Shown: in pieces, positions 1 through 64,000 of the stretch
Position numbering within the stretch: the first letter of the stretch is position 1
How the letters are laid out: every line of letters starts with the position of its first letter
Assembly (NCBI GenBank): GCA_011109175.1
Contig: RDEW01000043.1
Coordinates: 310,001 to 374,000 of the forward strand
Source: Dicyema japonicum
Lineage: Eukaryota; Animalia; Dicyemida
Direction of reading: 5' to 3'
DNA: 64,000 nucleotides
The notes under the pieces: generated by a model
Told to the model about the DNA's origin: nothing
What the model saw: only the letters and a program-made list of their open reading frames with translations
The model's database searches: none
Made by a program: the position numbers and the translations under genes

Positions 1-329
1 ACGATCTAATCTGCGAAATCGACTCAATGATCCAAATGACGACCAAGGATTCACGTGAGACTAGATGGCTTCGAGAGAGTTTCTCAGAGGAAACAGCATG
101 ACCATTCAAGCTCCATAAATTAAGTTCTCTTTTAACTGTTTAGTTTAAAAAATTAGTTAATTCAATGACATCGAATTTTGAGAACAAAAAACCATTAATT
201 TGAATACCTTCTTAAAAGCAGATCTGTAATGTTCATCGCAAAGCAAAACTGAATTTGCTCAGCCCATTAGATATTTGGTCAAGAATTTCTTTCAACTGAT
301 CATTCTCTCTCCTTTTCTATCAGTGGGCT

Positions 330-530
330 CATGTAATTCGCTTTTCTCAGGTGGCGCAGTGTCAAAATGAAAAAATCATTTTTCTTCTTCCCGCTCAACT
401 GGAAGGGTTCTCACAACTGTAAGGACTGGGCGTCTTCTTCCCTTTCCTTTAGTTCTGACTGGACTTGTGTGATATTGGAAAGTTTCTGTTTTTGCGACCG
501 TGGGAACTGGATACATCTAATTAATTTTTA
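330..530 (+). mobile_element. SINE-like family B copy (core and truncated tail)
   Basis: Shares motifs (aggtggc..cagtgtca, aaatcattt, cacaactg.aaggact, aactggatac) with copies at 24495, 53308 and 61395. Confidence 0.6.
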
Positions 531-716
531 AGGGCCACCCCCTCCATGTAAACATAATGACCATTTCACATTCTTCGAAGAATAAATTGACCGAAATCCA
601 GTAAGTCGCCAATAGAATCATTGTCTCTAATTCCGAGTCTGACTCTTGAACAGCTTTAACTTGAATGACACCGAAAATTCGTGAGGGCGGACAACTTACT
701 AAACATCCCTCTACGA

Positions 717-760
717 CAGGGGTGTTCAAACATGCGGCCGCGAGCCTCGATGGCGCAAAG
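717..760 (+). mobile_element. Solitary hAT/Charlie-like terminal inverted repeat
   Basis: CAGGGGTGTTCAAAC..GCGGCCGCG resembles Charlie-type hAT ends. No partner end found. Confidence 0.3.
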
Positions 761-1339
761 TAATGTTTAGTGGAGTTCGTTAAATGCAACAGTACCGTGC
801 AGCCCGATTTGATGCCTATAAAACAAAATATTTTAATTATTTTTTAATAGTATTTGTAAATCTTGTTTGTCAATGCCACGTGTTTTTCTGGAACTAAAAA
901 AACGGTGTTTGAAAAATGAAAAGAGAGTGTTTCAAAAAATGGGAATTTCTCTATTTTTTCAACGATTGATGGAAAAATACATCATCACCAGTTTATCGCT
1001 ATACCGAAAGAATACAACTTAAAAAAGCATTACCATTCCAATCATAGATCATACGATTATTTCGAAGGTACTAAGTTGTTTATTAACCAATAAGGTCCAA
1101 TGCGTGTTTCAAAGCTAAATGAATTACGAAATAATATGACTTCGTCACAGGGTCATTTCACAAAAAATTCACAATCGAAGTACTGCATCAGTTACTGCAA
1201 GCTATGAAATCAGGAGAATGCTTGCAATAAATGGGAAATCACATTGTGATTTCATCAAGCAATGTTCGTAGAGTCTACGATTTTTATCAAATATCTCAAA
1301 AATCACCAGAGATACGAAAATATTCCTAACCTGTTCTGG

Positions 1340-1900
1340 AGAGAGGTTCAAAATGTTCGACCTCGGCTTTGTCATTGGGATCACTTAGTTTCTCTTTTAA
1401 CTCAGTGATCCTGGGGAAATAATATTAATATAAGCCCAAAATATTGTATCTAACTTATCCTTCAGTGCTGAACGTGCTGAACAAATGTGAGAAGAAATCA
1501 ACCTCCTGAAATGCCTAACAGGTCTATGGAAAATCACCTATACTTAAAACGCTCTACTCACAGTACATCGAACCATGCATTTCACATGCGTGTACTTCAT
1601 GGAGACCACTGGCCTCTTATACGAACATCCAGAAAATCTCTCCGCAATCCAGAAAAGGGCCTTTAAACTAACTGAAAGATGGTATACAGGGGAAAATATC
1701 ATATCACCGACGCCCATAAGATACTAATCGAAAAAAACAAAAATGGACACTAATGCCAAAAAGGAAGTGCTCACCCGCAACGAACTTGTGTAGGCTCAAG
1801 GGATCAACACCGAGCAAAGATGAGAGCCTGATCCAATTCGTCGGGATCACTTAGTTGTTTTCGGTTTAACAGTGGTCTTTGAAATTAACTTTAATTTAAT
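1340..1900 (+). mobile_element. Degenerate LINE 3' fragments (two tails)
   Basis: Translation LYSQYIEPCISHACTSW matches the RT C-terminus of other copies. GGATCAC..GTGATCC tail hairpins at about 1378-1411 and 1845-1880. Confidence 0.65.
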
Positions 1901-2419
1901 AGTGACTTGTTTATAGTTTGTTGTATTGTTAATGCTGTCCTTTAACGATCCACGACAGGGTTTCTACTAATGCCATCTAACACGTGTAATTGGATCTACT
2001 ATGCTTCCCATCCTTTCTGTTGATTACTCATTTCCTCGTACCAGTGCCTTCTCAATGAGTGGTTTTTTACTCCTTGGCTTTGAAGAACCTATGTTTTTCG
2101 CCCATTCTTGCTAATGACACACTCATTTGAGGAGACGCCCTTCGGTATTAAGGCATCAATAGGGATTATTTGACCTTCCTCGTCTCATTGGATTATTCTT
2201 TAGGATGTAAAAAGATATCGTTCGAGGAGATGTGAAACTATGAATATTCCCAACAAAATGACCACCAAGACAAATCTATTTATAACTAACACAATATTTA
2301 TAACTTTATAAAGCACTCCAGCTAGAATAGCCAAAAATATTTCTCATAGAAACGACTATTTAAAAGTAAATCGTATACTTGGTAGTTTCTTAGCCGGTTA
2401 AGCTATAGTATCTCTACAG

Positions 2420-4693
2420 GCTGACAGGACAAACCTACGACAAAAGAGGGAAGATGATAATTGAGACCTCCACCGCCTATGTATACTCAACGATCCTGCA
2501 TTTCATACAAAACACCTACTCGACGTAGCGATGAACCTTCTTCTATCGACATCTCATTGTCATCACCGTCCTTGGCCCCTCTTATTGACTGGTCAGTGAA
2601 GTATGACACCAGGAGTGACCACAATCAAATATTTTTGGAGGTCAAAACAAGGTCACGGATAAAAGGACAATGCCCAATGATAACTAACTACAGCCTTGCG
2701 AATTAGAGAGGATTCAAGGAATACGTCGATAATTGTATTGGACTATTAAATTTCCCCACTCTTCCCTCCGTCGAACAATTAGTGAAATGGTTCAACTCCA
2801 TTATAAACGATGCGAGAAGAAGTACATTCCTATGGGGAGACAACCTACGTCATCAAAACGTTTCAACACAACGACGAAACATTTGATCAGAGAACGAAAT
2901 AATCTAAAGATGGTAAAATCGCCAACAGAAGAGAACATCAGAAAAATACGAGAATTGAACAGAGAGATCGACAACAACATAAAGACAGAAAATGCAAATA
3001 GATGGACGAGACTATCGAAAACTCTCTTCAAAAACCCTTCAATGCAGAGAGTGTGGAAGTGGATCAAGAACATCAAAAGATCCTCCCCAGAGAGAAAAGT
3101 CGAAGTCTACATAAAACCAGACACTCTGATAAAATACTATACGTCTATCTCCTACAAGAAGTTTTCAAAAGAACACCAAGTATTCCTGAAAAAGATTGAA
3201 CCGAAACGCTCCGATGACTGGATCCTATTTACTAGCCAGGATGTTCGCAGAGCCATATCCAAGGCCAACAACTCAGAGGCCAAAGGACCAGACAACATAA
3301 CCACATGTGAACTGAAGCACCTAGGCCATCGAGCCCTGGAACTATTAGCCTATATCTTCAACCTATCCATTAACACAAATACAATCCCTGAAATATGGAA
3401 GAAGTCTCTAATCAAACCTATTAGAAAACCCAACAAACCAATAGATGAACCATCTTCCTATCGCCCAATATCTATTCTGAGTCCGGTCTCAAGGATCCTT
3501 GAGAGGCTTGTTTTGGAAAAAATACAAGACTCAATCTCAATACCTCCGACCCAGCACGGATTCCGGGATAACCATTCGACAACAACACACCTTACAACCC
3601 TCACACAATTCATTGCAGAAGGATTTAACTCCCCAAACCCCATCAGAGGACAGTACTTATATCCGTGGACATCACAAAAGCGTTCAGCTCAGTCCCTAGG
3701 AAACTCCTAACAAAGAAAATATACGAAACCAACATCCATCCGAACCTGAAACTTTGGCTTGGAAACTTCCTAAATGGAAAACGAGCACAAGTACTCTGCA
3801 ACAACATCAAATCAAGATCTCGCTATTTCCCAAATAGAGTCCCTCAAGGCTCCCCACTATCACCCCAACTCTTCAATCTCTACATAAACGACATGCCACA
3901 AACCTGTAATGAAAACTGTCTAATCCTCTCCTATGCCGACAATATCATTCTTGCCTCCAAGAACAGAAGCATTCAATCAGCGTCTCAGTTGGCTCAACAA
4001 ATGCTCGACAACCTGGAACTATGGCTCTCGAAGCGGAGACTCGACACATCAGCAGCAAAGTCCTTTGTCAAACTGTTTACCACCTACAAAAAACAGCTCT
4101 GTATCGAACCAAAAGTCTTTATGAAGAACGAAGCTATCTCTAATAACAAAACACCGAAGATTCTGGGAGTAACCTTTGATCAGGGACTCACTTTTATCCG
4201 GCATGTTGAAAACAAAGAACTCTGAAAAAATGAGAATTTTAAAAGTGCTCTCAAAAACACTTAGAGACCAAACTGGTGTCCTTGCCACGATTTACAAACA
4301 ATTTATCTGACCAACGATGGCGTATGCAAATCCTTCATGGGCAATGCAAATGTCACGATCTTCCTCATTGAAATTATCCGCAATCGAAGAGACTGCAATA
4401 AAGTTAATTGGACCAGAACACAATATCCAACCCATTGAAAACTTTTAATCGAACTACAACGGAAACTATTAAAGGAGGCTGTTCTACCGAGCTGCCCTCT
4501 ATTCCAAATACTATCGAATTATCTACAATCATACAGAAATTTTGAGCCGATGCCATGTCCAATGAGAAGAGCTGTTCAGGATTCTCGACCCCGCCGTACT
4601 CTTCCTCACCTTTGTCGGTCTGGGATCATTTAGTTATATGAGAACTTTTATTTCTTTCTCTTTGACCCAGTGATCCTGGAGGTAATAATAATA
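2420..4693 (+). mobile_element. 5'-truncated APE-RT non-LTR retrotransposon (LINE, jockey/I-like), frameshifted
   Basis: APE C-terminus (SDHNQI) and RT motifs GPDNI, YRPISILS, QHGFR, DITKAF.SV, VPQGSPLSP, YADN, KILGVTFD in ORFs 2733-3710 and 3665-4225. 3' hairpin plus (TAA)n tail. 10-bp direct repeat ATCTCTACAG at 2410-2419 and 4694-4703 (TSD). Confidence 0.9.
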
Positions 4694-5154
4694 ATCTCTA
4701 CAGTATTAATAGAACGAGGTTAAAGTCCCCCAATAGATATGACCGTGTTTATTAGAATAAAGTTAAAATAAAACCAGTAACGTACTTGGGTAACTAATCA
4801 AAGACATTTATTTATTTAGAACCATAGGATCTCGAGAAAGAAAGACAGAAAAAATCGTCAGACAGTTCCCGCAATCAAAAGAGCCATCCAACGTATGTGG
4901 TCTCCCATTGTTCCCACTACCGTGCGAAAGAGCCTTCTCTCATCCCTGCAGAGGAATCCGATTGGGAAGGAGAACTTCCTAACCAATCGACTTACTTTTG
5001 ATCTGCGACTACGGGTCGTAGTTTCCGTGAGTACATGCACAATTTACCCGAAAAAAATTTTGAAATATTTAAAAAATGATCATTATTAAATAAAAATTAA
5101 TTATAATATTTTTAATTAAAATAAATATTTATTAAATTCACGTTATAACTGATT

Positions 5155-8032
5155 ATGACAGCAAGGAAACGAAAAAACAAAATTTCTTCCTGCAATCAAT
5201 GTGGGGCTCTTGTAGCTGATGAGGAAAAGCACTTGGCTTCTTTTGGAGTCAATAATCACGAAATTATTGACTCCACTTTTCTATCCCCATTTGTATTTGA
5301 TCAAAAGTTGTTCACTTCCCGTACAGTTCCAATACCACTGGGTACTCTTTAGGCTAACCTTAGATGTTTTAAAGTTGTACAACGGGTATTACTCCGACTT
5401 CATTCTCATGAATCCTGAGGACATGAGACTGTGTGGCCTTATTATTGGGTCACAGTGTTTGATGGTCTCCATTGGTGGAAGTATGAGCAAGATTGTCACT
5501 GTCTTCGCTGACTCAGAGATTGTGAATTTATTCAGTGTTGGGATTCCATTGGATTTCGATCTAACTGGTCCCTTCATGATTAAAGCAGTCAATTCACATA
5601 CAAAGACGTCCACTACTTTGAAAATTATCAAGTTTTCTTTGAGTCTATTCTTCTAGTGTAAATCAGGATGAACTAGAAGACGAAGTCCGTCAGCACATAC
5701 ACTCACGTCTTGGTTTGCACGTGTTAAATATAGTAGTTGGTAATTATGTGATTTCTGGGGGAGAGAAGTCATTCTGGTATTTTGGAGAGTTCTGCACTGT
5801 TAAAATTGTCGATCTGAGTGAGGATCTTCCTTTAGACACCATATCTGAGACCGTAGTAGGAACATCTGTCTCCGAGAAGACTATGGAAAGTTATGCTGAG
5901 TTTCTTTCGGCATGTTCAGAGTTCGAATCCAACTCAGTTGACGAAGTTACTGCCAATTCTATAATAAATGGCCGCGGTTCTGAAGCTCCAATGATAAATT
6001 TTGAAGGATCCGACAATTTTTCTATTCAATTGACTGATTCATTCCCCTTTTCTATGAAGATCGTTCTGGTTGGGCAGGAAACTAAGATAAAATTCGATGA
6101 AAATGAGGCCAATAAGGAAATTCTAGCAGACAACCAGCCAATTTACTTGTCGAATATTGGTGGGATGACTAATCTAGTCGATAAGATGACGAATATTTTG
6201 AATTATTTCAATTCTGACGGTAATTCTGTATGATAATTCAAAGGATTTGGAAAATGTCCAGGAGTCTTAATATCTGGACCGCCTGGCTGTGGGAAGACGT
6301 CGTTGGTTCACGCGGTGGTGAATCAGTTTAACTCATATCTTTTTGTACTTTCTTCACACGAGTGCTATTTAGAGTAAACTTTGCCTAATCTTTCAGTCGG
6401 AGCAAATTTGATGCGAAAATTGCGGAGTTTTTTGCACGTGTTGGCAAATCTAAGAATTCCGTGGTACTGATTGAAGATGTCGACCTACTAGTACCCAGAA
6501 AATGCGAAACGGATACACAGCGCACTGTAAAATATTGCTTTCTGTCCAGATTAGATAGAATTATACACACAGTTGGGTTGTTTACTAAACATAGAATTCC
6601 GCCTTTGTGGTTTGCTGTACTAGTTTTCTCGAGCACGTGGACATTAGTCTTAGAAGGCGACTGGATTGCGAGATTGAAGTGCCAACTCCAAACTCAGCTG
6701 ATCGACTTGAGGTGCTATTCTGCTGATATGCTAGATTTTTAATGCCTGTTTAGCCAGACTGCCTTCAAATTGTGTTTTCCCAGATCAACTAGTTCATGCT
6801 TCTGAGATTGCCTGTGGATATGTGGCTGGGGATATTGCTTCTGTCTGCAGATTAGCCTATCGGGATGCCGTCATTAAGGGGGAACCAATCCAGTTGGACT
6901 TGCTAAGAGGACTCAAAGCAGTTAAACCCAGTTCCATGAAAGAACTTTCCCTGGACGTCCCTCAAGTTGATGTGTTGCTAATAGAAGGTTCGATGGGCCG
7001 ACATTGGCGGACTCGATAAAATAAAAGAGGGAATCATGCAATTGGTGGAATGGCCGATCGTACATCAGGAGGCTTTTTCCAGAATGGGGATAATGCCGCC
7101 ACGTGGAATACTTATGTACGGTCCGCCGGGGTGTTCGAAGACTATGATTGCTAAGGCAATTGCAAACGAGTCTCATTTTAATTTTATTAGCGTTAAGGTG
7201 GATATTTTTATAATTTCCTAGGGATCTGAACTTTTGAGTAAATTTGTCGGAGAGTCAGAGAAAATGGTGAGGGAGCTGTTCGCAAGAGCACGTGCAGCAT
7301 CACCAGCAGTTGTCTTCTTTGACGAAATTGACGCTTTGGCACCTGGAAGAGGCTCACATTCAGTCACAGACAGAGTCTTGGCTCAGTTATTAACGGAATT
7401 AGATGGAGTAGAGACTCTATGTCAGGTTGTGTTCATAGCAGCCACCAACAGGCCTGACATGATCGATCACGTGGGTCTTTAAGTTTATTTTAGGCTTTAT
7501 TGAGACCGGGAAGAGTGGATAGACTTGTATATGTGTCCCTCCCTGATGAGGCAAGTAGGAGAAAAATCTTTGATATTCAGTTGAAGCAGAAACCTCTAGC
7601 AAGGGACGTGGTTGTTGGAGACCTGGCTCGTTGTACTGATGGATATTCTGGGGCTGAGGTTGTGGTTTTATATATTTCTAGATTGTGGCGGTCTGTCAGG
7701 AAGCAGCCTTAGAGGCTCTTACGGAAAATATCAAAGCAAAATGTACCGAAGGGCGGCATTTTATTTTGGCTTTGAAGAAAATAAGGCCTCGGACAGATAT
7801 GAAATTGCTTGAAATTTACAAAAGTTTTTCGGGTTTTGTTATTAATTGAGTTGTAGAAATTAATTCAGCAGCTGGCGGGAGATTGACTGATTTAGGGGAA
7901 AATAATGATTCTGAGAACAGTGATGATGTGAAGGTTGGTGAAACTTCATCTAGTCTCCGATTTTTTGTTTCATCTGCTGTTTTGGGAACTCTATTTGCTG
8001 CTGGAGTTTATTTGGTTCTCAAAATTAAATGA
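5155..8032 (+). CDS. AFG2A: Double-AAA ATPase AFG2/SPATA5/Drg1 (60S maturation factor), multi-exon. Ends at 7849 if the last intron is retained, 8032 if it is spliced.
   Basis: D1 Walker [10 protein letters not shown]2 [24 protein letters not shown] (SPATA5-type), [26 protein letters not shown]. Frame is maintained by 22-25-nt GT-AG introns (e.g. 5342-5363, 5632-5656, 7198-7221, 7471-7493). Confidence 0.9.
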
Positions 8033-8104
8033 CTACTTTTTTAATTTAATATATATTTTATTAATTTTGTGAAATTTTAGACAATTCACAGATTTTATAG
8101 TCTC

Positions 8105-8270
8105 AGATGGCTCAGTGTAATAAGCTCCGGACCTAAATCAGTTGGTTTCGTGTTCGAATCTCGCTGCTGGCAATTTGGTTGAAGGTTCCACACATGCTTC
8201 TGGGTTGACGAGTGACATCGTCGTCAGTGTTTCATCAGTGCGGAATCGGATTATTTTCTGGGACTAACTT
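8105..8270 (+). mobile_element. tRNA-derived SINE family A, 5' part
   Basis: A-box-like TGGCTCAGTGT (8108-8118) and B-box GTTCGAATC (8152-8160). Body matches the reverse complement of copies at 33670, 51780 and 60180. Confidence 0.7.
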
Positions 8271-8393
8271 AAAGAATTGGAAAATCCCACCAAACTGAAA
8301 AATCGGACATTACCTTCCGTCTACATTTTGATGGATTTGTCTTAGATCGTGGAGTACGTTTATTTTTTAACTTCTTTATTAGTGGATTCTTAA

Positions 8394-11300
8394 CCCTGTA
8401 AGCGTCAGCGATGACACATGTCGTTTCTAAGAAATTTACGTCATCTACGAATTATATGTCCGTTTTTTGTTATTCTGTGCCTACCTATAATGAATTTCAG
8501 GCCAAAAAGACAGAAATTACCTGAGAAAGGGACAAGTGATATTTTTGAAGGATCAAGTGACTTTGAGGATTAAGGCGATGAATCAGTGATGAACCATCTA
8601 GTGACGATGCTTCCGGTTACATCTTCCGATTAGTCGTCAGGCGGAAAAGAAAGATCACCTTTTAACTTTAATGCTGAAGGTGGCGTGAAATTCACAGTTA
8701 AAAATAAAGATAATTCGCTGGAGTTCTTTGATCAGTTTTAGGATGATTCTATTTTGGTTATTTGGTTACTCAGACTAATATTTTTATAAAACAATTTATC
8801 GACGAAAATCTTTGGACTGTTTCAAAAAAATCTCGTGCATTAAAATGGTTCGATACTAATGTTGATGAAAAAGACCAGTAAGAAATTGTGCGCAATGTAG
8901 AAAGGAAGATAAAGAAAAGGATATCGTATTGGTGCAAAGAGTGCGGAGTGGCTGTGAGTTGTGCCATGTTTTAGAAGTTGGAATACCAAATAAATATTTT
9001 TTAAATATGTAAAACTTTTATTTTCCCTTTATTTGTATATGTGAAAAATTTATTAACTATAAGGGAGAGCGGCTGCTGACATTACGGAGTAAACGTTTCC
9101 GCGACAACTGCGATACCAATTCGTTTCCTCAGCCAGACCGCTTCCCGCACGTCGTTCTTAAGGTGGGCCAATTTCCCCCTGATTTCCTTCAGGAAAGAGG
9201 CTGTAATACTTCCGCCGCACCAGACGTCTCGATTGCTACCGGTACAAAACGGTAGCGGTCTCCAATTTCGCCATATTTTTTAATCTTGATTTTCTCGGCC
9301 AGATCGGCTGCCGATCCAGCAGACTGCGCCGAGCTGATTATCATCGAGTTCGAGAAAGAGTCCACAACAGTGCAGTCCCATACGAGCGATTTTCCTTCAG
9401 TGAACGGAAAGATAGTTAACCCATCCGGTCTTTTCCCATCTCCGCGGTCCAATTCCACAGGCTCCAGTACTGCCAGGAAGCCTGCCGCTTCAAGAGCTCG
9501 CATGACAATGTTGTTCATAGCAGCATGGCGGGGTGCTCTGCCCGCACTCCTTTTGCACGAGAGCGGGTGCAGCCCTTTGGCATCGACGATCCCTCCACAA
9601 CGACATTGGTGTTCGACGCAAACATCAACTCCCAGGCGTTGTGCGATCCCAATCCGAATACAGTCATCGTCCAAAAGGGTCCCCAGGGAGGAACACGGGA
9701 GTGCATCCAGCCACGCTCCGCTCCCATGGTTGGCGGCGGACACGAGGCATGCAAGACGATGCTGGTTGGCCTCAGACTTTAGCACGTCGAAGATATTCTT
9801 GGAGTAGATATCATCCCAGTCACGTTGCCTCGAAGGATCGTTCGGCATATCCAAACCAGTTTCACACCATTCGCGACGAGCTTCGTCGAAGACTCTTTCC
9901 CAAGAGTCCGGTTGTAAACGTAGGATTTCTTGGACCAAAAGGCTTCCACTTGAGAGCGATGACACATATGCTGGATAGGCGATCTCCAGCGCCGACCTGA
10001 GACCCGTTCCTCCGAGGCGTGTAGGAAGCTTGCATTGGTTCCAACTCGGCACATCAAAGTGGATGTTTAGAAGCAATTCAGCTGATTTTCTCAATGTCCT
10101 ATCCAGTGACAGGAGGATGTCACGATGTTTGAAGCAGGGAGAACATCGGAGAGCATATAGGAGTTTGGGCAAGCCGATGCTATTCTTCAAAAGGAAGAAC
10201 GCTGTATGACCATCGAGTAAGGAGAGTTTCTCCGTGACTCTAGAGAGTTCATCCTCTTTTGTTAGTAGATGGCTCCGCAGTTCCTTTTCGTCAAGTGGGC
10301 ACCCAAGAAAGTATGTCCGCTCCCTGGGTACGACAGTAATTCCAGGTAGTACCGAGTTGAAAGACTCGACCACGTTGATAAAATCACTCTCCGAGTATGT
10401 GATATTTATTAGCTCCGATTTCTTTATGTTTATCTCAAGTCCGAGGTTTCGTAGTGCCGGCACGGCATGTGACAGAACGTCGTGAACTTTTCTCCACAGC
10501 CCTCCAATCGTGGCGTCATCAAGATACCAGAAGTTTAGTTGTGTGTTGATAGAGCGGACAATTTCATCGATGGCCAGAGCGAAGAGTAGTGGACCAAGTG
10601 GGTCCTCTTGTTGAACTTCAGTCTCCGAACAGATAATCTTGTCCCCGAAAACCAGTGAAGAATTGGTGGTTCCGTAAGCGAGGAAGACAAGTGGAATAAG
10701 TTCCGGGGCTCGTTTGCTTGTAGTTTCGAAAATTTGATCCCTCCTCAATGAATTGAAGGCATTGCAGATGTCCAGCTTGACCCCAATGTATGGGTTTTGT
10801 TCGTATTTCTGTCTAAAAAAACACCTCGCAGCATGCACTGCCGCCTCGCATCCGTTCCTTACACCAACCCCCAGTTGGAGGGGGAAAATTCTTCAGATAT
10901 TCTCGGACAGACAATGCTGCATGCGATTTTCGCTGTCAGTCTTCTGAAATAGTTGCCGACTGCGATGGGGCGGACCCCACCTTCAGGTTTTTTGAAGGCC
11001 AATAAATGTGCACTGAAAAGAAGCTCCCTTGCGTGGGGAGGAATATCTCCGTTCAAAATACGCATAACCAGTTTTGTAATTGATTTGACAAGGTTGCAGC
11101 CAGCTTCTGCAGTAGCCTCCGCCGTAAGATCCTTGATGTGACCCGGCCGCAAGCCATCGATACCTCCACTGCTACTCGCCGCAAAGGACGAAATGCCGCG
11201 TCGCACTTCGCCTTCGGTGACGGTCATCCTTGACAAATTTCCCGGAAGCACGAATGGGCGGTAATCTTCCGGAGCACATGGATGTTTATGTCTGAGTAGA

Positions 11301-11929
11301 TCCAGCACCTCAGGTGTCGCAGCCATAACGGTTTCGTCGCTGGCAACGACGAACGCCGCTCAGACGTCGCCTTCGAATAGTTTGCGGTTTACTCTCTCTT
11401 TAAGTTTTCCGGGCCATTCAAATAAACCGGAGGATTCAGAATGTCTTGATTTCTTGACTTCCGTCTTGGTGAGAGAATGCACATATAAAACCTGGATGTT
11501 CTTTATTTTTTGAGGAAAGGGAGTTCCCAAGTGTCGTGCTTTTCTCTGTATTCCGTTGATCTCCTTGGAGTCGATAAATGGAATTCCAAGGTTCATCGGA
11601 GCAAACCTGAGGAGTTTTAGCCAGGCCTCCAGGTCGTCGGACGTGAGAGCATCGTCAATTGCAAAGGCCAGGCATGTACCCGCGCTTTGTATATTAAAAA
11701 ATATTTCTACGTATACAAAACTTTTATTTTTCTCGGAGTTTGCTATCAGAAGTTAAGCCGTAAGGGGTGGGATGTACAATATTTGAAATTACACCACAAG
11801 TCAACTAAAATGATAAACTTAGGTATAAAACCCGATTTTAGAGCTTAAACAAAACTTTTAAAAATATAAAATTCTTAAGAAGGTGACAATTTGGGATTGG
11901 TCCACTTAAACATTAGTGACACTAACAGG
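8394..11929 (+). mobile_element. Internally deleted piggyBac-like DNA transposon interrupted by a CRE element
   Basis: TTAA at 8390-8393 and 11930-11933 with imperfect TIRs (CCCTGTAAGCGTCA versus reverse complement CCTGTTAGTGTCA). N-terminal-like LEFFDQF.DDSIL..VTQTN at about 8715-8785. Frameshifted C-terminal Cys ribbon CAQC..SYWCKECGV..C at about 8885-8990. Confidence 0.65.
9025..11716 (-). mobile_element. CRE-clade-like non-LTR retrotransposon (RT + CCHC + restriction-like endonuclease), 5'-truncated, frameshifted
   Basis: GGIDGLRPGH, VRPIAVG..RRL.AK, QQEDPLGPLLF, WYLDD, C.CG..D..G.H.LSC, RPDG, FVPVAIETSG, C-terminal RGNV in ORFs 9189-10838, 10859-11326 and 11360-11596. 14-bp direct repeat AAAACTTTTATTTT at 9011-9024 and 11717-11730. 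Confidence 0.88.
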
Positions 11930-12149
11930 TTAAGTGATCTTACCTCAACCTATTGCTGATGTGCAGCCAAGACAATTTTAAATTTCACTATCTTCTTGAT
12001 TGGTTTCCAGTGATCTAATGGAGTCCAGGTCGTAGTACCCTTCCTTAATGTGTCACACAAACATTTTTAATTGTCATGTAACTTTCAAAGGGACAATTTG
12101 CATAACAATGACCTTGTCATTCACACAACAAACTTGGTGGACTCAATAC

Positions 12150-12219
12150 AGTACGTAATGCTATAAATCGGTGGGTAAACAAATCAGAGTACGTAATGCT
12201 ATAAATCTGTGGGTGAACA
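12150..12219. repeat. 38-bp tandem duplication
   Basis: agtacgtaatgctataaatc(g/t)gtgggt(a/g)aaca occurs twice. Confidence 0.7.
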
Positions 12220-12439
12220 TTTTTGTCAATATTTCCTGTTATTTTAATCGAGACTGCTTTCAACGGTAGACATAAGATAAAAACATAGATTATCAACTAA
12301 TTACAGGATCTCTTCAATCACCTAGCAGATTTTACAAGTTTATCCAAGATATTATGAAATTTAACGGGATACGATCACTTAGTTCATCTGTGAGCGACAA
12401 TTTTTGGGTAAAAATAATTTACTTAATAAGTCTTAGTCT

Positions 12440-12700
12440 CAGACTGAATTGGTCCGATGGTTAAGGTTTCACGCACCTCTATTGTCTACTTAGCTTAATG
12501 GAGGATGAAAAACTTGTGTCTTTTTTCCTCGGGAGCTCACGCTGTGACGAACTCAATAGAACTAGAATTTCCGAACAACATAAGTATCGGATCCGCGTAG
12601 GATCCATGTTCGAATCCCTATCAGCCCTAAATAAGAACTTGGAGGATTATATGTCAGAAGTTGCATGTATTAATAGTCTCAAGCAAACTAAATTGGATGA
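12440..12700 (+). mobile_element. SINE-like family C copy
   Basis: TGGTCCGATGGTTAAGG head, then actcaa.agaact..gaacaa, then GTAGGATCC..GTTCGAATCC, then aacttgg, shared with other family C copies. Confidence 0.55.
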
Positions 12701-12744
12701 AAAAACACTGAACTTTTGCGAATAATAAAACCTCTGCCAAAACA

Positions 12745-12900
12745 GGACACATTTTATTAGAGTAAAGAACAGTTATGATAACTAATCGTAGAAAGGGAGA
12801 ACCAAAGAATGTTTTTAGTTTCTTTTTTCTTATTGTGTGTGAGTCCTTTATAGACGATCCAGTTCAACAGTGAATTATTCACTGATGACTTACTAGTCAT
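12745..12900 (-). mobile_element. SINE family A partial copy
   Basis: agtaaagaacagttat..gagtcctt..gacgatcc..cagtgaa..ttcactgatgac matches the copy at 60180. Confidence 0.65.
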
Positions 12901-12939
12901 AAATTAGATGAAACACACAAAGAGTAATCGATTGCCATT

Positions 12940-13330
12940 TATTAACTCCAAGCTTACAATTTTGGTAAGCTCAGTACAAACAGTCACAACTGATTAATAA
13001 ACGGAAGGAACCCAAGGGAGAAAGTCTGTTTGTTCTGATCAAATCCATCCTCCGATAGTCCAGTCCGTTTCAGAAGAGAGGTGGAGAAGTAGGTCACCCT
13101 ATTCCATTTTCATCACACGTCCTACCGTCGCGGACATCAATTCCTTCTTCGGCAGAAGAATTTTCATATAGTAATTTTCAAGTGTAGATTTAGTCCGGGA
13201 GAAAGTAAGAAGATCCCCTTCAACTACTGAGTCGTGCCAGAAGGACTCGTCGCCTAGCGGATGGGATCTGTTTGACGCAGAAAATCGATTATCATAGTCC
13301 TTAGCATTTTTGACATGTTTATGTTTGACT
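12940..13330 (-). mobile_element. Interspersed repeat family D; possible Gypsy integrase C-terminus plus 3'UTR/LTR relic
   Basis: Homologous to 29150-29520. Minus-strand peptide KDYDNR..HPLGDE..W resembles the YD.R..GD.VW integrase tail. Shared AATAAA downstream. Confidence 0.4.
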
Positions 13331-13449
13331 TCTCGAATTCTCCAACTATGGGAAATAATTCCCTAATAACGTAAATGACAAAATCAAGTGTACTTTTAGA
13401 AGAGAGACTACAGACGTGGTGCAGGCCGTGAGGACTTTTCTAGTTAAGT

Positions 13450-13635
13450 CTCTTTATTTCACGTTATATCTTTATCGCCTTGTCAGAGATACGTCCCTTT
13501 ATTTCACGTTATATCTCTATCGCCTTGTCAGAGACTTACACCCTTCACTCTTACCTTATATCCTTATTGCCTTGTCAGACTACACCCTCCACTTTTTCCT
13601 TATATCCTTGTCAGAGACTTACACCCTTCACTCTG
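13450..13635 (+). repeat. Minisatellite of about 4 units (39-46 bp)
   Basis: Repeated ttatatc..cgccttgtcagaga..acaccctt units with progressive divergence. Confidence 0.85.
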
Positions 13636-13890
13636 CATGGACTTAACGACGATGTAAGGAAACATCAGTTATGTAGGGATTTTCTTAAATATGACCTGCT
13701 TCTTGCAAGAGACAATAATCAGACAGCATTCAATATGAGTGATTACAAATCAATGTTCCCCAAATCCGATTCTCCTCACTATGGACTTGGTTTTGCTATG
13801 CACAAGTGGATGTGGACTAATATGAACACGATATGGAAGGTAAACAATAAAATTTCAGTGATCCAAATATTAACAAAACTCTAAATTAAA
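13620..13890 (+). mobile_element. Degenerate APE endonuclease N-terminus of a LINE
   Basis: FTLHGLNDDVRKHQL..D..KYDLLL..D and YGLGFA resemble the APE start motif (T.NV.GL..KK..L...DI...QET, GVGF). Confidence 0.5.
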
Positions 13891-14570
13891 GCAGGTAGAC
13901 TTCAAAACATGTGCCTATATTATCTAGACCTGTTAACAGAGCTAAGGTGGTTTCCAAGATTTTCAGTTTCTTCGTGAAGGTATTTTTGTCTGGTTGATAA
14001 ATATATCCGCGGTCATTTTTCCAAGTCGTTTGTCTGAGGTAAATAAAAACGATGATTTTTCAGAAATATATCATCATGGAATTTTCGAAGCAGCAGTCAA
14101 CAAAATAATTTATTAAACACAAAAAAATTCAGTCAATAAAAATTATATAAACTTGAAAAAACTGAAGGAGACATTGGTCTCCGATGATTAGTATTCAAAA
14201 TAAAATTCATTCAAATAGGCAACAGACTGGATCAAATATGGAGAAATTGTCACAATCGAGCTATCTGAAGCACAAAATTCTTTATCGTCCTCTTCAATGT
14301 AAGGGACAAAAATACCGGACCATTCCGTGGTGTTTAGCAAGGACTATATTTCCTTCAGTATCCGCCAGAACTAAAACTCCTTAGTTTATTATGACTAATA
14401 AACCCATAAATATTCTCCCGGTATTGATAGATACCTTGAGAGTCTTTCCCATTAAATAGTGAATATCGATTGGCTCAGGGATAAAATTATACATCACATC
14501 AAAGTGATTTTTAAATTTTTAATTTTTTTTTAAATTTAAACTAATTTAACATTACTCCCCTATATAAAAT

Positions 14571-15003
14571 CCCTCCCACTCTCTATGCAAACCGCAAAAA
14601 AATTATTATGTCTCGAATGCTATCATCCATCCCTTCCAGCCCAAAATGACAGAGTCGTCTGAAGATACACGATTTTGTTTCTACGAGAAGCATCCAAAAA
14701 CTCGGAGACAATAAATACTACGACCCCTCCTCCAATAGACCAATCAGAATCTTTTTTCCGAGAACGTCCTAGTAAACTGGCTCGTCTACGATGTGACCAC
14801 CATATCTACCAACATACGACATCCTCTGTGCCTTTTGCAACTTCCACGTGTTGACAACAAATCACCTATTTGAATGTCATTAATTGGCACAACGTTCTCT
14901 ACAATGCCGGGACTGACCGATCTATGGGAGCGACAAACATCTGCTGCGTCCTATTTAATAGCTGCTGGCATCCTAAAAGTTAGTGAGCTGGGTTACCTAA
15001 CTA
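14571..15003 (+). mobile_element. LINE C-terminal fragment
   Basis: LARLRCDH..C..TTNHLFEC..DLWER..AASYL. Flanked by near-direct repeat actccc(c)tatataa at about 14554 and 15004. Confidence 0.6.
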
Positions 15004-16436
15004 ACTCCCTATATAATAAAATATTGTTCTGGTAGCGTAGTCGCATTTTTCTGTGAGTTGGATTCCACACTGTTATATACTTGGTTGAAGGATCTCCCTT
15101 CTTATTTTTGCTTACTATGGCGTCGTTTGATCTACGAAGACACCAATGGCTTGGCGGCATCTATAAATGGTCCTCTTTCCCTACTTCAGTGGAGGGTTCC
15201 TAAATGGCCGATACTTGGAATGATACGTTCCACCTCGACCAGGGAAGCTGGATAAAGCCTCTTTCATGGGTTATCTAGCAAAGACTATTTTTTGGTGAAA
15301 ATAAATTTTGATCTAAAGGCAATGTTATGGTTCTATCTATGCCTGATGTGCTAGGGAATGTAAATTAAATTTTGATGGATTCCTCATTGATGTCTTTGTT
15401 AGCAAAAATAATCATACAATGACAGCCAAAGGAGATTTATTTAGCTGTAAGTATATTAAGATCGCAGATACATGGTCGAAAAGTTTTAAGTGACTGAAAT
15501 ATCGATGATTCTGAATATTTTCTTAAGTTAACGAATTTATTCCCAAAGACCACAAAACAGAACTTGATGACAATGTCTTCACACCTCTTTCAGCTCTTTG
15601 AAGTCATTTAAATTCACTGTGGAAACGGTTTCAGGATTTTTAATCGCTTATCGCTTTACTTAGTAAGGCAGCAGGAGTCCGCACATAATGATAGTAGGAA
15701 ACGCTATGTCTTTGATGACTTTAATCCTGACAGGTATAATGCGCGATGAGCTCTCAGACGCCATATAGCCTTTTAATAGGGCAAAGTTCTGCAGGAAACT
15801 AAACTTTGAGTTGAACATGATCCAATTAATCCTCCTTAGCAGTATGAATTTCTCAAGTCTCAAAATGAGACAGCATTTAAGACGTCTTGTATCTTCTAAC
15901 ACCCAGTATCTAGTCTCCACGAGTGATACCTGAATACGTCATCCCACAGACAACTATGTGAGTTTCACAGTTGTGTGGATTATCAGTTCGCTATTACGCT
16001 AACGCAACTAGTCATGTGGTTGCTAATGTTTACAATGATAGATTCTAAGTCGGACCACAAGAGAATTGTTAAAGATTCAATTAGACAATCATCAGAACAC
16101 TATCAAAAGTTATAGGGAAGATAAAAAATTTTGGAAACGTCAGGAATCATAGGAAGAAGGTCACTGATCCTGCTAAACAAAATCGGATCACTCATGCGGA
16201 AAAGAAAAATGATAGGAGAAAACGGATCTGGTTCATTGAGTTAATTTCATGCAATTGTATGGGAAATTCGTTTCTCAATTATAAGAGCATTGTTTATATT
16301 TTTGCATATCAAAAGAAAAGGGCACTAACTATATTTTTCCTACGATTACCACGACTAAGTGATACTTAACATACAAAGTACATGAAAAGAAAACTGTACA
16401 AAATTCAAAAACCGAAAGTAACGAAAAATGAATTAA

Positions 16437-17855
16437 CTAAACGCTGTGTCCATTGGAATCTTCAAAGACCACACCTTCTTGGACACAATTATTCTCATCA
16501 CCGCAAACTTTCTTGGAAGGAGAATCAGTCATATCATTGTCTCCACTAGAGGAAACCTTAGCGTCCACATTATGATTCCATTCGCATCCGAGGGACATTA
16601 TCGGTAGAAACAACTTCATTATTATCATCACAGAGTTCAGGATTCACATTCTCACAGAGTTTCTTAGTGCAGAATCAATACATCTTCATCAGCATCTCCA
16701 TGATTCCTCTTCGTATTCTAAATACAAAAAAGAGAGTCACCTTACGATGCAACAAATGAGTGATGTCGTTAAAGCACTTCTCATTGGCTGTCTTGTCAAA
16801 CCCAGTGGACTGCATTTCTCTAGCAAACCAGCAACCTTTAATATAACATAGGATTTACTATCTTCGAGCTATCGCGGATATCGCACTTCCCTTCTTCACA
16901 CTCTGTTATCTAAAATAACCCACATGTGATGCCTTGAACTCCAATTCCTCCACGAGTTTACTAATCTCCTCCTCAGCGTTCTCGTTCTCTGGTAATTGCA
17001 CTGATTTTAAAGCCTCAATTGACTGACGAAAGCTCTCAATGGCAGAATCGAATTCCTTGGATTCCACGTAGACAAGTCCAGTGTGATAGTGACACTCGGC
17101 AATCTCCCTCACCGAACAGCAACTCTCAGGATTCTTTCGAATCTCCAATGCCTTCGAAATGTCACCTAAAGCCTCGTCGAAATTGCCTACAGTAAAACAA
17201 CTATAGTTATACCTGATTCAAGACTAATCTGAGCTAAGTTAAGATACACCTGAGAAAGTCGAGAGAGTCTGACGTTTTCGGGCATGATTTTGTCACTAAA
17301 AATACAAATTAACTAAACTTGAGCAAAATATTTAAACAAACTCCAAAAACCTCCCATGACAGCTGAAGGTAAGATACATCGGCATCGGTTTCACTCTTAT
17401 CAACATCTTTAGAGGAATCAATCTCAGTATCGGGAGCTTTTTCAGACTCTTCCTCCTCTTCTTGTTGTTCTCCTTGTTCATCTTCTTCCATTTCGGGTTC
17501 ATCCTGCTCTTCTTCTTCGTCAGGTTGATTTTCAGGGGCTATAAATTAAGTTGAATTATACGGCAGATGTTAGGAAGCTCCCCTTCTTCTGAACGACTGA
17601 GAGCTAAAAGGGACAATCCGTAGTAGAAATAAGGATCAACACATTCATGAGAGGTCTCTCCATACTTTTCTACACTAGGGATGGTTAGATTTCCATTATA
17701 CATAATTTTGCAGGCTTTATCAAGATTGTCCACTGATTCGAAATGGTTTCCACAGTAGTAATCTCTTATTCCAGTAGCAAGGAACTGCTTTACTTCTACT
17801 TCTCTAATAAAATGATAAATAAATAAACTAACGTATCAGGAACGGTACTAGACAT
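16437..17855 (-). CDS. NASP: NASP / N1-N2 histone chaperone (SHNi-TPR), multi-exon; 3' end uncertain
   Basis: KYGETSHEC.D.YFYYGLSLL.L.R.E.G, acidic insert, LQLSWEVF, VYLNLAQISLESGNF..A, REIAECHYHTGLVY..EFDSAIESFRQSIE, C-terminal NDITHLLHRK. Confidence 0.88.
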
Positions 17856-18109
17856 CTTGAGTAACAGGGTGCCATAATTTATTTATTTATTGTTTAATTT
17901 AGGTTATCCACTCCTTAAATTAAAAAATTAATAATATTTCTTTTTAAATTAATAATTACTTGATTTATTTTCAACTAAATTGATATTATTTTTAATCTAA
18001 AATGCTTGTGCATCTCCCAACAGCTGAATTAAAATTAACTATTCTTTTTCCTTTTTCCTTATAATAATAATGAATTAAAAATCTAAAAATGAAAAGTATT
18101 ATTATTATT

Positions 18110-18262
18110 CCCGAAACCACCCTGCCCACAGAGAAGTTGTGTTGGATCCCAGAAGGCGCACGAGGAGAAAATGAGAAATCTGATTGAGGCCTTTGAGATC
18201 ACTTAATTAATTTAGTAATTAAATTAACTGTTGGTGCTCTTGTGTTAATAATAATAATAAAA
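18110..18262 (+). mobile_element. LINE 3' end
   Basis: CVGSQKAHEEKMRNLIEAFEIT* followed by a degenerate hairpin and (TAA)n. Confidence 0.6.
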
Positions 18263-18309
18263 GTATTATTCCTCTCCACCAACATACAGATATGTGGCTT
18301 AGTTAATTG

Positions 18310-18600
18310 TCAGCGCCGCGTGCCGCCATGTGATGCTATGTGGCTAGTTGGTCAATAATTTTTCCCTTTTCTCCTATGGGGTCATTGGATTCACCTTACT
18401 GAGGCCTGGCCAGCATCAAGAGGATCCACCTATTTTTTCCCCGGGGACAACTATGTTACCTGGGGATAAGTTCTGAAACGCTGGAACGATTCAAAATCAA
18501 AAACTTAGTTAGTTTAGTTTGGAATATGTGGCTAATTGAACTAAGATTTTTTGTTTTTTCTGTTCCTCCTCCTTCATTTTGGTTCCAGAGAACTTGAATT
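18310..18600 (+). mobile_element. SINE family B 5' fragments
   Basis: gccgcgtg..ccatgtgatgctatgtggcta head matches 24495 and 53308. Confidence 0.55.
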
Positions 18601-18859
18601 GTTATCGTAAGTCATGTGGTTATACATCTCAGGTGGCGCTAGATATACTTCTAAATTATATCCAAAAAAGACCATTAGTCAACAATCATCTAGAGGAGTT
18701 CCACCTAGACGGCATTTCCTTCAAGTCCGAACATGCAAAGACTGCTGATGGAAGGAGGGATCACCTGAATTTAGCATTCTTGCTATGAAGGTGTTTTTTT
18801 GGTTCAATAAATTTAATTAATTTAACATCCATATATAAACTGGATCATGTGAAAGATTT

Positions 18860-19200
18860 TCTCTGTTCTTTTGCAACCCCACAAGTTGAAGACAAATCAC
18901 CTTTTCAAATGTTCAAGACTTATGTGATATCCAGCTCCAACGTTTAAAGTGACCGATTATGGGGCGATCTATAATTGCCACATTCAATTTAATATCCGCT
19001 GGTCTCCTACAGGTTGATGTAATTGGAGTGGCTTATCTTAACAAAATATTTTAAGCGTTTTAACATCCACTTAGCAACATATGTCGATGACATTATTCTT
19101 GCATACAGCGAATGGGAAAATCCAAGTAAAAACGGCACTAAAGAAGATTGCTGACTTTGAGCTGACTCTATAAACTTTCAGGTTCAGTGACGAGATAAAA
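18860..19200 (+). mobile_element. Degenerate RT fragment
   Basis: G.LQ..IG and YVDDIILAY motifs. Confidence 0.45.
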
Positions 19201-19479
19201 CATGGTAGTATTAAACCGCTCATTTAGCGGTGAGCATATTGTCAATTTGTGAGAAGGATGAATTTGCGGAGTAGCTCTATTTCCAAAGTAACAGTTTCGT
19301 TCCGAGTTCTAACCTCATAGGACATAAAACTGGAAGAATTTCTCTGATCTTCATGTTGACCTTGGGATAGAACATGGGATTTATTAGTTAGTTTTTACTC
19401 TTCGACAAAAAATTGATCTCCATTATGAGGAATAAATCATAATCTGTTCTGGATCCATTGATGAACGCCATGTCTTCCT

Positions 19480-19690
19480 TCTCGTAAGGATGAACGAAGT
19501 GAAGTATTCAAGACACATCGGAAACCTGAAGATATAAAGAAATGTCGAATGTACGTAGGATTCTGGTTCGAATCTAGTCAGTGCAGATTTGAAAAAACTT
19601 GGCAGAAGCTGGAACTATAGGAAGATAGTTGATATGATCCTGCATATGTTGCTATGGTTTCTAATGCACTTGTTGCTCGTTAATATCTGT
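19480..19690 (+). mobile_element. SINE family C copy
   Basis: gtaggattctGGTTCGAATC (19565-19574), then aaaaacttgg..gatagttga. Confidence 0.55.
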
Positions 19691-20210
19691 TAATGAATGA
19701 AAATTTTAGTGAAAAAATCGTAAGCAAGTGATACTCAACTACTTCATGATGCTTTCATTAATTCAGTCATATTTCCCCTCATTCGATATTTTAATTTGAA
19801 TTAAATTTATAGGTTTAATGACATTCAGAATATCATCTTTATCGGCTTATGGAAAACATAACTCTAAAAGTTTGTGAAACAAGCCTTTTGATGGCATTTT
19901 AGAAACAAAGTTGTGAGGCGTGAATGGGTGGCTTTTATTTTCGGAAAAATCTAACAATACGAGTTGCTCCAACGATGTGTATCATCCACCTTGTATTTGT
20001 AAAGTTCCACAGTCTGTGGGCCATATGTTCTGATATTTTACATTTATTGTAGGTCAAAGATGAGGATATTATTATAAATTGCTAATCTAATTCATTAATT
20101 AATTTCATTAGAAACGTCATAAAATAATTATTTTTAATAAATAATTTTAAATTATTATTAAAGTTAACAAAAACAACCGCCAATTTTTTTGTTTCTGGTG
20201 AAATTTCTCG

Positions 20211-23200
20211 ATGAAGAAATCAAAAACCAAAGAACGGAAAAATACTCTAAATTTCATAATTGTGAATAAAAAACAGTATCCCGAATTAGAACAGGCTCAC
20301 AAGGTGATCATTGGTAAAATAATATAGATTTTATTGACTCAAAACTCAATTGTAGAATGTATAGAGAAGTAGCCAATACGGTAGAGATTGTAAAGAAGTC
20401 TGCAATCTACATAATCGGGGAATTTAGCGGTAATTTGTTCGACCAGCTCAGAAAAAGCGTAAAAATCTTTGGTGGACACTGCATAATCAGTGCTTTCCGT
20501 AACAATCTAGTTAGATTCATAAAATAAGTGCAGACCATACCGAAATCGGCAAATCCTGTCTTCAGTCTCACTCTTCTACGGAAAGTGGTAACTTCTACAG
20601 GGCTAACCCCGGTGGAAAGGGTTCTATTTTTGATTCACTTTAGATTCATGTAAAAGACCATGTTTCATGGATGGGGGGACTCTTCGTGAACGCACTCACG
20701 GATTCCGTTACTCATCTCATAAGCAACAATGTGGGATCTAAGAAGTACAAAATTGCCCGTAAGCTTAAACTGGAAATCGTCCTACCCACGTGGATTGATC
20801 ACTATGGAGAGTTCAGTCTATCGAATCAGCAGAGAACTTCCGCTGTCCTTCTTTGAAAGGACTCGTGATCTCACTTTCTGGATTCAGTGCTTCCGACCGA
20901 GTCTCCCTCAAGAATATTATAGAAAGAAACGGAGGAGAGTACTCTGTAAATGTCCGAGTGTCCCACTGTACCCATTTAGTGGTCCCAATCCAACACTTTA
21001 TGTGTAATATCGTGTGCTTATTTTAGCCGACAAGATAAAAACCGCAAAAAAGAATAACATATACATTGTGACACCGAATTGGCTGTATGAATCCGACAAA
21101 TCACTTTACTGTGCGGACGAAGCCCTTCATCGTATGGAAGTTGGCCCTTTCACGGAGACTGCCTCTCTTTTCGCAGAGGAAACTCAGGATATTCCTTCCT
21201 TCAGTCAAATCGAGTCTAATTTCAAGCGGACTGGGCCTCTTAACAACACTAGAGTCAGAATTAGCTTTTATTGCAGATTTTTATGGCTGAATCTCCGACT
21301 GCGGAAATTTCCGATCTCCTGGATTCCTCGGCGGCTAAATTGTGTTAATTTATTTTACTGTAGAGTGGATGACATCTCCATAGCTACACACGTACTCGTA
21401 AATAAATTATCAGAAACGTCCGATAATTACGCAGATCAGTCTTGATTTCTGAAATCTTTAGGGTGGTCGTAGTGGATGGTGACTGGCTAGCTGATTGTTT
21501 GTCGTCAGACACAGTGGAACCAGTAAAGAATGACAGTCAGATCGACTCCTCCACTAACATTGTCAACTCCCAATGCTCCATTATACAACAGAATGACATT
21601 ATTTCTCAATATGACGGTGATTTGTGTTAATAACTACAAGGAAAAGTATTTGATGGATTAAAGTTCTCTCTTATTGACGATTTTGATGGTCTTCTTGCTG
21701 ATCAGATTGTAAATAACGGAGGTGTGCCACATTAACACATTTAGGCGAAATTGGAGAGAAATGTGATTATTTGGTAAGCCGAATAGTATCGAATGAGGAA
21801 TGTCTTCACTCTTGTATTTTGGTAACTGATATTTGGATTGTATTTGTTGCCTTATTTTTTTCTAGAAATGCTCAATCCAACACAAACAACTGTTGAGTTT
21901 GGATAACCGCTATTTTCGACCGTTAAGATTGAAGAATAACCTGCTTTTTGAAAAAATTGCTTTCAAAATTGAGCTTGATGAGGAAAATTGTGAGGTACCT
22001 ACCTTAAAAGACATTCACGACTCACTTGTCCTAATCATTGAGAAGCACGGTGGACTGTAATTGCTGTTTTTCAGTTTAGTGTTCTCTGGGATTTCCACGA
22101 TCTTATAAAGTCAAAGAACCTTGCCAACAACTCAAACTCAAATAATCGTCTCACATTAATAATCTCCAATAAACGTGATGTTTCTAGCGATTATCCATCA
22201 GTTTCATGCGGGTTTGTGGATTATCCGTAATTTTATAGGTGGGTGTTTGATGTTGCTGAGAAAGGCATGTGATGTCAACTTGGATCTTTCTCTCCTCACG
22301 CCGCATCTCAGAACACCTAGAGAACGATGATGTTTGTACCACAAGACTTCCAGTAAGCAGCACTCCTGCGGTTCACCGTCGAAGAACCAACGACGAGGAG
22401 CTCAAAGATTCAAATTTTGATATTTTAAAGCACGATGACACTTTCAAGTACAGAAAAGAGTCTTATTTGACTGAAAAACCACAATTTAGACTTTCAGTAG
22501 GGTTTTGACTTTATTTTAGGACGCATTCGAAATGTGTCGGAGTGTAAATGACTCCAGGAGTTTTTCCGCCAATAATGAGTCTAGCTTGGTACCAACAGTT
22601 CTTATTCTAGAATCTCTCAAAGGAGTTTTCGTCTGCTTTGTCGGAAGCGGTCAAAAATATTGAGAGTCGAATTCTTTGTGGAACCGTCTGCTACCTTTCT
22701 ATCCCAAATCGAGAGGATCTCACGAAAATCGTGCTCTCGTTGGGTGGGCGGGTCTCTGAATCCATGAATTCTGCAGTAACCCACCTCGTAGTTAACAAGG
22801 TTGGTTTGTTTTGCACGGTAGAGCTACTCGTGCGTGGAGAATATAAGTCCTGCCGTTTCCGTGGTGTCTCCTGATTGGATATTCCAGGTAATATTCGAGA
22901 CTGACGTTTTAGTGTAAATCAAAGAATACACGTGTCAACGAGACTGCCTTTGCTGTGTAAAATTTACTCCTTAATTCGAGGTCTGTCAAGGAGGATCCAC
23001 TCATTAACAAATTTGTGGATATCTTAGCAGAGGAGGTGAAGAACAGAAGCGTGGAAAGTCTCCCGGATGTCCCCTCCCTTGTGAGCTCCTACGTTTCTAG
23101 GCCAATGTGTATGAATTGCTTGTTAGTAGTAGTGAACCAGCCAATGGCATCGTTTGAAGTCACATTAAGGGACGAATTGGCAGAAAATGAACTGAAACGG

Positions 23201-24076
23201 TTGTCCACGTCGATGACGGATCGTAATTTTGACTCCTTGTTATTGGACGACTCAGGGACATTCAGTAAGGTTTTAAGTTATCTGTAGTTGGGAATCTGAG
23301 TGAAATGGAAAGAGGGATTAATAAAAAATGTGTGTTCATTTTCTCTTCAATGTCCTCTCAGGACAAGGAATTTTGTGCAAATATCCTAAGAAGTCTCGGA
23401 GGGTCGTTTTGGACACGGGCACATTATGTGGAGGACTGCACTCATTTAATTGCTGGTTCCCTCTCCAGGAATGAGAAGACTCTGTCGTGCATTGCCGGGG
23501 GCAAGTGGGTCCTAAAGATTTCTTTTGTCTATGCCTGCCACTCCGCTTCGTTCATTATTGATGTCTGCGTATTGTTGAGTTTATAGGAGTTGAGTCACCA
23601 GTGGGGGGCCTCTGAGGATAAATTAAACTTGGCCCAGCAGAGACTGGCAAATTCGGTAGATTACTGGCGTAGATACGTAAATTCACGTGTATGTTGTTGG
23701 TTTTGATTTCCTAGGCTGTCAGAGCCTTTGATGGCTGGGTTTGCGACGTCAGAGTTGATTCTGAAACAAAAAAAGGAAGTTTTGAACGTCTTCTAACAGC
23801 TGGGGTGGACTTTTATTTTCCAAGACGGATAAGGATCTTACCCACGTTTTTGTAGATGATAGATCAGTAAACTCTGAAAGATATAATGGTTTGAGGTTAT
23901 AATTAGCTGTTGTAGGATGTATTGTGACTAAGACTACTTATATTGAATCTTATCTGCTTGATGTGTCTTCTAATTTTCTGGTGGATGCTTCGAGTGCGAA
24001 GAAAAGGTAGTTTTGATTGTTAATTTTAAGATCAATCCAATATTTTGATTCAGCAGTAAAGAAAAGGCAATGTTGA
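20211..24076 (+). CDS. TOPBP1: DNA topoisomerase II-binding protein 1 (multi-BRCT checkpoint scaffold), many micro-introns; start uncertain, apparent indels
   Basis: BRCT0-2: YIIGEFSGNLFDQL, WMGG..VTHLI..VGSKKY..PTWI, FRCP.LKGLVISLSG..CTHLVV..VTPNWL. BRCT7/8: CTHLIAG.LSRNEK.L.CIAGGKWVL, WG..YWR, AFDGW..FERLL.AG. Confidence 0.92.
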
Positions 24077-24494
24077 CGTTATATATTTTATAATAAAATT
24101 GTTTTACTTAAATATCGGCTTATATATGGTTGTATTGTATTTAGTGGTGGGTCATGCGGTTCACCAACTCTGTTAGCTCTGGTGGTGCTAAGAAGGCACT
24201 TAGTATACCTCGAAAGAGAACGATTCATACCACTTGGAGACAATCTATAACGATGCGTTGACTGCTGATGTAACGTACTGGGAGCTCGTGATTAATTAGT
24301 TTTGTGTTATTGTGGTATTTGAAATTTTTCATTTCACTGCTTTACTACACTGTTTAGTATTTATTAGGGAAATATTTGTTGTAAGCATTTGAATGGACTA
24401 ACGCTGCTTACAGATTTATTATTTTACGTGGGTCATCGGCTCGCTGAGAAGAGTTTTCATGTCATAAAGCTACCCAACATCAATTGAAGCCCAT

Positions 24495-24830
24495 TTGCCG
24501 CGTGGCCCATGTGATGCTACGTGGCTATTTTCAAGTTATTTTTTGCTGTCTTCTTCTTTTCCCTTGTTCTATTAATCTGCCATCATTTGATTTACCTGTC
24601 TAGGTGGTGCCCAATGCCAAGGTGGCACTATAAAAATCATTTTCTCTTCCACTGGAGGAGTTCTCGTAACTGCAAGGACTAGAAGTTTTCTACCCTTTCC
24701 TTTTGTTCAGGATGAATTACGTCAAATTAGATTTCTGCTTCAGCGACGGCACGAACTGGATAAATTAATTAGTTGCTAACTATTAACTTATTTCTCAGTG
24801 TATCGGGATCAATAATAAATTATGAAGCCC
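24495..24830 (+). mobile_element. SINE family B near-full copy
   Basis: Head, core and 3' hairpin tail ggata..tgtatc followed by aataataa. Confidence 0.7.
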
Positions 24831-26399
24831 TCAATCTTCAAACAAATTAGCCACTTAGTCCGTTCGAGTGAAATAATCCGGTGGCTAACAAAATCGTCAC
24901 AGCCAAGAACGGACGCTCTCAGAGATCTGACATGTATATTTGATTCTGTGCAGAACTAGGAGGTGGAACCGGGAAAAAGAAGAGGTGACCCGTCCTCTGG
25001 TCGTCAAAAACTATACCAAGAAAAAATTTCTTGGTTTAAATGTGGGTCACCTGCTCGTAGAGAAAGCTGCCCACATTTGTAGCGAACAGACCCAACTTAT
25101 TTCCCTTCCCAAGCACTACAAGTAGTTTGCTTGGTGGTGGCTACAGGACGAGCGACAAGTTACAGTTCCAGATTTCTTTGATCTATAAAAAAACTAGAAA
25201 ATAATTTATTGTGAAATAAATAGATCTTCCAAAAGTCACAGCAATTTGACGATTATGAATATTCAAATGGCCCAGTTTGTTCACAAACGCAACCATCGTT
25301 GTTCTGGGAGATTAAACATCTTAATCTCTACCATATAGTCCACTCTGTGTTTGAGACATGAATAGTCGATGTACTGATAGCAAGTCAACATAAACGAGTA
25401 AATGCTACTGTAGATTACAATCAAGGTGACTATGGCCTGCAAACGGCTAGAATCCGACTTCTATGAATAAATGAGACTCACAACCTCAAATGGGAAGGAA
25501 ACTGTGACAAAAATGACAGCCATGCTGGTTAAAGAGCTCGAAAAGAAGATGAAGGACACCGTAAAATACTAAAAAGTCAAAAACAAGAAAACATGGCGAT
25601 TACAAAATCTATGCCAGGAAAGGTAAAAACTATAGAAGAACACGATGATCAGCTAAATTTAGTAAAACGTGGTACAAAGGATGATGAAATCAGCGAAACA
25701 ACGCAAATCTGATAATTACTACGCTGAAAAGAATAAATTCCAGAAAAAAGAAGCAAAACTGATAGACATAACTCGATCAAGATCACAAATTTGTTAATAT
25801 TAAATTTGGGAAGTTTCTGTTTTGGGACTTCAAGCAATGTTGACATAAGAGCAAAATTCAAAATATAATTTATTATTTTGAATTTATAGATTTTAATATT
25901 TATGATTAAAATAAAAAATAAATTCAAGGTTTACTATGACAAAGATGATCCATGATTTTATTATCAAATAGGGCCTTTCTTGCCTAAAAAAATACAAGCG
26001 TCCCTTTATCATTTGGTGAGTTTTGGCTTCTTTTTCCTGACCACCTTGATCATATTGTCAATCAAATCTTCTCTGGACCAGTACAACCATTGACTCTAAG
26101 GACTTTCGGAAGTCTCCAGCAGTCTCAACTAGACGCTTGATAGTATCCAGCCTCCTAAATGTTAGTGAGGTCGTGGTAATTAACTAAACTTAAGTCAGGT
26201 GGTTAATTAGTCAGCAGGATGAGCAAGAAATGGTCACCTATGCTGCTGTTACGGAAAACTTTAATAGTTCCGCCAATTAGGGATTAGGCGTCAGAACACA
26301 AGCGAGATTTCGTAAAAAAGGCGAAATTCCCAAAGCATCTTTTTTGGTTGAGAAGTCAGTTCTTACCTGGAATGTTCCTTAAAAGAAACCTTCTTTAGA

Positions 26400-28640
26400 A
26401 TAATCCAGGATTCCAAGACATACCATAAGAGGAAGGAATCATGGAGACCAGGATCGCTTAATTGAACGATAAGTCTTATATTCTTAGACGATGAGTTCAA
26501 ATGCCTTCATATGTTCGAGATAGACGTAACCTCTCATAGACGAAATGATGGAATCCAACACATCAGATCAAAGGTCCTTCATTGAGGAAAGTGGCTAGTA
26601 GCTAAATAACTATTTTTCGAACTTTAAGAAAAAAATACTCAGGTTAGTGATTAAAAATATGCTTAGGTTATAGTTAAGGGTGCATAGTGGCAGGGATTTT
26701 CTAGGTTATAGGCGCGGGAGAGGAACTGCAGAGCTCTCATTTCCAAATGGTCTCAATTGGAAGGATCTTTGATTCCCAGTGTAGACGATCAATAGAGGTT
26801 GATCTGAGACATCCAGTAATTGTTCTGAGCGCGGTGTTTTGGACTTTTTGTAGTTTGTCGATGGAAGTGAGGGAGGAAGAGGTTGACAACAAGGACTTGC
26901 ATAGTTAATTGTGGCTCGAATAATTTGTTTATATATGATGGTTAAGGCTTTTTTGCTTTGGCCGAAGGAATAGTCAGACACAGCTTTCAGTATGCTGATT
27001 TTGCGAAAGGCCTTTGTACACTGTTCCTCCACATGTTTCGAGAAAGTTAGCAGTTGGTTGAAAATGACTCTAAATATTTTGGGATGTTTCGTAACGGGGA
27101 GTGTTTGTTCAAGAATTGTCAAAATTGGTTGAAAATTTAGTTGGCGGCGGTTGGACGTGAATACAGTGACGGTGGATTTCGATGGAGAGGGAGATAGGTG
27201 GTTTGCTCCAAGCCACTCTTCAAGAGTGTTCAAGTTGTTTTGAACATCCTTTGTTGCTTCGTCAACGTCTTTGTCTTTAGAGGCGATAATCAGCTCATCC
27301 GTATTCGATAGAAGTGTCTTGGAATTGGTTGGAATATTGCTCAGGTGCAAGTTGAATAAGGTAGGAGACAAAGCGAAGCCTTGGGGACTCAATTTGGAAG
27401 GAATCGGTAGTGAGATAGACAGGACATAATTTCTACCAATTCTTAGTGAGGAAATTTGTCAGCCAAGATGAGGAGGAACTCTAGATGCAAGAATTTTGCT
27501 ACTTAGGACGCGCCTTGATGTTCGATTAAACGCGTTGGTTATGTCAATCGATGCAAGGATAGTCCGTTTGGGAGGATTATAATTGTTGAAGCCATCAGCG
27601 ATATATTGAGTTAGGGTAGAGAGATGTGTTGATGTTGACGTGTTAAAAATCTGGGAAGGGAAGATACCCCGATATTAGTTTTAGTACCACACGTTCAACA
27701 ATTTTCGAAACTACAGATAGTAGTGAAATCGTCTGAAAAATCCCGGATCCGAAGGATCTTTTTTCGTCTTCAGGATTGGGATTATTATGGATTTTTCCAT
27801 AGTATAGGAATTCGGCAGTTGTTGATGGACAAAAAATTATGTTTGTTTTTGCTTTAAGTCCCTGCATTCTCAGGTGCTTTAAATTCAGAATGAAGATTCC
27901 ATCAAGCCTATGACAGGAGAGTTTTTGGCGTTTTTGATAAGCTCTTGTTCATGTTGGTGCATAGACGGGAGCATTTGTTCATGTTGATGTGACTCGCTTT
28001 TGCGTAGTGGTCCAATATGATATCTGCCTGATGTGCGAAATCACGTGTTGTTTAGTTCTTGTCAATACTGGTGGCGTTGGTTGTGTCCATTCAATTTTAC
28101 CCCCAATCCTTCAGTTTTGTTCGGTGGTTAATTTTTGTGATAAAAGTGTACCATCGACCCAATTTCCTCTTGTTGATTGACTCAGTAATTTCACCATTAA
28201 AGTTGGATAGTTTGGCCGTAGAAATTCTTGATTTTTGAGTCGCCGTCTTGTATGAATCTTTTCGATAATTTCCTCAGAGAATTTGGGATTATTGTCTGCA
28301 ATGAGTGCTCTTGGAATGTGTTTCTTATCGGCACTGAGGATAACCTCATTAAAAATTTCACTGTGGCATCAAGCGATTTGAAATTCTCAACGGAAAAGTT
28401 GGATAGAAATTTTTCCGTTTTTTCGCGGAATGAATCTCATTTTACACGTTTGTAATTTATTATGGCTTTCCGGTGCCTAACAATAGGCGAGAGTTGTTCG
28501 ATTGACAGAAGAATTTGATTATGGTCAGAGTCTGACCCTGCTGAATCATATTGTATCGCCTATCGCAAGGAGGGAGAAAGATATAGTCATGTGAAATAGG
28601 TTTTCAATTCCGAAGAGGCCAGGCTTGACTGAAAGGAACT
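26400..28640 (-). mobile_element. Degenerate APE-RT LINE
   Basis: SDHNQILL at about 28530. ISLLSVVSKIVER (ORF 27643-27867). PQG.ALSPTLFN, LTFSKH, YKQIIR..INYASP (ORF 26706-27392). Confidence 0.85.
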
Positions 28641-29149
28641 TCTAGTATTTGTTAACTGTCTTGTAGTTAAAAATAAAAAAAAATTTCTACATCAAAGTTT
28701 ATCTAACTATACTTCAATTTTTCACAGTATTGAGTGAGCTATCGATTGAAACTCACCAAAAAATTCACGAAAAAAAGAGAATTTTACATAAATAGAATGT
28801 TAAAAAATTCATAATTATGTTTTATAATAAATAAGAAATTTATTTGGTCTTTATAAATTTTCCAAAGGTGGAAATCATGTTATTAAAAATCCTATCTACT
28901 TTTCTAACTTTATCCTAGTTTTTAACGTTTTTAAGGATCCATTCAAATCAAGACTCTTAACAGGCTTTCTATATGAATTGTATGAATCAATTATCTCAAC
29001 AATATGGTTGAATGACCTTGAATTCTTATATTTATGCTAGTATTTGTTTATCTTATAACATTCAAGTCATGAAAACTGTTGGTTAGCCAGAATTAAAAGC
29101 CAAAAGCGGAGTCTTCCAGATATTAGTTAAATTCTGATCTTATAGAAAT

Positions 29150-29520
29150 TCAATTTATTTAACCCCAAAGCTTACAATCTTTTGTAAGCCCAGCACAATC
29201 AGTCACAATAAATTAATCCAAGGAAGGAACCAAAGGAATAACGTCTGCTTGCGCCGACCAAACTCATCCTTCAATAGTCTATTGAAGGTGTCCGCTTCCG
29301 AAAAGAGATGTAGAAGTAGGTCAGCCCTCTTCTATTTTCATCACACGTCCTACCGTCGCGGACATCACTTCATTCTTAGGTGTAAGTGTTTCTATAACGG
29401 CAATCTTCACCAGTGGATTTGGTCAGCGATAAAATAGGAAGATCCTTTTCAACAACTGTGCCTTACCAGGAGAACTCGTCGCCTCACGGGAAGGATCTGT
29501 TTGACGAGAATTGACCTTCG
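29150..29520 (-). mobile_element. Interspersed repeat family D, second copy
   Basis: Colinear similarity to 12940-13330, including an exact 34-nt block. Confidence 0.5.
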
Positions 29521-30224
29521 CTGAAAAGTTCATATTTTGGCAAAAAAGCCTAGAAATTCAATAAGGTAACTTATTATTGAACAACCTCAAATATATCGGA
29601 AAGAGGTTAAAATTAATTAAGTCTATTTAAAATTATGGAGGATTTTTTAACAAAGATGTAATTAGGAGGTTTTGTAGACGACCGAAACTTCGTTACCTCT
29701 ATCTCTGGATCAGGCTCAGTCTCAAATTGGGGGACAACTCAAAACAACGAAAGATCTTGTTGAAATAATGAGTAAAAATGTAATTGGAAGGGAAAATTAG
29801 TTGAAAGGTGACGCATACAAGTGAAACCCTAAGTATTCATATGTTCATGGGAAACGTGGGAGTACTATTAACTAACTTGAACTCGAAAACATATGTGAAT
29901 AAATGACTTAGAAGGATACATTTTAGCTACAAAAAGTCCAAAAATGGACTAAGTTATCCTCAATATCGCTGTTGTCGAAGAAACCTATTTTTCCATTTTA
30001 TAGTGTCTCTTCCGTATTCCTGTTAGGCATAGCCCAGTAACAAGACTGTGTGTTGATATCTGTAAGTATATAATATTACTAATCTTCCTTAGTAATTAAA
30101 TATTTTCATGTAAAACTAGTACATTGACCCAAATTAATTATCTGCTTATGACATTACGTCAAAACAGCCATTTTAAGCAATATTATCCTGTAAATCGAAA
30201 AACCATAAATCAAAATTAATTTTT

Positions 30225-30796
30225 TTACTTTTCAGTCATTAAGCACATAAAGTCTTCTATAAAAGATAAATGGAAACCTTCGTAATTTATATTCCCATCG
30301 GAATCGATATCAACCTCTTTGAGCATATCGTCAACCTCTTCGTCGGTCAGAACCTCCCCAAGATTTGTCAGAACGCATCGAAGCTCATTGCAGCGAATAA
30401 TTCCATTCCTCTCAAAAATCTTGAAGGCATCTCTGATTTCGTTTTCAGTGTCAACAAACTTAGGTTTAGTCTTCAATATTTCAAATAAGGAATTCAGTTC
30501 GATAATTTCATCATCTATTAATTATACAAAGTTATTTAAGATGTGAATTTTAATATTGTTATTACTGTTTACGTCCAGTTTGGAGATCATTTCGTTCAGC
30601 TCAGATTCTGTAGGATTCTGGCCCAAGGATCGCATCAGAGTACCAAAATCTTTAGTCGATATTGTTTCATCTCCATTTTTATCGAACAGAGAAAATGCTT
30701 CTTTGATATCTTTAATGTAAAATTCATTTTTAGTCAAAACCAGCAATTTGTTGACTAGTTAACTCTGTCTAAAATATTAAAAAGGATAGCTACCAT
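30225..30796 (-). CDS. Divergent calmodulin-like EF-hand protein (5 exons)
   Basis: Intron directly after the ATG (as in animal CaM genes). [67 protein letters not shown]. Confidence 0.9.
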
Positions 30797-30967
30797 GATC
30801 AAATTAAGCATATAATTATTACCAATTTTATATATATAATAGGTTAACCAACATAAGCTAAGATTAAATTTAACTGTTTTTAATTTTTAAATTAAAAAAT
30901 AATATTATTTTTTAATTCATTGCTCTACAAGTTGAATAAATAAAATAAATAAATTAAATAAATCAGA

Positions 30968-31045
30968 CTTAAAATAAAGTGTGTGTCCTGTCTGGGAGGA
31001 TATATAGCTAATATGGCTCTTTGTAAAGCGCAGTATAATTATTAT
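30968..31045 (+). mobile_element. SINE family A 3' tail fragment
   Basis: Reverse complement of 60181-60250 (tctgggagga..gctaatatgg..gtaaag.gcagtataa). Confidence 0.7.
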
Positions 31046-31864
31046 TTGAGAAAAGTTGTGATAAATGAAGAAACTCGATCCCTTCTAGTAGGAAGTGAGG
31101 ACATTATCTAGAGAAAAACCTTGGCAAATACGGCTATACTTAAACTAAAGAAATTATGATTCAAATTAAAAAAGACCAGGTACACAGTAAGGATACTTAT
31201 GTACAATTCGCTCATCAAACTTATACTTCTATATTTAGACCACCTCAAAAGGGGAAGCAAATAGGCTAGATTCTTTCCACAGGAACCACGTAAGAAAGAT
31301 TACCAAAGCAGGAAGCCCGACCAGAAAAAATTACGACTGCAAGCAAATTAGCTTGGAAATAACGGAGTGTTGTTGGAGACTGTACGGACATAAATTAAGG
31401 ATAAACTTGACATCCCAACCAAATATATCCATAGAAAGCTATTATTTTAGGAAGTCACTTTTGTGGAAGTCCAAAAGTAACTCTGTTAGTTGTCACATGA
31501 AATGGCGTGAAAACACTAAAAAGGAGGTAGTATCGTGAAAGTGCTTATGATATAATTTGAAAACAACTTAAAATTAATTTCCTTTGCACGTGCATTCTTT
31601 TAATCCAAGATGACTGTAAGAGCTGTTAGAAATGTTATAATGCCTGTGTTCCTCGTTAGAAGTGGAGTGATTTACGAAAGGACGCAATTAAGGTTATATG
31701 TCGATGTTACTGAGTTCAACTATTTGGTTGATGTTACTGTGATTTGAAAGTTTTATTACATGTGACACGTGGTCTTTTTTAATGTGCTATTATGATTGAA
31801 TAACATATAAATTATTATCTTATAAGTGCTTCTGACAGATGATTCACTAAGTTCTTTTAATTTA

Positions 31865-31990
31865 GTCACGACGAGATTTGAACTCGGATCCTACATGCAT
31901 CCGACAATTCTTGTATTCAGAACTTCAGGTTCCTGAAATCTCCCGAGTCCGTCCATAGTTGCGAAAAGAAAAAGAAAAGGATTTTAAAAA
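31865..31990 (-). mobile_element. SINE family C partial copy
   Basis: Reverse complement reads gaagttctgaa..gtcggatgcatgtaggatccgagttcaaatc. Confidence 0.55.
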
Positions 31991-32299
31991 ATGAACCAAG
32001 TAGACATTTAAAAAATAAACCAAGACACTTTCTCGATTCGTAAACTCGCGACTTCTCAACAATATTTGATCGCCAACATATGAAGAAACCATCTCGAATT
32101 CTCCCCTCTTCGATTTTTTTAAAGAGCATAAGGTATTGCGTATTTCTTCGTCATGTTGCTTCCTCCCGTTCATTTCACGAGCCGTTTGATTTTGCTCAAG
32201 TTGTTGCTTAAGCTTTATAGAGTTTGCTTTTTATTGATTCTTCACAACTACTTTTAGTATTATCATTGGTAAGAGCCTTATAAGTGCACTGCCCAGCAT

Positions 32300-33400
32300 A
32301 TTTTATTTATTTATTTATTTAACCCAAGACCACCAGGAAAGATAGGTTAAAACTAATTTAGGTGAACCCAGCCTCCAACAACATCCGAACTCTCTTCGTT
32401 TGGTCTTCTGATGATCCAACCTCACTCCGGAAGCGTCTTCTCTTCCTTCTGCAAAGGAATTCAATCGGCGTGCACTTTTTTATTACCGACCAAAATTCCT
32501 CTGTATGGGCTACCTTTTCCTTGAGTGGGTTTTCCAGTTCCTTGCAGAAACGTAGGAAACCCTGGCTGTTTTTCAACGTCGCCTTATCAGAAACGAGGTC
32601 GCCAATGAGGATGTCCATGTGGTGCATAATTCACATATGATATCAGTGATATCGTTGATATCTAAACTAGGCAAGGAATCAATATATTCCTTGATTGCTG
32701 AATTAATTCCACTCAACTCTCCTTTCTAAGCATTTGTCTGGAAATCTCCCTAGTAGGAATACAAAGGTTCATTTCTGTTGTGAGTGCTTTCCCAATCTGG
32801 CAACGGAACTTCTCAAAGCATTTTCCAAAATTTGAAACTTTAGCCATCTGTTTTTCCTCCACTGGAAGGCCACAGAGTGATTCACTTGACTTGGAAGAAA
32901 GCAAGCACTTAAAATTAACAATTGACTTCGATGTCCCGGATTTTAAGTTAAAAGCTTAATTAATCAGAGGCCAACCACCACGGGGCATCCTCCTGAATCT
33001 GGATTTTGTAGCCTCAACGACTTCCACTGCCCATTGTTTCTGGTAAACAGTATGAACTTTGTCAACTAGACATTGCAGAGAAAAGATGTTCTTTAAGGTC
33101 AGTATTGACAACTTTTTGCAACTAATTTTTCCTTTGGCTTCAATGTCTGCTATGAAGTCTTCTTTTGGTCCAAATTGTAATCTCACGTTACGGAGGACGC
33201 TGAAAAGAATGACACCGTTTTGCGAATTTCGCGGGTTTTTGAAATGAAATATCGACTAAAAATACAATAGCGCTTGAATTTCCCTTTGATAGTTCATTTT
33301 CCAAAAGTTCCAGAACTCTTAAAAACCAGCGTTTTAGAACTTGTATCCAGGTAACAACATTGTCCCCGAGGAAAGAATAGTGGATACTATTGATGCCGGC
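32300..33400 (-). mobile_element. Heavily degenerate LINE RT and 3' end
   Basis: FIADI, NLK..SKSIVNF, YQRY..NYA.TW. C-terminus LLEAGFT* parallels LLERAGIT*. Hairpin plus (TAAA)n tail at 32300-32370. Confidence 0.55.
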
Positions 33401-33669
33401 CAAGTATTGGGAATCTCCTCAGTTAGGTGGATCCATTGACGTCATCGGAGGGAATGAAAATAATTTTTGACAAACTAGCCACATAGTACCACATGGTACC
33501 AATATTTCAAAGTATCTTAAATAATGATATTTGAAGAAAAAGTCTAGAAGTTGTTGAGATACTCACAACCAATCATTTCCTCTATATATGTTCTAACTAT
33601 CGTAGTCTCTAAAATTGGCTATTTGTTAAAAAATTCTAATTTTTAGTAACATTTTCAAATTCTCAAATT

Positions 33670-33980
33670 ACTGCACTTTACGAAAAGCCATATTAGCTAT
33701 AGCTCCTCCCAGGCAGGAGACACACTTAAGTAAAGAATAATTATCATAACTAGTAGAGGGAAATCCAAAGAATGCTCTTCACTTCTTTTTTGGATGCGAG
33801 TCCTTTTGTAGACGATCCGGTTCTGCAGTGAAATGTTTACTGGTGACGGCGTAACTCGTCAAACTAAAGCACCGTAGATGCGTGGAACCTTCAGCCGGAG
33901 TGTACAGTAGCGAGATTCGAACAAGTGGCCATCATGTCTTTTGCCTGGCCCTCGTTACACTGTGCCACTCAGCCGAGTTT
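33670..33980 (-). mobile_element. tRNA-derived SINE family A, near-full copy
   Basis: Reverse complement has a tRNA-like head (gttcgaatctcgct), hairpin core and gtaaagtgcagtaa tail. Confidence 0.75.
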
Positions 33981-34664
33981 TCTGATGAAAATTGGCAATA
34001 TTTTTAGTAAAACAATTTATGATCAAATTAGTATGCAACATTCCTAGAAATTCAATACACGAAAATATTGAATTGATAAGTGATGAGAAAAAAGACAATT
34101 AGGTAAAAAAAGCACATATCCATGATTCAGTTTTCCACCAATGGTGACTTAGACATGTCAGGAGGGGGTGAATGTTAAGAGATTCCTCGAGTTAGTATAG
34201 ATTAAATGTTAAACTATCAATAATAAATATTTCATAAAGTTAAAATATCAACTCCCTTCAGGTAAAGTAAATGGGTGGTAGAGAGAAAAGTAGCAATCAT
34301 AAGGGAAGCTCCCAGATTCAGTCATATGTATGTGGAACATAAATCGAAGGTGGATCAAGACAAGAAATGTATATCTTGTGGTCACATAGAAACATGATAA
34401 CTAAGCGACTAAACGGATTCTGCTCATATAGTCTTATAAAACTGTATAGTGACGGGATTGAAGTGAAAATGAACATTCCTGAGGGAGGAGGTAGAGAAGC
34501 TTCACGTTTCGCGGCAGGAGTCCCATAAGCTCATTGATACCAAGTCTTTTGATGGCATTTGCGGAAACTCAGACGTGAATCGTTTTGAGGTGCGACTAAG
34601 TGGGTTCAGTCTTTAGAATGATTCAAAGAATGGGAATTTTGTCACATTTACATTATTATTATTA

Positions 34665-35445
34665 ACCCAAAACACCAATAGTTAATCTCTTGAAATTAAT
34701 TAGGTGATACCGACAATCCTGATGAGCTTTCTCAGCTTCTCCCGATGTTGGACTTTTGACCCAACACAGTCACGGTACGGGCTGGGGACAGTGTTCGTGA
34801 GAACAACTGGGGTAATGTGCTTCTGGAAACTGCTTGACACATGACGGTTTGTCGACGACAAGTCCTGCTGGAGGGTTAAGGTTAAAAAACTCTTGCCGTT
34901 TTGGTTGATAAAGTGGTCAAAGGGACTGGGTAGAATATTTCTCAGCTTTGCAATGTGCATTATGGGAGTCGCAGCTCGACATAGGGTGTCATCAACTTTA
35001 AGACGGTTGGTCTACGAGATATTAATTCCCCATGCTGGACAGCCATAGCTGATAGTCGGCTCGATGAATTGCTTATAGAGAATACCGAGAGCAGGGAATG
35101 GCTTTTTTATTCCACCAAATATGGTTTTGATTAAACCAATTTTCCTCTGACAAGTTCCAATGGTCTTCTCAATATGGGCATAAAAAACACATGTGGGTAT
35201 CAAAAGTGACCCCCAGAATTTAAGGGTTCTTCGTAAAAGGGATTTTTTTGTCCAGGAATAGATCTTCCGAGCATTTTGCCCTAGGTGAATAGAGTGGTGG
35301 AGGATTTTCCGGGAGATGTGTTCATCCGGTTTTGTGTAGCCAAGTTTGAATTTGTAACAAGAGTTCTTGTACTTTTTTGAAGCATTCGTGAGGTCTTGAT
35401 CACGTGAAATAATGAGTAGGTCATCAGCATAGGCGAGAATTATCG
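34665..35445 (-). mobile_element. LINE RT C-terminal fragment with 3' tail
   Basis: YADDLLII, YKQFIEPTISYGCPAW, ends IVGIT* followed by hairpin and (TAA)n. Confidence 0.8.
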
Positions 35446-36519
35446 AAAAAGTTACTCCCAGGACTAAACTGTATTAGCAAATTAATTTAAAGATTGAAAA
35501 CAAATTTTATAAAATGTTAAAATATTTTTTTTCAAATTTAATTTAAAAAACATTTAAATGATTCATATTCCTGTGCGCGGGTTGGCTGTATAAATCTAAT
35601 TTTAGATCAACCGATAGGGGAATCGTTTTGGAGCTTCACGGGGACCTTAAATTTGAAGAGAATTGTCAACTTAAATTTTTTATCGACAAAAAAGTTTTAA
35701 AATGGCTCCAAATTTAGGGCGTCCCTTATCTAGTAATAGACAAGAAAATATTAGTAGGAATGGAAGAGAAAGTCGACCCGAACATGGCTTTAATGTCACG
35801 CTGGGATTCCGCTGTAAATATGGAATTTATTATCACGAAGAAGTACGTTTTTAACGACAAGCCAATACAGCTAGTTTCAAGCAATCGTAACCATTAAATG
35901 TTTTATTCGTTGCTTAAATTCATAATTTTCTTATTGCCACTGCTGAGGTCATTTTTTAAGAAAATGAAGTGAAGAAATTAATTAATGCCTTCGAGTCACT
36001 TGCAACTCAGTCAAGGCTAACTGCTTTCTCATTTTTTCCCAAACAGACCTCATGAGGTTGATTTGTGATCCCCTCTCAGTCTTTATCAGTGCTTTTTGAC
36101 GTTTAGCTTCATCATTAAAGATGTATTCTTAGTTACCAAAGCCTCGTGGATGGTCTACTCTCATGAAAATACAAACAGGATTGAAGGTTGTCGGTGAGCC
36201 AGGTAGAGGTGTAGTGATCTAGCGCAGATTAGCCGATTTAGTAATGGAATTTATTTCCGTAATTTTAAAACGTTTTTCTGAAAATATTAAACATATTTAG
36301 GAAGGTTTCATTTGATGAGTTACAAAAGTAGTTTTTGAGATGCTTAAGTTATTAGCAATACTTAAATTGATAATTGAGAAACCCATTGGCAGATGTAAGC
36401 TCGACGAAAGAACGGCAAAACTAAAATTATAGCTTAAGGATTGCAAAACTGCATTTTATTTATAAACCACCAATGCAACGAGAAAAAGTTAACAGTGAAC
36501 AACTAATTTAGCCATTTCC

Positions 36520-36710
36520 CACATTCCCAGAGGCAGATAGTTCTTCCAATATCACACACGACCATCTAAAACCAGAGAAAGAAGAAAACATCCAGTCCTT
36601 GCAGTTGCGGGAACTCCTCCAATAGAACGAAGGAGAGCAAATGATAGTTTTCATGTCATATTGGCGCCGTATGCTACCTGACACAAGTGGTTCACAGAAC
36701 ATTACTCAAA
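36520..36710 (-). mobile_element. SINE family B partial copy
   Basis: ttccaatatcacac..cagtccttgcagttg..aatgat is the reverse complement of the family B core. Confidence 0.6.
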
Positions 36711-36975
36711 CGGAAAAAAATAAAATAATTTTATTAAGTGGATTAAGATCCATATTAAAGGCGTCCGTGGGCGCTTTTTGAGACAGTTGATCACATGAAG
36801 GTACGCTTTAAAGAGGGAAGAGAGGGACGGAACGTGTAAAAGATGTTAAGAAAATTGATTTTTACTAAATCTTAAAAAGTAATTATTCTAATATTTATAA
36901 ATATAAAATTTTTATTTAAATTATAATTAAAATAAATAAAATTTAAAAAAATAATTTGAAAAACACGATTTGTGA

Positions 36976-39517
36976 ATGTCACGTCTCATTGTGAAGAATC
37001 TTCCTACCAAAGTAAATAACTCTATTAAAGTTAGATTACTGAAAAAGAGCTAAAATCTTTATTTGGAAAATTTGGTACATTAACTGACTGTTCTCTGAAA
37101 TACACTCAAAGTGGTAAAAGCAGGAATTTTTCCTTTATTGGCTATTCCAATGAAGACGACGCTACTAAAGCCATGAATTATTACAATAATTCATATATTG
37201 GTTCTGCAAAGATTTTAGTTCGATTTCTTTTGATATTTTCGTAGGTTGAGCTTTCACGTGATTTCCACACAAATACGACGAGCAGAAATGCTACCCCACA
37301 AGAAGGTATAGTTTGAATTTTAAATATTTTTTATATTAATTATTTTTAATTTATTTTATTTCAGAAAATAATTTAAACGTTGAAAATTCCACTTTGAAAG
37401 AAACCCCCAAAACCGTTGCCATATTCGGAGCTCCTACGTACATAAATAAGCAGCATCTGATTGACTTTTTCAAACCATTAACTGTGGTTAGATTCTGTCG
37501 TGATGGAAAGAAGAGTTTGAACTTTTTTAATTTAATTTAGTGATTATCGAGTTTTCTGATGAAAAAGAGGCAGGGCAAGGTCTCAGTTACGCCAAGAAAT
37601 ATTTGGGTGATTTTCAATCAATTTAAATTTAGGCGGGAAAAAAATTAAAATCAAACCATCGAGATGTGTCACTAAACCGCTAAATTTAAAACCCAAGAAA
37701 CTGACTCGTGTTGAATTGGTAAGGCTTAATTTTTCACATTCCAGTCCAATTTCAAGCCCGAAGATGTCTCTGATTCTGGTAGGCTTTTTGTTCGCAACCT
37801 TCCCTTTGTTTGCACTCAGGAAGATTTGCGAACAAAATTCGAACATTTTGGTAGTCAGTTGATTTATTTTAGGGAAACTTGTTGAAGTTCTACTTCCAAT
37901 TGATCCTCATACTACAGTTCCTCGGGGATTTGCCTTCATAACATTCATGTTCCCCAACGACGCTTTGAAGGCACTCAACCAACTCGATGGATCTATTTTT
38001 ATGGGAAGAATGCTTCACGTTATCCCAGCCAAAATGATTCCTGTACACGAAGGTTGAACTCTGGGTGACTGACTAATAGATAAACGACGAAAACTCGGAT
38101 TTTAAGCAGAAAAAACGTGAGAAACTTAAAAAATCCGCTGTCTGCTCTCGGAATTGGAACGCTCTCTTTCTTGGAGCCAATTCAGTTGCTGATGCAATTT
38201 CCCAGAGGTACGACAGCTCAAAGGGGACTTGGTTGGAGTCGAAGCTTCGGTATGACTGATTTACCCATTTTAGAGGGAAAATAATTCTATTGGAGTGAAG
38301 ATGGCTTTGGGGGAGACTCAACTGGTAATTGAGACAAGAAAGTTTTTGTTGGACCACGGAGTCGCTTTGGATTGTTTTTCACAAGTTTTTTATTCCTTAA
38401 CATGCAGCCGTCTGGAGAACGGAGTAAGACGGTGATTCTGGTGAAGAACCTACCTTTTGGTGTCACAAAAGATGACCTTGTGACCCTATTCAAACCATTT
38501 GCCATAGTTAACCGTGTAATCTTCCCTCCTTCCGCAATTACTGCTATTATGGAATTTGGGGAGGATGCTAGTGCTGCTTTTAAGCGATTAGCCTATTCTC
38601 AGGTAGTGATTTCAGTAAAAATCTTAGTTCCGTGGGAACCCATTGTATCTCGAATGGGCTCCGGTTGAACTGCTTCCCCACATGGCGAAAAGTGAAGTTA
38701 AAGTGGATGAGGATGAAATGGTTTGTTTAATATTTAATTTGGGAATCCGAGGAGGAAGTTGGTCCTGGATGTACTGTGTTTGTGAAGAATCTCAGTTTCA
38801 ATACAACAGCTGAATCTATTAAGGAGATCTTTGAAATTTGTGGACCTGTCAAAGACGTCACGATTGCCCAAAAGGTGTCTCCAAAGGAACCTGGGAAGAT
38901 CCTTTCTGCAGGATATGGCTTTGTGACATTCAAAAGATCAGAATCTGCACAAAAGTCTGAGAGAACTTCAAAGGAGGATCGTGGACGACCATTCCATCGA
39001 GTTGAAGTTGTCTGAACGTGCCCCCACGTGATTTTTCTTTTTAATATGTAGAACTTCAAATCAACAAAAAGCCAAGCAAAAATCGTCAAAGTGCAGCAAT
39101 AAGCTTATTGTACGGAATATCCCCTTCCAAGCTCGTCGAAGTGAAATTTATAAGCTGTTTAGGTATGTTTATTACTTATTAAAGTGTTTTTGGAGAGTTG
39201 AGGACTGTAAGATTGCCTAGGAAGGTTAGCACATGTGCAACTGACCATCGTGGATTTGCCTTTGTTGACTTTTCTGACGAGGGATCAGCAAGGGTAGTTT
39301 TCTCTCTTATTTCAGCGAGCTATGGAGGCTTTGTGTCACAGCACTCACTTATATGGAAGGAGACTGGTGATTGAATATGCCAGCTGTGAGGATGAAAATG
39401 TTGGGAGATTGAGAAAGAAGGCTGTAGATCAGCAAAGTTGGACTTTTGTTCTTGTTTTTAGATGCGACTGAGCGATTGGAAAGAAGTAGAAAAAGAAAGA
39501 TTAATTTTGATTTTTGA
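36976..39517 (+). CDS. RBM19: RNA-binding protein 19 / Mrd1 (six RRMs; 40S biogenesis), with apparent indels
   Basis: N-terminus MSRLIVKNLP. SGRLFVRNLPF, NWN.LFLGAN.VADAI, VKMALGETQLV.E.RKFL..HGV.LD.F, TVILVKNLP, VFVKNLSFNT, KLIVRNIPFQA, HRGFAFVDF, STHLYGRRLVIEYA. Confidence 0.93.
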
Positions 39518-40065
39518 ATATTTTTTTATTTATTTGATTGAGATAGCGTGTAGCCACCTCAGCCTTTCGGGAAGTTGTTAAGTGAAGATTGAAACCGCAG
39601 ACATGATGAGACTCCGACCACTAAAACATTAAATCAAAATAGTAAAATTATTTTACAATTAATTGCCTTTTCCAAAAATTGAGGGTACTCATCTCTGAAA
39701 CCTAGATTTTTAAAATATATAAGAGAACTTAATTCTGAATTTGGGATTCCAGTAGATTTCGATATAACTGGTCTTTACGATTAAAGCAGTCGATATTTGT
39801 ACGAAAACATTCTTGAGTTTTTTAAGTTTTTTATTTCTCTAAGTGAAATAAGAGATGAGGTCCGTCGTTTAACACGTGAGACATGGAATTTCTGGACCGA
39901 GAAAGTGTCAGGTACACTAAGTACCCGTGTTCAAATCACGTCTATTCAAAAATTAAATAACTTGAAGGATCATGCTTCAAATGGTGCAGTGATACAAATA
40001 AGACTCCCTCAGTTAGGAAAATTAACCTGGAAATTTGAACAAGGAAGAAGTTAAAACAACTAATT

Positions 40066-40260
40066 AGTGATCTCGGTATTCAACAACAGACGCTCGAGGT
40101 TTTTGCAATGTTTCTCCATAGTTCCCAATGCTTTCCCGTACCCACGACATTCCTCTTTAAACATAACTTGAAGAAGCGCTGGTTTTTTTCAGTTTTGCTG
40201 ATTTCGGTGGGTTCTACCGCTGATCTGAATAACGATCAGATTCGTCGCCGTATGAAGTTA
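40066..40260 (-). mobile_element. LINE 3' end remnant
   Basis: Reverse complement ends gagatcactaattagtt, like other LINE tails. Confidence 0.45.
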
Positions 40261-40389
40261 TGAGCTCGAACCCACTATTCCGGATTGATTTTTACAGAAA
40301 AAGAACAATAAAAATTAGAATTTGAGGTTTATTTACATTTTTATCAGCCCTTCAACCGAGGTGTAGTAATGTATCATTTATTTATGACT

Positions 40390-40625
40390 CCTCTTAGGCA
40401 GGACGCACATCTGAGAAGGAAAGAGCAACCATGCTAATTAATCGTAGTAATGAGCCCAAGACATCGAGTGTTCTAAACTTCTTTCCTCTTTGGTTGCATG
40501 TGAGTCCCTGAAGACAATCTGGTTCCGCAGTGATGAATCACTGAAGACGTGATCACTCGTAGATCCAAGAACCATCGAAGATGAGTGGAACCATCAATCG
40601 AAATGGACACCAGAGGGACCCGAAA
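40390..40625 (-). mobile_element. SINE family A divergent copy
   Basis: gtgagtcc..ggttccgcagtgat..atcactg..gacg..actcgt..ggaacc. Confidence 0.6.
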
Positions 40626-40731
40626 CCATTTGGATTTTTTTTAATTTTTATTTAATTAAAATCAAAATATTTATATAGTCACTAAAATATAACCCAGGTT
40701 GAGCAACTATTAATCAAATATTTAGTCGCAA

Positions 40732-41480
40732 ATGGATGATCCCAAAGAAATGTCGGTGGCTGGGACCTATTTGGATGAATGTGTGTTGGAGAAGATATTT
40801 CCAAATGATGTACTAAACAACGAAATAATTGATGAAAGTGAAAAATTCATATTAGAGACTGGGGAAACATTGGGTGTCATCTCTTTAACCTTAAAAACAC
40901 TTGCACAACGAGGGACCAATATACACACATGACGGAATGACTTATCACAACATTTTAATTGAAGATGACCTTCCCTCAATTGTCAGTCTGGTGGGCAAAA
41001 AACCTATCTGAACCATATTCTAAGATAACTACAAGTATTTTCTGTTCCTGTGGCCCGACTACTGCTTGATAGTTGCCTTGCTACTCATTCCAGGCCAAAA
41101 ACTCAGAAGGGGAATGTGTGGCCGTTATAATCTGTCGAGTTCAGAATCACTTCTCAGACCGGTCCTGTTACTCAAAGAAGGAGGAAAAGAGGTGCTACAT
41201 AGCCATGCTGGTGTGGATGCAGCTTATCGTCGCCGAAGAATTGGTATTTTTCACTTTTTCTCAAATTTGTCGAAATTTTGTATTTTTAGGGAAAACGCTG
41301 GTCGACCTGATCATCAAACAAGCAAAGCAAAACAACTGCGACGTCATATTTCTGGAGACTGACTGCCACAATGAGGTCTCCCTGAAGATGTACGAAAGCC
41401 TTGGTTTCATCCGCGACAAATTTCTCTTGAATTACTACTCATCCGCTCTCTCAGCTTATCGCTTAAAATTTTACCTTTGA
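40732..41480 (+). CDS. NAA30: N-alpha-acetyltransferase 30 (NatC catalytic subunit, Mak3-like); frameshifted as assembled; alternative start 40937
   Basis: LSEPYS..TYKYFL..WP..CL, CYIAML.VD..YRRRRIG..LV, IFLETD..N..SL.MYESLGF.RDK.L.NYY..AYRLK.YL. Confidence 0.85.
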
Positions 41481-42179
41481 TTATAAATTTTTATCAGCCT
41501 AAGTCAGTTATTCATTGGATTGCCTTGAAATGTTGCATTATTGAGTTCACCGTGAATTTTTGTACGTTTGAAGGAGTTATCCTTCATCATAACAAACTAG
41601 GGCCTTTTACTAGCCCATGCGACTGCTAAGCTAATGAATGTTATTAAGGAATTTATAATCCGATATGCCGGGAAACGTTAACAGCGGAATTAAGTGTATC
41701 CAGTTTTCACGGTCGTTTCAAGAAAAAACCACAACTGCGAAATTCCTCGAGGAATGGCGAGTTGAGTCGAAGGGAGCAAATTATTGGTGGATCACATAAC
41801 GCCACGACAATTGAACGAAGAAAAGGCACTGGGAATAGGAAGAGAACCTTAGCTCAGTCTATGTTACAGATCTGATATCTTAACCACTAAGCTACCTGGA
41901 TTTTAAGGATATTCTGGCCATACCAGCTAGAACTATGAGCATACTAGCACAAATGGGCTTTCTCCCTAGTGTAAACCTTCCCATGATTGGGGGATACGTA
42001 CTGAATGCGATGGAAGTAACTCGATGAAATTTAAGAACATAAATTCTAAATCATCCATAAAAAAGTTACTTAGAAATCTATCCGGAATTTAGACCTTTGA
42101 GAGACGCAATGTGAGAATAAAATACACGAGTTCTATTGTCTCATATACCGCTTTTATTCTTAAAATATCATGAAACTAA

Positions 42180-42900
42180 GTGATTTCTTAAGAGACTACG
42201 TAGCCAAACGTTACAATGATTTCTATGGTCCTTTAATTCATGGTCTTAATTACTAGTGATTTCAGTCAGTTTTTAAATTTTATTGATTATTCCTAAGATG
42301 TGGGTAGTCAGAATCCAAAACGTGTCAAATGAGAGAATTTTTGATCTGATACGGTGATTCCTGATGATATGGCCCAAGCAGTAAGTTTTCGTTCCTGAGC
42401 ACATCAACATGGTAACTTACAAAAAAAGCTACAAAATGCTTAAAGATATTCATTTCATAGTTTTAGGTCTGCATGACCTCGATAACTAGCTCATCCTCTC
42501 GTACAAGTGCACCTGAAATATGGGTGCAGGACACGTGATCTCCTATTTGATCAGAAATTGTGATTCATTCAATCGGTAAAATCAAATCTGTTAGATTTAC
42601 GTTAAGGTTTACAGAAATTGTTCTTCCTGTGAAAATTGTAATTAGACTGGTGGAGTAATTACTTGAAAAAAAGAATAAAATCTCATTTTATCTATTCAAG
42701 TGAATGACTTGTTCATGTCTCGTTTGAAATCATACAATCCGACTGTCTTAAAGATGCCAGGCGCTTGGCTGGCATTCAAAAATGATCTCTCTTCCCAACT
42801 TAGCTTAAAGAGCTTCAAAAACTTCAGATACAGATAGACCTGTTGTCTGTAAGAACACGTGTTACTAGGACCACGAAAACCGGATGTCCTTTAATTAGAT
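42180..42900 (-). mobile_element. Degenerate RTE-like RT C-terminal relic
   Basis: LGHIIR motif in a stop-ridden frame; weak. Confidence 0.3.
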
Positions 42901-43149
42901 GTTAATTAACTCAAATACCTCGTTTAATAGGTTTTTCGGTTAGTAAATGAGTACTAAGGCAATATATAATTAGCCGTCAATGATTAGTAATGTTTTCATT
43001 ACTCAAACCTCAGCTTAGGCGGTACTCACGCTTTATTTAAAAATAAGAGCAGTCATGCTAATTAATCCAAGGCATTAATTCAAGACATTGAAATGTTGTT
43101 GATTTTTCTTTCTTTTCTTTTTTGCCTGAGTGTGAGTCCCACCATCGAT

Positions 43150-43960
43150 CGCATCGCTAATCAGCTGAAATGTCAGATATTACCTACCGTCTGATCACCC
43201 GATCATTATTGATGTTTGTTTATTTTCACTGCGCACAACGATCAGGCGGACCTTCGCAAAATAAGGAAAACGACTTGGGATAATTTTAAGGCAGAAATAG
43301 AAAGGTCATTGGAAACTTCTCTATGTAGAAATTCACCTCTCCAGATGAAGCCGTGACCTTTTTCAAGTCTGTTATATTGGCGTCTGACAAGAAATTAATC
43401 CTCAAAGGTTTCATCAGGGACTACATGCCCTATTTTAATAATGAAATCCTCCACCTAATTCGTGAAAGGAGACGGTTACTGAAATCGAAGGTCACATTCC
43501 AATGTTGAAAGATACTCGACCAAAGAGAGTCCAACCACCACGATGTACGAGGGTCATATCTAACTTCCCGTAATGGTAATCCACGACTTGATCCAAAATA
43601 CGCTATACTCTTCCTGACAAAGGCCCTGATGACCTATGTATCCTCCACTTGAAACACCTCTGATCCAAAGGACTCAATGCTCTCAAGACCATTTATGAAT
43701 TCTCATTCAATTCATGTTTTATTCCTATGTTATGATAAAAATCGAAAATTACCCATGTGATCAAAAAAACAACAAGGATTCCCCGTCCTTCCTCCTACAG
43801 AACTATATCTCTTACCTCAGCTGTATCGAAAATTTTGAAAAAAATAGTCTTGAACGAGATTTGAGGCCATCTCAACCTTTCGTCAGCTTGATCGGGATTA
43901 GCGCTTCAGTACTGCTTCTTCCGAGGCCGTCAGAGTTAACTTTCTAGTTTACAATGTGGA
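43150..43960 (+). mobile_element. Degenerate LINE linker/RT fragments
   Basis: KTTWDNFK, DKKLI.KG, YISYLSCIENFEK (approximates PISLLS.I.K.FE). Confidence 0.5.
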
Positions 43961-44559
43961 CATCATCCGTCTCTGGTTGAGAGAGAAATTTTCAAGCTTA
44001 AAAATCCGATACAATTTTATTGTCAAAAAAAGAGATTAATTTGTTCCACGTTTTAATTTAACAACAAATTCAGTTGCCAACATTCTCCGACTTCTTTGCA
44101 ATCTCCTTTTCTCGCTTAAAGATTCACTTAAATCTTCATTCTCTAAATAATTCTCAATAATATCTCCACACTCATAACTGAACATAATCAAAAACTATAC
44201 TTCAATGCACACCCACAAAATTCTGATTCCTCCAAAGAATGTCCAGTTTCAACGATTTCCCCCCCAAAGCCTTTACTTTCTTTATGAGAATCTCCAGATT
44301 TAAGGGGACTAGATTCATTATTAGCGTCTAATAGTAAGAAACACGTGTGACTATTAATTTCAATTTTTATATTTTCATATTTTTCAGACTTTATGAGGTC
44401 GATTAAATGCTTGTAATAAGGATTCAGGGGATCATCAAAATCGAGAAAATGCAGTTTATTCCCCCTTTTTGCATTTTCGTGAATACTTCCATTTGAACAT
44501 CCCCACGAAGGAATTCCGCTGTTTTTAAAATCAGATTGTGCTGTTTCACAGTTTGAGGC

Positions 44560-44900
44560 TATTATTATTCATTTATGTTAACCAATTTTATTCCCTGGGG
44601 AACATTCATTGAGGCAACCAAAACAAATGGAGGAGAGTCTTCTTCGGGTTTCGGGAAATCCTCAGTTGGTGGTTGAAGAGGGAATTTTTTATTCTTCTCT
44701 GTAATGCAGTCTGACTTCGAATACAAATCTCTATATCGTTCATAGTCACAGAGGTCTTCAGTTTCCTTGGTAGATTCATTAGTAGGGCATCCGTAGAATT
44801 CGTCAACCTCTGTGAGGTATCCACGACAGTCATATCTTTAAGTAAATATTATTCATAGCCTAATTAATGCATCAATGTGAGTACAATAAACAATACCTGT
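44560..44900 (-). mobile_element. Degenerate RT fragment
   Basis: NVPQG motif at about 44600 on the minus strand. Confidence 0.35.
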
Positions 44901-45734
44901 CGATCATGTTAGAACAGTCACCCATCCATGGTATTAGGTGTCGTTCTGTCTCAATGTAATGTCTCTTTACTTGGTCGTTGTAATATTTGCACTCATACCC
45001 AAAGACAATCAAATCACTACTCATCTACTTATTGAAAAAGTTTTGCATTTAATTAAAATTATTCAATTCAATAAATTAATTTTTAAAAGAAAGTCTTTAT
45101 TATTTAAAATTTTTGTTTTCTTTGTCTGCAGGTTGAATAAGGATAATCATTTTATTAGATACGGTAACATAGTGGGTAGTGCTGGCTCCCGCGTCGCGAT
45201 TAGCTGTAAGATTCCCACACCGCAACCTACTTGTTCGGAAGAGTTTTTTCTGTTCTTTGCCTTTTTCAATATGTAAGAGACGCCATGGGATACACCTTAC
45301 TCGCTCAGTGTCCGTCCGGCATCCAAAAAGAATGCCTCTATTTACATAGGAGGGATGCCTACTATGGTGGTTATGGGTGGACGTGATGCTTGCAAAGGAT
45401 GTGGCCCACCTTTACCGTGGGAATTGGATATAATTTAATTAGACGTTAACTAAATTTCACTATATTATTAAACATAACCATGTACAGGAGGATAAAGTGC
45501 TCGCTAATCTCGATTGAAATCATGGAACCTCAATGTACCTGGAAGCCCCCAGCTAATTGTCACGAAGAACTTTTCCTCCGTCACTCCTCGGTTCCCTGCA
45601 CGAACAAGGACTTCTTACCGATGGTCCTGGATGATAGCATCAACCTCAAATAAACTTCTAAAATCCTTTGTCCATTTTCAAATTTAATTTTTTGAATTTA
45701 TTACCACGAATACATTGATAAGGGTTAATAGATA

Positions 45735-45995
45735 AAGGCTGAAGAGCAGAGAGAACTTCCAATATCACACACAAGTCCATCCAACGTAAAAAGATATAAC
45801 GTCCAGGCAATCTAATTGTGGGAACCACTCAATGATCCTTTTTAGTGCAATCCTGGTATTAGGCATCGCCAGTTGCTAGAAAGTGAGCGAGCAGAAAGAT
45901 ATGAAAAACGAGAAACCTTCGACCAATAGTCTGGATTGTCATATCCAATGATCATTGTTATAAGCATGACATCCTAACAAATAAGCTACATGGTC
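45735..45995 (-). mobile_element. SINE family B divergent copy
   Basis: aacttccaatatcacacacaagtcc..aatgatccttt is the reverse complement of the family B core. Confidence 0.55.
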
Positions 45996-46114
45996 TATTA
46001 ATGAAAAAATAAAATAATCCACTTCGAATAGTATTACTGGGCAAAAATAAAATACTAAAAAAGAAGATAAATTTTGAATTTAATTAATAAATTATTGAGT
46101 AAAAATAAATAGTT

Positions 46115-46831
46115 ATGTGTAAGGCTTCACATTATATTTACAATGAATATGTTGATATCGAAGACGACAATGACCACAACGAATTTAAAAACCACACTGA
46201 CTTTTATTCGGAATCATCCGCTCGAACGTCAATTTCTAAGTTGTGGTTCTTAAATTCAAATAGAACATTCGCCTGCTTTTTAAATCAGGGGGATGGAGGG
46301 ACTATCCATTTGGGGATCACGGAATTGGGGAGAGTAGAAGGAATACCAATGGATCATGACAAAGTTAGTTTTGGTTACATTCAGGCCGATCATATTCTGC
46401 TCAATCTTCACGACATGTGCCTTCGATACACTCCTCGAGTTTCTCAGAAAATGTACTCTCTCGAATTCGTCCCAGTACTCAATAAAGAAGAAGATAAAAT
46501 GAAGGTCCCTTCTTTCGTTCGTAGGTGTTTTTCTTGAGTCACTGTAGATCAGTGACGGGTAGCGAAAAACATCACATCTTCCGCGGAAAATCATGCTTTT
46601 GTGTGAGAGAAGTCGTTTGTCCCCAGTAAATCCTAGAATACTCCATACAGATGTGTGGTCAGAATACATGTCATAAAATGGGAGGCAAGTATAGAGCCTA
46701 GTTTGAACGCGACAAAATGTTGCCTACCACCGGTTTATGAGAACGAGGATGGGGATATCATTATAAGAGTCGGGAATTCAGTCAAAAAGGTGATTTATGA
46801 CTTTAGTGGTAGATTAGTAACGATGACTTGA
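46115..46831 (+). CDS. Stand-alone Schlafen/AlbA-2 domain protein (about 216 aa, 4 exons)
   Basis: E..EFK, ACFLN..GGTIHLGI.E.G.VEGI, D.ILL.L.D...Y.P.V...LEFVPV, H..CFC, VYENEDG...R. Introns 46364-46384, 46505-46524 and 46626-46650 give an intact 651-nt frame. Confidence 0.75.
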
Positions 46832-47059
46832 TTCAGCGCACGAAATATCTCGTTTATAAGCAATATTCTGATCAATTGCAAAGGTTCTCTAAAATGAGAT
46901 ATTTTTAGTCTTCGGGGGTCTTATTATGAAAGATATACCTGATCTGCCCTTAGTAAACTTTTATTTCATGTACAATTAAAGATTTGTCATTTGTGCTTTA
47001 TGTTTAAAGTATAATGGATAGATACTATTCTAAGATTGTAGTTGTGACTCACGTGGTAA

Positions 47060-47300
47060 TTAGTTGAAAGGTTGAGGTGGTGACGTACCTTTATTGTACG
47101 AGTTTTCCACTTAGTTTCATGGTGGATGAGAGCTTATGTCTTTCTTCTTGTGAGCATGGACGAGGTGATGGACTCAGGAGACAGGTTACGAACAGAAGAA
47201 CTGTCGAATGTAAGTAGGAGCAGGACTAGAATCTCGACCACCCAAATTGAAAGAATATATCAGAAGCTGCACCCTATGGGATGATAATTCTAAAGGTCGT
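47060..47300 (+). mobile_element. SINE family C copy
   Basis: aggttgaggtggtgacgtacctttatt..gatggatga..ggactca..gtaggagc..gaatctc; matches 58490. Confidence 0.65.
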
Positions 47301-47309
47301 AGAAATAGA

Positions 47310-47612
47310 GACTTTCCAATACTACAAGTCCATTCAGAAACAATAGAAAAGATAACGTCCACTCCTTGCACCGTGGGAGCCTATTCACTGGTGGGAAAGG
47401 AAATGATTCTTTGTCGCGCCACCCTGACACTGGACCCCATCTGAGACAGGTGATAACATGACGCCATTCTAGTAGAAAAGGGGAGAAAGGGACAGACGAA
47501 ACAAACAGAAATCTTAAACAAAATAGTCACATGACACCTCGGTAATGTCGGCACCATGGATACAATTAATTAGTTGCTAACTGTTAACTTTCTCCGTGTA
47601 TCCGGCGTTAAT
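47310..47612. mobile_element. SINE family B: minus-strand body (47310-47555) abutting a plus-strand tail (47553-47612)
   Basis: Reverse complement of the core, then GGATACA..TGTATCC hairpin plus (TAA)n. Confidence 0.65.
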
Positions 47613-48639
47613 AATAATTATAAAAAACGTTATATTTCAAAAGAAAAAACGTTATATTTTTTTTGTGATCACATGTGTAGAATAATTCAATAAATGGTTT
47701 TATACGAGATTAAAATTAATCTTTTCACGTGAAGTTCGTTTTAGTCGAGACTAAGGCGCCACCTGAGATCAGCGCCTTGAAATCGTTGACTCCATGGACG
47801 AATGAACTCTGTGTGGACACTCATCTATTAGTGGGAAAAAAGTTCGGGTTCTATTTGCTTAAACCATGTATATCCTATGTTTTTTCGTTCAGAAATTTTG
47901 TATATTCAATCTCTTCTGAGTTGATCATTTTTCCATTTATATAAGAAGAAATGGAAATAGAGGTTACATCAGCTTTGAAGAGAGATGGACACTTCGTGCA
48001 CAAGTTACCACCTCAACCTTCCGACCAATCAATCGGATGATTTTCAAAGTACGCCCACGAAACTACAAATTTCACTACCAGTCACATTGTGGTAATTTTA
48101 GTGGAATAAAAATTATCACTAAAAACAAGAAAGATTTGACAGAATAAATAAAATTAAAATGTCTTAAATTTAATGAGTGGGCTAATTTTTATTTTTTTAT
48201 TTTTGATAATGTTTTCTCACAAACTTAAGTTGTAACAAGTTTCTTTATTTCAGAATTATAATCGAATAAACAACAATCCAATGAAGTTTCTTCTGTGTTT
48301 CTTTCACAATGAATTTTCTGCATGTAAATAAGCTCTAATTATAACTTACTTGTTATCTCATTGAGGATTTTAAAGGTTGAAATTAATTCTCAATTTTATT
48401 GAAATCTGAAAATCCTTCGAAAAACTGTTTTTTACTCTTTAGTGATCACTAGGACAACCGTTTGCTGCTATAAAATAATAATAATAAAAATGCACAAAAT
48501 TTTGGTATTTGATAAAAATACATAAAATAAACTGCTATTTTTTGCTATCTCTATTTTTATTTACAATTATGTAAAATAATAATATTTTTTTCAGTACCAA
48601 CAACATGGAATCCGGTACCAATGGTTTCATCGGATCCTA

Positions 48640-49330
48640 GGGCGTTCTTTGTTTCCTGTATGCAGCAAATGTCGATTTTGTAACGGGACAGATCTTCGGA
48701 TAATAGTTTTCTCTTGATCAGAGATGAGAGGCCACGAACATTGTATGTGGAAAATGCTGGCTACCATATACTTCAAAAAATGTACCAAATTTGGATAAGG
48801 AAAAAACATGTATCACTGAAACTTCGTGTCAGACTATACGACACGTTTGTTAAACCAATTTTGCTATACAATTCCGGAACATGGGCATGTTTTCTAAAAT
48901 TGATTTAGAAAAGCTAGATACTTTTCACAGGAACAACTCCGCATGTTGATTGGAATTTTTTGGCCGAGAAAAATCTCAAATGAAAATCTATATTCACGAT
49001 GTAAATCCAGACCACTCAGCACCGATGTTATTTTATCGAGATGGCGACTATTTGGACATATCCTCAGACTGGATTCGACTACGGCATGTAACAGAATAAT
49101 GGAAGAATATTTCTACTACGCCGGAAGTCGCGGATTTCGAGGCAGACCAAGAAACACACTTCCAACCTGCTTAAAAGATGACTACGAACAAAATAGTCGT
49201 AAATTGGTGACAGCGGACGATCTGGATAATGTTCGAATGAGGGCCAGGAACAAGATGGCGAGGAGGATGGCTGCAAAACATGGCTCAAGCGAACCTCTTT
49301 TAGGGCCACGCGAAAGAGCTAACTAATAAT
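48640..49330 (+). mobile_element. RTE-like LINE RT C-terminal fragment
   Basis: RVRLY.TFVKPILLYNSGTW, LDTFHR..LR.LIGI.WP..ISNE.LY, RWRLFGHILR, RGRPRNTL. Confidence 0.85.
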
Positions 49331-49569
49331 ATTTTTTACTCGACACGTATTATTTATACTTGCTGGTTGATGTTTATATGGTCACGAACAAGAAATATCA
49401 AGAGTCTGCAGTCAACCTTGATTGGGAACTCTTTTGTTCAAGTTGTTCGATTGAACTATTCGTCTTCTTGATTGTTCATGTATTTAAAACCAAGATTCAT
49501 CTACGAATTAAAAGGGAATACGTGGAGATATTGACGAATTAATATCTGGAATAAATGCCTCGGTTGTAA

Positions 49570-49646
49570 AAAATCAAAAATTTGACAACCAACCACCTGA
49601 CTCGGATCCTACTTCAAATTCAAAAAATTTGACAGCCAACCACCTA
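49570..49646. repeat. About 30-bp direct duplication
   Basis: aaa(t)caaaaatttgaca(a/g)ccaaccacct occurs twice, about 47 bp apart. Confidence 0.6.
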
Positions 49647-50039
49647 CTTTCATCAGATGAGATAGTTGGTTGAGTGCGGCAAAAAATACTACCCTTAAAA
49701 TTTTTCGAAATAGTTTGAATTGTTTTCAGAATTTAGTGGCGACGGAATTACCGTGAAAGGCAAGGATTTAGTGTTTATTTTAGGCAAAAAACTCTTTACT
49801 ATGCTCGACACTGAACTATTGCAGCTAATTATTTGCTATTTAAAAAAATTATATTTTACGGTCGCCCTAGTGATCACGGAAATTTGAGGTCAACATTTTA
49901 AAGTCCTCTTCTTCAAACTGTGCTTTAAATAATGATATCTTTCTCCAAAATTTGTGATTTTTCTGTATTTTCAATAAAGTTATTTCTTCCTGTTGTTTTA
50001 AGGTTATATTTATTCACGTGGAAAGTAATATCAATCGAG

Positions 50040-50295
50040 GGTTTATTGATCGGAAGGTTGAGATTTAGAGATACCCACAATTCTACTCCAGCTGATGATG
50101 GATGATAACCTTTCGTTTACATCGTAAGCACTGAGGAAGTGGCGGACTCAAGAGAACTCGAAGTTCTGAACAAAGAATTTTCAGATCTACAAAGTTCGAA
50201 TACTGTCCTACACAATATTAATAAACTTGGGGAATCATCCGTCGGAAGGTGTATGTAGTGATTGATTCTGTGCATGTTGCTAATGAATTTTTGAA
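50040..50295 (+). mobile_element. SINE family C copy
   Basis: gatcggaaggttgag..gatggatga..ggcggactcaagagaact.gaagttctgaacaaag..aaacttgg. Confidence 0.6.
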
Positions 50296-50489
50296 AAATA
50301 TCGATGTCTTCCGCAAAATGTTGCTGATGTAAGATGCAGTGTATCCTGAATGTTGAAGTTCATCCAATTCGATTTCTATAAGTATACTTTTTATTAAAGA
50401 CAACAAAAATATTTATTAAGATCTTAGTATTAATCGCCGACATCAATGAGATTTTGGTTCTCACGATAGCAATTTTTTTATTATTTTAA

Positions 50490-51540
50490 ATTCAAGACCA
50501 CGGTAAAACCAAACTAATTATCACGTGATCCCGATGCATTCTAAAAGAGACCTCATCTTTGCCTGGTGTTCTTAGTTCGTGCCCGCGCATGAACGTAAAG
50601 GACGGCTGTCTGAATTTTTCAGGGCCACTTCCCGTGATCTGGAGTCTAGTCTCATAAGGGCCTCCAGAGGCGTAGGTCCGGTTTAGTGATCTTCACAAAT
50701 CCAACGCTCCGTTACTCTGTAAGCCCACTTTTGCATTTCCTCAATTTTCCTCATATTTGTCCAATAGATGACGGTCCCCACGAGGCGCATACATATGAGA
50801 AACATGGCTCGATGTACTGTTTGTACACGTTCATCAAGACTGAGTGAGTACCACTCTTCCATATTCCCGATAAACTTCTCAATACGTTCAGTTTCTTCTC
50901 GCATTTCAATAGAATGTTTTCTACGTGTGGTGTCAAACAGAGATGCATATCAATTGTCACACCCCAAGATCTTGGATCTCTCAATTTTTGAATCCATGTT
51001 TAAAAGACCTCTCTGGTAAAAAATTCTTTTATTCTCCTGAGCACAAGCCTCTCCAGGATTTTTGACATGGAACATAGTAGTGACACCGGTTTAAAAGACG
51101 CTGGGTCATCTTTCGGTCTTCCTGGTTTTAGTATTGGCCGTAATATGCCTGTTTCCATAATAATGGTATCACATTCTGGTTAATCGAATAGCTGAAAACC
51201 GACGTAAGGAAAGTGACTCCCCCGTCTCCAAGATTTTTTAATAAAATAACAGGAGTGTTGTCTGGTCCGTGGGAGTATTTCGTTTTTACGGAATGTATTA
51301 TATCCCTCACTTTTCTCTCCGAAAAGAAGAGTGGTTCTGATAGTCTCTTTAGTTTCCTGCGTGATGGTAGTGTATCAGACTTCATTTGCTCCTTGTGAGA
51401 AATTTTAGTATAGAATTTTATCAAGTTGTTTACATCTCTTTGATCATAATCTTCCTCTGTTGAAATTTCATCGCCTTTTGCCACATTTCGAATAGCTTTC
51501 CACACCTCAATTAGGATCAACATGAAGAGGTACCGGGTTT
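50490..51540 (-). mobile_element. Degenerate LINE RT and 3' end
   Basis: GPDN.P..LLK, WGVTID.HL..H, VYKQYIEPCFSYVCASW, 3' GGATCACG..CGTGGTCT hairpin. Confidence 0.85.
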
Positions 51541-51779
51541 TACTAACGTTATGGTTTGGCCAGACTCTTGCAGAAAAAATAATGCTTATAAATTTTTTTT
51601 CAGAAAATATTCTACTGACTGTAGTTTGTCGATCTCTGGAATCGAATATGGTTTTTCCTAGTGGTTTGGTCGGATGGTTAAACTGATGACGTAGCTCTTG
51701 CGCACTATGGCATAACTATAGTACACTTAATGCTTATATTTCCTCAATATAAAGAGTATATAAAAAAATAAAACCGCAC

Positions 51780-52070
51780 TTTTCGGGAGAACCATATTAC
51801 CTATAGCTCCACTCAGACTATTGGAGTAACGAACAGTCAGGATAACTAATCGTAGAACGGGAGAACCAATGATCTTCACTTCTTTTTCGTAAGTCCTTGT
51901 AGAGGATCCGGTTCCGCAGTGAAGTATTCACTACTGACGGCTTCACTCGTCAATCCAAAGCATCGTAGATGAACGGGACTTCAGTCGGAATGTACAGTAG
52001 CGAAATACTAACCAGAGGTTATCAGGGCTTTTACTCGACACTTATGACGCTTTGACACTCCGCCATGAGG
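51780..52070 (-). mobile_element. SINE family A near-full copy
   Basis: Colinear with 33670 and 60180. Confidence 0.72.
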
Positions 52071-52929
52071 GTATGTGAATGAATTAAAACTTTGTGGTTT
52101 ATCGTTTAGGTGCTATTAAGATAAAGTTCTTTTAAAATTCCAAACTGAGAGGCGATTTTAATTTTTATTTTTTATGCTAAAAAGCATTGTAAAAATGTAA
52201 ATTCATGAAATTAACATAAAAATGAGATTTCGAAAAAAATTATCTCCGATCTCATATTTTCAAATTACTCAGAAATTTTTTTTGTGAATTTCGATAAAAG
52301 TAGCTCCCAATGCGGTTCAGACTTTCCTCTGAAAACTTGATATATTGAATTTTATCCCTTACTTCATTAACTGAGCTGACAATTAACATTAAGCGATTAG
52401 TCTGGTAGGCAATTGGTACTCCAAAAGACGATAATCACTCTGAGGACCTTCAAAACAAATTATTGATAGATTCCCGAAAAAATACAACGAAAACATCTCC
52501 TAAAAGAACTTTAAATGGGATACCAAACAATTTTGTTAACTTAGTAGCGTATACATTCTCTTTCATGTCAAAGTCATTGTGATTCGAAACTGACCAATAA
52601 AACGAATCGTGTCAAATTGGAGTTCTAATGCATGGATTGTCAAATGCTGTTATCAAATTACGCACTCTGATGGAAAATTACAACTACGCAGAGAAATTGA
52701 AAAAATCATAAATTTTACTAATGGTAAAAGTGTTTTAGGATTTCTGTCAGAATTTTGAAATTGCATCTTTATATGGTCGTCAATATTGTTTTCTTTTTCT
52801 TTCTAATCTATAATTATTAGCAACATTGGATCTCGGGACTAAGACCAAGCAATTGTGCTTAAAGAGGCAATCGACGGCCGTATAGTCCCTCATAATTTGT
52901 CGTTGATTCTTGGTTTTAAATAAATAAAT

Positions 52930-53160
52930 CATATTAACTTTCACCCTATATAAGCAGGCTCTGAAATGATCATCCAAATTCTTTCCCGGATCCTACTTGC
53001 ACGAGAAGCATGTTCAGAACTTCCGGTTTTTAATGTCTGTCTCTTCAGTCCGTCTCTTGGACGTTTACTAGAAGAAAGAAGACAAAAACTTGTAGGCAGA
53101 ACATACACTTTATTAGAGTAAATAACAGTTATACAAACTAATCGTTGAAAAGGAGGTAGT
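52930..53160 (-). mobile_element. SINE family C fragment (52930-53070) and family A fragment (53100-53160)
   Basis: ggatcctacttgc..gttcagaacttc; cactttattagagtaaataacagttat. Confidence 0.5.
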
Positions 53161-53307
53161 TATAATTTCCTCTCCCTCTGCACAAGATCATCTAAAAATC
53201 ATCATACAATTGTTAAGTTTTGCTTTATAGCTTTGTAATTACCAAATCAGATAATATGTAGTCGATTATTTGTACAATCTTTGATTAATCGATCATTTAT
53301 GATTTTT

Positions 53308-53520
53308 TAGCCACGTGGCGCCATGTGGTGCTAATTGGTTGAAGTTTTCTGCATTTGTTTTCTGTTCCTCCTCTTGCTTTTCATATTAGAATGGCGTCAT
53401 GTGATCCACCTGTTAGGTGGCACCCAGTGCCAGGCTGGCACGAAAAGGGATCATTTGCTCTTCCACACTCCACTGGAGGGGATTCCACATTTCACTGTGT
53501 TCATCGGTTAACTATTTTCA
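53308..53520 (+). mobile_element. SINE family B copy (head and core)
   Basis: gccacgtggcgccatgtgg..tcatgtgatccacctg..aggtggcacccagtgcc..ggatcattt. Confidence 0.7.
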
Positions 53521-54229
53521 AAATTCAGTCACAAAAATGATGCACATTAGAGTAATCAAGACTTGCGGGAACTCAAGTCAAATTGGGAGTTAATCCTCAC
53601 TTTTTGACTATACTCGTTCTGGATCATCTCCATGCTGATATATTTAAACTTAATGTGAAATTTTAAATTTCAAATTTTCAAACCCATAGGGGAGGACACC
53701 TAAGGGATTCCGGGTCCAAATCGCTTTCCTTACGTGTTAAAAAGATAAGTGATTAAGGAAATTTCCATAAAATTCTAAGAGAAATGTGATTTTGGCTACG
53801 AGAGCTTGTTAATTTATAAAACTTTGTATGTTTGGAAAAAATTTGTTATCCATTATATCAATTTATGAATTTTGCGGTTAACTGGAAACCACAAAATAAC
53901 GAAATTACCAAATTTGTTACATAAAATCGTTAAGTTAAAGGCTGAAAATCTGTCAATTTTGTTCAAAACTGATGTGCATTAGAATTTTTGTTTTTAAGTT
54001 TGCTTAAAATAGAAATAACTGATTTCATCAAATTCGACATTTGAGTTCTTTTTCGGAGTTTTTGATCTGCTACCTTTCTATTGTTAAAATTGTCATTTCC
54101 TAATCTTACAATAATTAAAGATTTTAGTTGATCTCTAATCATCCAGAAACTCACTAAAAGCGCAGTTCTAAAAATCATGACAAAAATCGTCACAACGCAA
54201 CCACCATTAAACACGATTTCTCTAATGGG

Positions 54230-54515
54230 AATTTGCTCAAGTCATCGTTGCGCACGGTTTCAGGAGCGAATACTGCTGAAGATTTGAAAAAGAGGAAGTA
54301 CCAAGGTATCGTGGACCGGTTCGTTTTCCAGTCGATCTCTGTTGAGACGTCTGCCGTTATTGGCCCGAGTTTGTCTGACTTTATCAGGTTAATCGGACGG
54401 CTGCGAGGAAACTGAAAGGTGAACCTAGAATTACGTAATGGCTTTTCCAGAACACTGGGCTCTCAATTATGAGAAGTGACTCCCATTTTGTGCTCAATGC
54501 TTGCAGATCATAATG
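54230..54515 (+). mobile_element. CRE-like RLE C-terminal fragment
   Basis: AEDLKKRKYQ..RFVF..ISVETS..G..F..IG parallels the C-terminus of the 9025-11716 element. Confidence 0.7.
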
Positions 54516-54679
54516 TAGACCTGTCATAACAACTTTTATTAATTTTTAGTCACATATAATAAATATCATTTTAAGTCGTTTTTTGTTTCGTTTAATCAGA
54601 TTATCTGCAGATCTGTGTCGGATTATCTGTAGATAATCAGTTGTAGAATGTTTGGTTAATCGGATCATTATAGGATCTG

Positions 54680-55480
54680 GGGATAATAATAATAATAACA
54701 CCAGAGATCACGGTCACACAAACTAACTAATCACGTGATCCCAGCACGCTCTAGCAGGGACCTCATCTTGGCCCGATGCTCCTCTCTCGAATCCACACAA
54801 GCACGTATCGGTTGATTGCCTGAACCTTCGCAGTCACGACGGCGAGTTCCATAATTCACTCGTATCAGATCTTCAAGAGGCATTGGTGGCTGGAACTCTC
54901 TAGAAATCCAGCGTTCCGTGATTTTGGAGGCTCTTTTTCGTCTAGCCTCGATCTTCAAGACATTCGTCCAAGAGATGAATGGGCCCATATACCACATGCA
55001 TAAGAGAATCATGGTTCAATGAATTGTTTATATACAGTGCTCAAAACAAAATGCTTTTCGATTTTCCATAAGCCTGTGAGGCATTTCAGAACATTAGTTT
55101 TCTTTTCGCATTTCGTAATTACGTTTTCACAATGGGGCGAGAATGACAATTGCATGTCAAAAGTCACCCCAAGGATCCTTTGGGATTTTCTGAAAGGAAT
55201 AGCTTCATTGTTTGCCTTCAGTTCGACCGTCCGTCTTCCCAGTCTCTTGTCTGAAGTAAATAGGTCTGAAGTAAATAGGTTGTGACGGGCTGTTAGGCGA
55301 TTCTTCGATAGCCATTCGTCAAGACGGTCCAGGTTTTCTTGCAATTTCGAAGTGGCAATTTGGATGTCCCTGATCGCGTGACGCAATGACGATGTCGTCG
55401 CATAAGTTAAAATAATATCATTTTCGGAGTCTGGAGTGGGGAAGTCCGCCACGAATAGGTTGAATAAAACTGGAGACAAA
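54680..55480 (-). mobile_element. 5'-truncated LINE RT and 3' end
   Basis: SPVLFNLFVAD, RILGVTFD..LSF..H, VYKQFIEP, ends LLERAGIT* followed by hairpin and (TTA)n. Possible GGGATA TSD (54680-54685 / 55481-55486). Confidence 0.88.
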
Positions 55481-57245
55481 GGGATAGTAAGTTATTAAAA
55501 ATTCGAAATTTTTATGGAACTTTTAGAACAATTTTCCGGGTTTTTTCACAATCATTACATGCAGCTAAACAAAGAATCACATAAATTATAGTTCTATATG
55601 TAACCCTCGGATGATCCCGGTCATCAATCTCTTTCATCCTCCTCTGTTAACACAAGACTTTCTGCATAATTCTTGCAACATTTAAATTATTTTGAATCGA
55701 TAAATTGTTATGAAATTAAAACCTCAGTTTTGTGATTCCAGATTGCAACGTTCCAATCGCTCTCGTAGGTACATTAGCACCATTTTGCGAGGACTGAAAC
55801 AATGTTGTGAATCGAATTTCTTTGGATTGGAAATTTTCGATGGTCCCTTTTTAAAGTGGCGATTTAAATTCAAACAAATAAGTTTTTGTCGGATGTCGTT
55901 TCGATCAAACTCAATATGAATTGGCAAATTCTCGCTTTTTCCAAAAAGTATAAAATCACAAAACCAATTATGAAGAGTTCAAGTAATGATAAATCTGACA
56001 GGTCTAATAACTAAAATATGTTATTTTTTTAAATTTAGACCTTTATTGTTGGACGTTAATTTTAAGTTATTTTCGGGATTTCCCAGCCAATTAAATATTC
56101 TCACAAAGTGGGTTATTAATTTATATGCTCTAAGTCCCTTCAAGAACTAGGTGTTAAGAGAAAAGTAACTGCCAAATGGTCGATCCTAGAGATCAATCAA
56201 ATAGATCAATGCTTCGGGTATGTTATTTAATAATCACATACTACTTTTTGTAAAAAATGAATAAATAATTAAAATCATTGATAAATAGTCATTTACAGCA
56301 AAGTACTTGAAAACATGAAAAGCAAAAAAAAAATTAGAGTTAGGAGACCGCAGCTATGACTACCTGACTGTTCCTTCTCTGGGCTGGAAAGCATTATTAT
56401 TTTCAATTATCATTAAAATTGCCGCGATAGTGTTATATTGAAATTCCATCTTGATAGTCATAAACTTATTCTATAGACTTAATAGTTATTAGATGTTCCA
56501 ATTTGAAGTTGTCCTGAGACTTACAAGTGGACCTTTAAGTTAGAAATGATTTAAATTTCCAAAGTAATAAAACTAGAGATTATAACAAAACCTGGTAGTC
56601 TCTTACCATTATTCTTTAAAAAGTACAGTGATTCCTCGGAATAGAATAATAAAAATCCTGGGAATATTTTATGAAAGACCATTTGCCGATAAAATTTCAG
56701 AAAGTATCGAATGAAACAATCGCGTTTTGAAAGTGCTCTTTGTTGAACGGATGTGTTTTTCTGATAGGATGGATCTAGTGATCTTCACCAGAGTGGATAC
56801 ATGGATAAATGTAAAAATTTATCCGAACTTTCAATTTTACAGGCATCCATGTAATGGAAAAATTGTGGTTAAAACCACATGGCTTAATTTTTTATTACTA
56901 TAAATAATATTATATTCATAAATTGTACTTTCCAGGTATACCTGGGTATACATTTCTTTGGGATGACTTGTCATGTAGTTCGCCTATCTAAGACACTAAA
57001 GATACAATCAGTGACTTTTTATATTCCACAGATTGTCCCTGAGCTTGATAATAGTAGCTGATATTGAACAATCGATGAGAGTCGGCTAGTTGATTCTAAC
57101 TGTCAAATATACAAAATTAAACTTCGCATATATAATTTGAATTTAATCGATGACCCAATTCATATCGCCGTTATTTGGCATTATAAAAAAATAAATGCGA
57201 TGATTTAAGGCCAGTTATGTTTGACGGTCGCAAACTACTTGAGTA

Positions 57246-58225
57246 ATGTCTTGGAATAAAAAAAACAGAGTAAAAATCACAAACATTTACGTCGGAAATT
57301 TGGATCCAAGCTTCACAGATCAAAGACTGTATACTTTGGGATTAAAGTATCTTTTTCGTTACATAATCACTTATTGCGGTTTATTAAGTTTCTTCATCAT
57401 TTTGTTATTTGTAAGCATAATTTTATTCAGATATGGGAGAATTTCTTCTGCAAAAGTCATCATAGAAAAGAATTCCAACCTTTGCAAGGGTATTTTAAAA
57501 AATATTTCAGGGTTTGGATTCATTGATTATGTTGATGAAAACTCGGCTAGAAAAGCAATCAAAGAACTCGGGAAGTTGGGATACATTTCGGAAAAAGCTC
57601 AGGCATTAAATATTTGAATATTAATAGAAGCAAGAAAAGGATGAAACAAATCTATATTTTTCAAAAATACCCATCAATTTTGACACACAAGACTTAAAGG
57701 ATATGCTAAAGAGGAGAGGAAATGTACTCTCTGCAAGAATTCTACATGACGAAAATGGTATAAGCAAAGGTGTGGGACTCGTCAGAATGAGTTCTGCCAG
57801 TGAATGTGCCAAAGTCATAGAAGAATTCAACGGAAGAATAATTAAAGACGGTGAATCCCCAATAATAGTGAAATTTGCTGATAAGAATAAAGCAAAGATA
57901 AACGTAAATGTTCAATTAATCTCCAGATAAGCAATTACGGACCAATTGTGTACCCTCTAAGTCATCCTATTAACTATTATAATGAGTTTTATCAATTTTA
58001 TTTACCCCAAAGTCCAATCATTGAAAATACGCCTCAACCGGTATTAATTTATTACCATTAACTTTTGAGAAGATCGGAAGTTCCTTGACAAAAAGTAAAT
58101 CACTTGATGATAGAAACCAAGCATATTTTGTATTCATTTTGTGTTCATTATAGGGCTGTTACTGTTACAATTGTCTACCATATTATTACTACATGGATCC
58201 ATACAACAATAGCTTTGATGGCTGA
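57246..58225 (+). CDS. RBMS1: RBMS/MSSP/Alan-shepard-like two-RRM RNA-binding protein; 3' exons tentative
   Basis: TNIYVGNL..TDQ.L..YG.I.S.KVI.EK..N.CKGFGFIDY, KQEKDETNLYF..IP, V.S.RIL.D.NG.SKGVG..RM.S..EC..VI..FNG..VKFAD. Confidence 0.85.
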
Positions 58226-58489
58226 CCTTAATTTATTTAAAATTTACTGATTATAATTAAAATAAACCTAACATACATTATATGTCTCTCTATGAAGTCA
58301 AACATTATTCGAAATATTTCAAATTTAGAAGTAACAAAGGTAAGAAAATTTTTAGCCAGTTTAATGTGGTTTTTGTTAAAGTGATTAAATTATTTTTAAA
58401 TATCCAGACAGTTATAGATGTTGGATATAATTTAGTTTGCAATGGACTTAACTCGAAATCCATTTGGTTTACCCGTAAACTGAATGGTT

Positions 58490-58750
58490 AATTGACCGGA
58501 AAGTTGAAGTGGTGACGTACCTTTATTACAAGAAATGTTTACTTAGCTTTATGATGGATGAAAGCCAATGTCTTCTTTCTCCTTGGCATGACAAAGTGAC
58601 GGACTCATGAGAAATTGGAAACTCAAAGTTCTGAACAGAGAAATTGCACGTTGGATCTTGGTTTGAATCTTGTGCAGTCAAAAATTGAAAGAACTTGGAG
58701 AATCACCTGCCAGAGACTTCAAGTATAGGATGATAGTTAACATTGCTAAT
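58490..58750 (+). mobile_element. SINE family C copy
   Basis: gtggtgacgtacctttatt..gatggatga..ggactca..gttctgaacag..ggtttgaatc..gaacttggag. Confidence 0.65.
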
Positions 58751-58954
58751 ATTAGGAATCAGTAATGAAATGTTTTTTAATAATATTATTTAAAGTTTCT
58801 GGGTAATTAATATTTAGTTATATAGGATATAGGTGTGTGTTTCCTCTCATGAATTTGAAATAAAAATGACTGATTTTATCCAAAATGCAGGAATGTCCTT
58901 TCATGAAGGATTTTATACATTGATACCGGCTTAGTATAATTTTTAAAGGAGAAA

Positions 58955-59135
58955 TTGAGTAAATGGTCATATAGCGATCACCCTGACTTCGTGGCTATTC
59001 CCTCTCAGGATGACGAGCGAGATTTGCTCAAATAGCTAGAATCGCTCAAGGGGGTCTCCTGATCGTGTAGAAATTCGATTCCCTAGACGACTCAGGAATT
59101 CCAGCGTCGCGGGCGGAAGGGAACCAGACGTCTTA
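58955..59135 (-). mobile_element. CRE-like RLE C-terminal relic
   Basis: Minus frame TSG.L..ATLEFLSRLG.R...SGDP.E...LF..ISL.I.RGN. Confidence 0.7.
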
Positions 59136-60179
59136 TTATAATATTCAAAGAAGTCAAATTTTTATGAATCTTATATTATTGGAATGTGTTTGTTTGAATG
59201 ATAATGAGGTCAAGAAATATGATTTAAAAAAAGTTTGTGTAAGGAAGAAATATAAATCATTTGATGTTGTTATTAGTGGATTACGCAACATCCTAAGCAT
59301 CCCTAATAAGTATTTAGATGTTGTCGTCGATATCAAGGTTGGAAGTCTTTGGGTACGTTTTCGTCGCAATTCTGAAAATATATGCTAAGATTACATATCA
59401 GATTGTCAAAAAGATAACTTTAACATCAAAGGGCATAACCTAGTTTACACGAACTTGCATGGAGTTTTCTAGATCATCTGAATTAAATTTTGATAATCAA
59501 ATTGACACCAATAGTAAGATAAAAAAGTGCAGAACCTTATCAATCAAAGCAATAGCAGATAACCTCAATTCGACAATTTGCAAGGTCACTGGTTTGTGAT
59601 AGTGACAATATTCGAATTTATTATTGACTCTGAACCTTCAATTAAGGTAAGGAAAACAGTCGTGGAATTTATGTCACAAAATTTTGCAAGGCAGGCTCAT
59701 TATCTCAACAACTGGTTATTTAAGCAACTGATGTCTTACCTCAATATTAACTGGTTTCTCTCCGTTTAAGACATCCTCAGATTATAGGCTATTTTAGAAT
59801 CTTTAAAGTTTACCATTGAATAGTTGGATACTTGAAGATCAGTCAAGAAGAGTCCGATGATTGTTGAAAGGTGAATTACTTAATTCTTAGAGATTTAGGG
59901 GTAAAACTGATTAATATTTCCTTGCTGTCTGATTTTTCGGAGAGTGTCTAGATCTGAGATTTTTTTCATACTCATTTGCATAACCTTCTTATTTTTCAGT
60001 ACGCTAGATAGGGTTATCTGAAATTATCCTTGATGTATAGAAGAGCATTGAAAGTGAACCTCCAATATAATTGAAGGTTGGATTCCTAATCAGTAACTAT
60101 TAAATCGGCAAAGTTTTATTTAAGCAGAGAACACTTCGGTAAAGACATGACATTTCTACGAGATTTGAGACAGAACCTC

Positions 60180-60505
60180 ACTTATACTGCTCTTTACGAA
60201 GAACCATATTAGCTATAGCTCCTCCCAGACAAGACACACACTTTATTTTAAGTTAAGAACAGTTATCAAAAGTAATCTTAGAGGGAGAACCAAGGAATGC
60301 TCTTCACTTCTATTTCTTATGTTGGGTGTGAGTCCTTTTGTAGACGATCCGGTTTCGCAGTGAGATGTTCACTGATGACGGCGTCATTCGTCACCAAAGC
60401 ATCGTATATATGTGGAACCTTCAGCTGGAACGTCTAGCAGCGAGATTCGAACTAGGAGCCATTAGGCTTTTTATCCGACACTCGCTACACTGCGGCACAT
60501 AGAAC
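60180..60505 (-). mobile_element. tRNA-derived SINE family A, full-length copy
   Basis: Reverse complement: tRNA-like head with gttcgaatctcgctgct, twin hairpins, tail gtaaagagcagtataag. Confidence 0.78.
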
Positions 60506-60689
60506 CTAACTGTAATGGGAATTGCCGTAGAAAACTAAAATTACTGTGATTCATCTGGCCTTACAATATATTAGAATACTAATATTTACTACCATAATTA
60601 AATCATTTAATATTAATATTATACTAATATTGACGTTCCTCTATTCCACTAAATTTCTACTTTGCTTCTTTGACCACGGACTGGGTAAT

Positions 60690-60860
60690 AAACTCAAGAG
60701 ACATCAGAAATCCGAGCATTGAACAACGGAAGTGTCAGATGCAGGAAGGACCCGGATACGAATTTTGTCTAGTCTGAACTTGAAAAAACTCGGGAGATCA
60801 TCTATCAGAAGTTATACGTAGAGGATGATAGTTGACATGATACCTGTTTGTCTGAGAACT
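60690..60860 (+). mobile_element. SINE family C partial copy
   Basis: actcaagag..gaacaac..gtcagatgcaggaaggacccggatacgaat..aaaaactcgg..gatgatagttga. Confidence 0.55.
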
Positions 60861-60914
60861 TGAATTATATGTGATTATTATTAAAAAGCACTCCTGAGAA
60901 AACATAAAGTTAAT

Positions 60915-61290
60915 TAAGTCTCCCTTCTGGCATTTTCCTAATCATCCTCTCTGTCAGCTTCGACCATGATACTCAGTTGCGCGCTAGTTCTCTTAGGTTG
61001 ACCAGGTCATCCTCGAAGTTAGTCTTATACCAACCGCTGATAGGTCTTCATTCAAGATAGCCGGAAGTGTCGTTCTTGGTCTTTCACGAAATCCGGCCCC
61101 TGTGTGTGCGAAAGTAGTTGTCGATTGCGGCATTTGAAGGGACCTGGTCATTTACAAGTAACACGTGGCCAAAGAGGCTCCATCTTGATTGAGTTTGCAT
61201 TTATTATAAATGTTTGTATTAGAGATCTTCATAAGCCAGTTAATCTTGATTACCGATTTGAGCTGAGCTCTGGAAGAATTATGTGAACGC
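60915..61290 (-). mobile_element. RTE-like C-terminal fragment
   Basis: W.LFGHVL, GFRERPRTTLP.IL.ED; same family as 48640-49330. Confidence 0.7.
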
Positions 61291-61394
61291 GTCATTATTA
61301 TCGATTAATAAGAAAAATCTAGAATTAATAACTAACTAATGGTCACCCTGTTCTTTAAAACTTGTTGATGTTCCTCCAATTAGAGCCAGGCATG

Positions 61395-61710
61395 CTCCAA
61401 ACCCGCGTGGTGCTTGATTGAAGATTTCTATTTACTCCTTCTGTTTCTCTTTTCCCTTTTCAAATAGAGTGACTTCATGTGATCCGCCTGTCTCATGTGA
61501 ATCCCAGTGCCAGGGTGGCATGCAAAAGGATCTTTTTATCTCCCCAACTCCACTGGCCGGGTTCCCACAACTGCAAGAATGGACGTCTTTTACTTTTTAT
61601 AGTGGTTCTTGATGGACTTGTATGACATTGGAAGGACTCTGTTTCTGTGAAACTGGATACACTTAATTTGTTGTTAACTTCTCAGTGTACTCGGGGTTAA
61701 CAATAATAAT
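61395..61710 (+). mobile_element. SINE family B near-full copy
   Basis: Core plus ggatacact..agtgtactc hairpin plus aataataat. Confidence 0.7.
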
Positions 61711-62259
61711 GTTTTTTTTCAATTAGAGACAGACATGATCCAAACTCAGGCATTAGTGCATCCGAAACTCCCTTATTCTGAAAATTAATTCCTTTAAGAC
61801 TGGAATATTTACAAAAAACTGATCGTATTTAGATGCCAACGTTGTGGGTTCAAAAGCGGCACAAAGTTGGAAAGACGGTAATCCTCTGCTTTGAGGCTGG
61901 AAAATGTGATTATAAATAAAATTCGCCGCAGTCTTGTAACTAAGTAAGTAAAATAATTTCGTATGGCGCCATTTTTTACGAAAAAATATGATTACGGGAG
62001 CGACAACTTTTCTTGGAAATAGATGATGTTGTCACCATCAAAATCTACATCCAAATTATTCATTCCCGACAGAAGCTACAAAGACAAATCCGAGCTCTTT
62101 TGATTAGATATTTTTATTTTTGACAAAAAATCCTAAAATTTAAATTTATAAAAGAAAATTAGCGTGATCCGTCATCTTATTTCTGGTATGCCAAACTCCA
62201 AGCTCGACTGTTTGCAAATTTCTCTACAATCGTGACTACGGAGTACTGCGATTTTGTTA

Positions 62260-63720
62260 AAGCTTGAAAATCTTTCTCAAAATTGAAAATAAACCTCCCC
62301 TCCATCCGAATGACAATAGTAACATTTACATCTCTCCTGTAATATCATGCTATCGTGGCTGCTGTCCAGAACTCGGCCACTTTACCAGATTGGAAAAAGT
62401 CCTAATTTGTGGCGACATGAACACAGAGTCCCCTTCAGCAAAAACCAACAACTGGACCAAAGTGGATCCCTAATATTAGACACCATTTAAGACTTATTAA
62501 TCCTGAATGACCAGAATAAATACACAAGAACCCCATCCAGAAGTTGTGACTCTCCAACTTCACCAGATCTCTTTCTTCTGCCTCGTCTATTGCTTCTACG
62601 ATCACGTGAGACTTTATTGATGAATTAAAACGGATCACAATCCAATACTCTTAAGAGTCATGGGAGAACGCAAGATGGCTAGAACCCGTAATACCTACAT
62701 CATCTTCTCACTTGCGAATAGAGAATTTTCCCTCAATCAAAGTGGCCGTCGGATTTATTAATGAAGTGATTTTGGAAGCCCTCAAAAATTTATTCCTATG
62801 GGGCGAATCAATCTGCTTCGGATAAATTTGACATTGAAACGAAGGCCCTCGTTGAAAAAAAGAAACAGACTAAAGAAAGCTGTAGATAGAACAACAGACC
62901 TGATTTCAGAAATCTCGAAATTATATAACGAAATAACCAAGAGGGTTACAAGTCTAAATAAAGCAAAATGGGAGCGACCTTGGTAGCCATCAACAAAAAC
63001 ACAAAGACATCGTCCCTATGGAGAACAGCGCAGAAACTCAATAATATTTCCTTCCAGCAAACACCAGGAATAAATCCTGACACACTTATGAAATTCTATT
63101 TAAGTATATGCCACAAGCTTTACTTGAAAATGGAAAGTCAACAGAAACACAAAATGAAGAAATATCCATATATTGAATATTTTACACGGTGGCACAATGC
63201 AACGAGTGCAGAGCAAGAGGCCTGATGACCCCCCTAATTCGAATCCTCTTGTTGTACATTTCGATTAAGATTCCACCATCTAAGATGCTTTAGCTTGACG
63301 AGTGGAAAAAACTAATTCTTCAGAAGATTGCTCCATCGTTAGAGCTTCCCGCATTAGACTTCCACAAATCTAACGAAATTGACTCAATTCATCTCGGATG
63401 GACTGAATTATTCAAAACCACGTGAAAGAACTGTATTATTCCCTCTGGATCAAAAATCAAAAATACGATATCTCCCAACGGGGTCCCTCAAAGATCCCAC
63501 TAGAAAAACCTCTCAATCCTTGGAGTCACATTCGACTCTCTAATGACGTTCACTCGTCATGTGGAGACATTAGTTCGTTCCTCTCTCTCACCATGAATTA
63601 TTATAAAAACAATATATTCTACCATCGAACGTGCATGTGTGACGTGTACTAAACCCGTGTCAATATCGACACAAAACAAACTACAATTCATAGTCTTCCA
63701 AATCTAGTCTGAAATACTCG
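62260..63720 (+). mobile_element. Degenerate APE-RT LINE with internal deletions
   Basis: VLICGDMN (APE), WE..VA.INKNT.TS.LWR..KL, later RT fragments. Confidence 0.7.
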
Positions 63721-64000
63721 GAAAATTTTCGACGCCCACCTAACTTTATCCACCTTATTTACTTGGTTGATGATTATTATGAAAGATATGAGATTAATGG
63801 CTCTCCTGTTGAGAATCCGGATTCGGGAGTCTTGTATCAATTTCCTTTATGCTAAGTAGTCCTTGAACCACTGCGCTTACGTTAACATTGTTTTCTCTAT
63901 TGGGTTTATTCGTAGATAGATCCAAAGGAAGTGTTCCACTGTTATCAGTAGAAACAGCATGCTCATCCCCACAAGAAATGTATCTATAAAACGACTTGAC

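Follow-up and report, generated by a model that had tools for sequence, protein, structure and literature searches.

A candidate stop-containing last micro-intron and a predicted C-terminal membrane anchor in an AFG2A-like AAA ATPase gene of Dicyema japonicum

The AFG2A-like gene of Dicyema japonicum, a parasite of octopuses, described here, located in a window of 64,000 nucleotides (the whole stretch of DNA that was analysed), raises the question of where its protein ends. The conserved fold of the ATPase is followed almost immediately by an in-frame TGA, which may be either the true stop codon or part of a micro-intron, the removal of which would keep the reading frame open and add a hydrophobic tail to the protein. 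The reading favored here, and regarded as fairly probable, is that of an ordinary last micro-intron, spliced constitutively for the most part, in the gene of an AFG2A-type ATPase of approximately 873 residues, which would end in a lineage-specific linker, a helix, and the residues KIK, in the arrangement of a tail-anchor. The features of the gene as far as the first TGA are as follows:

5155 to 8032, + strand: AFG2A/SPATA5-like double-AAA gene, with 12 exons and 11 GT-AG micro-introns, the last of them a candidate
5342 to 7681, + strand: span of the ten secure micro-introns (22-25 nt, GC 0.25-0.43)
5342-5363, 5632-5656, 6220-6243, 6374-6396, and 6572-6594, + strand: micro-introns 1 to 5
6712-6734, 6966-6987, 7198-7221, 7471-7493, and 7659-7681, + strand: micro-introns 6 to 10
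7682 to 7832, + strand: last exon with homology to AFG2A, the end of the D2 lid, ending in EIYKSFS, with the S at 7829-7831
7833 to 7856, + strand: candidate last micro-intron (24 nt, GT-AG, phase 1, GC 0.25, T 0.54)
7847 to 7849, + strand: in-frame TGA within the candidate intron, the stop of the retained form (KSFSGFVIN and stop)

The gene model was built by hand and yields a stop-free translation from the ATG at 5155, with a product of 873 aa when the last intron is spliced, and 820 aa when it is retained. The spliced translation contains tandem AAA cassettes, with GPPGCGKT in D1, and GPPGCSKT and FFDEID in D2, where both the Walker A and the Walker B are canonical, while the Walker B of D1 reads LIEDVD. 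The P-loop of D1 was assigned from its motif in the translation; the Pfam searches covered the D2 exons, the N-region, and the extension, and the searches of solved structures covered the D2 exons and the N-region. The D2 exons matched AAA and AAA_lid_3 in Pfam. Approximately 330 residues precede D1; the exon of this N-region (187 aa) matched nothing in the PDB or Pfam, so no Cdc48-type N-domain (double-psi barrel plus beta-clam) was recognized, and the N-domains of the Spaf proteins are known to be divergent (PMC5070193).

The closeness of the gene to AFG2A was judged by the bits of the structure matches for each D2 exon. When the four D2 exons are summed, the highest total among the eukaryotic solved structures belongs to human AFG2A (approximately 396 bits, versus some 350 for VCP and 300 for AFG2B), although the archaeal VAT is nearly equal to it in overall score. 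AFG2A leads the eukaryotic matches in exon 6988-7197 (151.7 bits, with VCP at approximately 140 and AFG2B at 108), in exon 7222-7470 (151.6 bits, with 137.5 for VCP and 113.5 for AFG2B), and in exon 7682-7831, where it scores 29 bits and AFG2B 23.9, with VCP absent. Only in exon 7494-7658 is VCP/CDC48 ahead, at 70-80 bits versus 64 for AFG2A and 54.9 for AFG2B. These matches are compatible with a double-ring AAA ATPase of the AFG2A/SPATA5 type, which may release Rlp24/RSL24D1 from pre-60S particles in the cytoplasm.

The exon that precedes the candidate intron aligns with residues 836-884 of human AFG2A, a chain of 886 residues, and KSFS completes the conserved fold. The human homologue terminates 2-9 residues beyond the KSF position, and the fact that the homology ends exactly here is the first argument for the TGA at 7847-7849 being a true stop. 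The 24-mer would then be no intron at all, the protein would be a soluble, canonical AFG2A of 820 residues, and positions 7850-8029 would be a 3' UTR that is open and terminally hydrophobic by chance. This alternative is considered unlikely, but to carry appreciable weight, and the composition of the 24-mer and the coding character of the sequence beyond it bear on it directly.

The micro-introns of D. japonicum form a size class of 20-27 nt (PMC13644364), and the ten secure introns of the gene, each of which is needed for the AAA homology to be read in frame, fall within this class. An automatic census of introns over the whole window returned 27 calls, many of them decoys internal to exons, and was too noisy to weigh a length of 18 nt against one of 24 nt, or to test the rule that introns divisible by three contain stops. 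The preliminary description had placed a 24-nt GT-AG unit at 7833-7856 with an in-frame TGA at 7847-7849, in the same size class as the other introns of the gene, and every coordinate was confirmed on re-examination. The candidate begins with GT, ends with AG, lies within the 20-27-nt class, and is AT-rich and T-rich in comparison with the exons. The GT-AG motif alone is at chance level, given that 42 GT..AG 22-25-mers are found inside the exons of the gene, which is compatible with a true stop. The GC content of the candidate, in contrast, is matched by none of the 42 decoys, all of which exceed 0.30, and its T and GC contents resemble those of the two preceding introns; this intron-like composition speaks against the true stop. 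The 24-mer is thus probably the real last intron, as far as its composition and length can indicate, although two alternative in-frame splices, 7833-7850 (18 nt) and 7824-7850 (27 nt), would also remove the TGA and produce the same tail. The only sequencing runs that contain the locus are four from a single 2019 study, all of them with DNA contigs that are collinear with the genome, introns included, and have Nextera adaptor ends.

Removal of the 24-mer joins KSFS to a further 58 codons, which lead to the TGA at 8030-8032, and the re-translation agrees with the open frame described initially. The features beyond the candidate intron are as follows:

7857 to 7960, + strand: linker of the extension, acidic and predicted to be disordered
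7961 to 8020, + strand: predicted transmembrane helix (Kyte-Doolittle mean 2.07 over 20 residues)
8021 to 8032, + strand: short basic tail, KIK, and TGA stop (8030-8032)
8024 to 8029, + strand: ATTAAA hexamer
8033 to 8100, no strand: AT-rich trough

The codon usage of the extension, scored with a model trained solely on the core of the gene (only 815 codons), gives log-odds of +21.8 bits in frame versus -13 and -58 off frame. Chunks of 57 codons from the core score 10-26, while the downstream controls reach 6.5 at most, and stop-free shuffles of the extension have a mean of 3.7 and a standard deviation of 5.8 (p ~0.0007). Both halves of the extension score at the level of the core, with 0.33 and 0.46 per codon versus 0.32, and both of its structural parts contribute, the linker with +11.2 bits, and the helix plus KIK with +10.6. 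The extension lies within the top 1.7% of the 303 ORF tails of at least 57 codons in the window, and the chance of such an open frame ranges from 0.009, in shuffles, to 0.034, among all the stop-to-stop frames of the window. A codon usage equal to that of the core speaks against a 3' UTR, as does the sequence that follows the second TGA. The AT-rich DNA noted after this stop in the preliminary description was found in the next 68 nt, where the GC content drops sharply, exactly at 8033, to 0.147 versus 0.37 in the extension. A matching AT trough (5035-5165) lies directly before the ATG, and the two troughs bracket the gene; 60-nt windows this AT-rich make up only 2% of the window. The ATTAAA at 8024 is the only canonical hexamer resembling a poly(A) signal (ATTAAA/AATAAA) in 7600-8400, and may work as such in D. 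japonicum. Both the trough and the hexamer are located at 8024-8100, and not after 7849, which speaks against a true stop there. That stops in other genes are directly followed by an AT trough could not be established as a rule, with no more than 2 fitting cases among the 52 ends of high-scoring ORFs.

The variation among the four runs is less favorable to the coding reading. In the core, seven polymorphisms are synonymous and two are non-synonymous, versus none and three in the extension (one-sided Fisher ~0.045). The three in the extension (7861, 7920, and 7926) all fall within the linker, and their density equals or exceeds the synonymous-site rate, a pattern that favors a true stop at 7847-7849. 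This pattern fits an unconstrained linker, and also non-coding DNA. The search for relatives of the tail is on the same side of the argument, given that a word search (7850-8029) and a full HMMER scan (7859-8029; 1.84 billion representatives) were both blank. They were blank even for the sequence itself, and the spliced proteins of the species are apparently absent from these collections, so the result says little. A Pfam search with the extension also found no match. The extension is single-copy in the window, and its derivation from a repeat or a transposon was rejected for this reason. A tRNA or SINE at 8100-8170 is not supported, the results of ARAGORN and Rfam both being negative.

One further possibility, which is regarded as very improbable, is that a recent nonsense change within a former exon removed the extension from the coding sequence, in which case the 24-mer would never have been an intron, and the tail would be decaying. 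Such a relic would account for the good codon usage together with the neutral-looking polymorphism of the linker, but not for a 24-mer with the composition of an intron rather than an exon, nor for the fact that 7833-7856 is invariant across the four runs, while the 174 nt of the extension contain neither a stop nor an indel. The evidence from the reading frame and its boundaries suggests that the 58-codon extension is probably a genuine coding last exon, reached by the splicing of 7833-7856.

The structure predicted for this extension is that of an anchored tail. The linker has a net charge of -4 without the junction E, and -5 with it, and AlphaFold2 assigns it no secondary structure, with a pLDDT of approximately 57-63. 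AlphaFold2 predicts a helix from residue 31 to residue 56 of the extension (block-mean pLDDT 83-95), and the Kyte-Doolittle profile agrees, in keeping with the hydrophobic C-terminal helix of some 20 aa with a short basic tail that had been proposed from the sequence. The tail is the only part of the 873 aa in which the Kyte-Doolittle mean of 19 residues exceeds 1.6, with the next best 19-mer at 1.60. The translation of T-rich DNA tends to yield hydrophobic peptides, but a hydrophobic 19-mer with a mean of at least 2.0 in the last 25 residues is found in only 1.2% of the ORF tails of the window, which is a further point against a chance origin downstream of a true stop. If the intron is spliced, the protein would have the topology of a tail-anchor, with a single transmembrane segment that ends three residues from the C-terminus, and neither a signal peptide nor any other transmembrane segment.

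Tail-anchored proteins form a class by topology, and not by descent, and the predicted dicyemid tail resembles those of the ER and mitochondrial members in its single hydrophobic helix three residues before the C-terminus, with a GRAVY of approximately 2.0-2.07 and a charge of +2. In the ACBD5 mutants of Costello et al. 2017, the tail charge of the ER type is approximately 0 to +1, and that of the mitochondrial type approximately +3 (PMC5450235). The dicyemid tail lies between these two, and far below the peroxisomal tails. The mitochondrial outer membrane or the peroxisome had been suggested initially as the destination of the helix; under the rules of PMC5450235, peroxisomal targeting is unlikely with this charge and hydrophobicity, while the mitochondrial outer membrane stands as one option beside the ER/outer nuclear membrane. 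The tail rules cannot tell these two predicted targets apart.

The in-frame TGA itself was proposed initially to form part of a switch by intron retention. A regulated toggle would imply that splicing and deliberate retention of the intron differ between cells or life stages, to produce membrane-anchored and soluble forms of AFG2A, respectively, and that micro-intron retention decides where 60S maturation takes its first cytoplasmic step. Intron retention is the most frequent type of alternative splicing in organisms with tiny introns; the stop is in the last intron, so that the retained mRNA would have no junction beyond it to trigger decay, and the retained product would end just beyond the conserved fold. 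In-frame stops are expected in retained tiny introns, however, which must not be translated through, and the principle of stop-containing micro-introns of a length divisible by three was reportedly described for Paramecium by Jaillon et al. in 2008. Both of the secure 24-nt introns of the gene contain an in-frame stop, and the candidate is indistinguishable from them. Given that all three 24-nt introns carry such stops, the TGA is not special, and the switch is left unsupported; there are no recognizable regulatory elements, and an unregulated, leaky retention would result in the same two products. A dedicated toggle is therefore considered improbable. The candidate is like other introns of this kind in its 24 nt, its frame-preserving length, and its in-frame stop, and unlike them in being the last intron, placed after the conserved fold, so that its retention would leave the protein complete instead of truncating it.

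Under the preferred reading of a mostly constitutive last intron, 7833-7856 would be removed, or one of the equivalent in-frame choices (7833-7850 or 7824-7850) would serve equally well, and the canonical C-terminus would be prolonged by an acidic, disordered linker of approximately 35 residues, the hydrophobic helix of 20 residues, and KIK. The helix would be inserted post-translationally into a membrane that faces the cytosol, either the ER/outer nuclear envelope or the mitochondrial outer membrane, and the hexamer may be suspended from it by six flexible linkers emerging from the D2 ring. The face of the N-domain and D1 would remain accessible to substrate, for instance the Rlp24/RSL24D1 of exported pre-60S particles. 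The TGA would act as the usual safeguard of a micro-intron of this length and, because it sits in the last intron, just past the conserved fold, unspliced mRNA would yield a soluble AFG2A of canonical length as a by-product.

The characterization of AFG2 as a soluble protein, which underlay the preliminary description, is incomplete. Human AFG2A/SPATA5, of the 55LCC complex, and yeast Drg1/Afg2 have the end of the fold at the same position as the dicyemid protein, and end a few residues later without a transmembrane segment, unlike the form predicted here. In all core eudicots, by contrast, the Spaf-like/AFG2B protein has a C-terminal transmembrane region (PMC5070193), and the CIP111-CDC48D complex of Arabidopsis is located on the nuclear envelope and the mitochondrial surface (PMC12332008). 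CDC48D belongs with CIP111 to the OPENER complex, and the plant complex pulls the homologue of Rlp24 out of pre-60S particles (PMC12332008). The eudicot Spaf-like/SPATA5L1 (AFG2B) proteins, such as CDC48D, are like the predicted dicyemid protein in being subunits of an AFG2-type ring with a lineage-specific C-terminal transmembrane segment, tethered through the end of D2. The eudicot anchor, however, is on an AFG2B-type paralogue that lacks an N-domain, whereas the dicyemid anchor would be on an AFG2A-type protein with its long region before D1, and AFG2B is the lowest scorer among the close relatives tested, so that the dicyemid gene is not a member of the eudicot Spaf-like group. The dicyemid anchor would be an independent gain, in an animal, and the localization is experimental in the plant and predicted in the dicyemid.

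The dicyemid anchor is probably a case of convergence, a variant on a design already known. A real tail would make this protein the first AFG2-type ATPase of an animal to carry its own membrane anchor, and an independent repeat of the gain that occurred on the partner subunit in the core eudicots. Two independent gains would argue that the release of Rlp24 at a membrane surface, at the nuclear envelope or the mitochondria, is advantageous, rather than an oddity of plants, and would also bear on the mammalian SPATA5, which has been reported at the mitochondria without explanation (PMC5838984). In genomes with introns of 22-25 nt, terminal exons can escape notice when a stop-containing micro-intron follows a recognizable fold.

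The AFG2A/SPATA5-like double-AAA ATPase gene (5155-8032, forward strand) lies in a window whose GC content (about 0.34-0.44) and retroelement load are consistent with Dicyema japonicum (PMC6736024, PMC13644364), and the three-frame translation of 5100-8100 revealed very short GT-AG units as its sole interruptions. From the ATG at 5155, the removal of ten introns of 22-25 nt produces a single open frame with two AAA cassettes (D1 and D2), and all the introns of the gene are retained in contigs from four DNA libraries of one sample (a single study of 2019), which are the sole runs covering the locus. The preliminary description had placed a further 24-nt GT...AG unit, of the same size class, at 7833-7856, and these coordinates proved exact; the unit is in phase 1 and directly follows the residues EIYKSFS (final S at 7829-7831). 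An in-frame TGA (7847-7849) ends the read-through product after GFVIN, at 820 aa, while excision of the 24-mer adds 58 codons up to the stop at 8030-8032, as had also been claimed, giving 873 aa.

The identity of the gene is likely AFG2A, judging from the scores of the D2 exons and the divergence of the N-region and D1 lid. Pfam AAA and AAA_lid_3 match the D2 exons and, of the eukaryotic proteins with solved structures, human AFG2A scores highest for the exons at 6988-7197 (151.7 bits vs. about 140 for VCP), 7222-7470 (151.6 vs. 137.5 bits), and 7682-7831 (29 bits, VCP being absent), whereas VCP/CDC48 (70-80 bits) is ahead of AFG2A (64 bits) for the exon at 7494-7658. The summed D2 scores are about 396 bits for AFG2A, 384 for archaeal VAT, 350 for VCP, and 300 for AFG2B. 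Divergence leaves both the N-region and the D1 lid without a good match in Pfam or the solved structures (the lid barely matches any solved relative, at 18 bits), which would rule out Cdc48 itself and is compatible with the Spaf branch. The D1 Walker B motif (6461-6484) reads VVLIEDVD, with the acidic pair ED, rather than the usual hhhhDE, while that of D2 is FFDEID, and the D1 ring is possibly degenerate and without hydrolytic activity. Dicyema japonicum is a parasite said to have flatworm affinities. An AFG2A-like gene has been kept in this species, unlike in the parasitic flatworms, listed without either Spaf or Spaf-like by Kienle et al. 2016 (PMC5070193).

Human AFG2A terminates 2-9 residues beyond the position aligned with KSF, so that the candidate intron starts exactly at the end of the conserved fold, and a complete ATPase would be encoded by either reading, spliced or retained. 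The GT-AG motif alone is worthless as evidence of an intron, given that 42 GT-AG 22-25-mers are found inside the exons of the gene. None of these 42 decoys has a GC content of 0.30 or less; the candidate has a GC content of 0.25 and a T content of 0.54, and the two introns that precede it have T contents of 0.52 and 0.57.

The extension itself resembles coding sequence. In a log-odds model of codon usage trained exclusively on the 815 core codons (those upstream of the 24-mer), it scores +21.8 bits in frame, the other two frames giving -13 and -58, in comparison with 10-26 for core chunks of the same size and a maximum of 6.5 for the downstream DNA. Stop-free shuffles of the extension average 3.7 (sd 5.8; p about 0.0007), and the score is in the top 1.7% of all 303 of the window's ORF tails of at least 57 codons, a set that also contains real exons, with similar contributions from the linker (7857-7960; +11.2) and the helix half (+10.6). 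The chance of the frame staying open is 0.009-0.034. The AT-rich DNA reported after the stop was also confirmed, with the GC content falling from 0.37 in the extension to 0.147 in the 68 nt past 8032; comparable troughs account for 2% of the window, and the gene is flanked by two, at the ATG and at the stop. The ATTAAA at 8024-8029 is the sole AATAAA/ATTAAA within 7600-8400, and the extension is single-copy. On these figures, an open frame by chance is unlikely, even allowing for the genome-wide search behind the preliminary description.

The alternative, in which the true stop is at 7849 and the tail is non-coding, is rather improbable, although two observations favor it. No relatives of the extension were found either by word search or by a full HMMER scan of 1.84 billion representatives; there was no self match either, so the library probably lacks the spliced proteins of the species, and the negative result carries little weight. 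Secondly, among the 16 positions that differ between contigs from the four DNA runs of the one sample, the core has seven synonymous and two non-synonymous differences, while all three in the extension are non-synonymous (7861 I>M, 7920 S>T, and 7926 D>G). All three are in the linker, with none in the helix or the 24-mer, and the linker is therefore essentially unconstrained, a pattern that would be ordinary in a disordered spacer and would also be shown by non-coding DNA. Translation of the tail, whether constitutive or toggled, is nevertheless quite likely, and a membrane-anchoring last exon, mostly in constitutive form, is probable.

The linker is acidic (seven D/E, three K/R) and predicted to be disordered, and a single helix is confidently predicted at residues 31-56 of the extension (block-mean pLDDT 83-95). 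The 20-residue helix core (7961-8020) has a Kyte-Doolittle mean of 2.07 and a summed Hessa value of about +0.3 kcal/mol, which is indicative only. The hydrophobic C-terminal helix noted initially was recovered as the sole hydrophobic segment in the 873 residues, and a comparable end is found in only 1.2% of the ORF tails in the window. The predicted topology matches the tail-anchored class of proteins. Under the GRAVY and tail-charge rules given by Costello et al. (PMC5450235), the combination of a +2 tail and a GRAVY of about 2.0 would fall between the ER and mitochondrial classes. Of the mitochondrial outer membrane or peroxisomal signature proposed originally, the peroxisomal part is unlikely, +2 being well below peroxisomal tail charges. 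A basic N-terminal cluster at 5164-5181 (MTA-RKRKNK) resembles a classical nuclear localisation signal and, if functional, would be an odd companion to a tail anchor; targeting to the inner nuclear membrane is one possibility.

The intron with its in-frame TGA had been read as a possible switch between soluble and anchored forms. All three of the 24-nt introns of the gene carry in-frame stops, as expected of any micro-intron of 3n length, and the TGA is thus no evidence for a switch. Retention of any of the other eight introns would cause a frameshift, and an early stop follows in all but one case, where the frame remains open for at least 30 codons. What is special about the candidate is its position, as the last intron, just past the fold, so that translation of the unspliced mRNA would yield a normal, soluble AFG2A instead of a fragment, and any incomplete splicing would probably leave some soluble product. 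There is no support for a regulated toggle, which is very doubtful, its regulation being pure conjecture.

The gene is a compact island amid retroelement copies, with a reverse-transcriptase ORF on either side (Pfam RVT_1, E down to 3e-23 across both):

2733-4225, + strand, ORF with reverse-transcriptase domain (RVT_1)
9189-11326, - strand, ORF with reverse-transcriptase domain (RVT_1)

Contigs from three of the four DNA runs break at 5033-5035 and 8399-8438 and pass into unrelated sequence, with identical loose ends in runs X1-X3; one 2.4-kb contig overlaps the window by only 40 nt (8399-8438). These breaks just outside the gene have the appearance of boundaries of repeats or of insertion polymorphisms. 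In run X2, a high-depth contig fuses 5103 to 8055, omitting 2951 nt, through a join that links the AT-rich stretches flanking the gene, with six foreign letters between them and just 21 nt on the shorter side. Rather than a deletion allele, this is most probably an artefact of the assembly graph in low-complexity, AT-rich DNA. Past the gene, 8100-8175 superficially resembles a tRNA and includes a box-B-like GTTCGAATC; neither ARAGORN nor Rfam (gathering and E<=1) recovered a tRNA or RNA family there, and the stretch may be a decayed tRNA-derived SINE.

The contrast drawn initially with a soluble Drg1/AFG2 is valid for yeast and humans, but is incomplete, since membrane-located plant forms are known. 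The Spaf-like (AFG2B) protein of all core eudicots has a C-terminal transmembrane region (Kienle et al. 2016, PMC5070193). In Arabidopsis, CIP111 (AFG2A-type) and CDC48D (AFG2B-type) form a ring, with OPNR, OAP1, and OAP2, at the nuclear envelope and the outer surface of the mitochondria, where it takes RPL24C off pre-60S particles (PMC12332008). A mitochondrial location is also reported for mammalian SPATA5 (PMC5838984), and no report of a tail anchor on SPATA5/AFG2A itself was found in the literature searched. As in the core eudicots, the ring would be tethered via its D2 end, a prediction only in Dicyema japonicum, whereas the anchor is on the AFG2B paralogue in the eudicots, and on the AFG2A-type paralogue here, in an animal. 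The tail of Dicyema japonicum, if real, would represent an independent arrival at the eudicot design.
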